DNA of 64,000 nucleotides from an archaeon (GTDB lineage Archaea; Nanobdellota; Nanobdellia; SCGC-AAA011-G17; GW2011-AR17). The notes beneath the pieces are model-generated. The model saw nothing but the letters and a program-made list of their open reading frames with translations, was not told where the DNA came from and did no database searches. Location of the stretch: the NCBI GenBank assembly GCA_018692925.1, contig JABHLH010000013.1, forward strand, positions 7,206-71,205. Direction: 5' to 3'. Both the position numbers and the translations under genes were made by a program. Shown here in pieces: positions 1-64,000 of this stretch. Positions within the stretch are counted from its first letter, which is position 1. Each line of letters starts with the position of its first letter.

Positions 1-577
1 GATATAATAAAGAATAAATTGCAAGTTGTAATTGTATACTATCTTTAATTTCGCTTCTTTTATTTGTTTTATAATCAATAATATGGATCTCTCCATCTCT
101 TTCTTGAATTGCATCTATGAAACCTCTCACCATATGCTTCTCAGAATGATATTCCTGCTCTCTAATCGGTGTTAATACTTTAAATGCATCTTGAACACTC
201 AATCCTTTTTTCAGCTCTAAACTAAATTCATCAAGAAAATGATCACTCCAATTCAAAACCATCATTAAACTTTCTTCAAAATAAAAAGCCAATTGATCTT
301 TACTCATATTCAACTCTTCTAACTTTTCTTTATAATTTCCCCATTGTCTAACAAACTCTTTTTGCAACATCATTTTAAAACCTTGCATATAATTCTCAGA
401 ATTTATTCCTTCAATACTTAGATCATAAAAATCTTCTAAAGTTGAGTGCACAATATTTCCTCTAACTAAATGTATACTTCCTTTAGTAGGTAATTTCTCA
501 ATATATTGATAATAATATTTTCTTTTACACTGTCTAAAAGTGTTAATTGACGACGGTGATTCTAATCTACTTGCCAT
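1..577 (-). CDS. PD-(D/E)XK nuclease, RecB/Cas4-like (N-terminal ~192 codons; rest lies outside the window)
   Basis: Absent from the ORF track because it is open at the window edge. Hand translation from ATG at 575-577: MASRLESPSSINTFRQCKRKYYYQYIEKLP...HMVRGFIDAIQERDGEIHIIDYKTNKRSE. The N-terminal Cys helix plus GxID...IIDYK match motifs II/III of PD-(D/E)XK nucleases. Confidence 0.6.
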   Translation of the reverse strand, partial: MASRLESPSSINTFRQCKRKYYYQYIEKLPTKGSIHLVRGNIVHSTLEDFYDLSIEGINSENYMQGFKMMLQKEFVRQWGNYKEKLEELNMSKDQLAFYFEESLMMVLNWSDHFLDEFSLELKKGLSVQDAFKVLTPIREQEYHSEKHMVRGFIDAIQERDGEIHIIDYKTNKRSEIKDSIQLQLAIYSLLY

Positions 578-632
578 TCACATTCATATTAGAATACTCT
601 TTATAAACTTTTATATTAAAAAATAGAAAAAC

Positions 633-1016
633 TTACAAATTCATACAAATTTGGTAAGCCATAAGCACATCAAAAGCATGAAAATCTCCAATCATAATAT
701 CTTGAGGTGTAATAACAACATAATTTCCTTTTCTTTCAAGAACAAAATATGGATCTTGACATTGATCAAAAATATTTCCAACTAAATATTTCTCACCATC
801 TTGCCTCATATCAGAACAAACTTCATCTCCAAATAAATCAATCGATTCATCTAAACTATCAGCAACTTCAAATATAAAATCATCATCTTGTGGAAAAAGT
901 TCTATAACTTTTTTTCTAATAGAAATAGGTTTTCCTCTATTAACTTCAGATTTTAAAAGATAAAAATTATTAGGTCTTGGTTTACCTATAATATCTACTA
1001 TTGCTTGTAAAGTCAT
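633..1016 (-). CDS. hypothetical cytoplasmic protein (127 aa)
   Basis: Track ORF with no signal peptide. It is 2 nt from the next gene on the same strand. No recognisable motif; faint resemblance to SUKH/SMI1-type immunity domains only. Confidence 0.45.
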   Translation of the reverse strand: MTLQAIVDIIGKPRPNNFYLLKSEVNRGKPISIRKKVIELFPQDDDFIFEVADSLDESIDLFGDEVCSDMRQDGEKYLVGNIFDQCQDPYFVLERKGNYVVITPQDIMIGDFHAFDVLMAYQICMNL

Positions 1017-1018
1017 TT

Positions 1019-1390
1019 TTATTGTTTTTCCAACTTAGATAATACTGCATTTCTTCTCATATTATAATCTAAATCTATAGGATTTGATTGAATATTACAA
1101 TATTTATTAGCTCCTTCTTGACAAACCCAAAGTTGATCTCTAACAACATGTCCAGTAGCATACTTAATTGATTTTGGATTTGAATAAACTTGATTTTCAT
1201 CAGAATCAATAAATTTTACTTCAGAATCATTAAGATCTAAAGTATAAGTATTACCATCAACTTTTGTATTTGGATTATTTACAACCAATTCTACTAATTT
1301 CTTCTCTTCAAGAAGATCTATATCTCTACTATCTTTACTACATGCACCTAATACCAATGCACCTACTAATCCTAATATTTTTCTTTTCAT
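1019..1390 (-). CDS. putative lipoprotein (123 aa)
   Basis: N-terminus MKRKILGLVGALVLGA|CSKD is a signal peptide plus a classical lipobox (L-G-A-C). Confidence 0.6.
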   Translation of the reverse strand: MKRKILGLVGALVLGACSKDSRDIDLLEEKKLVELVVNNPNTKVDGNTYTLDLNDSEVKFIDSDENQVYSNPKSIKYATGHVVRDQLWVCQEGANKYCNIQSNPIDLDYNMRRNAVLSKLEKQ

Positions 1391-1396
1391 TTTTCT

Positions 1397-2557
1397 TTAC
1401 CTCAACCTATTCAAATAAGTTAAAATTAACAAAATAACAAAAACTGCAAAAGCTCCACCAACTGCTAAAGGCCAAAAGTTACTTTCTTCATCAACATCTG
1501 TATTGAACAATTTCTGTTCAACAACACCATCTTCTGAACTAACTTCTACTAAAACACTTTGGTAACCACTTTCTTCTGGACTCAAAGTATAATATAATTC
1601 GCTACTTGAACCAGCTGGTACTGTTACACTTTCTGTATAATCTGCATCCATTCCACTTACTGTTAAATAAAATGTTTTTGAACTTTCACCTAAGTTACTA
1701 ACTTGAACTTTGAAACTACTATCTTCATTAACTTCTAAATCTTTAATTGTTTGAAATGAAACCACAGCATTTTCATCATAAACTGTTGCATCACTATTAA
1801 TTCTCAAATAGTTTGAATCTTCAACTTCTGTATTTCCATCATTATATTCAACTTCAACTTTAATTTCATAAACTCCTTCACTTACTCCTTCAGGAATAGT
1901 CAAATAAACTGTACTTACATCTGCTTCTTCATCAACTTCTAAATCATCTAAATATTCTCTATTTGAAATACCTAATTCTGGAATTGAAACTGTAACTCTC
2001 AGATCTTCTTCATCCATTTCACCTTGATTATCTAATCTAACTTTAACACCTAAATAGTCTCCTTCACTTACTGAACTTGAAGACAAAATAATATCTTTCA
2101 CTAAAATATTATGTCTTTCAGCTTCGAAAAACAAACTATATTCTTCAGTTTCTCTTTCTTGTGAATCATAAACTTCTACATGTAAAGTATATTCATTACT
2201 TGAAACATCTAGATCTTCAGGAATGTCTAAATACAAAGTTTTTCTATATGAAACTCCATTTTCAATATCAAAAGTTTCTGTATATTCTTCTATAGTATCA
2301 AATTCATATCCACCAATCCAGGTTTTAATTTTTACATCAGTTGTATCACCAGTACCTTCTAAGTGTACAGTAATTTGAGCAGAATCTCCTCTCTCAACTT
2401 GTACCATTTGATCAGCACTTGGACTAATTCCATTAATGTAAACTTTACTAATTTCATAATTATCTGAGTCTGCATTTACAATTGGCACAAAAGCCAACAT
2501 TATCATAAATAAACACATTATTTTTTTTATCATCTTTTTATAAATCTCCACAAGCAT
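1397..2557 (-). CDS. cell-surface protein with CARDB-like beta-sandwich repeats and a C-terminal TM anchor
   Basis: Signal peptide (likely true start MIKKIMCLFMIMLAFVPIVNA|DSD). Repeated acidic modules of the type 'NQGEMDEEDLRVTVSIPE...TIPEGVSEGVYEIKVEVEYNDG'. C-terminal hydrophobic helix plus basic tail: WPLAVGGAFAVFVILLILTYLNRLR. Confidence 0.6.
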   Translation of the reverse strand: MLVEIYKKMIKKIMCLFMIMLAFVPIVNADSDNYEISKVYINGISPSADQMVQVERGDSAQITVHLEGTGDTTDVKIKTWIGGYEFDTIEEYTETFDIENGVSYRKTLYLDIPEDLDVSSNEYTLHVEVYDSQERETEEYSLFFEAERHNILVKDIILSSSSVSEGDYLGVKVRLDNQGEMDEEDLRVTVSIPELGISNREYLDDLEVDEEADVSTVYLTIPEGVSEGVYEIKVEVEYNDGNTEVEDSNYLRINSDATVYDENAVVSFQTIKDLEVNEDSSFKVQVSNLGESSKTFYLTVSGMDADYTESVTVPAGSSSELYYTLSPEESGYQSVLVEVSSEDGVVEQKLFNTDVDEESNFWPLAVGGAFAVFVILLILTYLNRLR

Positions 2558-3164
2558 CTCTAAACATAACTGTATAAATTAATCTTTGACCAGCTAAATC
2601 TTTATGATCTGGATCAAATCTATCAATTCTTTCACCAGCTCTATAAACATCTAACATAGTACCATCATTATCATTATAATTCAAAACAAATCTTTCTTCA
2701 CCTTTCTCACATTCCATTTCAGTTCTACCTTGACCTAACATTAAACCAAAATAACTATCAGTACCTTTTTCTAATCTTTTAATTAAAGTACTTGAAATAT
2801 TACTCCAATCATCTTTTGTGATATAACCATTATCTGACCCAATTTCTTCTAATTGATTATCAGTTCCTTCATCCCAAGCTCCAAAAACAACTAAGGATCC
2901 ATCAATACTTTCACCTAATCTTTCATTATCAACACAACTAACTGTTAAATCATTATTTTGATATTTCAAAAAACAATCTTCAAAAGCTAAAACTCCACCA
3001 TCTTCATCTTCATAATGAACATCTTGTAAAAAAGCATAACTTGCACCATCTCTAGTAACTCCATGTTCTTGCATAGCTTTTACTAACTTCATTGAATCTG
3101 TATCTGCTTTACTTGTACCTAATAGAATTGGTACTAGTCCTGTTAATATTAATCTTTTATTCAT
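2538..3164 (-). CDS. secreted hypothetical protein (208 aa)
   Basis: Signal-like N-terminus MNKRLILTGLVPILLGTSKA|DTD. Same strand and tight spacing with the neighbouring surface genes. Confidence 0.5.
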   Translation of the reverse strand: MNKRLILTGLVPILLGTSKADTDSMKLVKAMQEHGVTRDGASYAFLQDVHYEDEDGGVLAFEDCFLKYQNNDLTVSCVDNERLGESIDGSLVVFGAWDEGTDNQLEEIGSDNGYITKDDWSNISSTLIKRLEKGTDSYFGLMLGQGRTEMECEKGEERFVLNYNDNDGTMLDVYRAGERIDRFDPDHKDLAGQRLIYTVMFRDACGDL

Positions 3165-3265
3165 TTTTGCACCTTACCTTCCCAATAACATCTAGGACAA
3201 TAACTAGTTTTTGTTTCAGAATCATATACTAATTCTTTTTCACAACTTCTTGGGCATAAACTCAT
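3161..3265 (-). CDS. 34-aa zinc-ribbon mini-protein (below track cut-off)
   Basis: Hand translation: MSLCPRSCEKELVYDSETKTSYCPRCYWEGKVQK. It has CxxxC...CxxC, and its TGA overlaps the ATG of the downstream gene (ATGA at 3161-3164). Confidence 0.4.
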   Translation of the reverse strand: MSLCPRSCEKELVYDSETKTSYCPRCYWEGKVQK

Positions 3266-3342
3266 AATTATACCCATCTAGAACTTCTTTATAAATCTTT
3301 CGGTTTTTTAGTTACTTAGAAGTAATAACAAAAAGAAAAAGA

Positions 3343-3678
3343 TTATTCTATATATACACTCATTTGACCAATCCAAAATTCATCTGACCAAGCACCTTCA
3401 GGAGTATATACTATACAATCCACTAAATCACCTTGTTTTGTATAATTACTATTCAAAATACTTTCTTCCCCAGTACTATTATGAACCTCTTCATGATTAA
3501 CTTGCCAATAGAAGTCAAAAATCCCATCATAATCCACACTACAAGTTACATTATCACTTGAGCTTGGAGTTTCAGGACTTATCCAAATCTCTGGAGAATA
3601 CCCAGTACAAGATTGATTTCCACATCCTAATAAAGGAATAAATGCGCCTAACATCACCATTTTTTCTAATTTTTTCAT
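3343..3678 (-). CDS. lipoprotein carrying one copy of the 'FDFYW' domain
   Basis: Lipobox MVMLGAFIPLLG|CGNQ. The body (SPETPSSSDNVTCSVDYDGIFDFYWQVNHEEV...GDLVDCIVYTPEGAWSDEFWIGQMSVYIE) is collinear with two N-terminal modules of the 780-aa protein. Confidence 0.6.
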   Translation of the reverse strand: MKKLEKMVMLGAFIPLLGCGNQSCTGYSPEIWISPETPSSSDNVTCSVDYDGIFDFYWQVNHEEVHNSTGEESILNSNYTKQGDLVDCIVYTPEGAWSDEFWIGQMSVYIE

Positions 3679-3780
3679 AATAACTAGAATATTAAAAAAG
3701 AAGATTAATCTAATCCCTATAAATTATATAATTTTTTAGAAAAGCAAAGATTTATATCTATACAATAGACAAAATTTATT

Positions 3781-4284
3781 ATGGAATTAATAAAAGAAAT
3801 AAAAGACAAAGAAATTCCAAGTAATGATTCTAATTTAAAAATAAGAGAAGCCTCAAGAGCTATTCTTTTTGAAGAAAATAATTTAATTCCATTATTATTT
3901 GTTTCAAAATATGATTACCATAAACTTCCAGGTGGAGGAATTGATGAAGGAGAAAATAAAACAGAAGCCCTTATAAGAGAATGTTTAGAAGAAGTAGGAA
4001 GTACCATAAAGATAAATGGAGAAGTTGGAAAAATTATTGAATTCAGATCAAAATGGGATTTAAAACAAACATCTTATTGTTTTTATGGAAATATTATTTC
4101 TAAAGGAAAGCCAGATTTTACAGAAAAAGAATTAAGTCAAGGTTTCAAAATAATTTGGTTACCATTAAAAGAAGCAATTTCACAAATTGAAAATGATACG
4201 CCTAAAAATTATGAAGGTGAATTTATACAAAAAAGAGATTTAGAATTTCTAAAAAAACTTGAACAAATATTAAAAAAAAATTAA
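3781..4284 (+). CDS. NUDIX hydrolase
   Basis: Nudix box GGIDEGENKTEALIRECLEEVGS fits Gx5Ex7REUxEExGU. Confidence 0.85.
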   Translation: MELIKEIKDKEIPSNDSNLKIREASRAILFEENNLIPLLFVSKYDYHKLPGGGIDEGENKTEALIRECLEEVGSTIKINGEVGKIIEFRSKWDLKQTSYCFYGNIISKGKPDFTEKELSQGFKIIWLPLKEAISQIENDTPKNYEGEFIQKRDLEFLKKLEQILKKN

Positions 4285-6623
4285 AAAATAGATTTAAGAA
4301 AATCCATTAGATTATCCCAAAATGTTTTTACAACTGGATCATCGCTTACAGTATTATATTCAACTAAATCACCTAAACTTGTAATTTCTAAGTTGATTAC
4401 TTCACTATAATCTAGATCTTCATTTTCAATTGAAACTTCCAATCCATATTTTCCTGTTTCTAAACCTTCTGGAATTTCTACTGTATAAACAGCATATCCT
4501 TTTTCATTTCTATCTAAGTCACTAAAGCTTGCAAAACATTCTTCACCAGCGATAATAAAACTAATATCTAAGTTTTGAGCATCGAAACTATTTTTATTTA
4601 ACATTTCAATATAAACTTTAATTTCATTATCTCCAGAGTCAGTTTCTAGATAACCATTTTCAACAAAGTAAGCACCACTGATTTCTAAGCTTAAACCAGA
4701 AACATCATAAGCAGAGTACAAATTGTTTGCATTCATAACTAATACTTCTGAAACACTTAAGTCAGTACCTTCATAGTTACTTCCATCAGCATCATTACCA
4801 TCATCGTCACCATCATTGTCACCATCATCATCTCCGTCATCATCGCCATCATCATCAGCTTCTGAAACAAAGATTCTAAAGTATGTTGAATCACTTAATT
4901 CACCATCACTTACAGTAACGAAAACAATATATTCACCAGCATCTCCTTCTTCAGTTGTCCATGTAAACTGATTATCATTAACATCAGCTTCATCTACACC
5001 TTCAAAGGTATAACTTAGATCATCTCCATCAGCATCACTAGCAGAAGCTTCAACTTCAACAGTTTCACCTTCTTCTACATACTGATCTTCAATGTCATCT
5101 AATTCAGGTGCTTGATTATCATCAACAACTTCTTCAGCTAAAACTATAACTAAAAATGTATCAATAATTTCACACTCATTATCAGTAACTGTAATAGTAA
5201 CTTCATAAACACCAGCATCTCCTTCTTCAGTTTGCCACAGACCATTATTTTCCATTGGCTCACTAAATGATGTAATTAAAATATCTCCATCAGCATCTGA
5301 AACTGTGTAATCAGCAACAGCTAATTCACCTTCATAAACTGTAATATCTTCTACACTTACAACAGGACAAGTATTTTCAACTTCAACATCTTCAGCTAAA
5401 ACTGTAACTAAAAAGGTATCTGTAATTTCACACTCATTATCAGTAACTGTAATAGTAACTTCATAAACACCAGCATCGCCTTCTTCAGTTTGCCACTGAC
5501 CGTTATTTTCCATTGGCTCACTAAATGATGTAATTAAAATATCTCCATCAGCATCTGAAACTATGTAATCAGCAACAGCTAATTCACCTTCATAAACTGT
5601 AATATCTTCTGCACTAACAACAGGACAAATATTTTCAATTTCCACTTCTTCTTCATTTACAGTAATTGTAATATTTCCAATTGAAATGTTTGAATCAGTA
5701 TCCATAACTCTCATACTTGTTTCATAAACACCAGCATCGCCAACAACAGTTTGCCATTCACCAATTAAATCTGCTAAAGGTAAACCAAATTCATATCTTA
5801 ATTCATCTTCTAAAGAATCAGAATCGTAAACATAAATTGTTTGACTTTCCATTAAATCAGTCATGCTACTATAAAAAAAGTAAGTCATAAAATTATTTGT
5901 ATAAACAACATCAACATTTACAAATTCTCCTTCATCAACTGAAAAGAAAATATCTGTAACTGCAGGTGCATAAGTTTCATCTTCTTCAATTACTACATCA
6001 TCACAACTATCAATTGTAACACTAGCACTTCCGATTTCAAAACTATCATACCATGCACTTTCAGGAACCCAAACAGATAATATCCATGTATCATCAACTG
6101 CTGTATAAGAATCATCTAAAACAGATTCATTATCAGTTTCTGATAAATAAACACTTCCATCTCTCATCCAATAAAAATCAAATGTAGTATCTTCATAACC
6201 TTCAACATAACCTGTTAAATTATCTTCATCACAAGGCTCAGAAGGATCAATAACTACATTACCATAATCAAATGTTGGTACATCTCCTTCGATTGTAACA
6301 CTAGCACTTCCATATTCAAAACTATCATACCAAGCACTTTCAGGCACCCAAACAGAAACTGTCCAGATTTCACCAGCGTCAGTAACTGAGCTACCTAAAC
6401 TAGATGAACTACCTGTACTTGATTTATAAGTTGCTCCATCTTTAATCCAATAGAAATCGAAGCTTGTACTTTCTTCTCCTTCAACAAATGCATTAAGTGT
6501 ATCTTCTGTACTTGGACTTGTTGGATCAATTACAACAGTTCCAGCACTAGCTACACTCATTGCTAGGATTAAAAACAATAAGATTAAAATTGTTTTTTTC
6601 ATCATTTTATTTTTGTCCTCCAT
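4281..6623 (-). CDS. large secreted multi-domain adhesin-like protein (780 aa)
   Basis: Signal peptide MMKKTILILLFLILAMSVASA|GT. Two 'FDFYW' modules. Four cadherin/He_PIG-like Ig modules (...SDADGD..TSF..G.WQTEEGDAGVYEVTITVTD...), two of them near-identical. Poly-Asp/Gly linker DDDGDDDGDDDGDNDGDDDGNDADG. C-terminal CARDB-like module (TVEIPEGLETGKYGLEVSIENED). Confidence 0.75.
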   Translation of the reverse strand: MEDKNKMMKKTILILLFLILAMSVASAGTVVIDPTSPSTEDTLNAFVEGEESTSFDFYWIKDGATYKSSTGSSSSLGSSVTDAGEIWTVSVWVPESAWYDSFEYGSASVTIEGDVPTFDYGNVVIDPSEPCDEDNLTGYVEGYEDTTFDFYWMRDGSVYLSETDNESVLDDSYTAVDDTWILSVWVPESAWYDSFEIGSASVTIDSCDDVVIEEDETYAPAVTDIFFSVDEGEFVNVDVVYTNNFMTYFFYSSMTDLMESQTIYVYDSDSLEDELRYEFGLPLADLIGEWQTVVGDAGVYETSMRVMDTDSNISIGNITITVNEEEVEIENICPVVSAEDITVYEGELAVADYIVSDADGDILITSFSEPMENNGQWQTEEGDAGVYEVTITVTDNECEITDTFLVTVLAEDVEVENTCPVVSVEDITVYEGELAVADYTVSDADGDILITSFSEPMENNGLWQTEEGDAGVYEVTITVTDNECEIIDTFLVIVLAEEVVDDNQAPELDDIEDQYVEEGETVEVEASASDADGDDLSYTFEGVDEADVNDNQFTWTTEEGDAGEYIVFVTVSDGELSDSTYFRIFVSEADDDGDDDGDDDGDNDGDDDGNDADGSNYEGTDLSVSEVLVMNANNLYSAYDVSGLSLEISGAYFVENGYLETDSGDNEIKVYIEMLNKNSFDAQNLDISFIIAGEECFASFSDLDRNEKGYAVYTVEIPEGLETGKYGLEVSIENEDLDYSEVINLEITSLGDLVEYNTVSDDPVVKTFWDNLMDFLKSIF
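5131..5646. repeat. near-identical tandem duplication, 2 x 258 nt, inside the adhesin gene
   Basis: Units 5131-5388 and 5389-5646 differ at only a handful of positions by eye. Each encodes one Ig-like module (VENxCPVVSxEDITVYEGELAVADYxVSDADGDILITSFSEPMENNGxWQTEEGDAGVYEVTITVTDNECEI). Confidence 0.9.
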
Positions 6624-6632
6624 CTACCTCAA

Positions 6633-8105
6633 TTAAAAGTTAACTTTAACTCCAGCTTTTCCTACATGTGAATAACTTGTATTTCCACCACTTGCACCAT
6701 TACCCATATTTAGTAATTCATAACCTACTCCTAATTCAACAGGACCTAAGTTTAAACCTAAACCTAAATTTGGATTAACATATGCATCAACATCAGAAAT
6801 TTGACCTGCATCTTGTGAAGTTTTTGTACCAGTATATTTACTTAGAACTAAACCAGCTTCTAAATCAACAGGACCAACTGAATAAATTAAACCAGCTTCT
6901 GCACCAAGTACAGTTGTTGGATCCACTGTCATATTATAATTTTCTAAATCAACATCAGTTCTAACATTACCAACTCCACCATAAACACCAAAGCCTAAAT
7001 CAACATTTTCAGTATCTAAAGTAATTCCAGCTTCAACTGCAACAGTTTTTCTTGAAGTATTAGCATCCACACCAGCGTAATGAACATCTGCAAATCTTGC
7101 ATCAGCTCTTCCACCAACTAATAAAGCTAAATTTCCATTCATTGGAATTGCATAAGCAACTAAACCTGTAGCATCAATTAAACCAACTTTGTTTAATCTT
7201 GCATCGTCATAGTTAATTTTTGCACCTAAAACATCAGCTTGAATAACTAAAGCACCAATACCTGTAGGAATAGCTAATCCACCAACAAATTCTAAACCAC
7301 TTCCAGATAAGTTTGCACCACTGTCTTGTCTACTATTTTCTTTTAAGTAAACAGCACTTAATCCAAAGTTACCAAAAACACTTCTAGCTTCTTCGTATTT
7401 TACAACAGGAGCAGCTTCAGGAATAACAACAACATTAGGTGCTGTTCCAGGAACAACAATAACATTATTTGTTTCATTAGTAGTTTGTCCAGTATAATTT
7501 AATTCTAATTTTGTAATTCTTTCTTCATGATCTACAATTGTAACTTCTAAAGCAAGAACTCTTCCAGTTAAACCAGTTAATTCTTCTTCGTCAATACATC
7601 CATCATCTTCAGCAGCTTCTTTAGCTTCTTCACCTAACATATCTTTAGGCATTAAGAATGAGCTAACATTGTCGAAGTAAATTCCATCTTCACCATTTCT
7701 AGTTCTAAACATTAATTCTGGAATAAGATTTCCATCGTCATCAAATCTTGTTTTAGTTGTTCTAATCATTGAGAAACTTCCCCAATCTATATCATAACCA
7801 TAATCAACCCATTGTGTATCTGAACCTAAATACAATTCTTTTGTAGCTTCATCAGCACAAGCCATATTTAATTCATAAATTCTTCCACCTTTCATCAAAG
7901 CTTCAGCAATTTCTTGAGTTTCTTCTAAATTTTGTTCAATTCCATCGTAGTGACCCACTAAAGCAACTGCAGTTTTACCCCAAACAGTTTGACCTTCAGG
8001 TACTTCTACTCTAATTGCGTCTTCACACATATCATCCGCTCTAGCAACATTTGCAGCTAACAAACTAGCAGCTAAAATTGGACTTAATAACATATTTCTA
8101 TTCAT
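6633..8105 (-). CDS. secreted protein with an outer-membrane-like beta-barrel C-terminal domain (490 aa)
   Basis: Signal peptide MNRNMLLSPILAASLLAANVARA|DD. The C-terminal ~250 aa is Gly/Ala/Val-rich with alternating hydrophobic/polar strands. It ends ...SHVGKAGVKVNF (terminal Phe, beta-signal-like). Confidence 0.8.
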   Translation of the reverse strand: MNRNMLLSPILAASLLAANVARADDMCEDAIRVEVPEGQTVWGKTAVALVGHYDGIEQNLEETQEIAEALMKGGRIYELNMACADEATKELYLGSDTQWVDYGYDIDWGSFSMIRTTKTRFDDDGNLIPELMFRTRNGEDGIYFDNVSSFLMPKDMLGEEAKEAAEDDGCIDEEELTGLTGRVLALEVTIVDHEERITKLELNYTGQTTNETNNVIVVPGTAPNVVVIPEAAPVVKYEEARSVFGNFGLSAVYLKENSRQDSGANLSGSGLEFVGGLAIPTGIGALVIQADVLGAKINYDDARLNKVGLIDATGLVAYAIPMNGNLALLVGGRADARFADVHYAGVDANTSRKTVAVEAGITLDTENVDLGFGVYGGVGNVRTDVDLENYNMTVDPTTVLGAEAGLIYSVGPVDLEAGLVLSKYTGTKTSQDAGQISDVDAYVNPNLGLGLNLGPVELGVGYELLNMGNGASGGNTSYSHVGKAGVKVNF

Positions 8106-8200
8106 TTTTTATAACCTCGCGAGTTTAATTACCACTAGAAAATAACAAACCCTTTATAAACCTTTGTTTTTAACACCACTTAAGAGTAGCACTCAAAAGC

Positions 8201-8208
8201 TTTATAAA
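8201..8208 (+). promoter_or_regulatory. TATA box (aaagcTTTATAAAgg) about 23 nt upstream of the ATG at 8231
   Basis: The same TTTATAAA motif recurs 23-27 nt upstream of many start codons in this window, which implies leaderless transcripts. Confidence 0.45.
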
Positions 8209-8230
8209 GGCCAATAAATAACTCCAACCC

Positions 8231-8449
8231 ATGGTTAAAGTACACACAAGAGCTAAGAGAAGAAATGGTTCAGCTACAGGTCTAAGATTAAAAAGACCAC
8301 AAAATAGAATAAGAAAAACTAGACCAAAAACTTTCAAAAGCGAAGAAATTGCAAAGAAATGGGCAGAATCTCAAGGAATTAAAGCTTATACTCTAAAGAA
8401 CTTAAGAATTGGAGAAAAAGATAAAAAAATTGCTGTTATTCCAAATTAA
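8231..8449 (+). CDS. small, highly basic protein (72 aa)
   Basis: MVKVHTRAKRRNGSATGLRLKRPQNRIRKTRPKTFKSEE... The N-terminal half is Arg/Lys-rich. It has its own TATA and is the only short plus-strand gene within the surface island. Confidence 0.5.
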   Translation: MVKVHTRAKRRNGSATGLRLKRPQNRIRKTRPKTFKSEEIAKKWAESQGIKAYTLKNLRIGEKDKKIAVIPN

Positions 8450-8909
8450 GTTCGTCTTCATCTTCTAAATCTTCTTTTTTTGGACTTAACAAGTTTGCTA
8501 TTACTAAAACTATTACTATAAATAACATCAACCAAAAGAATAATTCTGCACTTGATTTTGAACAAACACTAGCCCATTCATCATAACTAGGACAACTACT
8601 TCCTTCTTCAGAATTTTCTTCAACTACATTACCTTCTAATTCATCATCAGTATTATCATCAGTACTTTCATCAGAACCATCATCATTACCACAACAACAT
8701 CTTTCTAGATCTTCACAATACTCAAAACCAAAGACATCATCATCATCATTACCGTCACAAAAACCCTCTTCTGTAGTTTCTTTACAAGAACCATAATCAT
8801 AACTTTCATCTTGACAGTAATCATCACAATCACTTGCCAAAGCTACTTGAAAACTTAACAAAAGAACCAAAACCAAAACTAAAATTTTTATTTTTTTCAT
8901 ATATGCCAC
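8436..8909 (-). CDS. Cys-rich, highly acidic type-I membrane protein
   Basis: Signal peptide (KILVLVLVLLLSFQVALA|SD). Ectodomain with about 12 Cys and D/E runs. One TM helix (LFFWLMLFIVIVLVIANLL). Same architecture as 48440..48865. Confidence 0.55.
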   Translation of the reverse strand: MAYMKKIKILVLVLVLLLSFQVALASDCDDYCQDESYDYGSCKETTEEGFCDGNDDDDVFGFEYCEDLERCCCGNDDGSDESTDDNTDDELEGNVVEENSEEGSSCPSYDEWASVCSKSSAELFFWLMLFIVIVLVIANLLSPKKEDLEDEDELNLE

Positions 8910-9121
8910 TCTCCCATTTTTACATCACCTACTAAAAAGAAAACTCTTTCAACATTCCTATCTTGAGTCATAAAAAAATCTTCATAATCATAAGAATCTT
9001 CACTTAAAACTTCATTAGAATATACTGCTTCCAAACTTATTAACAGAGTTAACACGACTATAATTATTAAAAATAATTTTTTATCCATATAAGTCTTTTT
9101 TGTAATAATCTTTATAATCAT
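8897..9121 (-). CDS. small secreted/membrane protein (start probably at internal MDKKLF...)
   Basis: Hydrophobic signal-like segment LFLIIIVVLTLLISLEAVYS. Overlaps the downstream gene start by 13 nt. Confidence 0.35.
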   Translation of the reverse strand: MIIKIITKKTYMDKKLFLIIIVVLTLLISLEAVYSNEVLSEDSYDYEDFFMTQDRNVERVFFLVGDVKMGEWHI

Positions 9122-9185
9122 TCATATACTCACACCTATCTATTAAAAAGTAAGCTTTAATAAACAACTAATATTAGTTTTAAGC

Positions 9186-9920
9186 ATGAAAAATTTTTGG
9201 GACATCATTAAACGTGTAATAAAAGATTCAGATATCCTTTTATTAGTCTTAGATGCAAGGTTTCCAGAATTATCTTCAAACAAAGAATTAAGAGAAAAAA
9301 CTAGCCACAGACCAATCATTTACATATTAAATAAATGTGATTTAGTTGAAAAAGCGGAATTAGAAAAGTGGAAAAAGAAATTAGGAAATTGTATTTTTGT
9401 TTCTTCAAGAGAAAAATTTGGAACAACAATTCTTAAGAAAAAGATCCTATCATTAGCAAGAAAAGAGAAAGTTACCGTCGGTGTACTAGGTTATCCTAAC
9501 ACTGGAAAAAGTTCTTTAATCAATACATTAAAGGGAAGAAAATCTGCAAAAACTTCTTCAATTTCAGGTTACACAAAAAGAAGACAAACATTAAAGATTT
9601 CAGAAAGAATTTATTTAGTTGACACACCAGGAGTTCTTCCATATATGGAAAAAGATGAAACAAAATTAGCTTTAATCAATGCTTTAGATTTTAACAAAGT
9701 AAAAGATCCTGATCTTGTTGCTCTAGAATTAATAGAAACTAAGAAAAGAACAATTTGTTCATATTACAGAGTAGAAGAACTTGAAGATTCTTATGATATT
9801 CTTGAATCAATTGCAATAAAATACAATAAATTACAAAAAGGTGGTGTACCTGACATTATATCAACTGCTAAAATGATTTTAAAAGACTGGCAACAAGGAA
9901 AAACTAAAGTTCGTCCATAA
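9186..9920 (+). CDS. circularly permuted ribosome-biogenesis GTPase (YlqF/RbgA-MJ1464 type)
   Basis: G motifs in permuted order: NKCDL (G4), then GYPNTGKSSLIN (G1), then DTPG (G3). Confidence 0.8.
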   Translation: MKNFWDIIKRVIKDSDILLLVLDARFPELSSNKELREKTSHRPIIYILNKCDLVEKAELEKWKKKLGNCIFVSSREKFGTTILKKKILSLARKEKVTVGVLGYPNTGKSSLINTLKGRKSAKTSSISGYTKRRQTLKISERIYLVDTPGVLPYMEKDETKLALINALDFNKVKDPDLVALELIETKKRTICSYYRVEELEDSYDILESIAIKYNKLQKGGVPDIISTAKMILKDWQQGKTKVRP

Positions 9921-10056
9921 TCATTTTATTAATTGTATTCTCTCTCTCGACGGAACTTTTCCCACAATAAGGACAAATATAGCTATCCCAATCTTTTTTT
10001 CTTCTAAATTTATACCTGCAATTATTACAGATAAATCGAATTTGCTCATCAACCAT
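9904..10056 (-). CDS. 50-aa zinc-ribbon mini-protein (below track cut-off)
   Basis: Hand translation: MVDEQIRFICNNCRYKFRRKKDWDSYICPYCGKSSVERENTINKMIMDEL, with CxxC...CxxC. Convergent 17-nt overlap with the GTPase 3' end. Confidence 0.45.
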   Translation of the reverse strand: MVDEQIRFICNNCRYKFRRKKDWDSYICPYCGKSSVERENTINKMIMDEL

Positions 10057-10161
10057 GCTATATGCTATAGTTTTAGACTTTAAAACTGTTTATCCAGCAG
10101 AGTTAATATATTGCTTAAGCTAGTAATGCTTATATATTATAAATCACCATATAATATACAT

Positions 10162-10515
10162 ATGACAGACTTAATATGTTGCTTAAGTACTGGTAAGGGT
10201 ACATGGATTGAAGTTGCTCGTTTAATTAATAATCATGCATGGGATAATATTCATTTAATTACAAATGATTTTGGTAAAGAAAAGTTCACATCAAATAAAA
10301 AAGTTAATTTTATTCTAGTCGACGTAAATAAAGGTATGGAAGTTATGAGAAATGAAATTCAGAATGAATTAAAGGATAAACTTTCAGGTGAAATTGCTGT
10401 TAACTTTACATCAGGTTCTGGAAAAGAACATATGGCTTTACTTTCTGCTTTAATGAAAATGGGTATGGGTATGAGATTTGTAGTTCCAGTAGATTCTGAA
10501 ATTAAAGAAATATAA
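10162..10515 (+). CDS. 117-aa Rossmann-like protein, possibly a minimal CARF-like domain
   Basis: I prefer the ATG at 10162 (MTDLICCLSTGKGTW...), which lies about 27 nt downstream of TATATATT (10131-10138). The track start at 10111 would sit upstream of that promoter. Alternating beta/alpha pattern and an 'NFTSGSGKEH' loop. Confidence 0.5.
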   Translation: MTDLICCLSTGKGTWIEVARLINNHAWDNIHLITNDFGKEKFTSNKKVNFILVDVNKGMEVMRNEIQNELKDKLSGEIAVNFTSGSGKEHMALLSALMKMGMGMRFVVPVDSEIKEI

Positions 10516-10534
10516 TTAAAAAATTAAAAAAAAT

Positions 10535-11173
10535 TTATCTTAGATAAGTTCGTGTTTTCTTTGCATTAGCTTCTGAAATTGCTTTTCTTCCACCAATTTT
10601 TCCAAAAGGAATTTTCAAAGATTCACCGTCACAACCATAAACAACTAAACCAATATCTGCTCTCTTATCTGTTGGAAAACTAAATCCACTTAAATCTCTT
10701 AAATTTAAATCATTTCTTCCATCGATTTGAACATTTGGTAGACTGTATAAAGCATCTGTTCCTAAAAATCCAGCATCTCTAAATGCATAAATTCCTACAG
10801 ATCTAATACCTTGTTTATCTGTAACTACACCTTCTAATAATAGATGTCCACCGCTAATATAAGCTTGAGGTTTACTATCATAAGTAGGTCCTTCTCTGTC
10901 TCTTTTAGCTCCAGCACAAACATCATCAACTGTTACGATTACTCTTTTAGGTTTTTCCTTTTCCTCAACAGGTTCATCTGTTTCTGGAACAACAGGAATA
11001 ACTAAAATTTCTTCAGTTGCTTCAGGTTCTGTAGCTTCTGTATCATTACATCCAGGCATAAAATATCCACCTAAAAGACCAGCACCAACTAATGCAGCTC
11101 CTACTCCAGCAAATTTTCCATTCCTTTTATTTACCCAACTTGGCATTGTTACCATTTTTTTTTTATTTCCCAC
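10535..11173 (-). CDS. membrane-anchored protein with a C-terminal Ig-like domain
   Basis: TM/anchor FAGVGAALVGAGLLGGYFMPG|C, a Pro/Glu-rich linker, then ISGGHLLLEGVVTDKQGIRSVGIYAF...IGLVVYGCDGES. The track start is GTG; the ATG at 11155 (MVTMPSW) is an alternative. Confidence 0.55.
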   Translation of the reverse strand: MGNKKKMVTMPSWVNKRNGKFAGVGAALVGAGLLGGYFMPGCNDTEATEPEATEEILVIPVVPETDEPVEEKEKPKRVIVTVDDVCAGAKRDREGPTYDSKPQAYISGGHLLLEGVVTDKQGIRSVGIYAFRDAGFLGTDALYSLPNVQIDGRNDLNLRDLSGFSFPTDKRADIGLVVYGCDGESLKIPFGKIGGRKAISEANAKKTRTYLR

Positions 11174-11253
11174 GATACAAGTATCGTATAAAAACAGAAA
11201 GAGAACTAATATATAAAGCTTTCGATTCTGTAATAACTACACAGGGACAACAA

Positions 11254-11985
11254 CTAACCTAAAAATCTATAAATATCCTTAAAAGAGGCCTTTTGTAACT
11301 TTGTTTGATCACCATCTAAAGGAACATAAGTATGTAACCTATTAAAACCAATAACAACTGGCTTTTCCTTAACATTAAATGAAAGTAAATTAATTTCTAA
11401 TTTAGGTTTAACTCTATCTTGTCTACAAATATAATAACTTGAAACACCTGAAATAGGATGAAAATGTTGAAACCCATTATATTCATCTTCAAATAATTTA
11501 TCAAAATTTAACCCTAAACTCATAAAATTACTAAATATTACATATTCATCTGAATAAGGATTATGAATTCTAGAAATTTCAGCATTACCATCTTTGAGTT
11601 CCGAAAAAAATGGCACACCCCACTCTTTTTTCTCTTTATCAGAAGTTCTTTTTAACATTGCTTCTAAACCAAACGAATCACTAATTATAACTTCATCAAC
11701 ATGTTGTAAAGGGAAATTATCAACATCAGATTTAATCTTAGTAAGAGATTTTAAACCTATTTTGTCATCACCTTTTAGATCAGATTTTCTTAATACAGAT
11801 TGTATGAATGTATAACCAGCAAAAGGTATAAGATTAACGAGAAAAAGACCACTTGAAACAACATTACCTTGAATAAGATTAAAAACCAATGATGCAGAAT
11901 TTAATAAAGTTACTCCCATACTTGTATAGTATACATCTGAAAAAATTAGTCCACTTCCCAAATATTTTAATTGTTCTTTATTCAT
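11254..11985 (-). CDS. membrane protein (2 N-terminal TM) with a possible JAB/MPN-like domain
   Basis: TM helices at the N-terminus. C-terminal region has KEWGVPFF...GFQHFHPISGVSSYYICRQD, reminiscent of the E...HxHP...S..D JAMM motif but with non-canonical spacing. Confidence 0.45.
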   Translation of the reverse strand: MNKEQLKYLGSGLIFSDVYYTSMGVTLLNSASLVFNLIQGNVVSSGLFLVNLIPFAGYTFIQSVLRKSDLKGDDKIGLKSLTKIKSDVDNFPLQHVDEVIISDSFGLEAMLKRTSDKEKKEWGVPFFSELKDGNAEISRIHNPYSDEYVIFSNFMSLGLNFDKLFEDEYNGFQHFHPISGVSSYYICRQDRVKPKLEINLLSFNVKEKPVVIGFNRLHTYVPLDGDQTKLQKASFKDIYRFLG

Positions 11986-12021
11986 AATAAAAAAACGACA
12001 ACAAGTTAATTATAAAACTTC

Positions 12022-12687
12022 CTATTCCAAAACTTTACAATAACCTTCACCTTTACACTTAACAGAATAATTCCGAGTATTTCTTGAACAATCCCTTAGA
12101 CCAATATTGATTTTATAACTTCTATAATCTCCAAATTCAACTTCTCTTAAATAAGACTCATCTAATTCAAATTCATTAATCCCATTCAAATCATCCATAT
12201 AAGAAGCTTGAAGAGTATCTCTCTTAAAAACACTAACAGAAGCATAACTTAAACCAGATCCCTCATCACTCACTCGACCATAAAAATACGCATTATCTCC
12301 TTTTTTTATCACTTTCAAACCAATAATTTCAGGAGCTTTCACATCACTAGAATCAGCTAAACAATTACCATCATCAATTTCTTCAATAACTAATTCTTCT
12401 AAATCTCCAGTAGAAATAACTTTAATTTCATCTCCACTAGTCCAAGTAGAAGGATGACCTATTTCAAGAAAATGATCTTTATCATCACCAGTTTTAACTT
12501 CTTCTTCAGCTTCAACATATACAGACCTATAACTCCTTTCTTCTAAATTATTATCTTCAACAAAATCAGAATTTAAATCATCTTTAACATCTAAAATACA
12601 ATTACCACATAAGCTTGCAGTAAATAAGCTACCAGTACCTATAAGAAAATATCTATGTTTTATAATTTCAAATAATGCTTCAAACAT
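12022..12687 (-). CDS. membrane-anchored protein with an Ig-like domain
   Basis: N-terminal hydrophobic segment YFLIGTGSLFTASLCGNC. C-terminal DVKAPEIIGLKVIKKGDNAYFYGRVSDEGSGLSYASVSVF...INIGLRDCSRNT parallels the domain of 10535..11173. Confidence 0.5.
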   Translation of the reverse strand: MFEALFEIIKHRYFLIGTGSLFTASLCGNCILDVKDDLNSDFVEDNNLEERSYRSVYVEAEEEVKTGDDKDHFLEIGHPSTWTSGDEIKVISTGDLEELVIEEIDDGNCLADSSDVKAPEIIGLKVIKKGDNAYFYGRVSDEGSGLSYASVSVFKRDTLQASYMDDLNGINEFELDESYLREVEFGDYRSYKINIGLRDCSRNTRNYSVKCKGEGYCKVLE

Positions 12688-12704
12688 TTTTTACCTCAAT
12701 AAGA

Positions 12705-13805
12705 TTAAACAAACTCAATACCCAATTCACTTTCAATTTCCTTTTTTTGTTTGTCAGTTTTTGGTACATGTCCTAAAATCTGTGGACTATTAACTCCTGT
12801 AACAATCAATAAAACCTTCAAACCACTACCAAGATCTTCAGAAATTTGAGCTCCCCAAATAATTCTTGCATCGTCATCCAATTTACCTGAAATTGACTCA
12901 ACAACTTGCTTAGCTTCCTCCAAAGTCATATCGTTTCCACCAAGAACATTAACTAAAGCACCAGAAGCACCAGTAATATCAACATCTAACAAAGGATTAT
13001 TAATTGCTTTTTCTACAGCATCCATAGCTCTATTATCCGAATCAGCTTCTCCAATTCCAATCATAGAAACTCCACCATTTCCCATAACTGCTCTAATATC
13101 AGCAAAATCTAAATTTACTAAACCTGTTTTTGTAACTAATTCAGCAATTCCTTTAACAGCATTTGTTAAAATTTCATCAGCAACCTTAAAAGCAGTTTGC
13201 AATGGCAAATCAGGAGCCAATTCTAGTAATTTATCGTTAGGAATAACAATTAAAGTATCAACATTTTTTTCTAATTTTTCTAAACCAATCATAGCATTCT
13301 CGTATCTTCTTTGTCCTTCCATTTCAAAAGGAATAGTAACAATAGCAACTGTTAATGCTCCACCTTTCTTAGCAATTTCTGCAACCACAGGAGCTGTACC
13401 AGTTCCAGTACCACCTCCTAAACCACAAGTAATGAATAACATATCTGCACCAGCTATCTTTTGTTTAATCTCTGCCTCGGACTCTCTAGCTGCATCCTCA
13501 CCAACTTTTGGATTAGAACCAGCACCTAGACCTTGAGTCAACTCTTTTCCTACCAAGATCTTAACATCTGCATTAGTATACAATAAATCCTGAGCATCAG
13601 TATTAATAGCCAATGTTTCTGTACCAATAATACCTACATCACTCATTCTAGTAATAGAATTATTTCCTCCACCACCACAGCCAACAACCTTAATTTTAGA
13701 CTTCTGTCTAGCTATAATAGCTTCAAGTTCTTCATCAATAGCATGAACTTTTCTTCCCTTTTCTTCTTCAGCTCTATCACTTGCTTGTTGAAAAATAGTA
13801 TCCAT
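12705..13805 (-). CDS. ftsZ: cell-division protein FtsZ (paralogue 1)
   Basis: Tubulin signature GLGGGTGTGTAPVVAEIAKK, VVGCGGGGNN, T7 loop NLDFADI, C-terminal peptide ELGIEFV. Confidence 0.95.
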   Translation of the reverse strand: MDTIFQQASDRAEEEKGRKVHAIDEELEAIIARQKSKIKVVGCGGGGNNSITRMSDVGIIGTETLAINTDAQDLLYTNADVKILVGKELTQGLGAGSNPKVGEDAARESEAEIKQKIAGADMLFITCGLGGGTGTGTAPVVAEIAKKGGALTVAIVTIPFEMEGQRRYENAMIGLEKLEKNVDTLIVIPNDKLLELAPDLPLQTAFKVADEILTNAVKGIAELVTKTGLVNLDFADIRAVMGNGGVSMIGIGEADSDNRAMDAVEKAINNPLLDVDITGASGALVNVLGGNDMTLEEAKQVVESISGKLDDDARIIWGAQISEDLGSGLKVLLIVTGVNSPQILGHVPKTDKQKKEIESELGIEFV

Positions 13806-13829
13806 AGAACTAACTTTTACTATAAGAAA

Positions 13830-13837
13830 TTTATAAA
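13830..13837 (-). promoter_or_regulatory. TATA box (minus strand gTTTATAAAt) about 25 nt upstream of the ftsZ ATG
   Basis: Motif and spacing match the other putative leaderless promoters in the window. Confidence 0.45.
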
Positions 13838-13868
13838 CTTAATTATGCTTAAGTTACTATATTGAATT

Positions 13869-14687
13869 TTATTTGTTCCTATAAGCTAAATTAAAACCTG
13901 AATTCCTTAAACTTTCAACAAAATCCTGTATTTGATGTATTTCTTTATCTAACAAACCCTCTTTTTTAACAAAATCATGAAAATCAACATAAGAAATCTT
14001 AATAAAAACTTTTTTTGGATCAAATAAATCAACAATTTTTGAACTAGATAATTCAAATTTTTTAAATGGAACAAAATTTAAAGTTACTTTTTGATTTTCA
14101 TCATACCAATTTTCTACAACTTCAGAAATTTCTTCCAAAGAAAACATATCTAATCTTGGACTCAAAATTCTTCTCTGTTCATTATCAGTAGTATGACAAG
14201 AAAATTGTAATCTGATCTCTATATCTTCATCTCTCACTTTTTTCAATTCTTCAAACAAAGAATAATTTTTTACACCAGAACTTGAAACAACATATAATAA
14301 ATTTAAAAATTTATCATTCAAAATTCTTATTGCACCACAAACCCCATCTACATTCAAAGCTGGATCACCCATCTCTTTCATTTCAATTTTAACTTCATCA
14401 ATTTGTTTATCTGAAAAATTATTTTGATCATAAACAAAACTTGCTTGTTCAACAATTTCTTCTACACTTAAAGGCCTATAAAAATCTAAATTTCTAGTAA
14501 AACAATAAATACAACCAACATCACATCCAGTCGATAAACTTACACCAATTTTCCATTTATTTTGTTTTTCAAAAGAATCTTCTAAAAAATTACTTGTTGA
14601 CAATACAGGCCTCCCATCAAAAGTTCTAAATACATAACCAAAACCTTTTCTTATTTCCTTCTTTTCAACTAATCTTAAATATTTCAT
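13869..14687 (-). CDS. radical SAM protein, RlmN/Cfr-like core
   Basis: CxxxCxxC: SLSTGCDVGCIYCFTRNLDFYRPLSVEEIVEQ. Collinear blocks EMGDPALN, VVSSSG and RLQFSCHTTDNEQRRILSP resemble RlmN blocks MGMGEPLxN, STSG and SLHAxxxxxRxxLxP. Confidence 0.7.
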   Translation of the reverse strand: MKYLRLVEKKEIRKGFGYVFRTFDGRPVLSTSNFLEDSFEKQNKWKIGVSLSTGCDVGCIYCFTRNLDFYRPLSVEEIVEQASFVYDQNNFSDKQIDEVKIEMKEMGDPALNVDGVCGAIRILNDKFLNLLYVVSSSGVKNYSLFEELKKVRDEDIEIRLQFSCHTTDNEQRRILSPRLDMFSLEEISEVVENWYDENQKVTLNFVPFKKFELSSSKIVDLFDPKKVFIKISYVDFHDFVKKEGLLDKEIHQIQDFVESLRNSGFNLAYRNK

Positions 14688-14709
14688 ATTAAAATAAAAA
14701 AATAAAAAT

Positions 14710-15807
14710 TTATCCCTTTAACAATCTCTGACTTTTTTTCCTTCCATCAGGTAATTGATTAACAGTTCTAGCAGTAGCTGCCCCAATCAATGGCATAGCT
14801 CTAGCATCTAACAATCTTTGATCAATTCCTTCTCTAGCTCTTAATTTTTGCAAGAAAATATTATGCATAAATCTAACAGAAGTATAAGCACTTTCTAAAG
14901 CTCCAAAAGCCATATTATCTAATTCTCCAATAGCCTCAGCTTGATCTTGTGCCATACCTAAAAATTTAGTTGCAAAATCTAATCCTGTTTTCTGTGCTTG
15001 AGCTTCATACTTAGTATGTAACTGCTGAAGGAAAAAGTGACTAGTAACATGAACAACTCGTCCTTGTCCTACTGGAAACTTAACCGCAATTGGTGCATCA
15101 TTATATTTCCTACCCATCTCACTACTTGAAAGCAAAATATCAACTTCACTTTCTCTTGTAATCTTTATAGGATAACTACTACTTTCTAACCACCAAACAG
15201 GTCTTAAAGATCCTCCACCTAAACCTTTTGTATAAGGTGAACCTTCTGCTACTAAATCTACTTCAACAAGATCATTACTTGTATCTCTACTTCCCCTTTT
15301 AATATAACCTTCAAATCCTCTCATAATTACTGACTGTAAAGCCCAATCTGTTGTTACTAAAAAACCACCATCTTCAACAAAAGATCTCAAAGCTTCTACA
15401 TTAGATCTACCCTTATAATTAAACCTAAATTCATTTCCAGGACAATTAACTAAAACAATTTGATTAGGGTTTAAATCTATAGACCTATTCACCATTGTGT
15501 AAAGTGTACCTACAGCATCTAAAACTTTTTCAGCGCTATCATATCGTCCATTTGTAATCAATATATCATCTTTACCTAAATGACTTAACAATTCCATCTC
15601 TGGAGCTGTTAAACCTGCATCCATAACCACCTTTGATTTTTCATACGCCTGACTCATATCATTATTCAACTTTGGCCCAGTAGCAGTTTTTGGATTTTTA
15701 ACATAAGCTTTACTTGCATCATATTCTTGTTCAGCTTCTCCATAATCAAAACCACCTTTATCTCCAGTCCATTGTTGTGTTGTATCTGATCCCCAACTAT
15801 ATCCCAT
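14710..15807 (-). CDS. conserved-looking hypothetical protein (365 aa), possibly with a GATase1/ThuA-like fold
   Basis: Core QIVLVNCPGNEF...ALRSFVEDGGFLVTTDWA...GRVVHVTSHF. No catalytic motif that I can name. Confidence 0.55.
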   Translation of the reverse strand: MGYSWGSDTTQQWTGDKGGFDYGEAEQEYDASKAYVKNPKTATGPKLNNDMSQAYEKSKVVMDAGLTAPEMELLSHLGKDDILITNGRYDSAEKVLDAVGTLYTMVNRSIDLNPNQIVLVNCPGNEFRFNYKGRSNVEALRSFVEDGGFLVTTDWALQSVIMRGFEGYIKRGSRDTSNDLVEVDLVAEGSPYTKGLGGGSLRPVWWLESSSYPIKITRESEVDILLSSSEMGRKYNDAPIAVKFPVGQGRVVHVTSHFFLQQLHTKYEAQAQKTGLDFATKFLGMAQDQAEAIGELDNMAFGALESAYTSVRFMHNIFLQKLRAREGIDQRLLDARAMPLIGAATARTVNQLPDGRKKSQRLLKG

Positions 15808-15821
15808 TTTCTTATTTTCTC

Positions 15822-16856
15822 CTATAACATTATTTTTCTTGGTTGATAAGTTTCACTAATAGCATTAATAATATTTAATGCACCAAGCAAACTATTTTCT
15901 TTAAAACAAATATCATCTCCAACCATAAAACGATCATAACCAATTTCTAATAAAAATCCTAAATCTGAAATATCTTGAGCTGAAGGAGTATAACCTCTTC
16001 TCAAAGAAGGCAAAATTCTTGATGCTACTATTGCTTCAGAATCAGCTTCAACAATATCTCTCATTGCATTCAAAATTAAATGTGGTCTTCTAACTTCAAC
16101 ATAAAGATCACCTCTTGCTGCCATTAATCTTAAACCACCAGCTAACTGAGCATAATCATTATTAACAAAACCTAAACCTTTCTCAGATTCTATCTTTGCT
16201 ACAACTTCTGCATTAGGATTAATTTCAAGAAGATCATTCAAATCTTCTGCCCCTTCAAAAAAAGACAACATAACTGTATTAACACCAACTTTTTTTCCTG
16301 CTTCAATATATTCTCTATCTAAATCAGTAAGATAACCTTTAATTTTCAAACTAGGATGCATAATATTTAATGACTCACCACCACCAACAAGTTTCTCTGG
16401 TCCATCTAACATAACTAATTCTCTTCCATTTCTAACTCCAACAATTAATGCCCTATCTAAACCATCATTCATATAACATTTTACAGGTTTACTTGTATCT
16501 AACTCAATTTCATGATCTAATTCTAAAACAGCCCAAGGTGGAGTTCTTAAATCACCATAAGCTTTAGGATTTGAAGGATCTAAAATAACTTTTTTTCCTT
16601 CAACTTCTATTACAGTAGGGTTTTTAGGTACATCAAAAAAACGTCCTCTTGATACTCTCAATTGTCTACATTTAAGATCTATCCACAAAGGTTTAGGTGC
16701 TGCAATTTCTTTTAATCTTCCTAATAAATTTTCTACATTCTCTCCATCTCTCAAAGGCATTACTGTATTCAATCTAAAACCTTCAACAACTGGATGATTT
16801 GCAATTTTTTCTAAAAAAGGTGCATACGGAGGAACAGTTACAATTACTCTTGCCAT
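15822..16856 (-). CDS. pyruvate-kinase-like protein (A+B domains only, diverged active-site residues)
   Basis: Collinear with PK. IVTVPP~IVCTIGP. EGFRLNTVMP~ARLNFSHG. IDLKCRQLRV~DTKGPEIR. A B-domain-like insert. VVAKIESEKG~KIE. MAARGDLYVEV~MVARGDLGVEI. IVASRILPSL~ATQMLESM. The protein ends where the PK C domain would begin. Confidence 0.7.
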   Translation of the reverse strand: MARVIVTVPPYAPFLEKIANHPVVEGFRLNTVMPLRDGENVENLLGRLKEIAAPKPLWIDLKCRQLRVSRGRFFDVPKNPTVIEVEGKKVILDPSNPKAYGDLRTPPWAVLELDHEIELDTSKPVKCYMNDGLDRALIVGVRNGRELVMLDGPEKLVGGGESLNIMHPSLKIKGYLTDLDREYIEAGKKVGVNTVMLSFFEGAEDLNDLLEINPNAEVVAKIESEKGLGFVNNDYAQLAGGLRLMAARGDLYVEVRRPHLILNAMRDIVEADSEAIVASRILPSLRRGYTPSAQDISDLGFLLEIGYDRFMVGDDICFKENSLLGALNIINAISETYQPRKIML

Positions 16857-16859
16857 TTT

Positions 16860-17867
16860 TTATACCACCAACTCCAAACTTGATTGTGATCTACCAAAAA
16901 TACTTTTTCTTAAAGTAGATATTTTTTTAACTAAATCAACTTTATCCCAAACAGGTCTCTTCAAAGGAACAGGATTTAAAAATTCATTAAAAAATTCTTG
17001 CATTGGTTTAGGAACACTATCTGGATACCAATGTGTAGCTGGATTACCACCTAAAGCATAAATCATAGTAACACCTAAGGAATATAAATCTGATTGTCTC
17101 AAAGGAGGTTTTAAACTTAAAATTTCAGGTGCTGCAAAAACTTCAGTATACCCTTCAGGCTTAACACCTTTTTTTGGTCTTAAAGTTGAAAAACCAAAAT
17201 CTACCAAAATAGCATTATGTTCTCTTGCTTTAATCATTATATTTGCTGGTTTTACATCTCCATGTACAATTCCATGATAATGCATATAATTTAAAGCATT
17301 AAGAAGTCTTTGAGTCATCCAAGCAGCGTGTTCAGGTTCTAAAACTTTTCCTTCAGTTCTTCTTTTTTCAACAATTTTATCTAAAGAAAATCCTTCCACA
17401 TAAGACATTGCTAAAACACAGCTTCCATCTTCAAGTCTAAAAAAAGATCTATATCCAGGTAAAGAATGATGATGAAGTCTACTTAATATTTCTGATTCTC
17501 TTTCCATAATTACAATATCATCTGAAGAGATATGAATATTTTGTTTCAAACAAGCCAATGCTCCTGAAGTAACTTCTCTCGCTTTGTAAGTTACACCAAA
17601 TCCACCTTCTCCAATTTGTTCTAAAACTTGATAATTACCAATTTGAGTTTCATTTTGCTTTCTCCATGCTTTATCATATGCAGCTCTATTAACAGGATCT
17701 AAAAGAACTTCTTTTGCTTTATTGAAAGAAACACCTTTAGAAAAACTACCACCAACATCCTCATGACCACCATTTAACATATGTGCTCTATAAGCTGCTT
17801 TAACAACAAAATCTGGAGCTTTAGGATCAACCCCTAACAATTGATATAAATTTTTTAGATTACTCAT
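16860..17867 (-). CDS. Hanks-type Ser/Thr protein kinase with an N-terminal degenerate J-domain
   Basis: J-like: LYQLLGVDPKAPDFVVKAAYRAHMLNGGHED...LLDPVNRAAYDKAW, with HED in place of HPD. Kinase motifs: IGEGGFGVTYKA, ACLK, HGIVHGDVKPANIM, VDFGFS, AAPE. Confidence 0.85.
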   Translation of the reverse strand: MSNLKNLYQLLGVDPKAPDFVVKAAYRAHMLNGGHEDVGGSFSKGVSFNKAKEVLLDPVNRAAYDKAWRKQNETQIGNYQVLEQIGEGGFGVTYKAREVTSGALACLKQNIHISSDDIVIMERESEILSRLHHHSLPGYRSFFRLEDGSCVLAMSYVEGFSLDKIVEKRRTEGKVLEPEHAAWMTQRLLNALNYMHYHGIVHGDVKPANIMIKAREHNAILVDFGFSTLRPKKGVKPEGYTEVFAAPEILSLKPPLRQSDLYSLGVTMIYALGGNPATHWYPDSVPKPMQEFFNEFLNPVPLKRPVWDKVDLVKKISTLRKSIFGRSQSSLELVV

Positions 17868-17926
17868 ATAAAAAAAGATTCAAATTAACTATATATAAAA
17901 CTTACGAATCTATATAAAAAAAAAAA

Positions 17927-18562
17927 TTATTTCTCAAATTTGACACTTTTAACTTCTTTTACCCTTTTCTTCACTTGTTCTTCAACTGCTCCATGCAATT
18001 GATCAGGTAAAGCTAATTTTACACTAACATTTCCTTCATTTTCTTTAACATCTAACTCTTTTAAATTCAAACTCAATTTTAGAAAACTTTCAACCTTTTC
18101 TTTAATATCAGTAACTTCTCTTTTCATTAAAACTTCATAATGCACATTTTTTCCAGCTAAAGCATGATTAAAATCTACCATAACTCTTCCACCAGAAACA
18201 ATTTTTATAATACCAACCATATTATCAATATTTAATCTTAAACCAGGAACAGGATTAATTTTTTGCTCTTTAAATTTACTTACAGGAACCATTTGGATTA
18301 AATCAGCTTCTTTTTTTCCAAAAGCTTCTTCTGCTTTCAAATCAACTTTTAACTTTTCACCAATCTCTTTATCTATCAAAAAATTATCTAATCCAGGAAC
18401 TAAATCTTTTTCACCTAAACAAGCAATTGTTTTTGGTGCTAAAGCTTTCTGATCTAAATTTTCTTTTTCAGCAACTTCTCTATCATTCAAATCAAAGATA
18501 TGTCCATCATCTAATCTGCCAGTATAAACAACTTCTACAAAATCACCTTTCTTAGCTTTCAT
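17927..18562 (-). CDS. FKBP-type peptidyl-prolyl cis-trans isomerase (long archaeal/SlyD-like form)
   Basis: KKGDFVEVVYTGRLDDGHIFD...VPGLDNFLIDKEIGEK...FNHALAGKNVHYEV. Confidence 0.85.
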   Translation of the reverse strand: MKAKKGDFVEVVYTGRLDDGHIFDLNDREVAEKENLDQKALAPKTIACLGEKDLVPGLDNFLIDKEIGEKLKVDLKAEEAFGKKEADLIQMVPVSKFKEQKINPVPGLRLNIDNMVGIIKIVSGGRVMVDFNHALAGKNVHYEVLMKREVTDIKEKVESFLKLSLNLKELDVKENEGNVSVKLALPDQLHGAVEEQVKKRVKEVKSVKFEK

Positions 18563-18597
18563 AGAATAAGAATTAAATTATTAGTATATAAAACTTA

Positions 18598-18972
18598 TTA
18601 TTGTAATTCAAGATGATCAAACAAATATCCTAATAATCTTTTAGCATCTTCAGAAAAATCACTAATTGCATCCTGATTTTTTGCTAAAGCCTCTAAACCA
18701 CTTAATTCCCTACCTCTTGATTTTTGACCTGTAGTTATAGAGTAAATCCCATTACCATTATCTTGTTCAGAAATAGAACAATCATTAAGAAAAGGATTAC
18801 CTAATTCTCTAACACATAATCTTGTATAAGGCAGATCACCCATTTGATGAATGGAATAAGAAATTTGTAATTGAAAAAATCCATCCTTATGTAATTCTAA
18901 AGGAACTTCAATTCTCATTACATATTTTTCTTGCAATGTTCTTTGCTTTTTTAAACATGATACACTTGACAT
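18598..18972 (-). CDS. hypothetical protein
   Basis: Track ORF only; no motif recognised. The true start may be the internal MRIEVPLE. Confidence 0.4.
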   Translation of the reverse strand: MSSVSCLKKQRTLQEKYVMRIEVPLELHKDGFFQLQISYSIHQMGDLPYTRLCVRELGNPFLNDCSISEQDNGNGIYSITTGQKSRGRELSGLEALAKNQDAISDFSEDAKRLLGYLFDHLELQ

Positions 18973-19058
18973 AATTCTCCATTTTTTAACCTCTATTTAA
19001 ATAACTTCCGATTATAAAACAATAATCAATATAAAAGCATTTAACAAAATTTTAGAAG

Positions 19059-19283
19059 ATGTGGAGAGATAATTTAGATCCAAAAATAAAAGAACACTTT
19101 GAAGCCTTTATCAAAGAAGTTTCAAAAGAAAAATCTCTTTACAAAGAATCTTCTAAAGCTCAACTTTGGATAGCAATTGCAATTCTAAATAAAAAAGTTT
19201 CAGACTTAGAATTAAAAATCAAATCCTTAGAGAAAAAAAACAAACCAAATAAAAAATTAAAAAAAGATTTAGAAAAGTTCTAA
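19059..19283 (+). CDS. small coiled-coil hypothetical protein
   Basis: K/E-rich 74-aa ORF; 4-nt convergent overlap with the next gene. Confidence 0.35.
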   Translation: MWRDNLDPKIKEHFEAFIKEVSKEKSLYKESSKAQLWIAIAILNKKVSDLELKIKSLEKKNKPNKKLKKDLEKF

Positions 19284-20047
19284 AATAAATAACTCACAGC
19301 AACACAAAATCCTCTTTGCCCTCTAGGAGTCCGAGAATAATTTCTACCAGCTCTCATAGGACTTAATTTAACTGCTTGGATTTCGCCATAAGCCTTTGAA
19401 ATATTTTTAGCATCTACTTTTACTTGTTCTTCAAGCCTTGCTCTAAAAACACCTTGAACTAATTCATATGACCAATTGGCTTTTCCTTCAAATCTTACTT
19501 CATCACCACTAGGTCTACTTTCATAAATTCTAACTTGAACATCTTTTCCAAATGGATCTTTTTTAATATTAAAATTCACTCCAGTTTCAAGATCATATCC
19601 AAATGCTCTATCTTTTGAAAAAACACCATCTTCTAAAAAACTAGAACTTCCTTCAAAACCTTTACTCAAAAATTGAACACCTAGTCTATATACTATAAAA
19701 CCCCTATCTTGATTTCTTCTAATTGAGGTATTAACAATTGAAAAAGGACTAATTACAACTGAATCTACAAAGGGAGCAACATTAAATTTTAAACTATCAG
19801 CAGCATCCTTCAACATAATTTCCCTAAATTTTTCATCAAAGAAAGATTTATTTCTTGCATGTCTATAAGGAACAGCTCTTAGATCCATTAATTTTTCTAC
19901 ATAAACAGGTTTACTTACAACTACAAAATCACCCTCATTTTTATTTTCATTTAATAATAATTCAACAACCCCACCAGTTTTAACCATATCATATCTTGGA
20001 TTCCGACCCATAAATCTTCTAAAACCTTCTAAAATTAAATCTACCAT
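19280..20047 (-). CDS. hypothetical protein (255 aa)
   Basis: Long ORF of normal composition; no motif recognised. Confidence 0.5.
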   Translation of the reverse strand: MVDLILEGFRRFMGRNPRYDMVKTGGVVELLLNENKNEGDFVVVSKPVYVEKLMDLRAVPYRHARNKSFFDEKFREIMLKDAADSLKFNVAPFVDSVVISPFSIVNTSIRRNQDRGFIVYRLGVQFLSKGFEGSSSFLEDGVFSKDRAFGYDLETGVNFNIKKDPFGKDVQVRIYESRPSGDEVRFEGKANWSYELVQGVFRARLEEQVKVDAKNISKAYGEIQAVKLSPMRAGRNYSRTPRGQRGFCVAVSYLF

Positions 20048-20111
20048 AAAAACAAAAATCTTCTTTTTCTTTATATATCTTATTACTTTTCTTTCCTATT
20101 ACATCAAAAGG

Positions 20112-20119
20112 TTTATAAA
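20112..20119 (+). promoter_or_regulatory. TATA box (aaaggTTTATAAAgc) 23 nt upstream of the aIF-5A ATG
   Basis: Consensus archaeal TATA; the spacing implies a leaderless mRNA. Confidence 0.5.
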
Positions 20120-20141
20120 GCTCTTAAATTTTTTACATTCT

Positions 20142-20537
20142 ATGGGAGAAGTTAAGCAAATTCACGCAACAGATGCAAAACCAGGAAGATATGTAGTCTT
20201 TGATGGTAAAGCATGTGTAGTAAAAAATCTTGATATTTCAAGACCAGGAAAACACGGACATGCAAAATGTCGTATTGAAGCTGTTTCCTTAATTGATGGG
20301 AAGAAAACAGTAAAACTTATGCCTGGACATGATAAATTAGATTCACCAATTATAGGTAAAAAAACAGCACAAATACTTTCAGTTACTGGAGACAAAGCAA
20401 ATGTAATGGATATGGAAACATATGAAACATTTGATTTAGAAATTCCAAGTGAATTAAAAGAGAAAGTTAAAGAAGGTGTAACTGTACTTTATTGGATTAT
20501 ACTTGAAGATAAAGTTATGAAGGAAGTTAGAGATTAA
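20142..20537 (+). CDS. eif5a: translation initiation factor aIF-5A
   Basis: Hypusination loop SRPGKHGHAKCRIEA; size 131 aa. Confidence 0.95.
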   Translation: MGEVKQIHATDAKPGRYVVFDGKACVVKNLDISRPGKHGHAKCRIEAVSLIDGKKTVKLMPGHDKLDSPIIGKKTAQILSVTGDKANVMDMETYETFDLEIPSELKEKVKEGVTVLYWIILEDKVMKEVRD

Positions 20538-20539
20538 AA

Positions 20540-20704
20540 ATGGCAAGATTCGATGCAACTATGGGTAGACTTTTCAAAAGAGTCTTTGTATGTAAGAAGT
20601 GTAAAGCAAAAATCAGAACTGATATTATGAGAGTACTTTCTGGTAAAGTAAAATGTAGAAAGTGTAACGCTAAAGCATTTAGACCTATCAAAAGTAAAAA
20701 ATAA
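20540..20704 (+). CDS. rpl40e: ribosomal protein L40e (54 aa, below track cut-off)
   Basis: Hand translation: MARFDATMGRLFKRVFVCKKCKAKIRTDIMRVLSGKVKCRKCNAKAFRPIKSKK. It has the MARF start and CxxC...CxxC typical of archaeal L40e, and starts 2 nt after the aIF-5A stop. Confidence 0.8.
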   Translation: MARFDATMGRLFKRVFVCKKCKAKIRTDIMRVLSGKVKCRKCNAKAFRPIKSKK

Positions 20705-20720
20705 AAGAGGATTTTAAAAG

Positions 20721-21926
20721 GTGGTGAACTGGGACTTAATTTCAATTATAATATTTTATTCTATTATTTTAATCTTCTATTTCACTCATAAAAATAAATT
20801 TATTGTTCAAGCAAAAATATTTGCACTCTATAAAACTAAGCTAGGATTAAAAACTATGGAAAAGATAGCAAATGCTTTCCCAAGATTTTTAAAATATTTA
20901 TCTTACACTGGAATTGGTGTAGGTTTTATGGGAATGGTTTTTATGCTCTATATATTAGTTAAAGAAACTTTAGCTTTAATTTTTATTCCTGGAACTCAAC
21001 CTGCAATTGCACCTGTTCTTCCTGGGATTGATATTCCTGGAGCACCTGCACTTTCTTTTTGGCATTGGGTTATTGCAATTTTCATAACTGCTGTTATTCA
21101 CGAATTTTCTCATGGAGTTATTGCTAAATTACATAAAGTTAAAGTTAAAAGTTCTGGCTTTGCATTTATGGGACCTATACTAGCAGCTTTTGTAGAACCT
21201 AATGAAAAAACTTTAGCTAAAAAAACACCAGCTCAACAACTTTCAATTTTTGCAGCAGGACCTTTTTCAAATATACTTCTAGGTATTTTGATATTATTAT
21301 TTTCATTATTCATCTTTTCACCTTTAGTCTCAGATATTTATGATGGACAAGGAATTACTGTTAATGAATTAATGGAAGATTACCCTGTATATGAATTAGA
21401 TGTAGAAACCCCTTTTACTATTACTGAAATTAATGGAGAAGAAACTTTAGATGCTTTATCTTTTTCTGAAGTTGTACTCACTTTAAAGCCTGGAGAAGAA
21501 GTCACTTTTACAACAGACCAAGGTGATATATTAGTTACTCCAGCAGAACATCCTGAAAATTCTTCAATAGCTTTCTTTGGAATTTCAGGTTTAGAACAAG
21601 AACAAGAATTAAAAGAAAATTATTCTTATTTAGCACCATTTGAAAATACTATCTCTTGGTTTGCACTATTATTATTATGGTTATTCATAATTAACATAGG
21701 TATTGGTTTATTCAATTTATTACCTTTAGGTCCAGTTGATGGTGGAAGAATGTTATACACAGCTTCATTATTTTTCTTCAAAGATGAAATCAAAGCTAAA
21801 AAATTATTAACAATAGTTTCATTTTTTGTACTTGCAATAATTATAATAAATATGATCCCTTGGTTAAGTAAATTCTTTGTTTGGATTTGGAGCATTTCAA
21901 CTTTAATTTTAGCTTTATTTATTTAG
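20721..21926 (+). CDS. site-2 protease (M50 family) with a PDZ-like insert
   Basis: HEFSHG (HExxH) in a TM helix, the second motif NLLPLGPVDGG, and multiple TM segments. GTG start per the track. Confidence 0.85.
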   Translation: MVNWDLISIIIFYSIILIFYFTHKNKFIVQAKIFALYKTKLGLKTMEKIANAFPRFLKYLSYTGIGVGFMGMVFMLYILVKETLALIFIPGTQPAIAPVLPGIDIPGAPALSFWHWVIAIFITAVIHEFSHGVIAKLHKVKVKSSGFAFMGPILAAFVEPNEKTLAKKTPAQQLSIFAAGPFSNILLGILILLFSLFIFSPLVSDIYDGQGITVNELMEDYPVYELDVETPFTITEINGEETLDALSFSEVVLTLKPGEEVTFTTDQGDILVTPAEHPENSSIAFFGISGLEQEQELKENYSYLAPFENTISWFALLLLWLFIINIGIGLFNLLPLGPVDGGRMLYTASLFFFKDEIKAKKLLTIVSFFVLAIIIINMIPWLSKFFVWIWSISTLILALFI

Positions 21927-22811
21927 AACAACAATCCTTCTTGTCAACGAAGCATGAACATAATCTTCAGTTTCAAACATAACTTTATACTTTGTTTTTA
22001 CTTCTAAATTATTAGGAATCATCAAAACAACTGTATCTACAAACTCATATACATTTTTTAAAAAATCTTCATACAAATTTTCTATAACTACTTTTTTCAA
22101 AGAAGCTCTTCTCCCATATGGAGGATCGGTAACAATTGCATCACATTCAACTTTTGCTTTTCTAGAATCTTTGACTTCTAACTTACAATCAATATTGTAC
22201 TTCTTAAAATTATCCTTAGCAGCTCTAATCATCAATTCATCAACATCACTTCCTTCAACTTCTAAACCAACTAAAGCAGCTTCAATTAAAATTCCACCAG
22301 TTCCACAAAAAGGATCCCAAATTTTCCCTTTCTTAACTCCAGCTAAATTAACTAAAGCTCTTGCCAACTTAGGCTTCAAAGATACAGGAAAAAAACCAGG
22401 TCTTAAATCAGGTCTTCTCAAATGAAACTTTTCTTCTCTCTGATAAATTTTTCTCCCACAAATAATTTTATCCTGAACATAAAAAAAATGAAACTCGCTT
22501 TTACTTCCTCTCAATTTTACTTTAGGTTCTTTTAAAGAATTCCAAACTATTTTCGCCAACTCTTTTTCTTTACTTGTAATATTACACCTAATACAAAAAT
22601 CTCCGGTATAATATTTTTCCCAATCAATATCCTCAATTTTATCAGAAACAAAAATATTTTCAAAAACATTATTTGTAAAAGCTAATCTTTTATAATCAAC
22701 TCCCTCACAAATTAAAAAATTTTTAATGATCTCAAATTCTTTATTTACACAAAGAGCTAAAACTTCTTCTCTTGCTAAATCTACATTTTCCTTGGATAAT
22801 TCATATATCAT
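21915..22811 (-). CDS. THUMP-domain tRNA (guanine-N2)-methyltransferase, Trm11/TrmG10-like
   Basis: SAM motif I WDPFCGTGGILIEAALVG and motif IV TDPPYG, preceded by an ~150-aa THUMP-like N-domain. Confidence 0.75.
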   Translation of the reverse strand: MIYELSKENVDLAREEVLALCVNKEFEIIKNFLICEGVDYKRLAFTNNVFENIFVSDKIEDIDWEKYYTGDFCIRCNITSKEKELAKIVWNSLKEPKVKLRGSKSEFHFFYVQDKIICGRKIYQREEKFHLRRPDLRPGFFPVSLKPKLARALVNLAGVKKGKIWDPFCGTGGILIEAALVGLEVEGSDVDELMIRAAKDNFKKYNIDCKLEVKDSRKAKVECDAIVTDPPYGRRASLKKVVIENLYEDFLKNVYEFVDTVVLMIPNNLEVKTKYKVMFETEDYVHASLTRRIVVLNK

Positions 22812-23473
22812 TTTATTTTCTTCATAAAACCAAATAAGATTGTAATCTCTCTCTTAGTTAAATTTCTTTTCCCTATTAACTTTTTCCACACTGTTCTTTG
22901 TGTGTTTTTTTTCTCTTCATCAATAAAATCCATTTCATTCAACTTTTCATCTAACAATTTCATAAAACTATCTTTCTCTTCTCTTGAAGCATAGCTTGTA
23001 TCATTTCCAACTCTATTTTCAGAAGTTTTAAACAGTTCATACATTATAATTCCTGCAGCATGTGAAACATTCAAAGCAGAATAATCTTTAGAAGAAGGAA
23101 TACAAACAATAATATCACACATCTCTAAATCTTCATTACTCATCCCATCACCTTCTCTTCCAATCATCAAAGCAACTTTTCCTTTCAAATCCATTTTACT
23201 TAATTCTTCAGGACTAATTGCACATCTCCTTGGACTATAAGTCATCCCAACAATAGAACTAGTTCCAATAATAGTATCATAATTTAATTTATCAACAACC
23301 TTTGCACTTTCTAAAACATCTCTTGCATTTGTACTTCTATGAATAGCTTCATCTTCCAAATGATTACATTTAGGATTCAACAAAACTAAATCCTTAAAAC
23401 CAAAGTTTTTCATAACTCTAGCTAAAGCACCTATATTCCCTGGAGTCTTAAATTCTTGCGCAACAATATCCAT
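22808..23473 (-). CDS. SpoU/TrmH-family RNA 2'-O-methyltransferase (TrmJ-like)
   Basis: PGNIGALARVMKNFGFKDLVLLNP, LMIGREGDGMSNEDL, LNVSHAAGIIMYE (SPOUT knot motifs). ATGA overlap with the downstream gene. Confidence 0.78.
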   Translation of the reverse strand: MDIVAQEFKTPGNIGALARVMKNFGFKDLVLLNPKCNHLEDEAIHRSTNARDVLESAKVVDKLNYDTIIGTSSIVGMTYSPRRCAISPEELSKMDLKGKVALMIGREGDGMSNEDLEMCDIIVCIPSSKDYSALNVSHAAGIIMYELFKTSENRVGNDTSYASREEKDSFMKLLDEKLNEMDFIDEEKKNTQRTVWKKLIGKRNLTKREITILFGFMKKIK

Positions 23474-23552
23474 AAAGAAAAAGTAAAATAAGTTATTTAT
23501 AAAAGCTTCCCAAACAACAAATATTATAAACTTCTAATAAAATATTATTTGG

Positions 23553-25118
23553 ATGGAGAAAAAAGTATTAATCTGGCCAGATGTAGTTGTTAAAAAAATT
23601 ATTGCTGAAAAAGGTGATAAAAAGAAATATGTTTGTGCAGCTGGAATTACTCCATCAGGAACAGTACACATAGGAAATTTTAGAGAAATTATGACAGTAG
23701 AATTAGTTGTAAGAGCTTTAAGAGAGGCTGGCAAGGAAGTTAGATTTATTTATTCTTGGGATGATTATGATGTATTTAGAAAGGTTCCAAAAAATATGCC
23801 TAAACAAGAAATGTTAGAAAAACATCTAAGACATCCAATTGTTGACATTCCAGATCCATATGACAAAGAAGATAGTTATGCACGACATCATGAAATTGAA
23901 GTAGAAGAAGATGTTATCAGAGTTGGAATTAAACCAGAATATTTATACCAATCAAAAAAATATAGAAATAAAGAATATGTTGAAGGTATGATAAAAGCAT
24001 TACAAAATAAAGATAAAATTAAAGAAATTCTTGATAATTATAGAACAGAAGCTCTTTCAGAAGATTGGTTACCAATTTCAGGTTATTGTCCAGATTGTAA
24101 TACGGATGAAGTTACATTTTCAGATTATGATGGAGATTCAAAAATAAAAATGCTTTGTACATCTTGTAAAAAAGAATTTGATACTGATATTAAAAAAGCT
24201 TCTTACATAAAATTACCATGGAGAGTAGATTGGCCAATGAGGTGGGCTCATGAACAAGTTGACTTTGAACCAGGTGGTAAAGATCATTCAACACATGGTG
24301 GATCATTCATGACTGGTAAAGAGATTGTTAAAGAGGTTTACAATTGGACTGCTCCAACATACCAAAGATATGACTTCATCGGGATAAAAGGAGGAAGTGG
24401 AAAAATTTCTTCTTCAACAGGAAATGTAATTACTCTTGGTAGTTGTTTAGAAATTTATGAACCAGTAATTGTTAGATGGTTATTTGTTGGAACAAGGCCT
24501 AATGCTGAATTTTCAATTTCATTCGACACAGATGTAATAAAAATCTACGAAGATTTCGATAGAGTTGAAAGAGCTTATTTTGGAAAAGAAAAAATTAAAG
24601 ATTTAGAAAAACAAAAAAGAATCTATCAACTAAGTTGTGTAAACAAACCTTCAAAAAAATTACCTTTCCAACCATCATTTAGACATTTAACCAATTTTTT
24701 ACAAATAAATGAAATGGACATTGAAAAAACAATAGCATCATATCCAGAAGCAAAAACAAAAGCTGACAAAGATAGAATTAAGTTAAGAGCGACATGTGCA
24801 AAGAACTGGTTAGAAAATCATGCACCTGAAGAATTTAAATTCACAATACAAAATGAAGTTTCAAAAGAATTAAAATTATCAAAAGAAATGAAAGAAATAT
24901 TCAAACAGCTTTCAAAAGATCTAAAAGAAAAAGAATGGACAGATAAAGAATTACACAACCATTTCTATACTTTAGTAAAAGCTAATGAAGTTCCTACAGC
25001 AGAATTTTTCAAAGCAGCTTATCAAATATTAGTAAACAAAGAAAAAGGACCACAATTAGCACATTTTATTTTAATAATTGGTAAAGAAAGAGTTGCAGAA
25101 TTATTTGATAAAATTTAA
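23553..25118 (+). CDS. lysK: lysyl-tRNA synthetase, class I
   Basis: ITPSGTVHIGNFRE (HIGH-like) and GKISSSTGN (KMSKS-like); 521 aa, typical of class I LysRS. Confidence 0.92.
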   Translation: MEKKVLIWPDVVVKKIIAEKGDKKKYVCAAGITPSGTVHIGNFREIMTVELVVRALREAGKEVRFIYSWDDYDVFRKVPKNMPKQEMLEKHLRHPIVDIPDPYDKEDSYARHHEIEVEEDVIRVGIKPEYLYQSKKYRNKEYVEGMIKALQNKDKIKEILDNYRTEALSEDWLPISGYCPDCNTDEVTFSDYDGDSKIKMLCTSCKKEFDTDIKKASYIKLPWRVDWPMRWAHEQVDFEPGGKDHSTHGGSFMTGKEIVKEVYNWTAPTYQRYDFIGIKGGSGKISSSTGNVITLGSCLEIYEPVIVRWLFVGTRPNAEFSISFDTDVIKIYEDFDRVERAYFGKEKIKDLEKQKRIYQLSCVNKPSKKLPFQPSFRHLTNFLQINEMDIEKTIASYPEAKTKADKDRIKLRATCAKNWLENHAPEEFKFTIQNEVSKELKLSKEMKEIFKQLSKDLKEKEWTDKELHNHFYTLVKANEVPTAEFFKAAYQILVNKEKGPQLAHFILIIGKERVAELFDKI

Positions 25119-25456
25119 TTTCTTTTAATTTTACCATAAATTCCTGCAGCAATTGCAGATTTAATTAAAGGTTCTGTAAAATAAGCAAAATTTAGAGGTA
25201 GTTTATCTAAAATTACTTTATTTTTACCTTCATTAAATCTAAAATACAATAAGTTATCTCTATCTCTAAATACAGAAGGATGATCAACCCATTCTCCGTC
25301 AACACAAGCCTCAATTCCCATAGGAACTCTATATTCTCCTAACATAGGAATACCCAAAGTAACAGTATCTTCGCCTCTTCTAAATTTAATTACATCTTCA
25401 GGCTCTAAACCTTCAAACCTAAAAGTTGTTTTTCCTCTTACTTTAACATAACTCAT
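25115..25456 (-). CDS. hypothetical protein (113 aa)
   Basis: Track ORF; 14-nt overlap with the upstream Dph2-like gene suggests co-translation. No motif recognised. Confidence 0.45.
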   Translation of the reverse strand: MSYVKVRGKTTFRFEGLEPEDVIKFRRGEDTVTLGIPMLGEYRVPMGIEACVDGEWVDHPSVFRDRDNLLYFRFNEGKNKVILDKLPLNFAYFTEPLIKSAIAAGIYGKIKRN

Positions 25457-26048
25457 TTTCTATATCACCTAAATTAATTAATGGAACATTAAAATCATCT
25501 TCAAAAATTCTAATACAAGCTGTATTAACCCAACATTCAATATCATTAAAATCTTCTAAATTTTTAATTTCATTACACATAAAAATATAAGCTTCTTTTC
25601 CACATTTTTCTTTAAACTCTAAAGCTTTCTTCATATTATTCTGTCCAGGTTTTGAAGAAACTAAAATACCAATTTTTTTAGAAGTAATATATTTCAACAA
25701 CATTCCCTTTTTTCTTTTCTCAAATTTTTCTAGATATTTTTCATCTAACTCTTTAAATTCTTTTGACATAGGGTTTAAAATATAAATTTTTTTCTTAGTT
25801 TGAAAAGCTAAATTTAATGGATGAAACATTCCTGTACCAATATACAAAAAAGCTTCAGCATCAGAATTTTTCACACATTTAATATTACACCCTAGAATTT
25901 GTCCTAAGAAATGATCTAATTCTTTAACTTCATCTAAATATTGTATAGTAGTAACTATCCCATATTTCTCTTTAATATCAAATTTATTCATTAATTCCTT
26001 TATTCCAGCACCTTTAACTTTAACTGGTATGTAAACAACCTTTGCCAT
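25443..26048 (-). CDS. Dph2-like diphthamide-synthesis radical SAM protein lacking domain 1
   Basis: Collinear with domains 2-3 of archaeal Dph2: GQILGCN, FLYIGTGMFHPLNLA, KKIYILNP, KKIGILVSSKPGQ, NTACIRI (corresponding to VACPR). Confidence 0.6.
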   Translation of the reverse strand: MAKVVYIPVKVKGAGIKELMNKFDIKEKYGIVTTIQYLDEVKELDHFLGQILGCNIKCVKNSDAEAFLYIGTGMFHPLNLAFQTKKKIYILNPMSKEFKELDEKYLEKFEKRKKGMLLKYITSKKIGILVSSKPGQNNMKKALEFKEKCGKEAYIFMCNEIKNLEDFNDIECWVNTACIRIFEDDFNVPLINLGDIENELC

Positions 26049-26105
26049 AGAATCAATTTGGATCTTACTCTCTTTTTAAAACTTTCTAAAAAAAAATAAA
26101 AAAAA

Positions 26106-26486
26106 TTAAAGAAAAAGTGCATACAATGCCCAAAGCATCAAAGCAGTCCAAATCACAATAGGTAACATAGCTCTTCTTAACATATGCTTATCTTTCAACA
26201 TCTTTGTAACCATTTGCATTAACTCCTTTGAATAAGCTGCAAAAGTCATCAAGTATAAGAACATCACAAATAGAATTACACCAAATATTTGTACAATACT
26301 AAATGTTTGAAGCAAGAACCATAATGTCACAACTGCTAATACTGCAGAAACCCACATAGTTATTTTTGGTTTTTTAAAAAAGAAATTTACTACACCCATC
26401 CAAGATTTTGGATTCTTAAAAATAACTATCATTTTTACTAAACCTAATACCACAACAATAAGGGCCATAATTTCAATAGCGTTCAT
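26106..26486 (-). CDS. integral membrane protein (4 TM)
   Basis: Four hydrophobic helices across 126 aa. Confidence 0.55.
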   Translation of the reverse strand: MNAIEIMALIVVVLGLVKMIVIFKNPKSWMGVVNFFFKKPKITMWVSAVLAVVTLWFLLQTFSIVQIFGVILFVMFLYLMTFAAYSKELMQMVTKMLKDKHMLRRAMLPIVIWTALMLWALYALFL

Positions 26487-26577
26487 ATTTCACCTCCTTT
26501 ATTTTTAACAAAGTGTTTGCATTTATAAAAATAACGAATTCAAAACTCTTTTAAAGTCTCTATTTTTCTTTAAATAA

Positions 26578-27207
26578 ATGTCATTATCAATAATAATCCC
26601 TGCATACAATGAAGAAAAATATATTGAAGAAACCTTAAAGACAATTACTAAAGGTGAAATCATTGTTGTCTGTAATGCTTGTACTGATAACACTGCAGAC
26701 ATTGCAAGAAAATATACTAACAAGGTTATCGAGCTTCCAATTAAAGGAGTATCTAGGGCAAGAAACATTGGCGCACAATATGCTTCTAATAACAGATTAA
26801 TTTTCTTAGATGCTGACATAAAAATGGATAACAAAATTTTAGACAAAATTGAAAAAACAAAATATAACATTGGAACTTCAAAAGTAAAATCACAAACAAA
26901 CAAATTCATTTACAATTTTTCAATGAAAATAAAATCCTTAGCACACAATTTTGGTGTTTGTACAGGCTTAATATTCTGTGACAAATTAATTTTTGACAGA
27001 GTTGGTGGTTTTGATGAAACTCTTTCTAAAAAAGAAGATGGAAAATTTTTAAGAGTTGCAAGAAAAAAAGGAGATTTTGGAATTGTTAATGCTTATGTTT
27101 ACAACAACATGAGAAGATTTGAAAAATTAGGATTAAAAAATGTTTGTTTATACTGGATAAAACAATACACTTTTCCAGATAAAAAAGAATATGAGACTAT
27201 AAGATGA
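26578..27207 (+). CDS. family 2 glycosyltransferase
   Basis: MSLSIIIPAYNEEKYI..., ...LDAD... (DxD), typical of a GT-A N-terminus. Confidence 0.8.
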   Translation: MSLSIIIPAYNEEKYIEETLKTITKGEIIVVCNACTDNTADIARKYTNKVIELPIKGVSRARNIGAQYASNNRLIFLDADIKMDNKILDKIEKTKYNIGTSKVKSQTNKFIYNFSMKIKSLAHNFGVCTGLIFCDKLIFDRVGGFDETLSKKEDGKFLRVARKKGDFGIVNAYVYNNMRRFEKLGLKNVCLYWIKQYTFPDKKEYETIR

Positions 27208-28178
27208 AAGCAATTGAAGAGATTTATAATAAAGATTACACATTTGTTGATGTTCGTTCTCCTAAGGAATTTGAAGAAGACCATATACCTGGTGCTATAA
27301 ACATTCCTTTATTTTCAAATGAAGAGAGAGCAATAGTTGGAACAATTTACAAAAAAGAATCTAAAGATCTTGCAATTGAAAAGGGATTAGAAATTATGTC
27401 TGAAAAACTTCCAGCAATGGTAAAAAAATACAAAGAAATTGAAGGAAAGGTTTGTATTTATTGTTGGAGAGGTGGAATGAGATCTGGTTCAATAACTTCT
27501 TTACTAAAATCTATGAAATTCAATGTTATCAAATTAGAAAATGGCTACAAAGATTACAGAAGATATGTTAGGGAAGAATTAGATAAAATAGAATTACCAG
27601 AATTTATAGTAATTTATGGACTAACAGGTTCAGGTAAAACAGAATTATTAAACAAAGTTTCAAATTCCTTAGATCTAGAAGGTTTGGCACAACACAGAGG
27701 AAGTATTTTTGGAGATATAAATTTAAAACCAAATTCTCAAAAAAGGTTTGAATCCTTATTACTAAAAAGATTATTAGAATTACAAAAAGAAAAGATTGTT
27801 TTTGTAGAAGGAGAAAGTAGAAGAGTGGGTAGAATTCTAATTCACGAAAAAGTTTGGAAACACATGCAAGAAGCAAAAAAAGCAAAATTAATTTGTCCTG
27901 ATGAAGAAAGAGTTGAAAGAATTTACAAAGAATACTGTAATGATTTAGATAAAAAATTATTCAAAGAAAAAATATTACTCATAGAAAAATATTTAGGAAA
28001 GCAAAAAGCTCAAGAACTAATCCAACTTTTAGATGAAGATAAAATCAAAGAAGTAATTAAGATAATTTTATTAGATTACTATGACAATTTATATGCACAT
28101 ACAATAGACAGTAAAGAATACATTGCAGAGATTCATTCACTTCAAGAGCTTAAAGAACTATGCCCTAGTAAATCTTGA
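27204..28178 (+). CDS. selU: tRNA 2-selenouridine/geranyl-2-thiouridine synthase (SelU/MnmH), single polypeptide
   Basis: Rhodanese part: DVRSPKEFEEDHIPGAINIPLFSNEERAIVGTIYK...CWRGGMRS. P-loop: YGLTGSGKTELL. Also LDLEGLAQHRGSIFG and VEGESRRVG. Collinear with E. coli SelU throughout. Confidence 0.88.
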   Translation: MKAIEEIYNKDYTFVDVRSPKEFEEDHIPGAINIPLFSNEERAIVGTIYKKESKDLAIEKGLEIMSEKLPAMVKKYKEIEGKVCIYCWRGGMRSGSITSLLKSMKFNVIKLENGYKDYRRYVREELDKIELPEFIVIYGLTGSGKTELLNKVSNSLDLEGLAQHRGSIFGDINLKPNSQKRFESLLLKRLLELQKEKIVFVEGESRRVGRILIHEKVWKHMQEAKKAKLICPDEERVERIYKEYCNDLDKKLFKEKILLIEKYLGKQKAQELIQLLDEDKIKEVIKIILLDYYDNLYAHTIDSKEYIAEIHSLQELKELCPSKS

Positions 28179-28546
28179 ATTTTTCTTAATAAATCAATTG
28201 GAGTAAATACCTTTTGTAAAAATCCATCAGCTTCGTTACTAGGAGAATTATATCCACTAACTAGTAAAGTCCGAGCTTGAGGCCTTGTTTTTTTTGAGAA
28301 TATAATTAAATCTAAACCAGAAACCTTAGGATCTTCTAAACATAAATCAGCTACTAATATATCATAAGCAGGATTATCTTTAATATAATCATAAGCATCA
28401 TTTGCATCACCTTCACATAATAAAGAATAACCTTCTTTTTTAAAATAATCTTCAAAACAATTAGCAAGAAATTTTTCTTTTAAAAACAAATCATCTACAA
28501 AATATATTTTAGCTCTCCAGTTTTCCATAATCTGAAAAATAAACAA
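28142..28546 (-). CDS. stand-alone response-regulator receiver (CheY-like) domain
   Basis: KIYFVDD..., DILVADLCL (phospho-acceptor Asp), LLVSGY, GFLQKVF (conserved Lys). Confidence 0.75.
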   Translation of the reverse strand: MFIFQIMENWRAKIYFVDDLFLKEKFLANCFEDYFKKEGYSLLCEGDANDAYDYIKDNPAYDILVADLCLEDPKVSGLDLIIFSKKTRPQARTLLVSGYNSPSNEADGFLQKVFTPIDLLRKIQDLLGHSSLSS

Positions 28547-28610
28547 CTCATATTTAAATCTTGTTTATCACAAGAATCTTAATAAACTCACTACACTGAA
28601 AAGAAATTTA

Positions 28611-30638
28611 ATGATTTTGGGAAAAATTATAGGAAAAAGTACTACTAGAGATTTTCAATTTAAGCTAGAAAATAAAGCTAAGAAGTTTGATTATTTACAA
28701 ATTATGCACTCTTCAGGTAATTTCACCTTAGCTCAAATTGAAGAAATAGAGAAAGATCATGAAAAAACTATTGCTTTTTGTTCAATTATAGGTTTCAAAG
28801 ACGAAAATAACCAATTAAAAGCTCTCAGATACCCTTTAGAACCTGGTATTGAAGTTCTAAAAGCAAATGATGAGTTCATCCAAGAAACACTTAAGTTAGA
28901 AAACAAAACAAATACAGCTTACATGGGGACCTTAGATGGACATACAAATATTCCTGTTTTCTTAGATCTAAACAAAGCACTAACTAAACATGTGTCAGTT
29001 CTAGCAAAATCTGGATCAGGAAAATCTTACAGTGTTGCAGTTTTACTTGAAGAATTATTAGAAAGAAAAATTCCAGTAATTGTAATTGACCCTCATGGAG
29101 AATATCCTTCATTAAAATATCCTAATTCAAAAGATAAAGAACTAATGATAAAGTTTGGAATTGAACCAAAATCTTTTCTAAAACAAGTAGTAGAATTTTC
29201 TCCAGACATAAAAATAAATCCTGATGCAAAACCATTAAAATTAAACTCAAGAAATATGAATTCTTCTGAGCTAATCCACATTTTACCAACAAAACTTTCT
29301 TCTTCTCAAATGGGTTTAGTTTACTCAGCTCTAAAAAATCTAGGTGGCCAAGTAAATTTTAACGATTTATTAATTGAACTTGAACTTACAGAAGACAACA
29401 ACAGTAAATGGACATTAATCAACATTTTTGAATATGTAAAAAAACTAAACTTATTTTCAGAATCTCCAACATTAATGAACGAACTTGTTCAACATGGAAA
29501 AATGTCAATAATTAACTTAAGAGGTATTGCTCCTGATATTCAAGGAATGGTAGCTTACAAATTAATTAACGATTTATTTACTGAAAGAAAAAAGAATAAT
29601 ATCCCACCATTTTTCTTAGTAATTGAAGAATGCCACAATTTTATTCCTGAAAGAAGTTTTGGGGAAGCAAAATCTTCTGCAATTATTAGACAAGTTGCAG
29701 CTGAGGGTAGAAAATTTGGTTTAGGTTTATGTTTAATTTCCCAAAGACCATCTCGAGTAGAAAAATCGGCATTATCACAATGTTCAACACAAATCATATT
29801 AAAAGTTACAAATCCAAACGATGTAAAAGCAATTTCAAATTCTGTTGAAGGTATCACAAAAAATACAGAGAAAGATATTCCAAACTTACAAATAGGATCT
29901 GCAATGATCGCAGGACTTATTGATATACCATTAATAGTAAATATTAGACCAAGAAAAACTAAACATGGAGGAGAGGCTATAACTTCTTTTGTTCAAGAAA
30001 CTGTAATTGAAGAAAAAGAATTTTCAGAAATTCAAGAAGAATACACTCAAGAGGGAGAATCTTTTCCAATCATCAAACAAAGATTTACTTTAAAGGATGT
30101 AAAAATTATGCATGGAGATGACACAAAAATAGATCACGAACTTATTCCAGCCGTTTTAATGACATGTGATAATGATGGTGAAGAATTCAAAATTTTAATT
30201 GATTTAATGAATTTACAAATTATTGACAATTTAGAAGAAGTCTCAGGTGAATCATTATTAAAACTAAATCTACAAGAGATTAATTCTAACCAAGAAAAGA
30301 TTTTAGATGTTGCAGTAAAATTAAAAGAATTCAAAGCAGCAGATATATTTTCAAAATCGGGTTTACAATTCTCAGAGCTTTACGACACTATGAACATTCT
30401 TACAAGAAAAGGATATTTAATCAAAAATGAAAATGACTACACATTAAGTCCACAAATGGATTTTATAGCAAACATTAACAAAAAAGAATTTTATCAACCA
30501 ATACAATTCTCAAGAACAAATGCAAAAGAACAAAAAGCAAAATATGAATACACAGTTGTCAAAGATTTCATTAATAAATTCTTTCAAGTTAAAGAAATCA
30601 AAGAATGTTTTGTTGAAAAATTTAGTGTTCAATCTTAA
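28611..30638 (+). CDS. herA: HerA-like hexameric ATPase/helicase with a C-terminal wHTH-like extension
   Basis: HAS-barrel-like N-terminus, Walker A LAKSGSGKSYSV, Walker B FFLVIEECHNF, ISQRPS. Extra ~200 aa ending ...FSELYDTMNILTRKGYLIKNENDYTLSP. Confidence 0.85.
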   Translation: MILGKIIGKSTTRDFQFKLENKAKKFDYLQIMHSSGNFTLAQIEEIEKDHEKTIAFCSIIGFKDENNQLKALRYPLEPGIEVLKANDEFIQETLKLENKTNTAYMGTLDGHTNIPVFLDLNKALTKHVSVLAKSGSGKSYSVAVLLEELLERKIPVIVIDPHGEYPSLKYPNSKDKELMIKFGIEPKSFLKQVVEFSPDIKINPDAKPLKLNSRNMNSSELIHILPTKLSSSQMGLVYSALKNLGGQVNFNDLLIELELTEDNNSKWTLINIFEYVKKLNLFSESPTLMNELVQHGKMSIINLRGIAPDIQGMVAYKLINDLFTERKKNNIPPFFLVIEECHNFIPERSFGEAKSSAIIRQVAAEGRKFGLGLCLISQRPSRVEKSALSQCSTQIILKVTNPNDVKAISNSVEGITKNTEKDIPNLQIGSAMIAGLIDIPLIVNIRPRKTKHGGEAITSFVQETVIEEKEFSEIQEEYTQEGESFPIIKQRFTLKDVKIMHGDDTKIDHELIPAVLMTCDNDGEEFKILIDLMNLQIIDNLEEVSGESLLKLNLQEINSNQEKILDVAVKLKEFKAADIFSKSGLQFSELYDTMNILTRKGYLIKNENDYTLSPQMDFIANINKKEFYQPIQFSRTNAKEQKAKYEYTVVKDFINKFFQVKEIKECFVEKFSVQS

Positions 30639-30891
30639 ATTCTTTGAACTCACCAGAATAACTTTCTTCAGTTACATCAATAGAACTAACTTTTGCACCT
30701 TCAGGTCCAATTGCACAAAACTCTAAAATATCGCTAACTTTTTCATCTTCACCTTCGAAAACAGCCTCTACACCTTTAGAAACATTTTTCACATAACCTT
30801 TCAATCCTAAAGCTAAAGCTTTCTTTTCAGTATTTGCTCTAAAGAAAACACCTTGCACTTTCCCTTTAATTAAAACACTAACTTTCCTCAT
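30622..30891 (-). CDS. acyP: acylphosphatase
   Basis: VLIKGKVQGVFFRANTEKKALALGLKGYVKN. Confidence 0.85.
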   Translation of the reverse strand: MRKVSVLIKGKVQGVFFRANTEKKALALGLKGYVKNVSKGVEAVFEGEDEKVSDILEFCAIGPEGAKVSSIDVTEESYSGEFKEFKIEH

Positions 30892-31867
30892 CTTTCTTAT
30901 ACTTTGGATAAACTCCTCTGTTCATAAATATTTTCAAATTTCCAATAACTAAACCTTTTTCTTTTTGCATTAAATTTTGCACATTTATTTTTGCTGGACC
31001 AAAACCAATCAACTCATTCTTCAAAGTCATAACTGCAACTTTATCTCCAACATTAATATCTTCATGTAATTTAACAACTCCTGGAACAGAAAGAAAAGCT
31101 CCATGACATAATGAATCTACTGCAGAATCTTGCACCCAAATCTTAGGCATATGTTCAACAATTTCTTCAATAGGCCTTACAACTTTTCGAATTTCTTCTT
31201 CATTACCATCTTCTTTCCATTTTACATAAGCATCTTTAAGATCATGTAAACTAACCCAATTCTTATCTTCGAAGTGCGCAACTTTAGTTCTAACTAATTC
31301 TTGCATATGAGCTTTTATTCCCATTTCTTTTCCCATATCAGTACAAAGTTTTCTAATATAAGTTCCAGCTTGACACCCAACCTTAAACAAAACTTCTTGA
31401 TCCTTAATCTCTAAAATATCTAAATAATAAATTTCTCTAAATCTCCACTGTCTTTTAACTGCACTTTTCTTTGGAGGCAACTGTTCAATTTCTCCAACAA
31501 ACTTCCCCATAACTTCTCTTAACTTACTTTCTTCAACTTTTTCATGTAATTTCATCAAACAAACATACTCTTTACCTGATTTTAATAAAACATCAACAGC
31601 TCTAGTTCCTCTACCTAAGGCTACAACTAAAATTCCAGTTACATTAGGATCTAAAGTACCAGAATGACCACATTTCTTAACACCAATAACATGTTTAACA
31701 GAATCTGCAACTTGATGACTTGTTGGACCTTGAGGTTTATTCAATATTACCAAACCTAAATCTAATAATTCTTCAACAGACCTATCCTCAGGTTTACAAC
31801 CATATTCAGGATTTGTTTGAACCTCAATTCTATTTACAATTTTTTGCTCTTTAACTTTCACAACCAT
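30878..31867 (-). CDS. cbf5: H/ACA RNP pseudouridine synthase Cbf5 (TruB family with PUA domain)
   Basis: GHSGTLDPNVTGILVVALGRGT (catalytic Asp motif); C-terminal PUA-like region. Confidence 0.92.
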   Translation of the reverse strand: MVVKVKEQKIVNRIEVQTNPEYGCKPEDRSVEELLDLGLVILNKPQGPTSHQVADSVKHVIGVKKCGHSGTLDPNVTGILVVALGRGTRAVDVLLKSGKEYVCLMKLHEKVEESKLREVMGKFVGEIEQLPPKKSAVKRQWRFREIYYLDILEIKDQEVLFKVGCQAGTYIRKLCTDMGKEMGIKAHMQELVRTKVAHFEDKNWVSLHDLKDAYVKWKEDGNEEEIRKVVRPIEEIVEHMPKIWVQDSAVDSLCHGAFLSVPGVVKLHEDINVGDKVAVMTLKNELIGFGPAKINVQNLMQKEKGLVIGNLKIFMNRGVYPKYKKDEES

Positions 31868-31903
31868 AAACTAAAATAAAAACTAAGAATTTATAAAACT
31901 AAC

Positions 31904-32419
31904 TTATTGCTTAACACTCTTCTTGTCATCTTTTTTAACAATTTTTTCTGTTCTCTTTGCTTCTAAAACTTCTTTTTTCTCATCTTTCACTTCTTGAACT
32001 TTCTCTGCTTTCTTATCTTCACCTTTCTCTAAAACTTCTTTCTTCACTTTCTTTTCATCTTCTTTTTTAGGATCTTTCTTTGTACCAACTACACTCTCTA
32101 ACTTACCTGCTAATCCTTCTTTTTTCACTACTTTCTCAAATTTCAATTGTTCTTTCTCAATACCAACTAACTCAGCATAAGCATAATCTCCATCTTCTTT
32201 ATCTTTAATCAATTCAACATTAACTTCAACTTTATGAGGTGGATTTCTTGGACCATTTTTCCAAAGTTCCATATTAAGATGTCTTCCTAACTTTACATTT
32301 TCAACTTTCATGTGTTTAATTAAGAATTTTTTTGTTGCACTAACTGCTTTCTCAGCTTTCCTATAAGTAGGTACTTTTTGAAATGCTCTTCTTAGGGGTA
32401 TTACGTAGTTTCTTTCCAT
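31904..32419 (-). CDS. rpl31e: ribosomal protein L31e with an ~80-aa K/E-rich C-terminal extension
   Basis: ERNYVIPLRRAFQKVPTYRKAEKAV...LWKNGPRNPPHKVEV, followed by the tail ...KKDPKKEDEKKVKKEVLEKGEDKKAEKVQEVKDEKKEV... Confidence 0.85.
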   Translation of the reverse strand: MERNYVIPLRRAFQKVPTYRKAEKAVSATKKFLIKHMKVENVKLGRHLNMELWKNGPRNPPHKVEVNVELIKDKEDGDYAYAELVGIEKEQLKFEKVVKKEGLAGKLESVVGTKKDPKKEDEKKVKKEVLEKGEDKKAEKVQEVKDEKKEVLEAKRTEKIVKKDDKKSVKQ

Positions 32420-32421
32420 TT

Positions 32422-32595
32422 TTAAGCCTTAGTTTTAGTTCTTCTCCAACTTCTTTTAATAGTTGTTAATCTACCAGGATGAACTCTTCTTCCTTTACCA
32501 TATACTTTAGGTACTAACCAAAAGGGTGCCCATCTTGTTTGCCTGCCTTTCTTTGCAAGTCTTAATTTTTTTGCTAAATTTATGTATCTACTCAT
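32422..32595 (-). CDS. rpl39e: ribosomal protein L39e (57 aa, below track cut-off)
   Basis: Hand translation: [61 protein letters not shown] overlap with the upstream gene. Confidence 0.85.
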   Translation of the reverse strand: MSRYINLAKKLRLAKKGRQTRWAPFWLVPKVYGKGRRVHPGRLTTIKRSWRRTKTKA

Positions 32596-32870
32596 TTTCT
32601 TTTAACCTTAAACTCTTTTTTCTTTGGCCTCATCTGCACAAGCAAAGCTTTATACTGGGAATCACTTATCCTAGCATTTAATCTTCCTTCTTGCGCCATT
32701 TCGGCTATGATTATCAATGATTGTACAGCCTTTTCAGGATGCACTGTTTTTAAGTTACCATATCTTGTAACTGCTTCTGCACTTAAATATTGTTTCACAA
32801 ACTTTTCAAGTTCTTCAAGCTTCTGCTTCAGAAGCTTTTCTTTTGTCTGTGAATGATTTTCTTGCGACAT
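32592..32870 (-). CDS. PDCD5/TFAR19-like dsDNA-binding protein
   Basis: ...[49 protein letters not shown]... It occupies the conserved archaeal position between S19e and L39e. Confidence 0.75.
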
Positions 32871-33270
32871 TATCTAAAAATGATTGACCTTTTCCTGTAA
32901 TAACTCTTCCTTTATGTACACCTTTTTCTTTATACTGTACATAACCTGCAGCTTCTAATTGTTGTAAAACAATTCTAATAATTTTTCCTGAAGCTTTATA
33001 GAACTTTTCAGGTCTTACTCCTCTATTTTTCTTTGTACCATAATATGTTCTTAATTTTGAAACTCCAATAGGTCCTCTTGTATAAACTTTTCTTAAAACT
33101 GAAGCAGCTCTAAAGTACCACCAATCTTGATCATCAGGTAGTCTTTCTTGTCCAGGTCCTGTTTTAACTATCTCTGCCCACTCAGGTTTTTGAACTTCCT
33201 TAACTTCCTTCAATTCTTCTCCAGCATCTCTTATCAAAAGACTTGGATCAACATCATAAACTGTTACCAT
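32815..33270 (-). CDS. rps19e: ribosomal protein S19e
   Basis: [10 protein letters not shown]...[50 protein letters not shown]. Confidence 0.9.
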
Positions 33271-33361
33271 ATTTCCTCTAGAAAATTGAGAGGGTTTATA
33301 TACGTTTCGGTTGTAAAAGAACTAAAATAAAATTAAAAATATAAAAAAAATAAGAAGAGTT

Positions 33362-35533
33362 TTACTCTTCACCCTTATTCAGACCTTTTCTATCTCTAAT
33401 CTGCTTGATAATTTTCCCTTGTAATGATTCAGGTAATTTATCAAACTTCTGATCTTGGATAAAACTACATCCTCTTCCAGATGTTGCACTTCTCAACTCA
33501 GATGACCAACCAAACATTTCAGCAACAGGCAACATAGCTTTGATTACTACCATAACTCCTTCGTGCTCCATGTTCACTAGTTGTCCTCTCTTGTTCTGTA
33601 CAATCTTAGAAACTTCACCCATGTAATCAGCTGGAGCTTCAATCTGCATCAATTGTAAAGGTTCGAATAAAAAGGGGTTAGCTAATCTAATTCCTTCTCT
33701 AATACCTTCTCTGATAGCCGGATAAACCTGTGCTGGTCCTCTGTGAATTGAATCTTCGTGTAACTTACAATCCATTAACCTAACTTTCATTTTCATACAA
33801 GGTTCTTCAGCTAATCCACCCTTCTTCATAACTTGTTCAAAAGCATCCATAATTAGACCAATAACTTCTCCAATGTGAACAATTCCTCTAGTATTATCTA
33901 CTAAAGCATTTCCATTATACAAGTGTGAATAAGATTTTGCTTCTTTAGTATCTAAACCTAATTCCTTCAACTTCTCAACTGTTTCTTTATCCTTTTTCTT
34001 AATTCTACCCTCGTGTAGATCTCCAGATTTCAATGCATCATAAATTGCATCATCCAAAGGTTCTACTGTAAAGTAAAATCTGTTGTGTTTGTTTGGAGAT
34101 TTTCCTTCAGCTTCTGAAGAAGATCTTTTTGTAACAGCTTCTCTATAAACCACAATTGGTGGTGAAGTTTTAACAGACAAACCTTTTTCATTAACAATTC
34201 TGTTTTCAATAATTTCTAAATGTAATTCACCCATTCCAGAAATTAAATTCTCTCCAGTTTCTTCATTAATTTCAATTTTAATTGAAGGATCTTCTTTTGA
34301 AATTTGTCCTAAGATATCAACTAACTTTGCTAAGTCTGCAGAACTATTTGCTTCAATACTTTTTGTGATAACAGGCTCGAAAATATGCTTAATAGCTTCG
34401 AAAGGTTCCATCACTTCAACAGAAACTGTTTCTCCTGCAAATACTCCTTTCAAACCAACTAAACCTACAATGTTTCCAGGATAAACTTCATCTAAAGCAA
34501 CTCTATGTGCACCTTTGTAAACAGAAACTTGTTGTAATCTAACTTTCTTCTTAGCCATGTTCATATAAACTTCTTGACCAGGTTTAAATTTACCAGAAAA
34601 GATTCTTCCTGCAGCAACTTCTCCTGCATGTTTATCAATTACAATTTTTGTAACAACAAAAGCGGGTTCTCCATCAGGATCACATGTCATTAAAGCTTTT
34701 CCAAGTTCTGTTTCTTTATCTCCATGCCAAATTTTTGGAATTCTATAAACTTGAGCAACTTTTGGATCTGGACTATGGTGTACAACCATATCTAAAACAA
34801 CTTCATGAATTGGTGCTTTTTTAGCTAAATCTTTATGTGCATCATTTTCATAAGCATCAATAATATCTTTGAAAGTAATTCCATGTTTTTTCATATAAGG
34901 AAATGATAATCCCCAATTATGATAAGCAGAACCAAAAGCAACACTTCCATCTTGAACAGACAATTGCCATTTTTCCCCATAACCTTTTGGAGCAATTTGT
35001 AGAATCAACTTATTTACTTCTTCAATAATCTTCATAAACTTAGCAGCCATTGCTTCAGGAGTCAATTTTACTTCTTTGATTAATCTATCAACTTTGTTAA
35101 TGAACAGAACAGGTTTAACTAATTCTTTCAATGCTTGTCTAAGAACTGTTTCTGTTTGAGGCATAATTCCCTCTACAGCACAACATAAAACAATTGCACC
35201 ATCTACAGCCCTCATAGCTCTTGTTACATCTCCACCAAAATCTACGTGCCCAGGTGTGTCAATTAAATTAATTAAAAAGTCTTTATCTTCAACATTGTGA
35301 ACCATAGAAACAGAAGCTGAATCAATAGTAATTCCTCTTTCAGTTTCATCATCATGAAAGTCTAATGCTCTTTGCTGTCCTGCTAAAGCTTCTGACAACA
35401 TTCCTGCCCCAGCTAACAAATTATCAGAAAAGGTAGTTTTTCCGTGATCAATATGAGCACAAACACCAATATTTCTAATACTATCAGGTTTCCTTTGTAA
35501 TTCCTTAATTTTTTCAGTAATTTTATCTGCCAT
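33362..35533 (-). CDS. fusA: translation elongation factor aEF-2
   Basis: AHIDHGKTT, DTPGHVDF, NKVDR, and the diphthamide region LHEDSIHRGPAQV; 723 aa. Confidence 0.97.
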   Translation of the reverse strand: MADKITEKIKELQRKPDSIRNIGVCAHIDHGKTTFSDNLLAGAGMLSEALAGQQRALDFHDDETERGITIDSASVSMVHNVEDKDFLINLIDTPGHVDFGGDVTRAMRAVDGAIVLCCAVEGIMPQTETVLRQALKELVKPVLFINKVDRLIKEVKLTPEAMAAKFMKIIEEVNKLILQIAPKGYGEKWQLSVQDGSVAFGSAYHNWGLSFPYMKKHGITFKDIIDAYENDAHKDLAKKAPIHEVVLDMVVHHSPDPKVAQVYRIPKIWHGDKETELGKALMTCDPDGEPAFVVTKIVIDKHAGEVAAGRIFSGKFKPGQEVYMNMAKKKVRLQQVSVYKGAHRVALDEVYPGNIVGLVGLKGVFAGETVSVEVMEPFEAIKHIFEPVITKSIEANSSADLAKLVDILGQISKEDPSIKIEINEETGENLISGMGELHLEIIENRIVNEKGLSVKTSPPIVVYREAVTKRSSSEAEGKSPNKHNRFYFTVEPLDDAIYDALKSGDLHEGRIKKKDKETVEKLKELGLDTKEAKSYSHLYNGNALVDNTRGIVHIGEVIGLIMDAFEQVMKKGGLAEEPCMKMKVRLMDCKLHEDSIHRGPAQVYPAIREGIREGIRLANPFLFEPLQLMQIEAPADYMGEVSKIVQNKRGQLVNMEHEGVMVVIKAMLPVAEMFGWSSELRSATSGRGCSFIQDQKFDKLPESLQGKIIKQIRDRKGLNKGEE

Positions 35534-35619
35534 TATATTATCTCCCGTTATTATTATAAATAACCTACCTCCACAAAAATTCTAAGGCTTTTTAAACATT
35601 TCGGGAGAAATTAAAAATA

Positions 35620-35907
35620 TTATTCTGAGAAATAAGCAATTTTTTCTAAATCCATAGCAAGATCACCAATTCTTTTAATGCTAATATCAGCTTCAATAAC
35701 TTCATCACAATAAACTTTTTCACCAATAATAAGACCTAAATTTTCTATTTTTTCAACAAAACTTTCTTCAGATAAATCTCGTTGGTAACAAGAACCAATA
35801 CTATTAAGAGAATTAACAAACATATTATATTCCTGAAGCTGTACAAGTCCATAAAACATACTACTTGCCAAAAAAAGATAACCTAAACTACTTATTACAT
35901 CCTTCAT
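35620..35907 (-). CDS. hypothetical protein (95 aa)
   Basis: Track ORF only. Confidence 0.4.
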   Translation of the reverse strand: MKDVISSLGYLFLASSMFYGLVQLQEYNMFVNSLNSIGSCYQRDLSEESFVEKIENLGLIIGEKVYCDEVIEADISIKRIGDLAMDLEKIAYFSE

Positions 35908-36009
35908 AATTACAACAGTTTTTGAACCAATATATAAAAGTACTCATTCTGAAAATAATTCAAATCTACAACAACAATCTATATAAAATAATCAAACCTT
36001 AATAATGCT

Positions 36010-37056
36010 ATGAACTTATTTGACAATATTCTCAAACATGATGAAACTCTTTTCAAGAATGAATTATCTCTTGATTATGAATATCTTCCTCATGTTTTAA
36101 AATATAGAGAAGATCAACAACAACACATTGCTACAATTATTAAACCTTTATTTCAAGGTAGAATGGGTTCAAACATTTTAATTACTGGTAAACCAGGTAT
36201 AGGAAAAACTGCAGCAACCAAACACGTTCTTAGAGAAATGGAACAATATTCTGACAAAATTAAAGGATTATATGTAAACTGTTGGAAATATGACACAGCC
36301 TATAAAATAATTGTAGAACTTTGTCAACAACTTGGCTACAAATGGGTACAAAATAAAAAAACAAATGAATTGATGAAAGAAATTGCAAAAATTCTAAACA
36401 AAAAAGCAGCTGTAATTATATTAGACGAAGTTGACAAATTAAAAGAAGAACAGATTATTTATTTCATCCTTGAAGACATTTACAAAAAATGTATCATCAT
36501 GGTTAGCAACGAAAAAGATTTTATTTCTTATTTAGATGAAAGAACAAGATCAAGATTAATGCCAGAAATTTTAACATTCGAAGCTTACACATACAAAGAA
36601 ACTTATGATATATTAAATGAAAGAAAAATTTCTGCTTTTTACGAAGATATTATTCTTGATGAAGATTTTGAAAGAGTTGTAGAAAAAACTTCAGAATTAA
36701 AAGATATTAGATCAGGCCTTTTTTTATTAAAAGAATCAGGTAATGCAGCTGAGATAAGATCTTCTAGAAAGATTGAAAATATAGATGTAATCAAAGCAAT
36801 TTCAAAACTATCACATTTCCAAGCTTCAAAAATTTCTTTAGATGATGAAGAAAAAACTTTATTAGAAATAATTAAAGGTAAGAATGGAAGCAAAAGTTCT
36901 GAAATTTTCAAAGAATACCAAATCAAATTTAACAAATCTGATAGAACCTTTAGAAGAAAAGTTTCAAAATTAAGAGACAATAATTTAATTGAATCTAAAG
37001 ATGGAAAAGATGACCAAGGTAATTTAGTTCCTTTCTTACATTTTAAGAAATTATAA
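36010..37056 (+). CDS. cdc6: Orc1/Cdc6 replication initiator (short, 348 aa)
   Basis: Walker A ITGKPGIGKTAA, Walker B VIILDEVDKL, and a C-terminal winged helix (...DRTFRRKVSKLRDNNLIES). Confidence 0.88.
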   Translation: MNLFDNILKHDETLFKNELSLDYEYLPHVLKYREDQQQHIATIIKPLFQGRMGSNILITGKPGIGKTAATKHVLREMEQYSDKIKGLYVNCWKYDTAYKIIVELCQQLGYKWVQNKKTNELMKEIAKILNKKAAVIILDEVDKLKEEQIIYFILEDIYKKCIIMVSNEKDFISYLDERTRSRLMPEILTFEAYTYKETYDILNERKISAFYEDIILDEDFERVVEKTSELKDIRSGLFLLKESGNAAEIRSSRKIENIDVIKAISKLSHFQASKISLDDEEKTLLEIIKGKNGSKSSEIFKEYQIKFNKSDRTFRRKVSKLRDNNLIESKDGKDDQGNLVPFLHFKKL

Positions 37057-37057
37057 T

Positions 37058-37079
37058 CAATTCTAAACAATTCTAAACA
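37058..37079. repeat. tandem 10-mer CAATTCTAAA x2 (+CA) immediately after the cdc6 stop
   Basis: Read directly: caattctaaacaattctaaaca. Confidence 0.8.
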
Positions 37080-37080
37080 T

Positions 37081-37116
37081 CTAGCCCTGGACACCGGACA
37101 TGCTCTCGCGCGGCGC
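37081..37116. other. isolated GC-rich island (ctagccctggacaccggacatgctctcgcgcggcgc) abutting a TATA box
   Basis: Strong compositional contrast with the AT-rich surroundings. Followed directly by TTATATAC (37117-37124). I could not draw a convincing hairpin. Confidence 0.5.
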
Positions 37117-37167
37117 TTATATACTAACCTCAACAAATAATTCTTAGAACAAAAGGAGGTAAAAAAC

Positions 37168-37296
37168 ATGAAATACTACGACCATTTCAAAAAAATACAA
37201 AAAAAGAAAATAAACCTACCATTAGACTTTGACACCAGTTTCATTGAAAACATATTCAGTCAACAACTAAAACAACTACCATTATCAAGGAGGTGA
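37168..37296 (+). CDS. 42-aa basic micro-ORF with a strong SD
   Basis: aaaGGAGGTaaaaaacATG; MKYYDHFKKIQKKKINLPLDFDTSFIENIFSQQLKQLPLSRR. Its last codons contain the SD of the next ORF. Confidence 0.35.
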   Translation: MKYYDHFKKIQKKKINLPLDFDTSFIENIFSQQLKQLPLSRR

Positions 37297-37300
37297 TAAA

Positions 37301-37447
37301 ATGGAAAGAATTACCAATATATATGAATTTGAAAATTTAGAAAATAAAGAGGATATTTATGATGAAGAAGAGAGATTAAGAATGCTTGAAAATGATGAAA
37401 TAAATGCTTTTGAAGAAGGATTTATGATTGGCTATATGGCCCGTTAA
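37301..37447 (+). CDS. 48-aa acidic micro-ORF with a strong SD
   Basis: caaGGAGGTGataaaATG; MERITNIYEFENLENKEDIYDEEERLRMLENDEINAFEEGFMIGYMAR. Confidence 0.4.
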   Translation: MERITNIYEFENLENKEDIYDEEERLRMLENDEINAFEEGFMIGYMAR

Positions 37448-37521
37448 TACTCCCACCAACACCTCTTTTTTTCTTTTTACCAACAATAATACATATAAAC
37501 TTCTAAGAAGTTCTCAGTCTT

Positions 37522-38004
37522 ATGAAAAGATTACTACCATTAACTTTAGCAGCCTGTATACATACTAGTCCAGTAACTTTTGAATATGGAACTTCAACAA
37601 ATGTCTTACTTAATCAAACAAGAGAGTTAACTACACAAAACAATGGTACTACTATATACATAAGGAGAGGAGATACTTGGAGACATGATGGGGGATATTT
37701 TGATCAATGGAACAATCAAATATTTGCACCAAAAACCAATTTAGGCTTTACCTATTTTTTAGATAGAAGAACATTAAAAATTACAAGTAATACAAATAAT
37801 TGTAATGAAACATATATTATAGATTTAACTGAAAAAGATAATAGTTTTTATTCCTTAGAAAATTGTAATAATTTACATAATGCTCTTACAAGTAATGAAG
37901 ATTTATTATATAGAGACATTGATCCTGAAGATTTAACTTTCATCGAAGCAAGAATAGATGATTTACTTAATATAGAAATTGAAAAAACTTCATGGAATAG
38001 GTAA
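37522..38004 (+). CDS. putative lipoprotein (160 aa)
   Basis: MKRLLPLTLAA|CIHTS is a lipobox. Confidence 0.55.
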   Translation: MKRLLPLTLAACIHTSPVTFEYGTSTNVLLNQTRELTTQNNGTTIYIRRGDTWRHDGGYFDQWNNQIFAPKTNLGFTYFLDRRTLKITSNTNNCNETYIIDLTEKDNSFYSLENCNNLHNALTSNEDLLYRDIDPEDLTFIEARIDDLLNIEIEKTSWNR

Positions 38005-38035
38005 ACTTTAAAAATCACAAAAATTTCTAAACACT

Positions 38036-38635
38036 ATGAAAGTACTAGCATTTGTCGACACACATTTAGATGAAAAAGCAATCAAACAAATAATTAAAAA
38101 ATCTAAAAAAGTAGACATATTAATTTGTGCAGGAGATATTTCTTGGTTAGGTCAAGGTACAAAGGAAGCTTTATTTGATTTAAGTAAAAATATTAAAAAA
38201 GACATTTATATTATTCCAGGAAATCATGAAACTAATTCTGAACTAATCAAAATCTGTAAAAGAAAAAAGAACTTAATTTATGCTAATAAAAGATTAATCA
38301 AACTTGAAGATTATTACTTTTTCTTTTGGGGTGGTGGAGGCTTTGCACAAAGAGATAAAAATCTTGAAAAAGCAATAACTAGACTAAAGAAAAAATTAAC
38401 AAAAGATGACGAACTGATATTTATTACTCATGGACCTCCCTACAAAACTAAACTTGACATCTTAGAATATATTGGACACGCAGGATGTAAATCACAAAAA
38501 AAATTCATAAAAACTCTTAAACCATTACTTCACATTTGTGGCCATTTCCATGAAAATGAAGAAGTACAAGAAGTAGTATACAAAAAAACTTTAATAATAA
38601 ATCCAGGTCCAAGAGGCAAAATTCTAGAAATATAA
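38036..38635 (+). CDS. calcineurin-like metallophosphoesterase
   Basis: FVDTHLD, CAGDIS, PGNHE, ITHGPP, CGHFHE. Confidence 0.8.
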   Translation: MKVLAFVDTHLDEKAIKQIIKKSKKVDILICAGDISWLGQGTKEALFDLSKNIKKDIYIIPGNHETNSELIKICKRKKNLIYANKRLIKLEDYYFFFWGGGGFAQRDKNLEKAITRLKKKLTKDDELIFITHGPPYKTKLDILEYIGHAGCKSQKKFIKTLKPLLHICGHFHENEEVQEVVYKKTLIINPGPRGKILEI

Positions 38636-38676
38636 CATCACAAACTTTAATAACTCAGATCTAAAAAAACAATCTA

Positions 38677-39426
38677 ATGGAACTATTAGACATAATATTA
38701 TTATCATTAATTCAGGGGCTTACGGAATGGTTACCAATTTCATCATCAGGGCATTTAGTTCTTGCACAAGAATTATTTAATATGCAAGTTCCAATTTACT
38801 ATGATATTCTATTACATTTCGCAACTTTGATTGTAATCCTTTTAGTTTTCTACAAAGACATCTACAAAATAATCAAAGAGCTATTAAAATTAAATTTCAA
38901 AAATGAATATGCAAAGTTAGGGATATATATTATCATAGCTTCAATACCAACTGCAATAATTGGATTTACCTTCAAAGATTTATTTTTATCATTCTACACA
39001 AATATAAATGCTGTAGCAATTTCATTATTAATCACAGGTTTAATTTTATTATCAACAAAATTCTTTCATGGAAAAAGAAAACTTACAACATTTGACTCAA
39101 TTTTAATTGGAGTTGCACAAGGTTTAGCAATCATTCCGGGAATATCCAGATCAGGTTCAACAATTTCCACTTCATTAATTTTAGGAATTAGAAAAGAACT
39201 AGCAATAAAATTTTCATTCTTATTAGCAATTCCTGCAATACTTGGCGCAACAATTCTAGAATATACACCAGCAGCAATAAATTTAGAAATATTACTAGGT
39301 ATTTTCATTACAATAATAACTGGTTATCTCTCTCTAAAATTAACTATTAATTTAATCCTAAAAGATAAATTTCATTATTTCTCAATATACTGTTTTATCC
39401 TTGGAATTATAATATTAATAATATAG
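38677..39426 (+). CDS. uppP: undecaprenyl-diphosphatase (BacA/UppP)
   Basis: LIQGLTEWLPISSSGHL and PGISRSGSTIS motifs; about 8 TM. Confidence 0.92.
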   Translation: MELLDIILLSLIQGLTEWLPISSSGHLVLAQELFNMQVPIYYDILLHFATLIVILLVFYKDIYKIIKELLKLNFKNEYAKLGIYIIIASIPTAIIGFTFKDLFLSFYTNINAVAISLLITGLILLSTKFFHGKRKLTTFDSILIGVAQGLAIIPGISRSGSTISTSLILGIRKELAIKFSFLLAIPAILGATILEYTPAAINLEILLGIFITIITGYLSLKLTINLILKDKFHYFSIYCFILGIIILII

Positions 39427-39469
39427 AAAAATCTATTTGGAATTTAATACAAAAATATAGAGGCTAGAT

Positions 39470-39700
39470 CTACCTCTTTTTTCTTTTTTTAGCTTTTTTC
39501 TTAACTGCTTTCTTTTTTACTTTCTTCTTTACTGCCTTTTTCTTAACTTTCTTCTTTACAGCTTTTTTCTTAACTTTCTTCTTTGCAGTTTTCTTTTTCA
39601 CTTTTCGTTTGACAGCTTTCTTTTTTGTCTTTTTCTTAGCAGCTTTCTTTTTTACTTTCTTTTTTGCCACCTTCTTTTTTTTCTTACGAACTAATACCAT
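39470..39700 (-). CDS. 76-aa lysine-repeat protein (histone-H1-tail-like)
   Basis: MVLVRKKKKKVAKKKVKKKAAKKKTKKKAVKRKVKKKTAKKKVKKKAVKKKVKKKAVKKKVKKKAVKKKAKKRKKR; 24-nt periodic DNA repeat. Confidence 0.55.
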   Translation of the reverse strand: MVLVRKKKKKVAKKKVKKKAAKKKTKKKAVKRKVKKKTAKKKVKKKAVKKKVKKKAVKKKVKKKAVKKKAKKRKKR

Positions 39701-39772
39701 GCCTAAAATACATGTTATAGCATTATAAAAACATTTCTATTCCTTACAAAAAAATATTTAGAAAAATAAGAT

Positions 39773-40621
39773 TTAAAAAATAAAACTAAAATAACTAACA
39801 GAATTTTCTTCATCTTTATTTATCGACGAAGATTTGTAATAACTTAATAATTCTCCTTCTTCTGCTCCTAATAATTTTAAAACATTTAAACCTAAAGCAA
39901 CAGAAAATGACCCGCTTACTTGAATTTTGTTTCTTTTCACATTTTTCAAAAACATTTCAGAATCTAAATTTAAAATTAACCTTATCATTCCTAAATCTAA
40001 ACCTTCTAAACTTTCTTTAACATTATACTTAAATGGTGTAAATAAAAATTTATTTCCATACTTTGTAAAATTAGAAACAACAATAACAACAAGATCTTTC
40101 TTAATTTCTACAATCTTTTTTGCTAAGATCTCAACATTATTTGCTGAAGGAACAACTATTGGCAAAATTTTAATATCATTAATTCTATCCTTACATGCAT
40201 GTTGTAATAAAGGCAACTGAACTTCTAAAGCTTGTTCAACAACAGCATCTGCTTTTGAAACAATTCCACTTTCTAATAATTTTTCAGCAAATTCTTTATC
40301 TATTCTACAAACTCCAAATTCTGTTTCAAAATCTTCTAAACAAGTTAAATAATTTACAACTGTCCCTGTTTGATCTGGTACAAGAATCAAAAAAGTATCT
40401 GGAAATTTACTTTCTGCTAAAATTTTATATGCCCAAGCAGCACATGCTCCTGACAAAGAATACTTATCATGCGGTACAAGAATTCCAAATAGATTATCAT
40501 TTTTTCTACTAGTTGCTAAATCACCTGGGCCTAACTTACTTTCATATAAGCTATTAATTTGATTCATAACACTAACATAATCTTTTTCATAATATTTTCC
40601 TGCAAAAGAAGCTTTAATCAT
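39773..40621 (-). CDS. MEMO1-family protein (AmmeMemoRadiSam system protein B-like)
   Basis: FAGKYYEKD..., GILVPHDKYSLSGACAAWAY (PHAGYxYSG-like). Confidence 0.78.
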   Translation of the reverse strand: MIKASFAGKYYEKDYVSVMNQINSLYESKLGPGDLATSRKNDNLFGILVPHDKYSLSGACAAWAYKILAESKFPDTFLILVPDQTGTVVNYLTCLEDFETEFGVCRIDKEFAEKLLESGIVSKADAVVEQALEVQLPLLQHACKDRINDIKILPIVVPSANNVEILAKKIVEIKKDLVVIVVSNFTKYGNKFLFTPFKYNVKESLEGLDLGMIRLILNLDSEMFLKNVKRNKIQVSGSFSVALGLNVLKLLGAEEGELLSYYKSSSINKDEENSVSYFSFIF

Positions 40622-40703
40622 AAACTTTCTATAATAGTCCTACTTAAAAAATTTATTGTATTCATCCGAAACTAATATTAAGCTTCGAATCTTAAAATAC
40701 TAA

Positions 40704-40955
40704 ATGACAGTCTTAAATACATCATTAAAATTTATTATTTCAATTGTCTTTGACCTAGTAGATTTAACTCTTGGAAGAATTCCTGTATTTGGAACTGCTT
40801 TTGATGTTGTTGGTGGTTTACTTGGAATCTGGTTATGGGGGACTCCTGGAGCTTTACAATTTCTAGAGATTATAGATTTTACAGACCAAATTGATAGCTT
40901 TATACCGACGCTAACTATAGCAGGATTGATCTCTATTATAATGGATAGAGACTAG
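40704..40955 (+). CDS. small membrane protein (83 aa)
   Basis: Hydrophobic helices; the motif GRIPVFGTAFDVVGG resembles DUF4112-type proteins. Confidence 0.5.
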   Translation: MTVLNTSLKFIISIVFDLVDLTLGRIPVFGTAFDVVGGLLGIWLWGTPGALQFLEIIDFTDQIDSFIPTLTIAGLISIIMDRD

Positions 40956-40986
40956 ATACTACTTACAAGTTACTACAACCGAAAAG

Positions 40987-40994
40987 TTTATATA
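40987..40994 (+). promoter_or_regulatory. TATA box (cgaaaagTTTATATAc) with no ORF downstream
   Basis: BRE/TATA-like motif located 36 nt upstream of the hairpin at 41030-41065. Confidence 0.4.
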
Positions 40995-41029
40995 CTAGTT
41001 CTGTTCTATATATCTTATCACCTCTTTTT

Positions 41030-41065
41030 CCCCAGGAAGATGCTCCTCGGAGTGTCTTCCCAGGG
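41030..41065 (+). ncRNA. candidate small structured RNA or bidirectional terminator hairpin
   Basis: ccccaggaagatgctc-CTCG-gagtgtcttcccaggg: 16-nt arms with 14 pairs (2 G-U, one 2-nt internal mismatch). GC-rich in an AT-rich spacer between convergent genes. Confidence 0.4.
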
Positions 41066-41135
41066 TTTAAAACTATAAAATTTTAGAATTCTAGAACATT
41101 AAATATTTGATATTAATAACTTAAAAAAATAAGAA

Positions 41136-41303
41136 TTATTTATTAAAAACTGTATAACCACATTTACCACAAGTTTTTCGATCTTTGTGATTAGCTAAAA
41201 ATACACCTGGTCCACATTTAGGACAAAATCCTTCTGCTTTTCCTTCTTTATATCTAGCATATTTTTTACTTGGAGTTTTATTCTTTACTTGTTTCTTTGC
41301 CAT
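41136..41303 (-). CDS. rps27ae: ribosomal protein S27ae (55 aa, below track cut-off)
   Basis: Hand translation: [55 protein letters not shown], with a CxxC...CxxC zinc ribbon. Confidence 0.85.
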
Positions 41304-41784
41304 CTTCTACTTTCTCCTCAACTTTTACTTCTTCTTTTGCTTCAGCTTCAACTTTAACTTCTTCAGCTTTTGCTTCAACTTTTACTTCTTCTTTAGATTC
41401 AGCTTCAACTTTTGCTGCTTCTGCTTTAGCTTTTACTTCTTCAGCTTTAGCTTTTGCTGCTTCAGCTTTTTTCTTAGCTTCTTCTTCAGCTGCTTTTTTC
41501 TCAGCTTCAACAGATTTTTTCTCAGCTTTCTTAATTTTCTCTAAATTCAGTAAATCTTTTCTTGTATTATATACATGAACTATAACTTTTGCTTTAGAAA
41601 AACCATATCTTTGATAAACATGTCTAATTGAGATTAATTCTTTTTTAATTTTTAGCTCAATTGCTACTGCATCTCTAAAATCTAAAATTGATGGGGTTGA
41701 TCCTCCACCAAAATTAACCATATAACTTATCCTTTTCCTATTTAGTAAAGGAGATTCCCGTGTTTTTAATAAACTTAGTTCCAT
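41278..41784 (-). CDS. rps24e: ribosomal protein S24e with an ~75-aa K/A/E-rich C-terminal extension
   Basis: [23 protein letters not shown]...[18 protein letters not shown], followed by the tail [45 protein letters not shown]... Confidence 0.85.
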
Positions 41785-41786
41785 TT

Positions 41787-41996
41787 TTACCTCACCTTAA
41801 TAGCATATTCACCTTCATGCTTAAAGCCTGCTTTTTGTGCTATCATTGATTTTTTAGAATCAAAAATATAAATTCTTCCTTTCCAATTTTCACTTAATTT
41901 TGAAGGATTATTAAGTCCACAGTCACTACCATTATTTCCAGCAGGACATGTGTCACCATCTATAAACATTTTACAAGTTTTACATACTTTTCTCAT
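41787..41996 (-). CDS. spt4: transcription elongation factor Spt4 (RpoE'')
   Basis: CKTCKMF...C...C zinc ribbon, then ENWKGRIYIFDSKKSMIAQKAGFKHEGEYAIKV. Confidence 0.85.
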   Translation of the reverse strand: MRKVCKTCKMFIDGDTCPAGNNGSDCGLNNPSKLSENWKGRIYIFDSKKSMIAQKAGFKHEGEYAIKVR

Positions 41997-42553
41997 TTTT
42001 TCTTACCTTTCTTCTCTTTCTTTAATTCATCGTCAATCCAATTCAATGCACCAAGTCTATGTTGTCTCATTGTTAAACCAATTTTCGGATTTGAAAGATC
42101 TTTATAACTTACAGCTACAACTCTAGCTCTACATCTATCATTAGTTTTCAAACTTTTTTTACTTTCTTTACCTGTTAAAACATTACTTTTAGCAAAGCTT
42201 ACATAATCATCCATTGTCTGTGAGACATGAATCATTCCATCAATTGGTCCAATATTAATAAATGCACCAAAATCTGTAACATCTAAGATTTTTCCTAAAA
42301 CAACTTCTTGCATTTCAGGTTTAAAACTTAAAATATTAAAATTAGTATCATAATACGCAGCTCCATCTCCAGGGATAATTACACCTTCACCGACATCATC
42401 AACATCAGTTACTCCGATAACTACTCCTAATTCTTTAGAAATGAATCCTTCAAATCTTTGTCTTAAAGCAGCTTTAATAGCATCTTCAGTATTTTCATTA
42501 AAGAAGACGGGATCAACCCTTACATGACCTTTAACTTTTATCTCGTAAAACAT
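41993..42553 (-). CDS. rpoE: RNA polymerase subunit Rpo7 (RpoE')
   Basis: MFYEIKVKGHVRVDP... plus an S1 domain (GKILDVTDFGAFINIGPIDGMIHVSQ). Confidence 0.9.
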   Translation of the reverse strand: MFYEIKVKGHVRVDPVFFNENTEDAIKAALRQRFEGFISKELGVVIGVTDVDDVGEGVIIPGDGAAYYDTNFNILSFKPEMQEVVLGKILDVTDFGAFINIGPIDGMIHVSQTMDDYVSFAKSNVLTGKESKKSLKTNDRCRARVVAVSYKDLSNPKIGLTMRQHRLGALNWIDDELKKEKKGKKK

Positions 42554-42555
42554 TT

Positions 42556-42933
42556 TTATTCAACAACCACATATTTTTTTTGTCTTATTGTTAAGACTTT
42601 CACACCTTTTTCTTTTAGTCTTTTTCTTAATTCTTTATCTACCGTCGCTATAACATAACCAACCAAATCAACTAATTGATCATCAACTGTCCCTTTAAAA
42701 TCACTCTTTAATACCTTTACTTCCTTATTCGCCAAGATTTTCTTCGCAAATGAGGCAGCTTGCTTCTTTGAAAGTAAATTTCCCTTTATAAATCTTTCTA
42801 ATTCTCCTAAGCTACCCTCGAGAACATATAATTCATAGCTAAAATCACAAGCTTTAAAGATCTCATCAAACACATCAATTTTAAGATCCCAAATTGCCAT
42901 TAAAAAGTTTGTATCCAGCACTATTTTTTCCAT
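42556..42933 (-). CDS. PIN-domain protein (Fcf1-like, conserved upstream of rpoE')
   Basis: MEKIVLDTNFLMA..., ...IATVDKELRKRL...; conserved archaeal position. Confidence 0.75.
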   Translation of the reverse strand: MEKIVLDTNFLMAIWDLKIDVFDEIFKACDFSYELYVLEGSLGELERFIKGNLLSKKQAASFAKKILANKEVKVLKSDFKGTVDDQLVDLVGYVIATVDKELRKRLKEKGVKVLTIRQKKYVVVE

Positions 42934-43084
42934 AATTTTCCAAACTAATTTTTACCTTTTTAAAGCTTTCCATTAAAAAAAATAAAACCCTTAAATTCTA
43001 GAGAGTTAAGAGCCCTCTCGTCGAAATATTATAGGCTAAAGAACAGAAAGATATATAAACAAAAGCTCTATAAAACTACTATAA

Positions 43085-47460
<4,376 letters not shown>

Positions 47461-47477
<17 letters not shown>

Positions 47478-47754
47478 AGAAAAAATTGACAAATATTTTG
47501 CTATAACTCAAGAAGCTTATGAAATGGCTAAAGAATCAGATAACAGACTTCCAGAATTAAAAGAAAATAGAATAGATTTCTTAGATATGATTGAAAGATA
47601 TATTAGTGATGCAAAACATTTTGAAGAAAAAGGAGATTTTGTTGATGCATTTGCAGCTTTAAATTATGCTCATGGTTGGTTAGATGCTGGAGCAAGGTTA
47701 GGTTTATTTGATGTGCATGATTCTAGACTTTTTACTGTTGATGATAAAGAATAA
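47461..47754 (+). CDS. DUF357-family protein
   Basis: I prefer the ATG at 47461 ([13 protein letters not shown]...). It has ...[32 protein letters not shown]. The track start at 47428 lies deep inside gyrA. Confidence 0.6.
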
Positions 47755-47784
47755 TTTATATATTAGAAGATCTCATTAACAATT

Positions 47785-48450
47785 ATGAAAACAATAGTAA
47801 TTTCTGTTGGTGGATCTATGATCAATCCAGGAAAAGTAAATATTCCTTTCTTAAAAAAATTAAAAGAAACAATTCTAAATGCTTCAAAAAAGAACAAAAT
47901 TGTAATTGTAACTGGTGGTGGAGCAATTGCTAGAGAATACATAAATGCTCTCAAAGACAAAAACACATATACAAAAGATATCATGGGAATTCATTGTACT
48001 ATGTTAAATGCAAAATTACTTGCTTCAACTTTAGAAAAATGTAACCAAGAGATCCCAACAACTTTAGAAGAAGTAAAAGATCAAACTCAATCTTTCAACA
48101 TTGTAGTTTGTGGAGGTCTAAGACCTGGAACAACATCTGATGGTACAACTGCTGCAATTGCAGATTATCTAAATGCTGACATGTTAATCAATATGACAAA
48201 TGTTAAGGGATTATATACAAAAGATCCAAACAAACATAAAGATGCAAAATTTATTCCAAAAATTTCTCACAAAGAATTCAAGCTAATCATGGACAAAGTT
48301 CAAGAAAAACCAGGACAACATTTCATTTTAGATTCATTAGCTGCAAAAATTTGTAGAGAAGAAAATATTGATGCTGTAATTTTAATGGGTATAAATAATC
48401 TTAAAAAATTATTAGAAAATAAAAAATATCAAGGAACTCTTATTTCTTAG
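47785..48450 (+). CDS. pyrH: UMP kinase, archaeal type
   Basis: IVISVGGSMI, VIVTGGGAIAREY, GLRPGTTSD; about 220 aa. Confidence 0.85.
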   Translation: MKTIVISVGGSMINPGKVNIPFLKKLKETILNASKKNKIVIVTGGGAIAREYINALKDKNTYTKDIMGIHCTMLNAKLLASTLEKCNQEIPTTLEEVKDQTQSFNIVVCGGLRPGTTSDGTTAAIADYLNADMLINMTNVKGLYTKDPNKHKDAKFIPKISHKEFKLIMDKVQEKPGQHFILDSLAAKICREENIDAVILMGINNLKKLLENKKYQGTLIS

Positions 48451-48865
48451 ATTTTTTCTTCCTTTTTTTAACTGTTTTCTTTAATGGAGTTTTACTTTGA
48501 TGCCATTCAATATAAGAAACAATTCCAATAATTAACAATAAAATTAACCCTAAAGATACTGCAATATAACTTTGCGTAACATCATCTTCTAATTCACCAG
48601 CCATTCTAAAATTTCCGTTGGTATCATCATCTTGAGAAGAAATCAAATACAATTGTGCACACTCTTCTTCTTGAGCACAAACACCAAAATTTTCATCAGC
48701 TAATTCACAACAAACAGAATAAATACAATCTCCATCAGTAAAACAACCTACTTCATCTTGACTCAAAGCGTAGAAACCAGTAATACCTGTGCCTAAACAC
48801 ATTAAAGCTGCTAACATAACTATTGTTGTTAAAGTTTTCTGATACATTACATCTAACCAAGACAT
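48440..48865 (-). CDS. Cys-rich acidic membrane protein with a basic tail
   Basis: N-terminal TM/signal, Cys-rich ectodomain (GCFTDGDCIYSVCCELADENFGVCAQEEEC), a second TM, and a KKTVKKRKKKSKK tail. Confidence 0.5.
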   Translation of the reverse strand: MSWLDVMYQKTLTTIVMLAALMCLGTGITGFYALSQDEVGCFTDGDCIYSVCCELADENFGVCAQEEECAQLYLISSQDDDTNGNFRMAGELEDDVTQSYIAVSLGLILLLIIGIVSYIEWHQSKTPLKKTVKKRKKKSKK

Positions 48866-48930
48866 TTCTCTATTTAAACCTTTCTCTATAAAAAAATATA
48901 TTTATAAACTAAACAGAATTTCAATATACC

Positions 48931-49416
48931 ATGATAATTGTATTAACAGGTACCCCTGGAACAGGAAAGAGTTCTTTAGCAAAAGCTTTAGCAAAAAAAC
49001 TAAAATTCCCTTATTTAGATGTTAACAAAGTTATTGATAAAGAAAATTTAATTATTGAATATGATAAAGAAAGAGATTCTAATGTTGTCGACGAAAATAA
49101 GTTATCAAAAGTACTAGTAAAATTAATCAAATCAAACAAAGATTTAATTATTGATTCACACCTTTCCCACTATATTCCACAAAAACATGTAGATTTTTGT
49201 ATTGTTACAAAGTGTGACCTTAAAGTTTTAAAGAAAAGACTTGAAAAAAGGAAATACTCAAAAAGTAAAGTTAGAGAAAATATGGATGCTGAGATTTTTG
49301 ACATCTGTTTAAATGAAGCAATTGAAGCAAAACACAATATTATCATTCTTGACACAACTAAAAGAACATTAAAAGGATTAATAAAAACTGTAGAAAATGA
49401 AATTAATAAAAACTAA
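48931..49416 (+). CDS. putative adenylate kinase/NTPase (Fap7/AK6-like)
   Basis: MIIVLTGTPGTGKSSLAKALA P-loop; 161 aa. Confidence 0.75.
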   Translation: MIIVLTGTPGTGKSSLAKALAKKLKFPYLDVNKVIDKENLIIEYDKERDSNVVDENKLSKVLVKLIKSNKDLIIDSHLSHYIPQKHVDFCIVTKCDLKVLKKRLEKRKYSKSKVRENMDAEIFDICLNEAIEAKHNIIILDTTKRTLKGLIKTVENEINKN

Positions 49417-50008
49417 AGATAACTCTTTCACATTTTTCAACGAAGAATTCCAAGAACATTATCATTCTATTTCTGGAGCTTTAGAAGAAGCAAACAAAAA
49501 ATTCATTGAACCTTTAGAATTAAAAGATGGAATGACTATCCTTGACATTTGTTTTGGCCTAGGATACAATACCTTAGCAGCTATTGAGAAATATAAAAAT
49601 CTAAAAATAATTGCCTTAGAAAATGACCCTAAAATTTTAGAAGAATTACAAAGAATTGAACTTAAAGGTAAATTTGAGATAATAAAAAAATTAACAAAAG
49701 AAAAATACTACAAAGATGAAAACTATGAAATCACTTTAATCCTTGGAGATGCAAAAGAAACAATAAAACAAGTTAAAGATAAAGTTGATATTGTTTTTCT
49801 TGATCCCTTTTCACCTAAAAAAAATCCAGAACTTTGGACAAAGGAATTCTTTTCAGACATTTATTCTATAATGAAAAAAGAAAGTAAATTAGCAACATAT
49901 TCTTGTGCAGGTCAAGTTAGAAGAAATTTAAAAGAAGTTGGCTTTAAAATCAAAGATGGACCTTGTGTTGGTAGAAGGGCTCCAAGTACTATTGCAATAA
50001 AAAAATAA
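49397..50008 (+). CDS. MnmC-type SAM-dependent tRNA methyltransferase domain (DUF752-like), stand-alone
   Basis: ILDICFGLGYNTLAA, VDIVFLDPFSPKKNPELWT, LATYSCAGQVRRNLKEVGF. Collinear with the methyltransferase half of bacterial MnmC. Confidence 0.75.
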   Translation: MKLIKTKDNSFTFFNEEFQEHYHSISGALEEANKKFIEPLELKDGMTILDICFGLGYNTLAAIEKYKNLKIIALENDPKILEELQRIELKGKFEIIKKLTKEKYYKDENYEITLILGDAKETIKQVKDKVDIVFLDPFSPKKNPELWTKEFFSDIYSIMKKESKLATYSCAGQVRRNLKEVGFKIKDGPCVGRRAPSTIAIKK

Positions 50009-50851
50009 TTAAGATTTACGACGTCTTTTCTTTTTAATTTTCTTCGCTTTACTGATAGTATACTTCCCTAAATATCTAAAAAACAAAACTGCCCCAGTCA
50101 TTTCAAAAGTTCCTGGAGAAACAATATACACAGTAGCAAGAGCATAAGCTATTTTTGATTCTTTAGGATGATCAACAATATACTTTACTTTTGTTTTAAT
50201 ATAATCTACATCTAATCTAATAAACTCATAAATTTCAGTTTTTTGTAATGAAGAAATAATTACTAAAATCCTCTCTGCATGCAATTTAACAACTTTAGAA
50301 TTACCAACATTCTTTGCTAGTTTATGCAATTCTCTTTGCAACTGCAACAACAACTTCCAAGATTTCTTAAATTTCTTATTATTTAATTGATACCTTTTAG
50401 GCAACTCCTCAGACAACTCAAAGAAAACATGATTCAATTCAACTTCTTTCTCTGACAAAGACTTAAACTTTCTTATTTTTCTTAAAAAATATCCATCTTT
50501 TCCACTTAAAATAAAACTTACATAAGAAAAACCCACACTAAAAAAATTAACTTGTCTTAAAACTTTACTCTCTTCTAACAAAACTTCATTTATTTCACTA
50601 AGGTTAAATACTATAGGCTTTACAAATTTATTTCTAAACTTTTCATCCATATGCAATTTCAAAAGTGACTTATTCAATTTTTTATTCACAATAATTTCTT
50701 TAGTAATTACCAGATGTAATTTATTCAAAGTTTTAACAGATTTCGTATAACTCTTAACATCAAGTTCTTCAACCAACTCAAATTTTTTAGAATTTAAAAC
50801 TAATCTTTGTAACAACAACTTCTCAATCTTTCTAAACATAATAACATACAA
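50009..50851 (-). CDS. hypothetical K-rich protein (280 aa)
   Basis: Track ORF; a C-terminal hydrophobic segment plus a KKIKKKRRRKS tail. Confidence 0.45.
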   Translation of the reverse strand: MYVIMFRKIEKLLLQRLVLNSKKFELVEELDVKSYTKSVKTLNKLHLVITKEIIVNKKLNKSLLKLHMDEKFRNKFVKPIVFNLSEINEVLLEESKVLRQVNFFSVGFSYVSFILSGKDGYFLRKIRKFKSLSEKEVELNHVFFELSEELPKRYQLNNKKFKKSWKLLLQLQRELHKLAKNVGNSKVVKLHAERILVIISSLQKTEIYEFIRLDVDYIKTKVKYIVDHPKESKIAYALATVYIVSPGTFEMTGAVLFFRYLGKYTISKAKKIKKKRRRKS

Positions 50852-50871
50852 GCCCTTAGCTTATTTAAACT

Positions 50872-51246
50872 TTATTCTTCAATAACTAAGTAAGAACTAT
50901 CTAAAGAAGCAAAACGATTTTGTGAAAAAATATTTCTCCCATTAATTTTACTAGGGAAACCAACTTTACTCCCTACATTTAATCTATTATTAATATCAAC
51001 AACATCTTTCCAATCCTCAGAATCTAAACTTAAAGATAAGCTACCATATTCTGTTTCAACACTTATCCTATATAATCTTCCATTAGAACCATCAATAAAC
51101 AACTCATCAACAACAGAACCTTCTAAATAATCCACAGGCAATTCTAAAGAAAGATCTCTATTAATATAAGCACTATTAACAACAAAGCCACTTGCTAAAG
51201 CTCCAATTGCAAAAATTCCTCTTATAGTTTCAAAATGCATAAACAA
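50872..51246 (-). CDS. hypothetical membrane-anchored protein (124 aa)
   Basis: N-terminal hydrophobic segment IRGIFAIGALASGFVV. Confidence 0.45.
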   Translation of the reverse strand: MFMHFETIRGIFAIGALASGFVVNSAYINRDLSLELPVDYLEGSVVDELFIDGSNGRLYRISVETEYGSLSLSLDSEDWKDVVDINNRLNVGSKVGFPSKINGRNIFSQNRFASLDSSYLVIEE

Positions 51247-51271
51247 AATAAAAAAGAACTAATTTATAAAT

Positions 51272-51580
51272 TTATTCTAATAATTCAATTGAGATATTTA
51301 CATTCTCTGGAATATTAACTCTCATAATTAATCTTAATGTTCTTTCATCAACACCAACATCAATTAATCTCTTATGAACTCTCATTTCAAAATTATCAAA
51401 AGAAGCTTTTCCTTCACCATCAGGACTTTTTCTTGTGGTCAATTTCAATTTCTTTGTTGGTAATGGAATAGGACCAGAAATTTTAACTTTAGTTTTCTCT
51501 ACAACATCTGTAATAGATTTAATAATTTCATTTAATTTATTAATATCGTTACTTGATAATTTTATTCTCGCTTTTTGCAT
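51272..51580 (-). CDS. rps10: ribosomal protein S10
   Basis: [16 protein letters not shown]...[24 protein letters not shown]...[12 protein letters not shown]. Confidence 0.95.
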
Positions 51581-51630
51581 ATTTTTTTCCTCTCACTCTT
51601 GTTTTAAAATAAAAATAAAAAAAAGAAGAT

Positions 51631-52908
<1,278 letters not shown>

Positions 52909-52995
52909 TTTACAATGCCTCCTGATTATAATCAGTAATACTTGAGCCTATGAAAAAGTTGAGGATTTATAAAGGTTTCGATGGTATTTAATAAG

Positions 52996-54018
52996 CTAAG
53001 CTCTCAAATCAGCGACAATCCTACTTGCTATGTACTTAATTCCATCCATATCACTAAATTTTTCTCTCATTTTTTCAGTAGCTTCTAACATATCTAAACT
53101 TTCTAGTGTTTTAATATTATGGTAAATTTCGGCATCATCTCCATGCCCATAAGGATGATGAATAACTTTTTTTCCAACTTGTTGCGCATCCCAAATAAAA
53201 CCAAAACCAGCTCTTCCATATAATTGAACAACATTAGGATGACTAATTACTTTAGGGCTCATTTTTTGAAACTCATCAGTTTCATACCAACTTGGAATAA
53301 TTGGATTGAATCCTTCACTTCTAAATTCTCTTGCTTTTTCTAAAATAGAATCAATATCGCTTCCAGTTCCACTTAACATAAAATACATAGAATTCTCTAA
53401 AATTTCACCATCAAATCCTCTTGCCAAAGGTTGTTGAGGTGGAGTTTTAATTTCTCTTTCAAAATTTTCTCTTTCTAAATAAGAAAAAGTATGATAATCT
53501 GGAATGAACATAAACTCAAATTTTTCTTCTACTTCCTTCATCATAAAACTACAAGCTCTTAGTTTTCTTTCATTAAAAACATTAGATAAAAATTTATTAT
53601 CAGCTGATCTCATTAAAATTTCAGAAAAAATTGCAGGAAATGCATAATAACTTTTTTCAGCCTCTGTAACTATTTTAGCACCATAATTTATTTCTAAATC
53701 AAAACCACCATAATTTTGATCTAAATATCTTTTAATATTTTCTTCAGCTAATTTCCTAAAACTCAATAAACTACTTACATGTTCTTCAAATCCATAAGCT
53801 TTCATTAACAATGGATCATAAAATTCTTTCAAACCTTGATCTAATTTAACAATTCCATCAAGACCTAAATCCTTCAAAATAATCTCTTGTCTTTTTCCAT
53901 TAATATGTGGAACAACAATCTCAACTTCTTTACCTAATTCTAATGCAACTTGCAAAGCAACATGAGTTCCAATAATAAAAGGTGCATTTCCATGTGTAGG
54001 ATTAACAAATATTTTCAT
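52996..54018 (-). CDS. hypothetical protein, possibly a GT-B-fold glycosyltransferase
   Basis: C-terminal LYGRAGFGFIWDAQQVGKKVIHHPYGHGDDAEIYHN resembles MurG/GT1 donor-binding blocks. Weak. Confidence 0.4.
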   Translation of the reverse strand: MKIFVNPTHGNAPFIIGTHVALQVALELGKEVEIVVPHINGKRQEIILKDLGLDGIVKLDQGLKEFYDPLLMKAYGFEEHVSSLLSFRKLAEENIKRYLDQNYGGFDLEINYGAKIVTEAEKSYYAFPAIFSEILMRSADNKFLSNVFNERKLRACSFMMKEVEEKFEFMFIPDYHTFSYLERENFEREIKTPPQQPLARGFDGEILENSMYFMLSGTGSDIDSILEKAREFRSEGFNPIIPSWYETDEFQKMSPKVISHPNVVQLYGRAGFGFIWDAQQVGKKVIHHPYGHGDDAEIYHNIKTLESLDMLEATEKMREKFSDMDGIKYIASRIVADLRA

Positions 54019-54071
54019 AAAATTTGAAATAAAGAATGTGTATTTAAAACTTATGATTAAAAAAATAAAAA

Positions 54072-54329
54072 TTATTCTTGACTTAAATATTCATCAATAG
54101 ATTTACCATCAATTTCAGCATAAAATCTCTTACCATCTTTTTCAATAAATAACTCTGGTTTATCATCCATTATAACATTTGCTCTTTCAATTGTTGGTTC
54201 ATTAACATATTTATTTAAAGCTGATAACCCTAAATAGGTTCCATAACCACCTATAGCTAAACTACCTAAAATAATTGTTCCACCTAATAATTCACCATAA
54301 GTAAAACCTTTTCTATTATTCATTAACAT
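54072..54329 (-). CDS. type IV pilin-like protein (class III signal peptide)
   Basis: I prefer the ATG at 54327-54329 (MLMNNRKG|FTYGELLGGTIILGSLAIGGYGTYLGL), about 25 nt from a TATA-like ttttaaataa. The track uses an upstream TTG at 54350. Confidence 0.55.
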   Translation of the reverse strand: MLMNNRKGFTYGELLGGTIILGSLAIGGYGTYLGLSALNKYVNEPTIERANVIMDDKPELFIEKDGKRFYAEIDGKSIDEYLSQE

Positions 54330-54409
54330 CTTACATTTCGAAAAATACAAATCTTATTTAAAACTTCCCATCAACAAGCTTTATAAAGGATTAACCTCCA
54401 AAAAAACAT

Positions 54410-55432
54410 ATGGAACATGCAGTAATCATGGCAGGTGGCTCAGGAACTAGATTCTGGCCTTTGAGTACAAAAGATAAACCTAAACAGTGTCTATCTCTCT
54501 TCTCAGAAAAGACTCTTATAGAAGAAACTATTGACAGATTACTTCCTATATTCAATAAAGAAAATATTTACATTGCTACAAGTCAAAAACTAAAAGAACA
54601 AATGCAAACTGTTCTTCCTGGAATTAATTTTATTGTTGAACCTTGTGCAAAAAACACTGCTGGCTGTATTGGCTTAGCTTCTATTGAAATTCTAAAAAAA
54701 GATCCTGAAGCAATAATTTTCATTGAAACAGCTGACCACATTTACGGAAATTTAGAAAAATATCATCAATCAATCAAAAATGCAATTGAACTTGCAAAAG
54801 ATGACAAAATTGTAACAATTGGAATCAAACCTTCTTATCCTTCTACTGGTTATGGTTACATTCAACCTGGAGAAGAATACAAACAAGCTTTCAAAGTTAA
54901 TGCTTTCAGAGAAAAACCAAACAAAGACACAGCTGAAAAGTTTATTACAAATGGTTACTTATGGAATGCAGGATTATTCACTTTCAAAGCAAAAAAAATG
55001 CTTGAAGAACTAGAAAAGTACCAAAATGATAATTACAAAATTTTAATGAACATCTTTAATGGTGCAAACCTTGAAGAGGAGTTCTCAAAACTAAAATCTA
55101 TTTCCATTGACTATGCTATCGCTGAAAAATCTACAGATTTACTAGTAGTAAAAGCTGATATGCCTTGGGAAGACATTGGAAAATGGAACACTTTAGAGAA
55201 AACTAACGAAAAAAACTCTGAAGGAAACACAATAATTGCAGGAAAAAATCTTTCTATTGAAAGTACAGGTAATCTTATTCACTCAAAAAAATTAGTTGCA
55301 ACTTTAGGTATAGACAACTTAGTTATTGTAGAAACTGACAAAGCAATTCTAATTTGTCCAAAAGAAAGATCTGAAGATGTTAAAAAAATAGTTCAAAAAT
55401 TAAAAGAAGAAAACATGGATGAATATCTATAA
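54410..55432 (+). CDS. mannose-1-phosphate guanylyltransferase (no isomerase/cupin domain)
   Basis: AVIMAGGSGTRFWPLS and the rest of a nucleotidyltransferase fold; 340 aa. Confidence 0.85.
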   Translation: MEHAVIMAGGSGTRFWPLSTKDKPKQCLSLFSEKTLIEETIDRLLPIFNKENIYIATSQKLKEQMQTVLPGINFIVEPCAKNTAGCIGLASIEILKKDPEAIIFIETADHIYGNLEKYHQSIKNAIELAKDDKIVTIGIKPSYPSTGYGYIQPGEEYKQAFKVNAFREKPNKDTAEKFITNGYLWNAGLFTFKAKKMLEELEKYQNDNYKILMNIFNGANLEEEFSKLKSISIDYAIAEKSTDLLVVKADMPWEDIGKWNTLEKTNEKNSEGNTIIAGKNLSIESTGNLIHSKKLVATLGIDNLVIVETDKAILICPKERSEDVKKIVQKLKEENMDEYL

Positions 55433-56707
55433 AAATTCTTCACCAATTCTTTCATTAAATTCGCCCCTTAAATTTTCCATATACATTTCTTTAACTTCCT
55501 TAGGATAATTTGAAAGCAACCAAGCCAATTTAATATAAGAAGTTTCAGGAGTCATATCAGATAAATTTCCAATAACACCAATATCCAACAAAGTTCTTCC
55601 AGGAGAATAAACATTCATATCAATTCTTCCAAAAATTGTTTGTGGGCTCATAACTACTGGCATTTTCCCTACCAACTTTTTAATTTGATCTAAAATTTTC
55701 TTATTTTCTTTAGTAAAATCATCAATCTCAGTTATAGGCATATGTCCTAAACCAGTTCCAATTAAAACTAAACCATTATACTTTTCAAAAACTTTCAATT
55801 GGTCAGCAAACATATTTGGATAAGCTTTTACAATACCAACTTTAACTTCTTTGAACAATTTTAATTTTAATTTTTCATTACTTTTTTCTTTTTCTTTCTC
55901 TAACATTTTTACTGATCTAGTTTTATAATTTATTTCTGCAATTGCTTTTGCATTAATTGGTTTAAATGCATCTCTTCTTGAACTATGTAACTTTCTACTT
56001 TTCAAACCAGGTAAAATCCAGCAAACATCATCATCAGCATTTTTATGCATACAAATTCCTACACCATGAAACTTAGAATTAACAATAAACTCTACAGCAC
56101 AAATCAAATTCATTGCAGCATCAGAACTTCCTCTATCACTTGATCTTTGTGCACCAACTAAAAGTACAGGAACATTCAAATTTTCTAAAACAAAACTTAA
56201 AGCAGCACTTGTATAATGCATAGTATCTGTACCATGAGTAATAATAATTCCATCAACACCTTTTTTGACTTCTTTTTCAACAGCCTTTGCTAACAAATTA
56301 TAATGTTCAAATCTCATATCTTCAGAGACCATATTCCTTACTAATTTAGAATCAACATTAGCTAATTTTTCTAATTCAGGAAACATTGAAAGAATTTCTT
56401 CAGGTTTAAACTTTGCAACAACTCCTCCAGTTTCATAATCAACTTTAGAAGCAATTGTTCCTCCAGTATGTAAAATACAAACTTTCTTTTTATTTTTTGA
56501 AGGTTTATGTTCTTTTAATTTCACTTTTTTTTCTTTAAAATTCTTTAAAACTTTTACAGATTTTACTTTCTTTTTTAGAACACCTAAATTATAACCAGAA
56601 TCTAATTTTAGAACAATTGAGTCATCTTTATTTGAAGGCATTAAAATTCCTTCCATTTTTTTATCTTTTGTTTCAACAAAAACCCTGTCTCCTACTTTGC
56701 CTTCCAT
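55427..56707 (-). CDS. gatD: Glu-tRNA(Gln) amidotransferase subunit D
   Basis: N-terminal GatD-specific domain plus an asparaginase core (LHTGGTIAS, THGTDTM). Confidence 0.9.
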   Translation of the reverse strand: MEGKVGDRVFVETKDKKMEGILMPSNKDDSIVLKLDSGYNLGVLKKKVKSVKVLKNFKEKKVKLKEHKPSKNKKKVCILHTGGTIASKVDYETGGVVAKFKPEEILSMFPELEKLANVDSKLVRNMVSEDMRFEHYNLLAKAVEKEVKKGVDGIIITHGTDTMHYTSAALSFVLENLNVPVLLVGAQRSSDRGSSDAAMNLICAVEFIVNSKFHGVGICMHKNADDDVCWILPGLKSRKLHSSRRDAFKPINAKAIAEINYKTRSVKMLEKEKEKSNEKLKLKLFKEVKVGIVKAYPNMFADQLKVFEKYNGLVLIGTGLGHMPITEIDDFTKENKKILDQIKKLVGKMPVVMSPQTIFGRIDMNVYSPGRTLLDIGVIGNLSDMTPETSYIKLAWLLSNYPKEVKEMYMENLRGEFNERIGEEFL

Positions 56708-56821
56708 GGGTCAATATAAAGAACAGTTTGTTTAAAAGATTTTCTTATTTCAATTTAATTATTTATATTATAAAGAGAAATACAAAATAAACTTCAAAAT
56801 ATATTTTCAAAAATATAATAC

Positions 56822-56829
56822 TTTATATA
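56822..56829 (+). promoter_or_regulatory. TATA box (cTTTATATAc) about 30 nt upstream of the first TTGGCG hairpin
   Basis: Same motif class as the other promoters; there is no ORF start at the expected distance. Confidence 0.4.
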
Positions 56830-56859
56830 CTAGAAACTGTGAATAATAATTAACTTTCA

Positions 56860-56922
56860 GGTTTTGGCGAACCTTACGGTTGAAATTTAACGATTTAAAA
56901 CAAACCTTTTTTGGCGAAAAGG
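56860..56922 (+). other. two stem-loops with different stems and the identical hexaloop TTGGCG
   Basis: ggtt-TTGGCG-aacc (56860-56873) and cctttt-TTGGCG-aaaagg (56905-56922). Each is followed by (a/g)ACGATTT (56889-56896 and 56928-56935). Confidence 0.5.
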
Positions 56923-56960
56923 CAATTGACGATTTCTTAAGCAGATAGAGTCAACTATCA

Positions 56961-56968
56961 TTTATAAA
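56961..56968 (+). promoter_or_regulatory. proximal TATA box (caTTTATAAAga) upstream of ftsZ2
   Basis: Lies 28 nt before the ATG at 56996 and 42 nt before the ftsZ ATG at 57010. Confidence 0.45.
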
Positions 56969-57009
56969 GATTTGGATAGTTTAAACTATAAAAAAATGGG
57001 GAAAAGAAA

Positions 57010-58089
57010 ATGGAATTTTTACTACAAGACGCTTTAGCGAATCTACAGGAAAACCAGACACAAACACCAGCAACAGAAATTGGCCAAGCAAATATTAAAG
57101 TAATTGGCTGTGGTGGAGGCGGAGGAAACGTCGCAAATTGGCTCTATAAAAAAGGAGTACAAGGAGCAGAAATCATTGTTATGAATACTGATAAACAGCA
57201 TCTAGATATGATAGAAGCTGATAAAAAAATGTTAATTGGAAGAGACCTTACCAGAGGTCTTGGATGTGGAGGATTTCCACAAAAAGGTGCAGAAGCTGCA
57301 AAAGAACAAATGTCTGAAATTAAAAAAAGTTTAAAAAATTCTGACATGGTTTTCATCACTGCTGGAATGGGTGGAGGAACTGGAACAGGTTCAGCTCCAG
57401 TTGTAGCTCAGGTTGCAAAAGAAGAAGGAGCTATAGTTATTGGTTCTGTTACAATGCCTTTTTCAATTGAAAGAGCAAGAATTGATAAAGCTGAATATGG
57501 TTTACAACAATTAAGAAATGTTTGTGATACAGTTATTGTAATTGACAACAACAGACTGGTAGAAATTGCAGGAAACTTACCAGTTCAACAAGCTTTTGCA
57601 GTTGCTAATGAATTAGTATCCACAATGATTAAAGGAATTGTTGAAATCATAGCTGTACCTTCTTTAGTAAACTTAGATTATGCAGACGTAAAAGCAATTA
57701 TGTCTAATGGTGATGTCTCAGTAGTTGGCATTGGAGAATCTAACACAGAAAGAAGAGTTGATGAGGCTGTTCGAAGAGCTCTTGATAATCCACTATTAGA
57801 AGTAAGTTATGAAGGCGCTACAGGTGCTTTAATCCATGTTGCTGGAGGTCCTGATTTAACCTTGGATGAAGTTAATCAAGTTGGTGAAATGATCACTGAA
57901 GCACTTGATTCTGATGCAAATGTTATTTGGGGTGCAAGAATAAATAATGATATGAAAGGCAAGTTAAGAATTATGGCAATCATAACAGGAGTACAGTCCC
58001 CATATATTTTAGGAAAAGCAAGCCACAGAGAAACACAACAAAAAAAACATACAATGTCAAACACTTTAGGAGTAGATTTTTGCAGATAA
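57010..58089 (+). CDS. ftsZ: cell-division protein FtsZ (paralogue 2)
   Basis: [38 protein letters not shown]-terminal LGVDF. Confidence 0.95.
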
Positions 58090-58135
58090 TAAATTTCTAA
58101 GAGGGTTTACCCCCTAAACCCACACTGCAGCAATC

Positions 58136-58170
58136 GGCTAGTATCTCCCCGGATACTAGCCACTTTTTCC
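58136..58170 (+). terminator. perfect 10-bp hairpin plus T5 tract downstream of ftsZ2
   Basis: ggctagtatc-tccccg-gatactagcc followed by acTTTTTcc. Confidence 0.5.
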
Positions 58171-58216
58171 TTTACTAACCCAAACACTTATATAGAAAAC
58201 TATATTTCTTATTCCC

Positions 58217-58324
58217 ATGAAAGTAGTTAACTGTAGCAGCTGTGGCAAAGAGCTTGAAGTCTACAATACAGAAAACATTCATATACCAAAATACCGGTGC
58301 GACAAGTGCCTTAAAAGAAAATGA
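58217..58324 (+). CDS. 35-aa zinc-ribbon mini-protein (below track cut-off)
   Basis: MKVVNCSSCGKELEVYNTENIHIPKYRCDKCLKRK. TATA-like cTTATATAg at 58188-58195 lies about 26 nt upstream (leaderless). Confidence 0.4.
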   Translation: MKVVNCSSCGKELEVYNTENIHIPKYRCDKCLKRK

Positions 58325-58404
58325 ATTCTTTACTACCCATATTAATTAGTTTAACAAGCATTGCAGTAGTATATTTTATTTTAAAACAATTTAAACTAAA
58401 TTAA
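58321..58404 (+). CDS. 27-aa single-TM micro-ORF (tentative)
   Basis: MNSLLPILISLTSIAVVYFILKQFKLN; ATGA overlap with the Zn-ribbon ORF. Confidence 0.25.
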   Translation: MNSLLPILISLTSIAVVYFILKQFKLN

Positions 58405-58489
58405 TCCTGAAAAAATTTCAGAAATTTCTACTAAAGCTTCTTTAAATGAAATCAATTTTCTCCCATTAACAAAAAAAGGAGATAAAAAA

Positions 58490-58678
58490 ATGGAACTAAA
58501 AACTGTAGAACTAACACCAAAAAAAGTCGAACAATTGAATGAACAGCCAGCACTTGAATCAAATATAAATCTTAGTAAAGATGGAAAATGGTTCATACAC
58601 AAAACAACAATAACAACTATAAAACCTGTAAAATATGTTGATAAGGTTATGGGTTATGTGTTTAATGAGAGCTCTTAA
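58490..58678 (+). CDS. hypothetical protein (62 aa)
   Basis: Preceded by an SD (aaaGGAGAtaaaaaaATG). Confidence 0.4.
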   Translation: MELKTVELTPKKVEQLNEQPALESNINLSKDGKWFIHKTTITTIKPVKYVDKVMGYVFNESS

Positions 58679-58687
58679 GCTCTTATT

Positions 58688-59185
58688 TTATAAAACCATT
58701 TCATACCAAAAATAATCATTTAAATCATGTAATTCATTCCGATAATAGTAAACATCTTCTTTCATTGCCTCAGCAATTTCTCTAGTATCTGACCTAGCAC
58801 GTAAATCAGGAAGATCATAATTATGAGCTGAATAATAAAGATTATACCTATAACTTTTTAATGCTTTATTTACAAAAGTTCTCTCAGAATCCATAGCACC
58901 TATTATTACAAGTTCAAAAAATCCATCTTTATCTTTATCATAACCACCAAACCTTATTTTATCATCACCATTAAAAACAGTTAGACTAATACTATCTTCA
59001 TATTCAGCCCATTGAACTAATTCTTGATTAATATTTCTTTCAATCTTTTGGAGAGGTTTTTCTCCACAATATTCTGGACCATATGCCAAAAAACCAAACC
59101 AAACACAATGAATACCTGCATAAAATGTAAATTTCTTAAGCATTCTTTCAAGTTTACTTTCAAAACTATTTTTCTCAATTTTCAT
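58688..59185 (-). CDS. hypothetical protein with a DxDxDG-like loop
   Basis: GYDKDKDGFFEL; one hydrophobic segment near the N-terminus. Confidence 0.45.
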   Translation of the reverse strand: MKIEKNSFESKLERMLKKFTFYAGIHCVWFGFLAYGPEYCGEKPLQKIERNINQELVQWAEYEDSISLTVFNGDDKIRFGGYDKDKDGFFELVIIGAMDSERTFVNKALKSYRYNLYYSAHNYDLPDLRARSDTREIAEAMKEDVYYYRNELHDLNDYFWYEMVL

Positions 59186-59516
59186 GATTTATTCCCCCCA
59201 TATAATTTGTAAGTAATTCACTCATTTTTTCAACTGAAGCTAACTCTTCAAGAGGACTGCCATTTGGAGCATCCAAAAAAATTCTATCAATTCTATTATC
59301 TCCATTAAAATCTTGTCCAGAAAGACTTTCTTCTATTTCAGAATTTTTTCTATAAATACTAATCCTCCTATCAGAACCTTCTATATCAGAATATAACAAA
59401 GTTACACTATATCCATTTAAATCAGGCATTTCTTCTACTGTATTTAAACCTACACACCCTGTTGCACAAGCTAATGCAACAATCCCTAAACTTGTATATT
59501 TTTTTAGTTCATTCAT
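59175..59516 (-). CDS. putative lipoprotein with an FG-GAP/Ca-binding-like loop
   Basis: LGIVALACATG|CVG; DFNGDNRIDRIF. Confidence 0.5.
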   Translation of the reverse strand: MNELKKYTSLGIVALACATGCVGLNTVEEMPDLNGYSVTLLYSDIEGSDRRISIYRKNSEIEESLSGQDFNGDNRIDRIFLDAPNGSPLEELASVEKMSELLTNYMGGINHEN

Positions 59517-59588
59517 TTTTTCTCCTTTACTCTTTCGAGTTACTACTTCGTGATGAACAAAAGTATTTAAATACCAGTAGTCATATAT

Positions 59589-60341
59589 ATGACAACTATG
59601 GAAATAGAAAATTTAGTAGAATTAGGATTTAATAAAAATGAAGCAATAGTTCTCTTAGCCTTACTAAAAGTAGGAAAAAGTGATGCGAACCAAATAATAA
59701 AAGCTACAAAATTTCATAAGAATATAGTTTATGATAACTTAGAAAAACTCATTGACAAGGGCCTTATTACTTTTATCAAAGAAAAGGGAAGAAAGGTATT
59801 TAGTCCAAAACATTCAGATATTCTAAAAAATTATTTTCAAAAAAAAGAAAAAGAACTAAATAAAAAAAGTCAACTTGCAAAAGAAATTTCAAAAGAGATT
59901 ATAAAATTTGAAAAACTAACCCCACAAAAACAAGATGCCTCTATATCTAGAGGAATAAAAGCAATAAAATCCTTTTACCTTAATGATGCATTAAAAGAAA
60001 AAGAATATTACATTTTAGGTGCACCTAAAGAAGGGATAGAAATAATGGGTGAACACTTTTGGAAGAACCATAGGAGAAAAAGAGAAGGGGAAAAAATAAA
60101 AGTAAAAATGATCTTTAACCCTTCAATAAGATCCCATGGTGAAACAGCAAACACTAAGTTCAACAAAATAAAATACTTTGAAAAAGATTTTGAACCCCTA
60201 ACAGAAACTCACATCCAAAAAGGAATAATTGCAATAATAGTATGGACAGATGAACCTTTGCTTTTCAAAATAGAAAATGAACAAGTAGCAGATTCTTATA
60301 AGAAATATTTTGATAAATTATGGAAACAAGCAAAACAATAA
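59589..60341 (+). CDS. TrmB-family transcriptional regulator
   Basis: N-terminal wHTH LVELGFNKNEAIVLLALLKVGKSDANQIIKATKFHKNIVYDNLEKLIDKGLI, plus a C-terminal effector-type domain. Confidence 0.8.
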   Translation: MTTMEIENLVELGFNKNEAIVLLALLKVGKSDANQIIKATKFHKNIVYDNLEKLIDKGLITFIKEKGRKVFSPKHSDILKNYFQKKEKELNKKSQLAKEISKEIIKFEKLTPQKQDASISRGIKAIKSFYLNDALKEKEYYILGAPKEGIEIMGEHFWKNHRRKREGEKIKVKMIFNPSIRSHGETANTKFNKIKYFEKDFEPLTETHIQKGIIAIIVWTDEPLLFKIENEQVADSYKKYFDKLWKQAKQ

Positions 60342-60363
60342 TACCAAAATCCAGAAAGAGCTC

Positions 60364-60816
60364 TTATTCTTCATCTTGCCAAAGTTCTTCTCTTCTTTCA
60401 TTCAATTTTTTAAAAGCAATTTCATCATCTTTATTTGTCACAATTAAAGTTTTCATAAAAGAATATCCAAATACTCCAACATATATATGAGGTTCTAAAA
60501 GAAGTTTTCTAAATTCTGGAGAATCAAGAACATAAGAAAAAATAACACCACCAATAACTATAGGAATAATCTCAGAACATTCTTTTACCAAAATTTCTAA
60601 AAAAGATCCAGATTTTAGAACTTTATTCCAATTATTATTATCACTTTTAAAATCAGTATTCAAATAATCTTTTCTCAACTTATCATCATCAAGATAGTAA
60701 ACAATATCTGTATAATAACCTGAAAAATCAGGTCCTTTTTCAACCCTATAAATTATATCATCCTTTGAAATCTCTGCATTAGTCTGCCTCAATCTCCAAA
60801 ATAAGTCATAAACCAT
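60364..60816 (-). CDS. hypothetical protein (150 aa)
   Basis: Track ORF; one or two hydrophobic helices in the C-terminal half. Confidence 0.45.
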   Translation of the reverse strand: MVYDLFWRLRQTNAEISKDDIIYRVEKGPDFSGYYTDIVYYLDDDKLRKDYLNTDFKSDNNNWNKVLKSGSFLEILVKECSEIIPIVIGGVIFSYVLDSPEFRKLLLEPHIYVGVFGYSFMKTLIVTNKDDEIAFKKLNERREELWQDEE

Positions 60817-60916
60817 AAATATTTCAGAAAATCTATCATATTTAAATATATGTTTCTAAAATAACATTTCTAATCTATGTATATATTTAAATCTCTTATA
60901 TATTAACTATCTCAAG

Positions 60917-61630
60917 ATGGTAGATCAAATTAAAGAGATGGTTCCTGAGCTTGTAGCAAAATACAATTCCGATAAGGAAGACACTTTCAAAAGAATGGTT
61001 CCTATGGTTCTTAAAAAAGGTTTAGAAAACATTAGTCTAGACATGTTCAATGAAGAAATTCAACAAGGAATTTTGAATGCAGTAGCTGAAGAACTGGTTA
61101 AAAAAGGTAGAACAAAAGAAGCAATTGCTGCTTATATGAAAGCTAAAAACAAAGACAAATTGGTAGAAATTGGTGATTCATACAAAAATATGAACATGTT
61201 TTCACACTCTATTGAATGTTACTGGATTGCTGATGCTAAAGACAGATTAATGCAAGTTGGTGAACTTTGTCTAAAAGATGGTCAAATGACTGATGCAATT
61301 AAAGCTTTTCAATTAGTTGAAGATAAAAGCAAACTATTGTTAGTTGGTGATGAATGTCTAAAGAGAGAAAAATATGATAGTGCTATTGAAGTTTTCAAAT
61401 TTTTAAATAATCCTGACAAACTAATTGAAGTTGGAACTGAGTGTATTAAACATGACCATTTAGTTTTAGGTGCAAAAGCATTTGAGTTAGCAAATTCTCC
61501 TGAGAAATTAAACACAATTGGAGACATTTTCTTACACAAAGAACAACTAAACAATGCATATGAAGTTTACAAGTTAGCTGGAAACCACACAATGATCCAG
61601 TTTCTAAGAGACAACTTCAATATGTCTTAA
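60917..61630 (+). CDS. helical-repeat protein (about 30-aa repeats)
   Basis: Recurring unit ...(K/R)L(I/V/M)E/QVG(D/T/E)xCLK...(A/Y)..A(I/F)..F, at least 5 copies (KLVEIGDSY, RLMQVGELCLK, KLLLVGDECLK, KLIEVGTECIK, KLNTIGDIFLH). Confidence 0.55.
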   Translation: MVDQIKEMVPELVAKYNSDKEDTFKRMVPMVLKKGLENISLDMFNEEIQQGILNAVAEELVKKGRTKEAIAAYMKAKNKDKLVEIGDSYKNMNMFSHSIECYWIADAKDRLMQVGELCLKDGQMTDAIKAFQLVEDKSKLLLVGDECLKREKYDSAIEVFKFLNNPDKLIEVGTECIKHDHLVLGAKAFELANSPEKLNTIGDIFLHKEQLNNAYEVYKLAGNHTMIQFLRDNFNMS

Positions 61631-61640
61631 TTTTTTTCTT

Positions 61641-62039
61641 TTAACTTAATCCAATTAGAATTACACCTAAGGTTATTACAATAATACTAATCCATCTTCT
61701 TGCACTAACTTTTTCTTTAAAGAAAAACTTTGAGCTAAAAGCTACTAATACATAACTAAAACTCACCATAGGATAAGCATAACTTAAATCTAAACTTGAA
61801 AGTGTTACCATCCAAAATAATAATGATAAACCATATGAAAAGAATCCTAATACAACTGACCAATTAAAAAATTTCTTAATCAGATCTATAATTTTAGTTT
61901 TAGAGATATTCTCAATACCTGCTTTCTCTACTCCTTGCTTCAAAAACAATTGAGCAATTACACCCAAAGCAATACTTGACAATAATGTTAATTGATATAA
62001 TACCATTTTAAGTTTTTGACAACATATATACCCCCACAA
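61641..62039 (-). CDS. half-size EamA/SMR-like transporter subunit (4 TM)
   Basis: About 120 aa with 4 TM. Paired with and overlapping the upstream paralogue. The true start is probably MVLYQLTLL. Confidence 0.65.
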   Translation of the reverse strand: MWGYICCQKLKMVLYQLTLLSSIALGVIAQLFLKQGVEKAGIENISKTKIIDLIKKFFNWSVVLGFFSYGLSLLFWMVTLSSLDLSYAYPMVSFSYVLVAFSSKFFFKEKVSARRWISIIVITLGVILIGLS

Positions 62040-62400
62040 CTATCACTCCTAATCCTAAAATCCTCAAAACTGAAAGCACTTCATTAAAAAATAACCATGA
62101 TAATACTGAAACTAAAACGTATCCTAAACTCAAAATTGGAAACGCATAACTTAACTCTGCTTTTGACAAAGCTAACAACCAAAAAAATGAACTAGTTACA
62201 AAAAATACAATTCCAAAAAACACAAAGGGATTAAAAACTGCACTAACTAAACTAAAGAAAATATTAAGATTCAAACTAATCTCCCCTAGTGTATTCAAAC
62301 CATGCTTTAACAATAATTGCCCTATATTCACCAAAATAACTGATAATAATACAAGCAGAATTGCAGCACTTTTCCTTTTCATTACAGACAAATTAGTCAA
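62008..62400 (-). CDS. half-size EamA/SMR-like transporter subunit (4 TM)
   Basis: Paralogue of the above: LLKHGL..., ELSYAFPILSLGYVLV versus DLSYAYPMVSFSYVLV. Confidence 0.65.
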   Translation of the reverse strand: MTNLSVMKRKSAAILLVLLSVILVNIGQLLLKHGLNTLGEISLNLNIFFSLVSAVFNPFVFFGIVFFVTSSFFWLLALSKAELSYAFPILSLGYVLVSVLSWLFFNEVLSVLRILGLGVIVVGVYMLSKT

Positions 62401-62434
62401 AATCTTTATAAATTTTTCTAACCCTTAATCATAC

Positions 62435-63328
62435 ATGTCAATTGAACAAACATACAAAGACATCAAATCTTTAAAGATACAAGGTGCTTCAAACATCTCA
62501 GATTCAGCAATCAAAGAGATTAAAATTCTAGTCAAAAATTCAACAGCAAAAAAGCCACATTTGCTTACTGAAGAAATTGAATCAAGTATAGAAAGATTAA
62601 AATCTGCTCGTCCTACAGAACCTGAAACAGAAAATTATCTTAACTACATCAATTACTTTTCAAAAAGAGTTGTTACTCAAAAAATCTCAGAACTAAAAAA
62701 AGAGATTATAAAAGAAATAAATAATATTGAAGAACAAAAAGAAAAATCAACTTTACTAATAATAAAAAATGCACAAAAATTAATTAAAGGAAATCAAAAA
62801 ATTTTCACACATTGTCATTCTACAACTGTTATGGAGATTCTTAAGTTTGCTCACAGATCCAAAAATATCAGAGTTAACAACACTGAAACTAGACCATTAT
62901 TCCAAGGTAGAATTACTGCAAAAGAATTATCTGAAGCAAAAATACCAGTTGAACATTATACAGACACTGCAGCAAGAATTGCAATCAAAGACTCAGACAT
63001 TATCTTAATTGGTGCTGATTCAATTATTCACAATAAAGTTTATAATAAAATAGGTTCAGAAATGATTTCCATAATTGCAAAGAATGAAAAAGTTCCAGTT
63101 TACATTTGTGCTTCTTTAATGAAATTCACAAATCATCGAGAAGAAGTTGAAAATAGACATCCAAATGAGGTTTGGAAAGATGCACCTAAAGGAATTCATA
63201 TAAATAACCCAGCTTTTGAAAAAATTAATTTTAAATACATTAAAGGGATAATTTGTGAAAAAGGGATTCTTAAACCAAAACAATTTGTAAAAGAAGCAAG
63301 AAAAATGTTAAAAAAATTTAGTTTATAA
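62435..63328 (+). CDS. eIF-2B alpha/beta/delta-family protein (aIF-2B subunit / ribose-1,5-bisphosphate isomerase-like)
   Basis: IFTHCHSTTV, NNTETRPLFQGRITAKEL, ILIGADSI. Confidence 0.82.
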   Translation: MSIEQTYKDIKSLKIQGASNISDSAIKEIKILVKNSTAKKPHLLTEEIESSIERLKSARPTEPETENYLNYINYFSKRVVTQKISELKKEIIKEINNIEEQKEKSTLLIIKNAQKLIKGNQKIFTHCHSTTVMEILKFAHRSKNIRVNNTETRPLFQGRITAKELSEAKIPVEHYTDTAARIAIKDSDIILIGADSIIHNKVYNKIGSEMISIIAKNEKVPVYICASLMKFTNHREEVENRHPNEVWKDAPKGIHINNPAFEKINFKYIKGIICEKGILKPKQFVKEARKMLKKFSL

Positions 63329-63997
63329 TCTTGCAACAGCAACAGATTGAGCAGTAAAGCCTAAAGTCTCATGTACACTTGAAAGTTCCCACATCATAAA
63401 TTCATAAGCTTGGGCAACATCTCTAATTCTAGGCCCTGAAAAAGATCTTTTAATATTTCTTCTATCCATCTCATTAACTTGAATTCCCTGTAAATGTATT
63501 CTTGCTAAATGTGCAAATGTAGAAATCTCTTCAACATGATCAATACCTAATTGAGGTAATAGCTCACGATAAACTTTTTTTAATGTTTGAAAAGTATTAT
63601 AACCTTCATCAACTCTATGAATATTTCCTCTAAAACCATGACCTCTAAACCAATTCTCCATAACAATTCCTTGAGTTCCACCAGTTTCTTTAACAAAATC
63701 ATAATCACTACCTTCGCCTTGAGGTGAAGAAATACCAGAAACAATAATATCTTCAATACCATATTCCTCAACTAATTTCAAAGCCCATTCCATCCTTCTT
63801 TCTAATATAGGCCTTGGAGCACCATTTGCTTTTAAAATATAAGGATGTACATTTAATATTTCAGGCACAGCATCAGTATTTTCAGCTTTATATCCAAAAC
63901 TCTGTCTTTGTTCAACTTCACAATCAAAAGAAAAATGATCATAAGAATGTAATTCCATTTTCATTCCTAATTCAAAAAGGTTCACTATTTGATCCAT
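63323..63997 (-). CDS. hypothetical protein, possibly DUF218/YdcF-like
   Basis: ATG at 63995-63997. Region ILERRMEWALKLVEEYGIEDIIVSG...VDEGYNTFQT loosely fits DUF218. Confidence 0.4.
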   Translation of the reverse strand: MDQIVNLFELGMKMELHSYDHFSFDCEVEQRQSFGYKAENTDAVPEILNVHPYILKANGAPRPILERRMEWALKLVEEYGIEDIIVSGISSPQGEGSDYDFVKETGGTQGIVMENWFRGHGFRGNIHRVDEGYNTFQTLKKVYRELLPQLGIDHVEEISTFAHLARIHLQGIQVNEMDRRNIKRSFSGPRIRDVAQAYEFMMWELSSVHETLGFTAQSVAVARL

Positions 63998-64000
63998 ACA

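Follow-up and report, generated by a model that had tools for sequence, protein, structure and literature searches.

A lineage-specific archaeal protein with a predicted outer-membrane-type beta-barrel that probably anchors a surface-adhesin module in a membrane or serves as its pore

A secreted protein encoded in a 64-kb stretch of archaeal DNA (the whole of which is referred to here as the window) carries a C-terminal domain of ~250 aa that is confidently predicted, from structural modeling, to be a 12-stranded antiparallel beta-barrel of the bacterial outer membrane protein (OMP) type with a polar lumen. This lineage-specific archaeal barrel probably serves a surface-adhesin module as its membrane anchor or pore, and comparative analysis indicates that its gene is genuine and has been passed on vertically within a clade of Woesearchaeota (DPANN). 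OMP-type transmembrane beta-barrels serve in textbooks as hallmarks of diderm bacteria, mitochondria, and plastids. Archaea have been described as lacking both OMP-type barrels and the machinery for their insertion (PMC7613921), and the literature searched held nothing specific on an archaeal OMP barrel family or on the ultrastructure of the Woesearchaeota envelope. What appears new here, as far as the models indicate, is the 12-strand autotransporter-like architecture combined with a conserved operon that includes an Ig-repeat surface protein.

Domain organization of the barrel protein

The gene lies on the minus strand at 6633..8105, starts with ATG, and encodes 490 aa plus a stop codon, exactly as given in a preliminary description of this DNA that had been made from the sequence alone; its homologues are designated P0001-P0015. 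From the N- to the C-terminus, the protein consists of a Sec-type signal peptide, an N-domain of ~135 aa, a helix or Pro-rich linker, and a C-domain of ~250 aa. The signal peptide (aa 1-23; 8037..8105, minus strand; MNRNMLLSPILAASLLAANVARA, with DD after the cleavage point) was assigned to the Sec/SPase I type by inspection of the sequence and of the family alignment. It has n, h, and c regions and an A-x-A site, in agreement with the cleavable signal peptide proposed earlier, and the homologues retain these regions together with A-x-A, AFA (followed by Q), or similar cleavage sites.

The N-terminal globular alpha/beta domain (aa ~24-160; 7626..8036, minus strand), delineated from an AF2 model with pLDDT of 40-75 and from the family alignment, contains the invariant residues D96, D140, and D145 and the motifs SDTxxV and DGIxxD, and has no match in Pfam, NCBIfam, or PDB. 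A LysM-like or POTRA-like identity, suggested by the pattern Y-x-V-x-x-G-T-x-L-W and a predicted beta-alpha-alpha-beta-beta arrangement, was rejected for want of HMM support and given the low model confidence. The stalk or linker that follows (aa ~161-240; 7386..7625, minus strand) comprises a predicted helix at residues 173-204, modeled at a pLDDT of 35-45 that leaves its conformation and placement unreliable, and then an extended segment rich in Pro, Val, and Ala. Only this subgroup is predicted to have the helix; in other members of the family, the corresponding linker is longer and rich in Pro, Ala, Glu, and Val. Among all open reading frames of the window, BLAST detected no paralogue of either the N- or the C-domain.

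Predicted barrel fold of the C-terminal domain

With 3 close homologues, AF2 gave a pLDDT of 30 and no usable model. After distant family members had been added to give an alignment that, at 14 sequences, is still shallow, aa 241-490 (6636..7385, minus strand) were modeled as 12 long antiparallel strands with a mean pLDDT of ~86. Since confidence climbed in this way only with diverse homologues, the model appears to draw on covariation rather than on a composition-driven guess. The predicted strands cover residues 244-258, 266-281, 284-299, 306-321, 326-343, 346-364, 368-385, 393-410, 413-429, 435-453, 456-468, and 477-489; they are 13-19 residues long, and the Gly content is 16%. The six amphipathic stretches that had been marked by eye in the preliminary description coincide with strands 1, 3, 5, 6-7, 8-9, and 10-11.

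A Foldseek search against PDB returned 265 matches at E<=1e-3, of which the 50 listed are bacterial outer-membrane barrels without exception. The top target-normalised TM-scores among those listed belong to BrkA (0.54), EspP (0.53), OpcA (0.52), NalP (0.51), and Hbp (0.50). Superposition on 12-stranded autotransporter beta-domains gave TM-scores of 0.49-0.54, values of ~0.5 being at the fold threshold, with an RMSD of 6-7 A at best over ~270 columns and a TMq of 0.35 for EstA. In the BFVD viral library, Foldseek likewise retrieved OMP-type barrels only. That strand 1 would close on strand 12 is suggested solely by the TM-scores of ~0.5 to closed barrels.

Family-averaged hydropathy points to a lipid-facing hydrophobic belt of ~10 residues on each strand. 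Beside the short turns, each strand presents 4-6 alternating positions with a family mean KD above 2, and the opposite phase is negative, that is, strongly polar. This alternate, polar face contains conserved charged residues, and the terminal residue of the chain is aromatic. The short turns and both chain ends share one side, and longer conserved polar extensions, with the motifs YAGVxAxTG, GNVxTxVDxxGYxxTxD, and TTQDGG, lie on the opposite side. A crude beta-amphipathicity (hydrophobic-moment) score fails to single out the barrel protein, given that an Ig-like CARDB protein of the window ranks above it; an argument from sequence alone is therefore insufficient, and it is the structure-based and comparative evidence that carries the claim. 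All structural support for the barrel is prediction, and it agrees with the beta-barrel that the preliminary description had proposed; the open beta-sandwich or S-layer-type fold that it had named as the contrary outcome is neither what AF2 modeled nor what Foldseek retrieved.

The C-terminal octapeptide, K-A-G-V-K-V-N-F-COOH (6636..6659, minus strand), resembles the beta-signal read by BAM or SAM. As the earlier reading of this terminus had it, the octapeptide fits the strict pattern, in which a polar residue, any residue, Gly, two residues of any kind, a hydrophobic residue, and any residue precede a final F, W, or Y. It is the sole such match among the 77 open reading frames of at least 100 aa in the window. 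Within the family, 6 of the 12 complete C-termini satisfy this strict pattern, and F or W is the last residue in 10 of the 12.

Family size and profile searches

An exhaustive search of 1.84 billion proteins yielded only 13 relatives of the barrel protein. Neither the protein by itself nor profiles of its family had a significant match among Pfam, NCBIfam, and PDB sequences, NCBIfam matches all lying at or above E 1e-3. Below the thresholds, the Pfam matches of the homologues are all to membrane-barrel families and fall within the C-domain: OMP_b-brl (PF13505) in two homologues (E 7.9e-5 and 5e-4; 23.3 and 20.7 bits against a gathering cut-off of 28.7), Porin_3 (E 5.8e-4; 19.8 bits against 28.4), and further weak matches to PorP_SprF and MipA. 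The barrel protein of the window itself matches neither OMP_b-brl nor any other curated barrel family. No family member matches the autotransporter beta-domain PF03797 at E<=1, and there is no LysM match in Pfam and none to SLH, POTRA, or Bac_surface_Ag. The family is missed by curated HMM libraries, and its member MBI5797510.1 is annotated merely as a "hypothetical protein". The metagenome scan for the C-domain used a sub-alignment of 5 sequences.

A conserved gene cluster with an Ig-repeat partner

Immediately downstream of the barrel gene, on the same strand, lies a gene (4281..6623, minus strand) for a large secreted protein with Ig-like repeats (PKD/He_PIG/Big_9), which has its own signal peptide, no transmembrane anchor, and a conserved amphipathic C-terminal tail ending in FWDNLMDFLKSIF. 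Its true start is probably the ATGATG at ~6605, which is preceded by GGAGG. Wherever the contig extends far enough, this gene adjoins the barrel gene, L006 being the one exception, and the gap of 9-39 nt between the two carries GGAGG; the pair is thus predicted to form a co-transcribed operon. In one homologue, P0009, an Ig-like repeat that is 54% identical to the repeats of the downstream neighbor is fused N-terminal to the rest of the protein. Gene adjacency and this one domain fusion suggest a functional link between the barrel and the Ig-repeat protein.

In the divergent intergenic region (8106..8230), TTTATAAA boxes occur, and a Shine-Dalgarno sequence, GAGGT, precedes the barrel ATG by 9 nt. 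The boxes fit an archaeal promoter, yet they are no evidence for one because the genome is AT-rich. On the other side of this region, a conserved gene for a basic protein of 72 aa (8231..8449, plus strand) serves as a synteny marker: it is always divergent from the barrel gene, its product shows 61-90% identity in 17 loci, and this protein has no PDB or Pfam match. Further conserved members of the cluster, all on the minus strand, encode a Cys-rich secreted protein with a C-terminal transmembrane helix (8436..8909), a lipoprotein-like protein of 111 aa that shares the N-terminal repeat of the Ig-repeat giant (3343..3678), and a 386-aa CARDB/FixG_C-type surface protein with a C-terminal transmembrane anchor (1397..2557). 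Of 17 loci, 16 have the order GTPase, Cys-rich protein, divergent 72-aa gene, barrel, Ig-repeat giant, and CARDB protein. Within the cluster, the barrel domain evolves fastest (~30% identity versus 50-73% for its neighbors), as expected for an exposed component.

A probable membrane anchor or pore for a surface module

Taken as the anchor or pore of a surface-adhesin module, the Woesearchaeota gene product would be exported by Sec as a two-part envelope protein, with the globular N-domain of ~135 aa hanging off the barrel via the helix or Pro-rich stalk. The barrel would be the membrane-embedded anchor, and possibly a pore, of a cell-surface attachment module, whose exposed or bridging part would be made up of the stalked N-domain and the anchorless Ig-repeat partner; insertion might be spontaneous or proceed via an insertase. 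Provided that the barrel does sit in a membrane, the chance that this is an outer-membrane-like layer of the archaeon itself falls somewhat short of even, and it is lower again, and the same, for the archaeon's own cytoplasmic membrane and for a host-cell membrane at the contact site.

Which bilayer holds the barrel

A possible, if doubtful, reading is that the protein is an outer-membrane tether or porin of a diderm archaeon. A second bilayer would then hold the barrel, into which a BamA-like or novel insertase would place it by reading the beta-signal, and the stalked N-domain would reach the cytoplasmic membrane or wall, like that of OmpM, SlpA, or OmpA. The conserved beta-signal-like C-terminus (6 of 12 by the strict pattern) is in line with this reading, as is the position of the hydrophobic belt, from which a cis-side location would follow for the N-terminus, the stalk, and the short turns. 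The succession of signal peptide, binding domain, helix or linker, and C-terminal barrel also parallels OmpM (PMC10628300). Cryo-ET has been reported to show double membranes in other symbiotic archaea, including the DPANN ARMAN cells and Altiarchaeum (PMC4243693), and a possible porin-like relative of PopA has been noted in Altiarchaeales (PMC12228718). However, the literature searched reports no outer membrane for Woesearchaeota, and the 64-kb window and examined flanks, a fraction of each genome, revealed no Omp85/BamA, no periplasmic chaperone such as Skp or SurA, and no second barrel gene. The Ig-repeat partner and the CARDB protein resemble ordinary single-membrane archaeal surface proteins, with signal peptides and a C-terminal transmembrane helix, and an outer membrane with a single barrel family would be odd.

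It is unlikely that the barrel is an anchor in the archaeon's own cytoplasmic membrane, inserted spontaneously from outside after Sec export. There it would stand in for the usual C-terminal transmembrane helix, and the N-domain on its Pro-rich stalk would hold the anchorless Ig-repeat protein. Archaeal surface proteins canonically consist of a signal peptide, a functional domain, a Pro-rich stalk, and a C-terminal anchor, and the barrel protein shows this layout. The cis-side position of the N-domain fits as well, as does a partner that has no anchor of its own but a conserved C-terminal tail, and neither a second membrane nor an insertase would be needed. Spontaneous insertion of barrels is documented for liposomes (PMC13018214). 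Against such a placement, a 12-strand barrel with a polar lumen would make an energised membrane leak unless it were plugged, and unassisted insertion from outside would have to bring the best-conserved polar loops to the cytoplasmic side, which is difficult to envisage. Moreover, cytoplasmic membranes are not known to contain any native beta-barrel protein.

A host-directed anchor or pore has a similarly small share of the probability. The exported barrel would insert itself into the membrane of a host cell, possibly a Gram-negative outer membrane, where it would either open a nutrient channel or, by way of the stalk and the Ig-repeat adhesin, tether the symbiont. DPANN archaea are mostly obligate ectosymbionts, and the abundances of Woesearchaeota and Pacearchaeota correlate with bacterial communities (PMC6349945), a lifestyle that suits such a function. 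The pairing with an adhesin-like Ig-repeat protein suits it too, and the rapid evolution of the barrel relative to the rest of the conserved cluster would be expected of a host-interaction factor. However, a BAM-type beta-signal would be useless from the exterior of the host. Furthermore, the known pore-forming toxins that insert from outside are oligomeric, unlike a monomeric 12-strand barrel.

It is rather improbable that the protein is not a membrane protein at all, AF2 having over-predicted a barrel for Gly-rich amphipathic hairpins whose real structure is a beta-fold that is soluble or builds a lattice, for instance as a component of an S-layer or sheath. The shallow alignment of 14 sequences, TM-scores of only ~0.5, the want of a curated family match above threshold, and the ability of Ig-like proteins of the window to equal the crude dyad amphipathicity score would all be compatible with such an error. 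It is countered by the rise in pLDDT from 30 to ~86 only on adding diverse homologues and by the nature of every structural neighbor listed, each of which is a transmembrane barrel. A barrel, not a sandwich, is likewise indicated by a strand length of 13-19 residues, a Gly content of 16%, conserved charges on the polar alternate face, and the terminal aromatic residue.

Archaeal origin of the gene

The archaeal character that had been ascribed to the window is confirmed by its genes for class I LysRS, aEF-1alpha, aEF-2, Cbf5 with DKCLD, GatD, Orc1/Cdc6, and HerA. All relatives of the barrel gene with readable context are on archaeal-type contigs, two of them named Candidatus Woesearchaeota (MAGs). 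Independent assemblies from NCBI, JGI, ENA, and Logan show the gene order again, flanked left and right by archaeal genes; one of these contigs, Ga0247727_10000003, is 517 kb long. The GC3 of the barrel gene (0.092) is within the range of the window (mean 0.133 +/- 0.034). Codons ending in T are strongly favored, a hint that expression may be high. Local GC is slightly raised (0.337 versus ~0.29), an increase that is confined to codon positions 1 and 2 and is due to the Gly/Ala content.

The preliminary description had also allowed for a bacterial segment joined to archaeal DNA, which the recurrent gene order and native GC3 contradict, and for a bacterial acquisition, which, as a recent event, finds no support because there is no bacterial homologue among 1.84 billion representative proteins. 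An assembly chimera, bacterial contamination, or a recent horizontal transfer from a Gram-negative bacterium, prompted by a protein type that is otherwise bacterial and by the slight local rise in GC, is thus highly improbable and was ruled out by synteny and GC3. An ancient bacterial origin of the barrel gene may lie further back.

Implications of a predicted archaeal barrel family

A conserved archaeal barrel family offers a molecular handle on whether some DPANN possess a second membrane, how a barrel might be assembled without Omp85, and how such tiny symbionts attach to or tap their partner cells; together with its Ig-repeat partner, it provides a defined target for antibodies, cryo-ET labeling, and heterologous reconstitution. 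Tentatively, and with the odds against it, the Woesearchaeota clade might possess a genuine outer lipid membrane, or else a comparable second bilayer where the cells meet their host, that bears its own family of OMP-type barrels. If so, the barrel would count as the first of the outer-membrane kind with a beta-signal in archaea, its assembly would call for a novel archaeal barrel-insertion machinery or else for BAM-independent self-assembly, and the barrel-based solution to an outer membrane would not be restricted to Bacteria and their organelle descendants.

Comparison with known systems

Within archaea, the closest points of reference are Ignicoccus and other double-membrane archaea, for which two membranes and close interaction with partner organisms have been reported. 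The dominant outer-membrane protein of Ignicoccus, Ihomp1, is small and alpha-helical, not a beta-barrel. In the literature searched, no OMP-type barrel family was found for double-membrane archaea, apart from the passing mention for Altiarchaeales (PMC12228718). Among bacterial barrels, the Omp85/TpsB proteins differ in having POTRA domains and a barrel of 16 strands, as opposed to 12, and the family gives no POTRA or Bac_surface_Ag match. Generic small OMP barrels (PF13505, OpcA, OmpT/Pla, DUF481) share weak OMP_b-brl profile matches and TM-scores of 0.52 (OpcA) and 0.54 (DUF481) with the predicted barrel, and OpcA and the omptins also have strands that reach well past the membrane belt; however, the profile scores are below curated cut-offs, these barrels have 8-10 strands instead of 12, and no counterpart of the far-side motifs YAGVxAxTG, GNVxTxVDxxGYxxTxD, and TTQDGG was identified in them.

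The type Va autotransporters BrkA (3qq2), EspP (2qom), NalP (1uyn), Hbp (3aeh), and EstA (3kvn) provide the top structural superpositions. They share with the archaeal protein a signal peptide, an N-terminal extracytoplasmic domain, a linker, and a C-terminal 12-stranded barrel ending in an aromatic residue, and the Ig-like repeat that P0009 carries N-terminal to the rest recalls a "passenger". Unlike them, the archaeal family has no PF03797 sequence match, its N-domain is small (~135 aa) and mixed alpha/beta rather than a large beta-helix passenger, its adhesin-like repeats belong to another protein, which has a signal peptide of its own and is encoded by the next gene downstream, and it comes from an archaeon, in which neither an outer membrane nor BAM is known. 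As for the helical linker that occupies the autotransporter pore, its possible equivalent is the helix at aa 173-204, whose placement is unreliable at a pLDDT of 35-45, and other members have Pro-rich linkers.

The type Ve proteins intimin and invasin likewise combine a signal peptide, a small N-terminal domain, a 12-stranded barrel, and tandem Ig-like adhesin repeats, and the order of the barrel and Ig-repeat genes mirrors the domain order of intimin. In the archaeal case, however, the Ig repeats are on a separate polypeptide and Pfam gives no LysM match, and the barrels of intimin and invasin are absent among the 50 listed of the 265 Foldseek matches. The OmpM/SlpA proteins of diderm Terrabacteria (PMC10628300, PMC9388160) have a similar plan, with a signal peptide, an N-terminal binding domain, a stalk, and a C-terminal barrel, and the predicted topology would set the archaeal N-domain on the same cis (periplasm-like) side. 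They differ in having an SLH domain, 16 to 30 strands rather than 12, and a helical stalk that forms a trimeric coiled coil, in place of which most members of the archaeal family have a Pro-rich linker, one helix being predicted in the present subgroup only. By analogy, the function of the archaeal barrel protein may be comparable to that of type V secretion proteins, such as autotransporters and intimin, or to that of stalked tether-porins such as OmpM.

The barrel protein and its family

The minus-strand ORF at 6633..8105 encodes, as first described, a protein of 490 aa that runs from an ATG start to KAGVKVNF and a stop codon. The proposed signal peptide, MNRNMLLSPILAASLLAANVARA followed by DD, has the layout of the Sec type, with a charged region, a hydrophobic region and an A-x-A site, and equivalent cleavage sites (AxA, AFA|Q and similar) are seen in the family alignment of its homologues. 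The C-terminal 250 residues contain 16% Gly, 12% Val, 11% Leu and 10% Ala. Of the 77 window ORFs with 100 aa or more, this is the only one that fits the strict pattern of the suggested beta-signal (polar-x-G-x-x-hydrophobic-x-aromatic). Alternating hydrophobicity, put forward in the preliminary description as an argument for a barrel, did not stand on its own: the Ig-like CARDB protein outranks the barrel protein on a simple beta-amphipathicity score, so this property cannot tell a barrel from a sandwich.

Searches with the single protein against Pfam, NCBIfam and PDB sequences gave no match, and a word-indexed search of 5.8 billion proteins returned only three close relatives; when HMMER was run exhaustively on 1.84 billion cluster representatives, 13 proteins in total came up. 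These share a signal peptide, a variable N-domain in which three Asp residues are nevertheless invariant, a helix or Pro/Ala/Val/Glu-rich linker, and a conserved C-domain with the motifs APLxGxGL, DARxAxVxYAGVxAxTGQxAVGPE, GxGNVxTxVDxxGYxxTxD and TTQDGG, whose last residue is usually Phe or Trp. One subgroup, represented by the C-termini of P0005 and P0011/L013, lacks the canonical beta-signal; it has instead a conserved pair of Cys residues close to the C-terminus (VRCE...KLKCL, VRCEAG...AQCAVKKEW), which suggests that its last hairpin may be a disulfide-stabilised variant.

Predicted structure of the C-terminal domain

All structural statements on the barrel protein are predictions. With three close sequences, AlphaFold2 gave a pLDDT of 30 and no usable model; with a 14-sequence alignment, residues 241-490 reached a mean pLDDT of about 86 and formed 12 antiparallel strands of 13-19 residues each, in agreement with the porin-like barrel proposed earlier. 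The models of the N-domain (pLDDT 40-75) and linker (35-45) are therefore unreliable. Foldseek found 265 PDB matches at E<=1e-3; the 50 listed are without exception barrels from bacterial outer membranes. By target-normalised TM-score, the best of them are the 12-stranded autotransporter translocator domains of BrkA (0.54), EspP (0.53), NalP (0.51) and Hbp (0.50), with OpcA at 0.52, while the viral library returned phage-borne barrels of outer-membrane type and nothing else. From superpositions on outer-membrane barrels, we infer that the barrel is probably closed.

In family-averaged hydropathy, each predicted strand has four to six alternating hydrophobic positions forming a belt of about 10 residues, and the opposite phase is strongly polar. 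The belt adjoins the short turns, which places the chain ends and short turns on one side and the longer, conserved polar extensions on the other, as in bacterial outer-membrane proteins. The alignment shows little or no variation in the far-side motifs and at several charged residues that face the lumen (D335, R337, E358). The barrel protein does not reach any curated family sequence threshold; the sub-threshold Pfam matches of several homologues all lie inside the C-domain and all are to membrane-barrel families (OMP_b-brl, 7.9e-5 and 5e-4; Porin_3, 5.8e-4; PorP_SprF; MipA). It is unlikely that AlphaFold2 over-predicted a domain that is not membrane-embedded, given that model confidence climbed with alignment diversity, that strand lengths and the polar lumen face fit a barrel, and that the structural neighbours are uniformly barrel-type. 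By prediction, the barrel protein combines the structural hallmarks of the outer-membrane beta-barrel class: a signal peptide, a barrel with an even number of strands, a hydrophobic belt and a beta-signal. In cell-biological terms, that class is defined by location in an outer membrane, reached through an Omp85-family insertase.

Archaeal origin and gene neighbourhood

The barrel gene is archaeal. The window encodes class I LysRS, aEF-1alpha, aEF-2, Cbf5 with a DKCLD domain, GatD, Orc1/Cdc6, HerA and two FtsZ proteins, which bears out its earlier assignment. Homologues occur in MAGs titled Candidatus Woesearchaeota (one homologue, MBI5797510.1, is annotated 'hypothetical protein'), and of 17 loci taken from NCBI, JGI, ENA and Logan assemblies (GC 30-46%; one contig of 517 kb), 16 preserve every gene of the neighbourhood. 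The conserved order comprises a 117-134-aa protein, an MMR_HSR1 GTPase, a Cys-rich TM protein, a divergent 72-aa basic protein, the barrel, the Ig-repeat giant, a lipoprotein-like protein of about 112 aa, a CARDB protein with a C-terminal TM helix and a Cas4-like nuclease, flanked by Orc1/Cdc6, aIF5A, FtsZ and SMC/ScpA genes. The GC3 of the barrel gene (0.092) falls within the window's extreme AT bias (0.133 +/- 0.034), and only codon positions 1 and 2 show its slight rise in GC, owing to its Gly/Ala content. Synteny in independent assemblies and native GC3 therefore rule out a chimera, contamination by bacterial DNA, and the bacterial acquisition once considered, insofar as this means recent transfer; an ancient bacterial origin is conceivable.

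The sole family member outside this synteny, P0010 at locus L006 (GCA_964359695.1), has shikimate/cytidylate kinase-like, His_Phos_1 and HAD genes as its neighbours and lacks a downstream Ig-repeat gene. It also scores best in the family against OMP_b-brl, and its C-terminus, VYMGLQFEF, is a textbook one. At locus L018, a Cas12f1/TnpB-like (IS200/IS605-type) gene (865-2088) is inserted between the GTPase and Cys-rich protein genes. In the window, the cluster is interrupted by a NUDIX hydrolase gene at 3781-4284 (+) and a 208-aa secreted ORF at 2538-3164 (-), both missing at the same position in loci L001 and L013 and therefore lineage-specific insertions.

The 72-aa, very basic protein (MVKVHTRAKRR...KDKKIAVIPN), encoded at 8231-8449 (+) in the window, 9657-9875 in L001, 9732-9950 in L013 and in all other loci, is 61-90% identical across 17 of 17 loci, always divergent from the barrel gene, and has no Pfam or PDB match. 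Its conservation far above that of its neighbours suggests a housekeeping role, possibly in nucleic-acid or ribosome binding. Further small secreted or lipobox-like proteins at 10535-11173 (-), 1019-1390 (-) and 8436-8909 (-) have no family match, and their number around the cluster makes the first ~11 kb essentially an envelope-protein island. Elsewhere, the 64 kb hold the two FtsZ paralogues at 12705-13805 (-) and 57010-58089 (+), DNA gyrase B and A at 43145-47477 and a eukaryote-type Ser/Thr protein kinase at 16860-17867; no tRNA genes or Rfam families were found in the window. With a mean of 0.13, GC3 across the window is extremely low, and every stretch with genes on the minus strand has a strongly negative GC skew.

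The Ig-repeat partner and possible function

In every locus extending far enough, L006 excepted, a gene for a secreted protein of 690-895 aa lies 9-39 nt downstream of the barrel gene; this protein is built of PKD/He_PIG/Big_9-type Ig-like repeats and has a signal peptide and no TM helix or anchor. In the window (4281-6623, -), GGAGG precedes ATGATG at about 6605, the likely true start. The partner has a conserved C-terminal amphipathic tail with terminal Phe (FWDNLMDFLKSIF in the window; FWDKIGAFFSSLF and FWDALKSFFGSLF elsewhere; L001 11458-13530, L007 2882-5569, L013 11628-13790), which could serve as a signal for docking or membrane association, with the barrel protein as a conceivable target. 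The 111-aa lipoprotein-like protein at 3343-3678 (-), which has an LLGCG lipobox-like motif, consists of one copy of the giant's N-terminal repeat of about 100 aa (FDFYW...VWxPExAWxDxFxxGxxSVxI), a repeat with no Pfam match.

In homologue P0009, one Ig-like repeat, 54% identical to those of the window, is fused between signal peptide and N-domain, and the two genes are therefore functionally tied. The barrel gene is the fastest-evolving of the cluster, its barrel domain being only about 30% identical across lineages while the neighbours retain 50-73%; such evolution is typical of an exposed component. Operon, repeat fusion and fast evolution lead us to read the barrel protein as what may be the membrane-embedded anchor, possibly pore, of a surface attachment module, in which the stalked N-domain and Ig-repeat protein would be the exposed or bridging parts.

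Membrane location

Three membranes could hold the barrel; which of them does, and by which route the barrel is assembled, is the central question. One option is an outer membrane of the archaeon's own: double membranes are reported in ARMAN, Altiarchaeum, Ignicoccus and Methanomassiliicoccus, all in close interaction with partner organisms (PMC4243693), a candidate porin-like protein is mentioned for Altiarchaeales (PMC12228718), and the cis-side stalked N-domain parallels the OmpM tether-porin (PMC10628300). The literature searched describes no such envelope for Woesearchaeota, and neither Omp85 nor chaperone genes were seen within the 64-kb window and the flanks of the relatives' loci. Alternatively, the barrel could sit in the archaeon's cytoplasmic membrane in place of the usual helical C-terminal anchor, which is parsimonious for a single-membrane cell. 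No native barrel is known in an energised membrane, however, and this one would be the first. Spontaneous insertion has an in vitro precedent (PMC13018214). A host cell's membrane would fit the fast evolution of the barrel and a symbiotic lifestyle (PMC6349945) but has no direct support.

Comparison with known systems

The fold of the C-domain is already known. As far as the searchable literature shows, which holds nothing specific on an archaeal outer-membrane barrel family or on Woesearchaeota envelope ultrastructure, the family itself is new, as are its confinement to a clade of Woesearchaeota, the conserved operon that it forms with an Ig-repeat protein, and the occurrence of an outer-membrane-type barrel in a domain of life thought to be without such proteins. 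Pfam detected no autotransporter, LysM, SLH, POTRA or Omp85 signatures in the barrel protein or its homologues. In contrast to type V autotransporters, the N-domain is no beta-helix passenger; unlike in type V adhesins, the Ig repeats reside on a separate polypeptide; and tether-porins and Omp85 have 16 or more strands, whereas the present model has 12. The barrel protein is a member of none of these families; its nearest functional analogues would be type V secretion or anchor proteins and stalked tether-porins.
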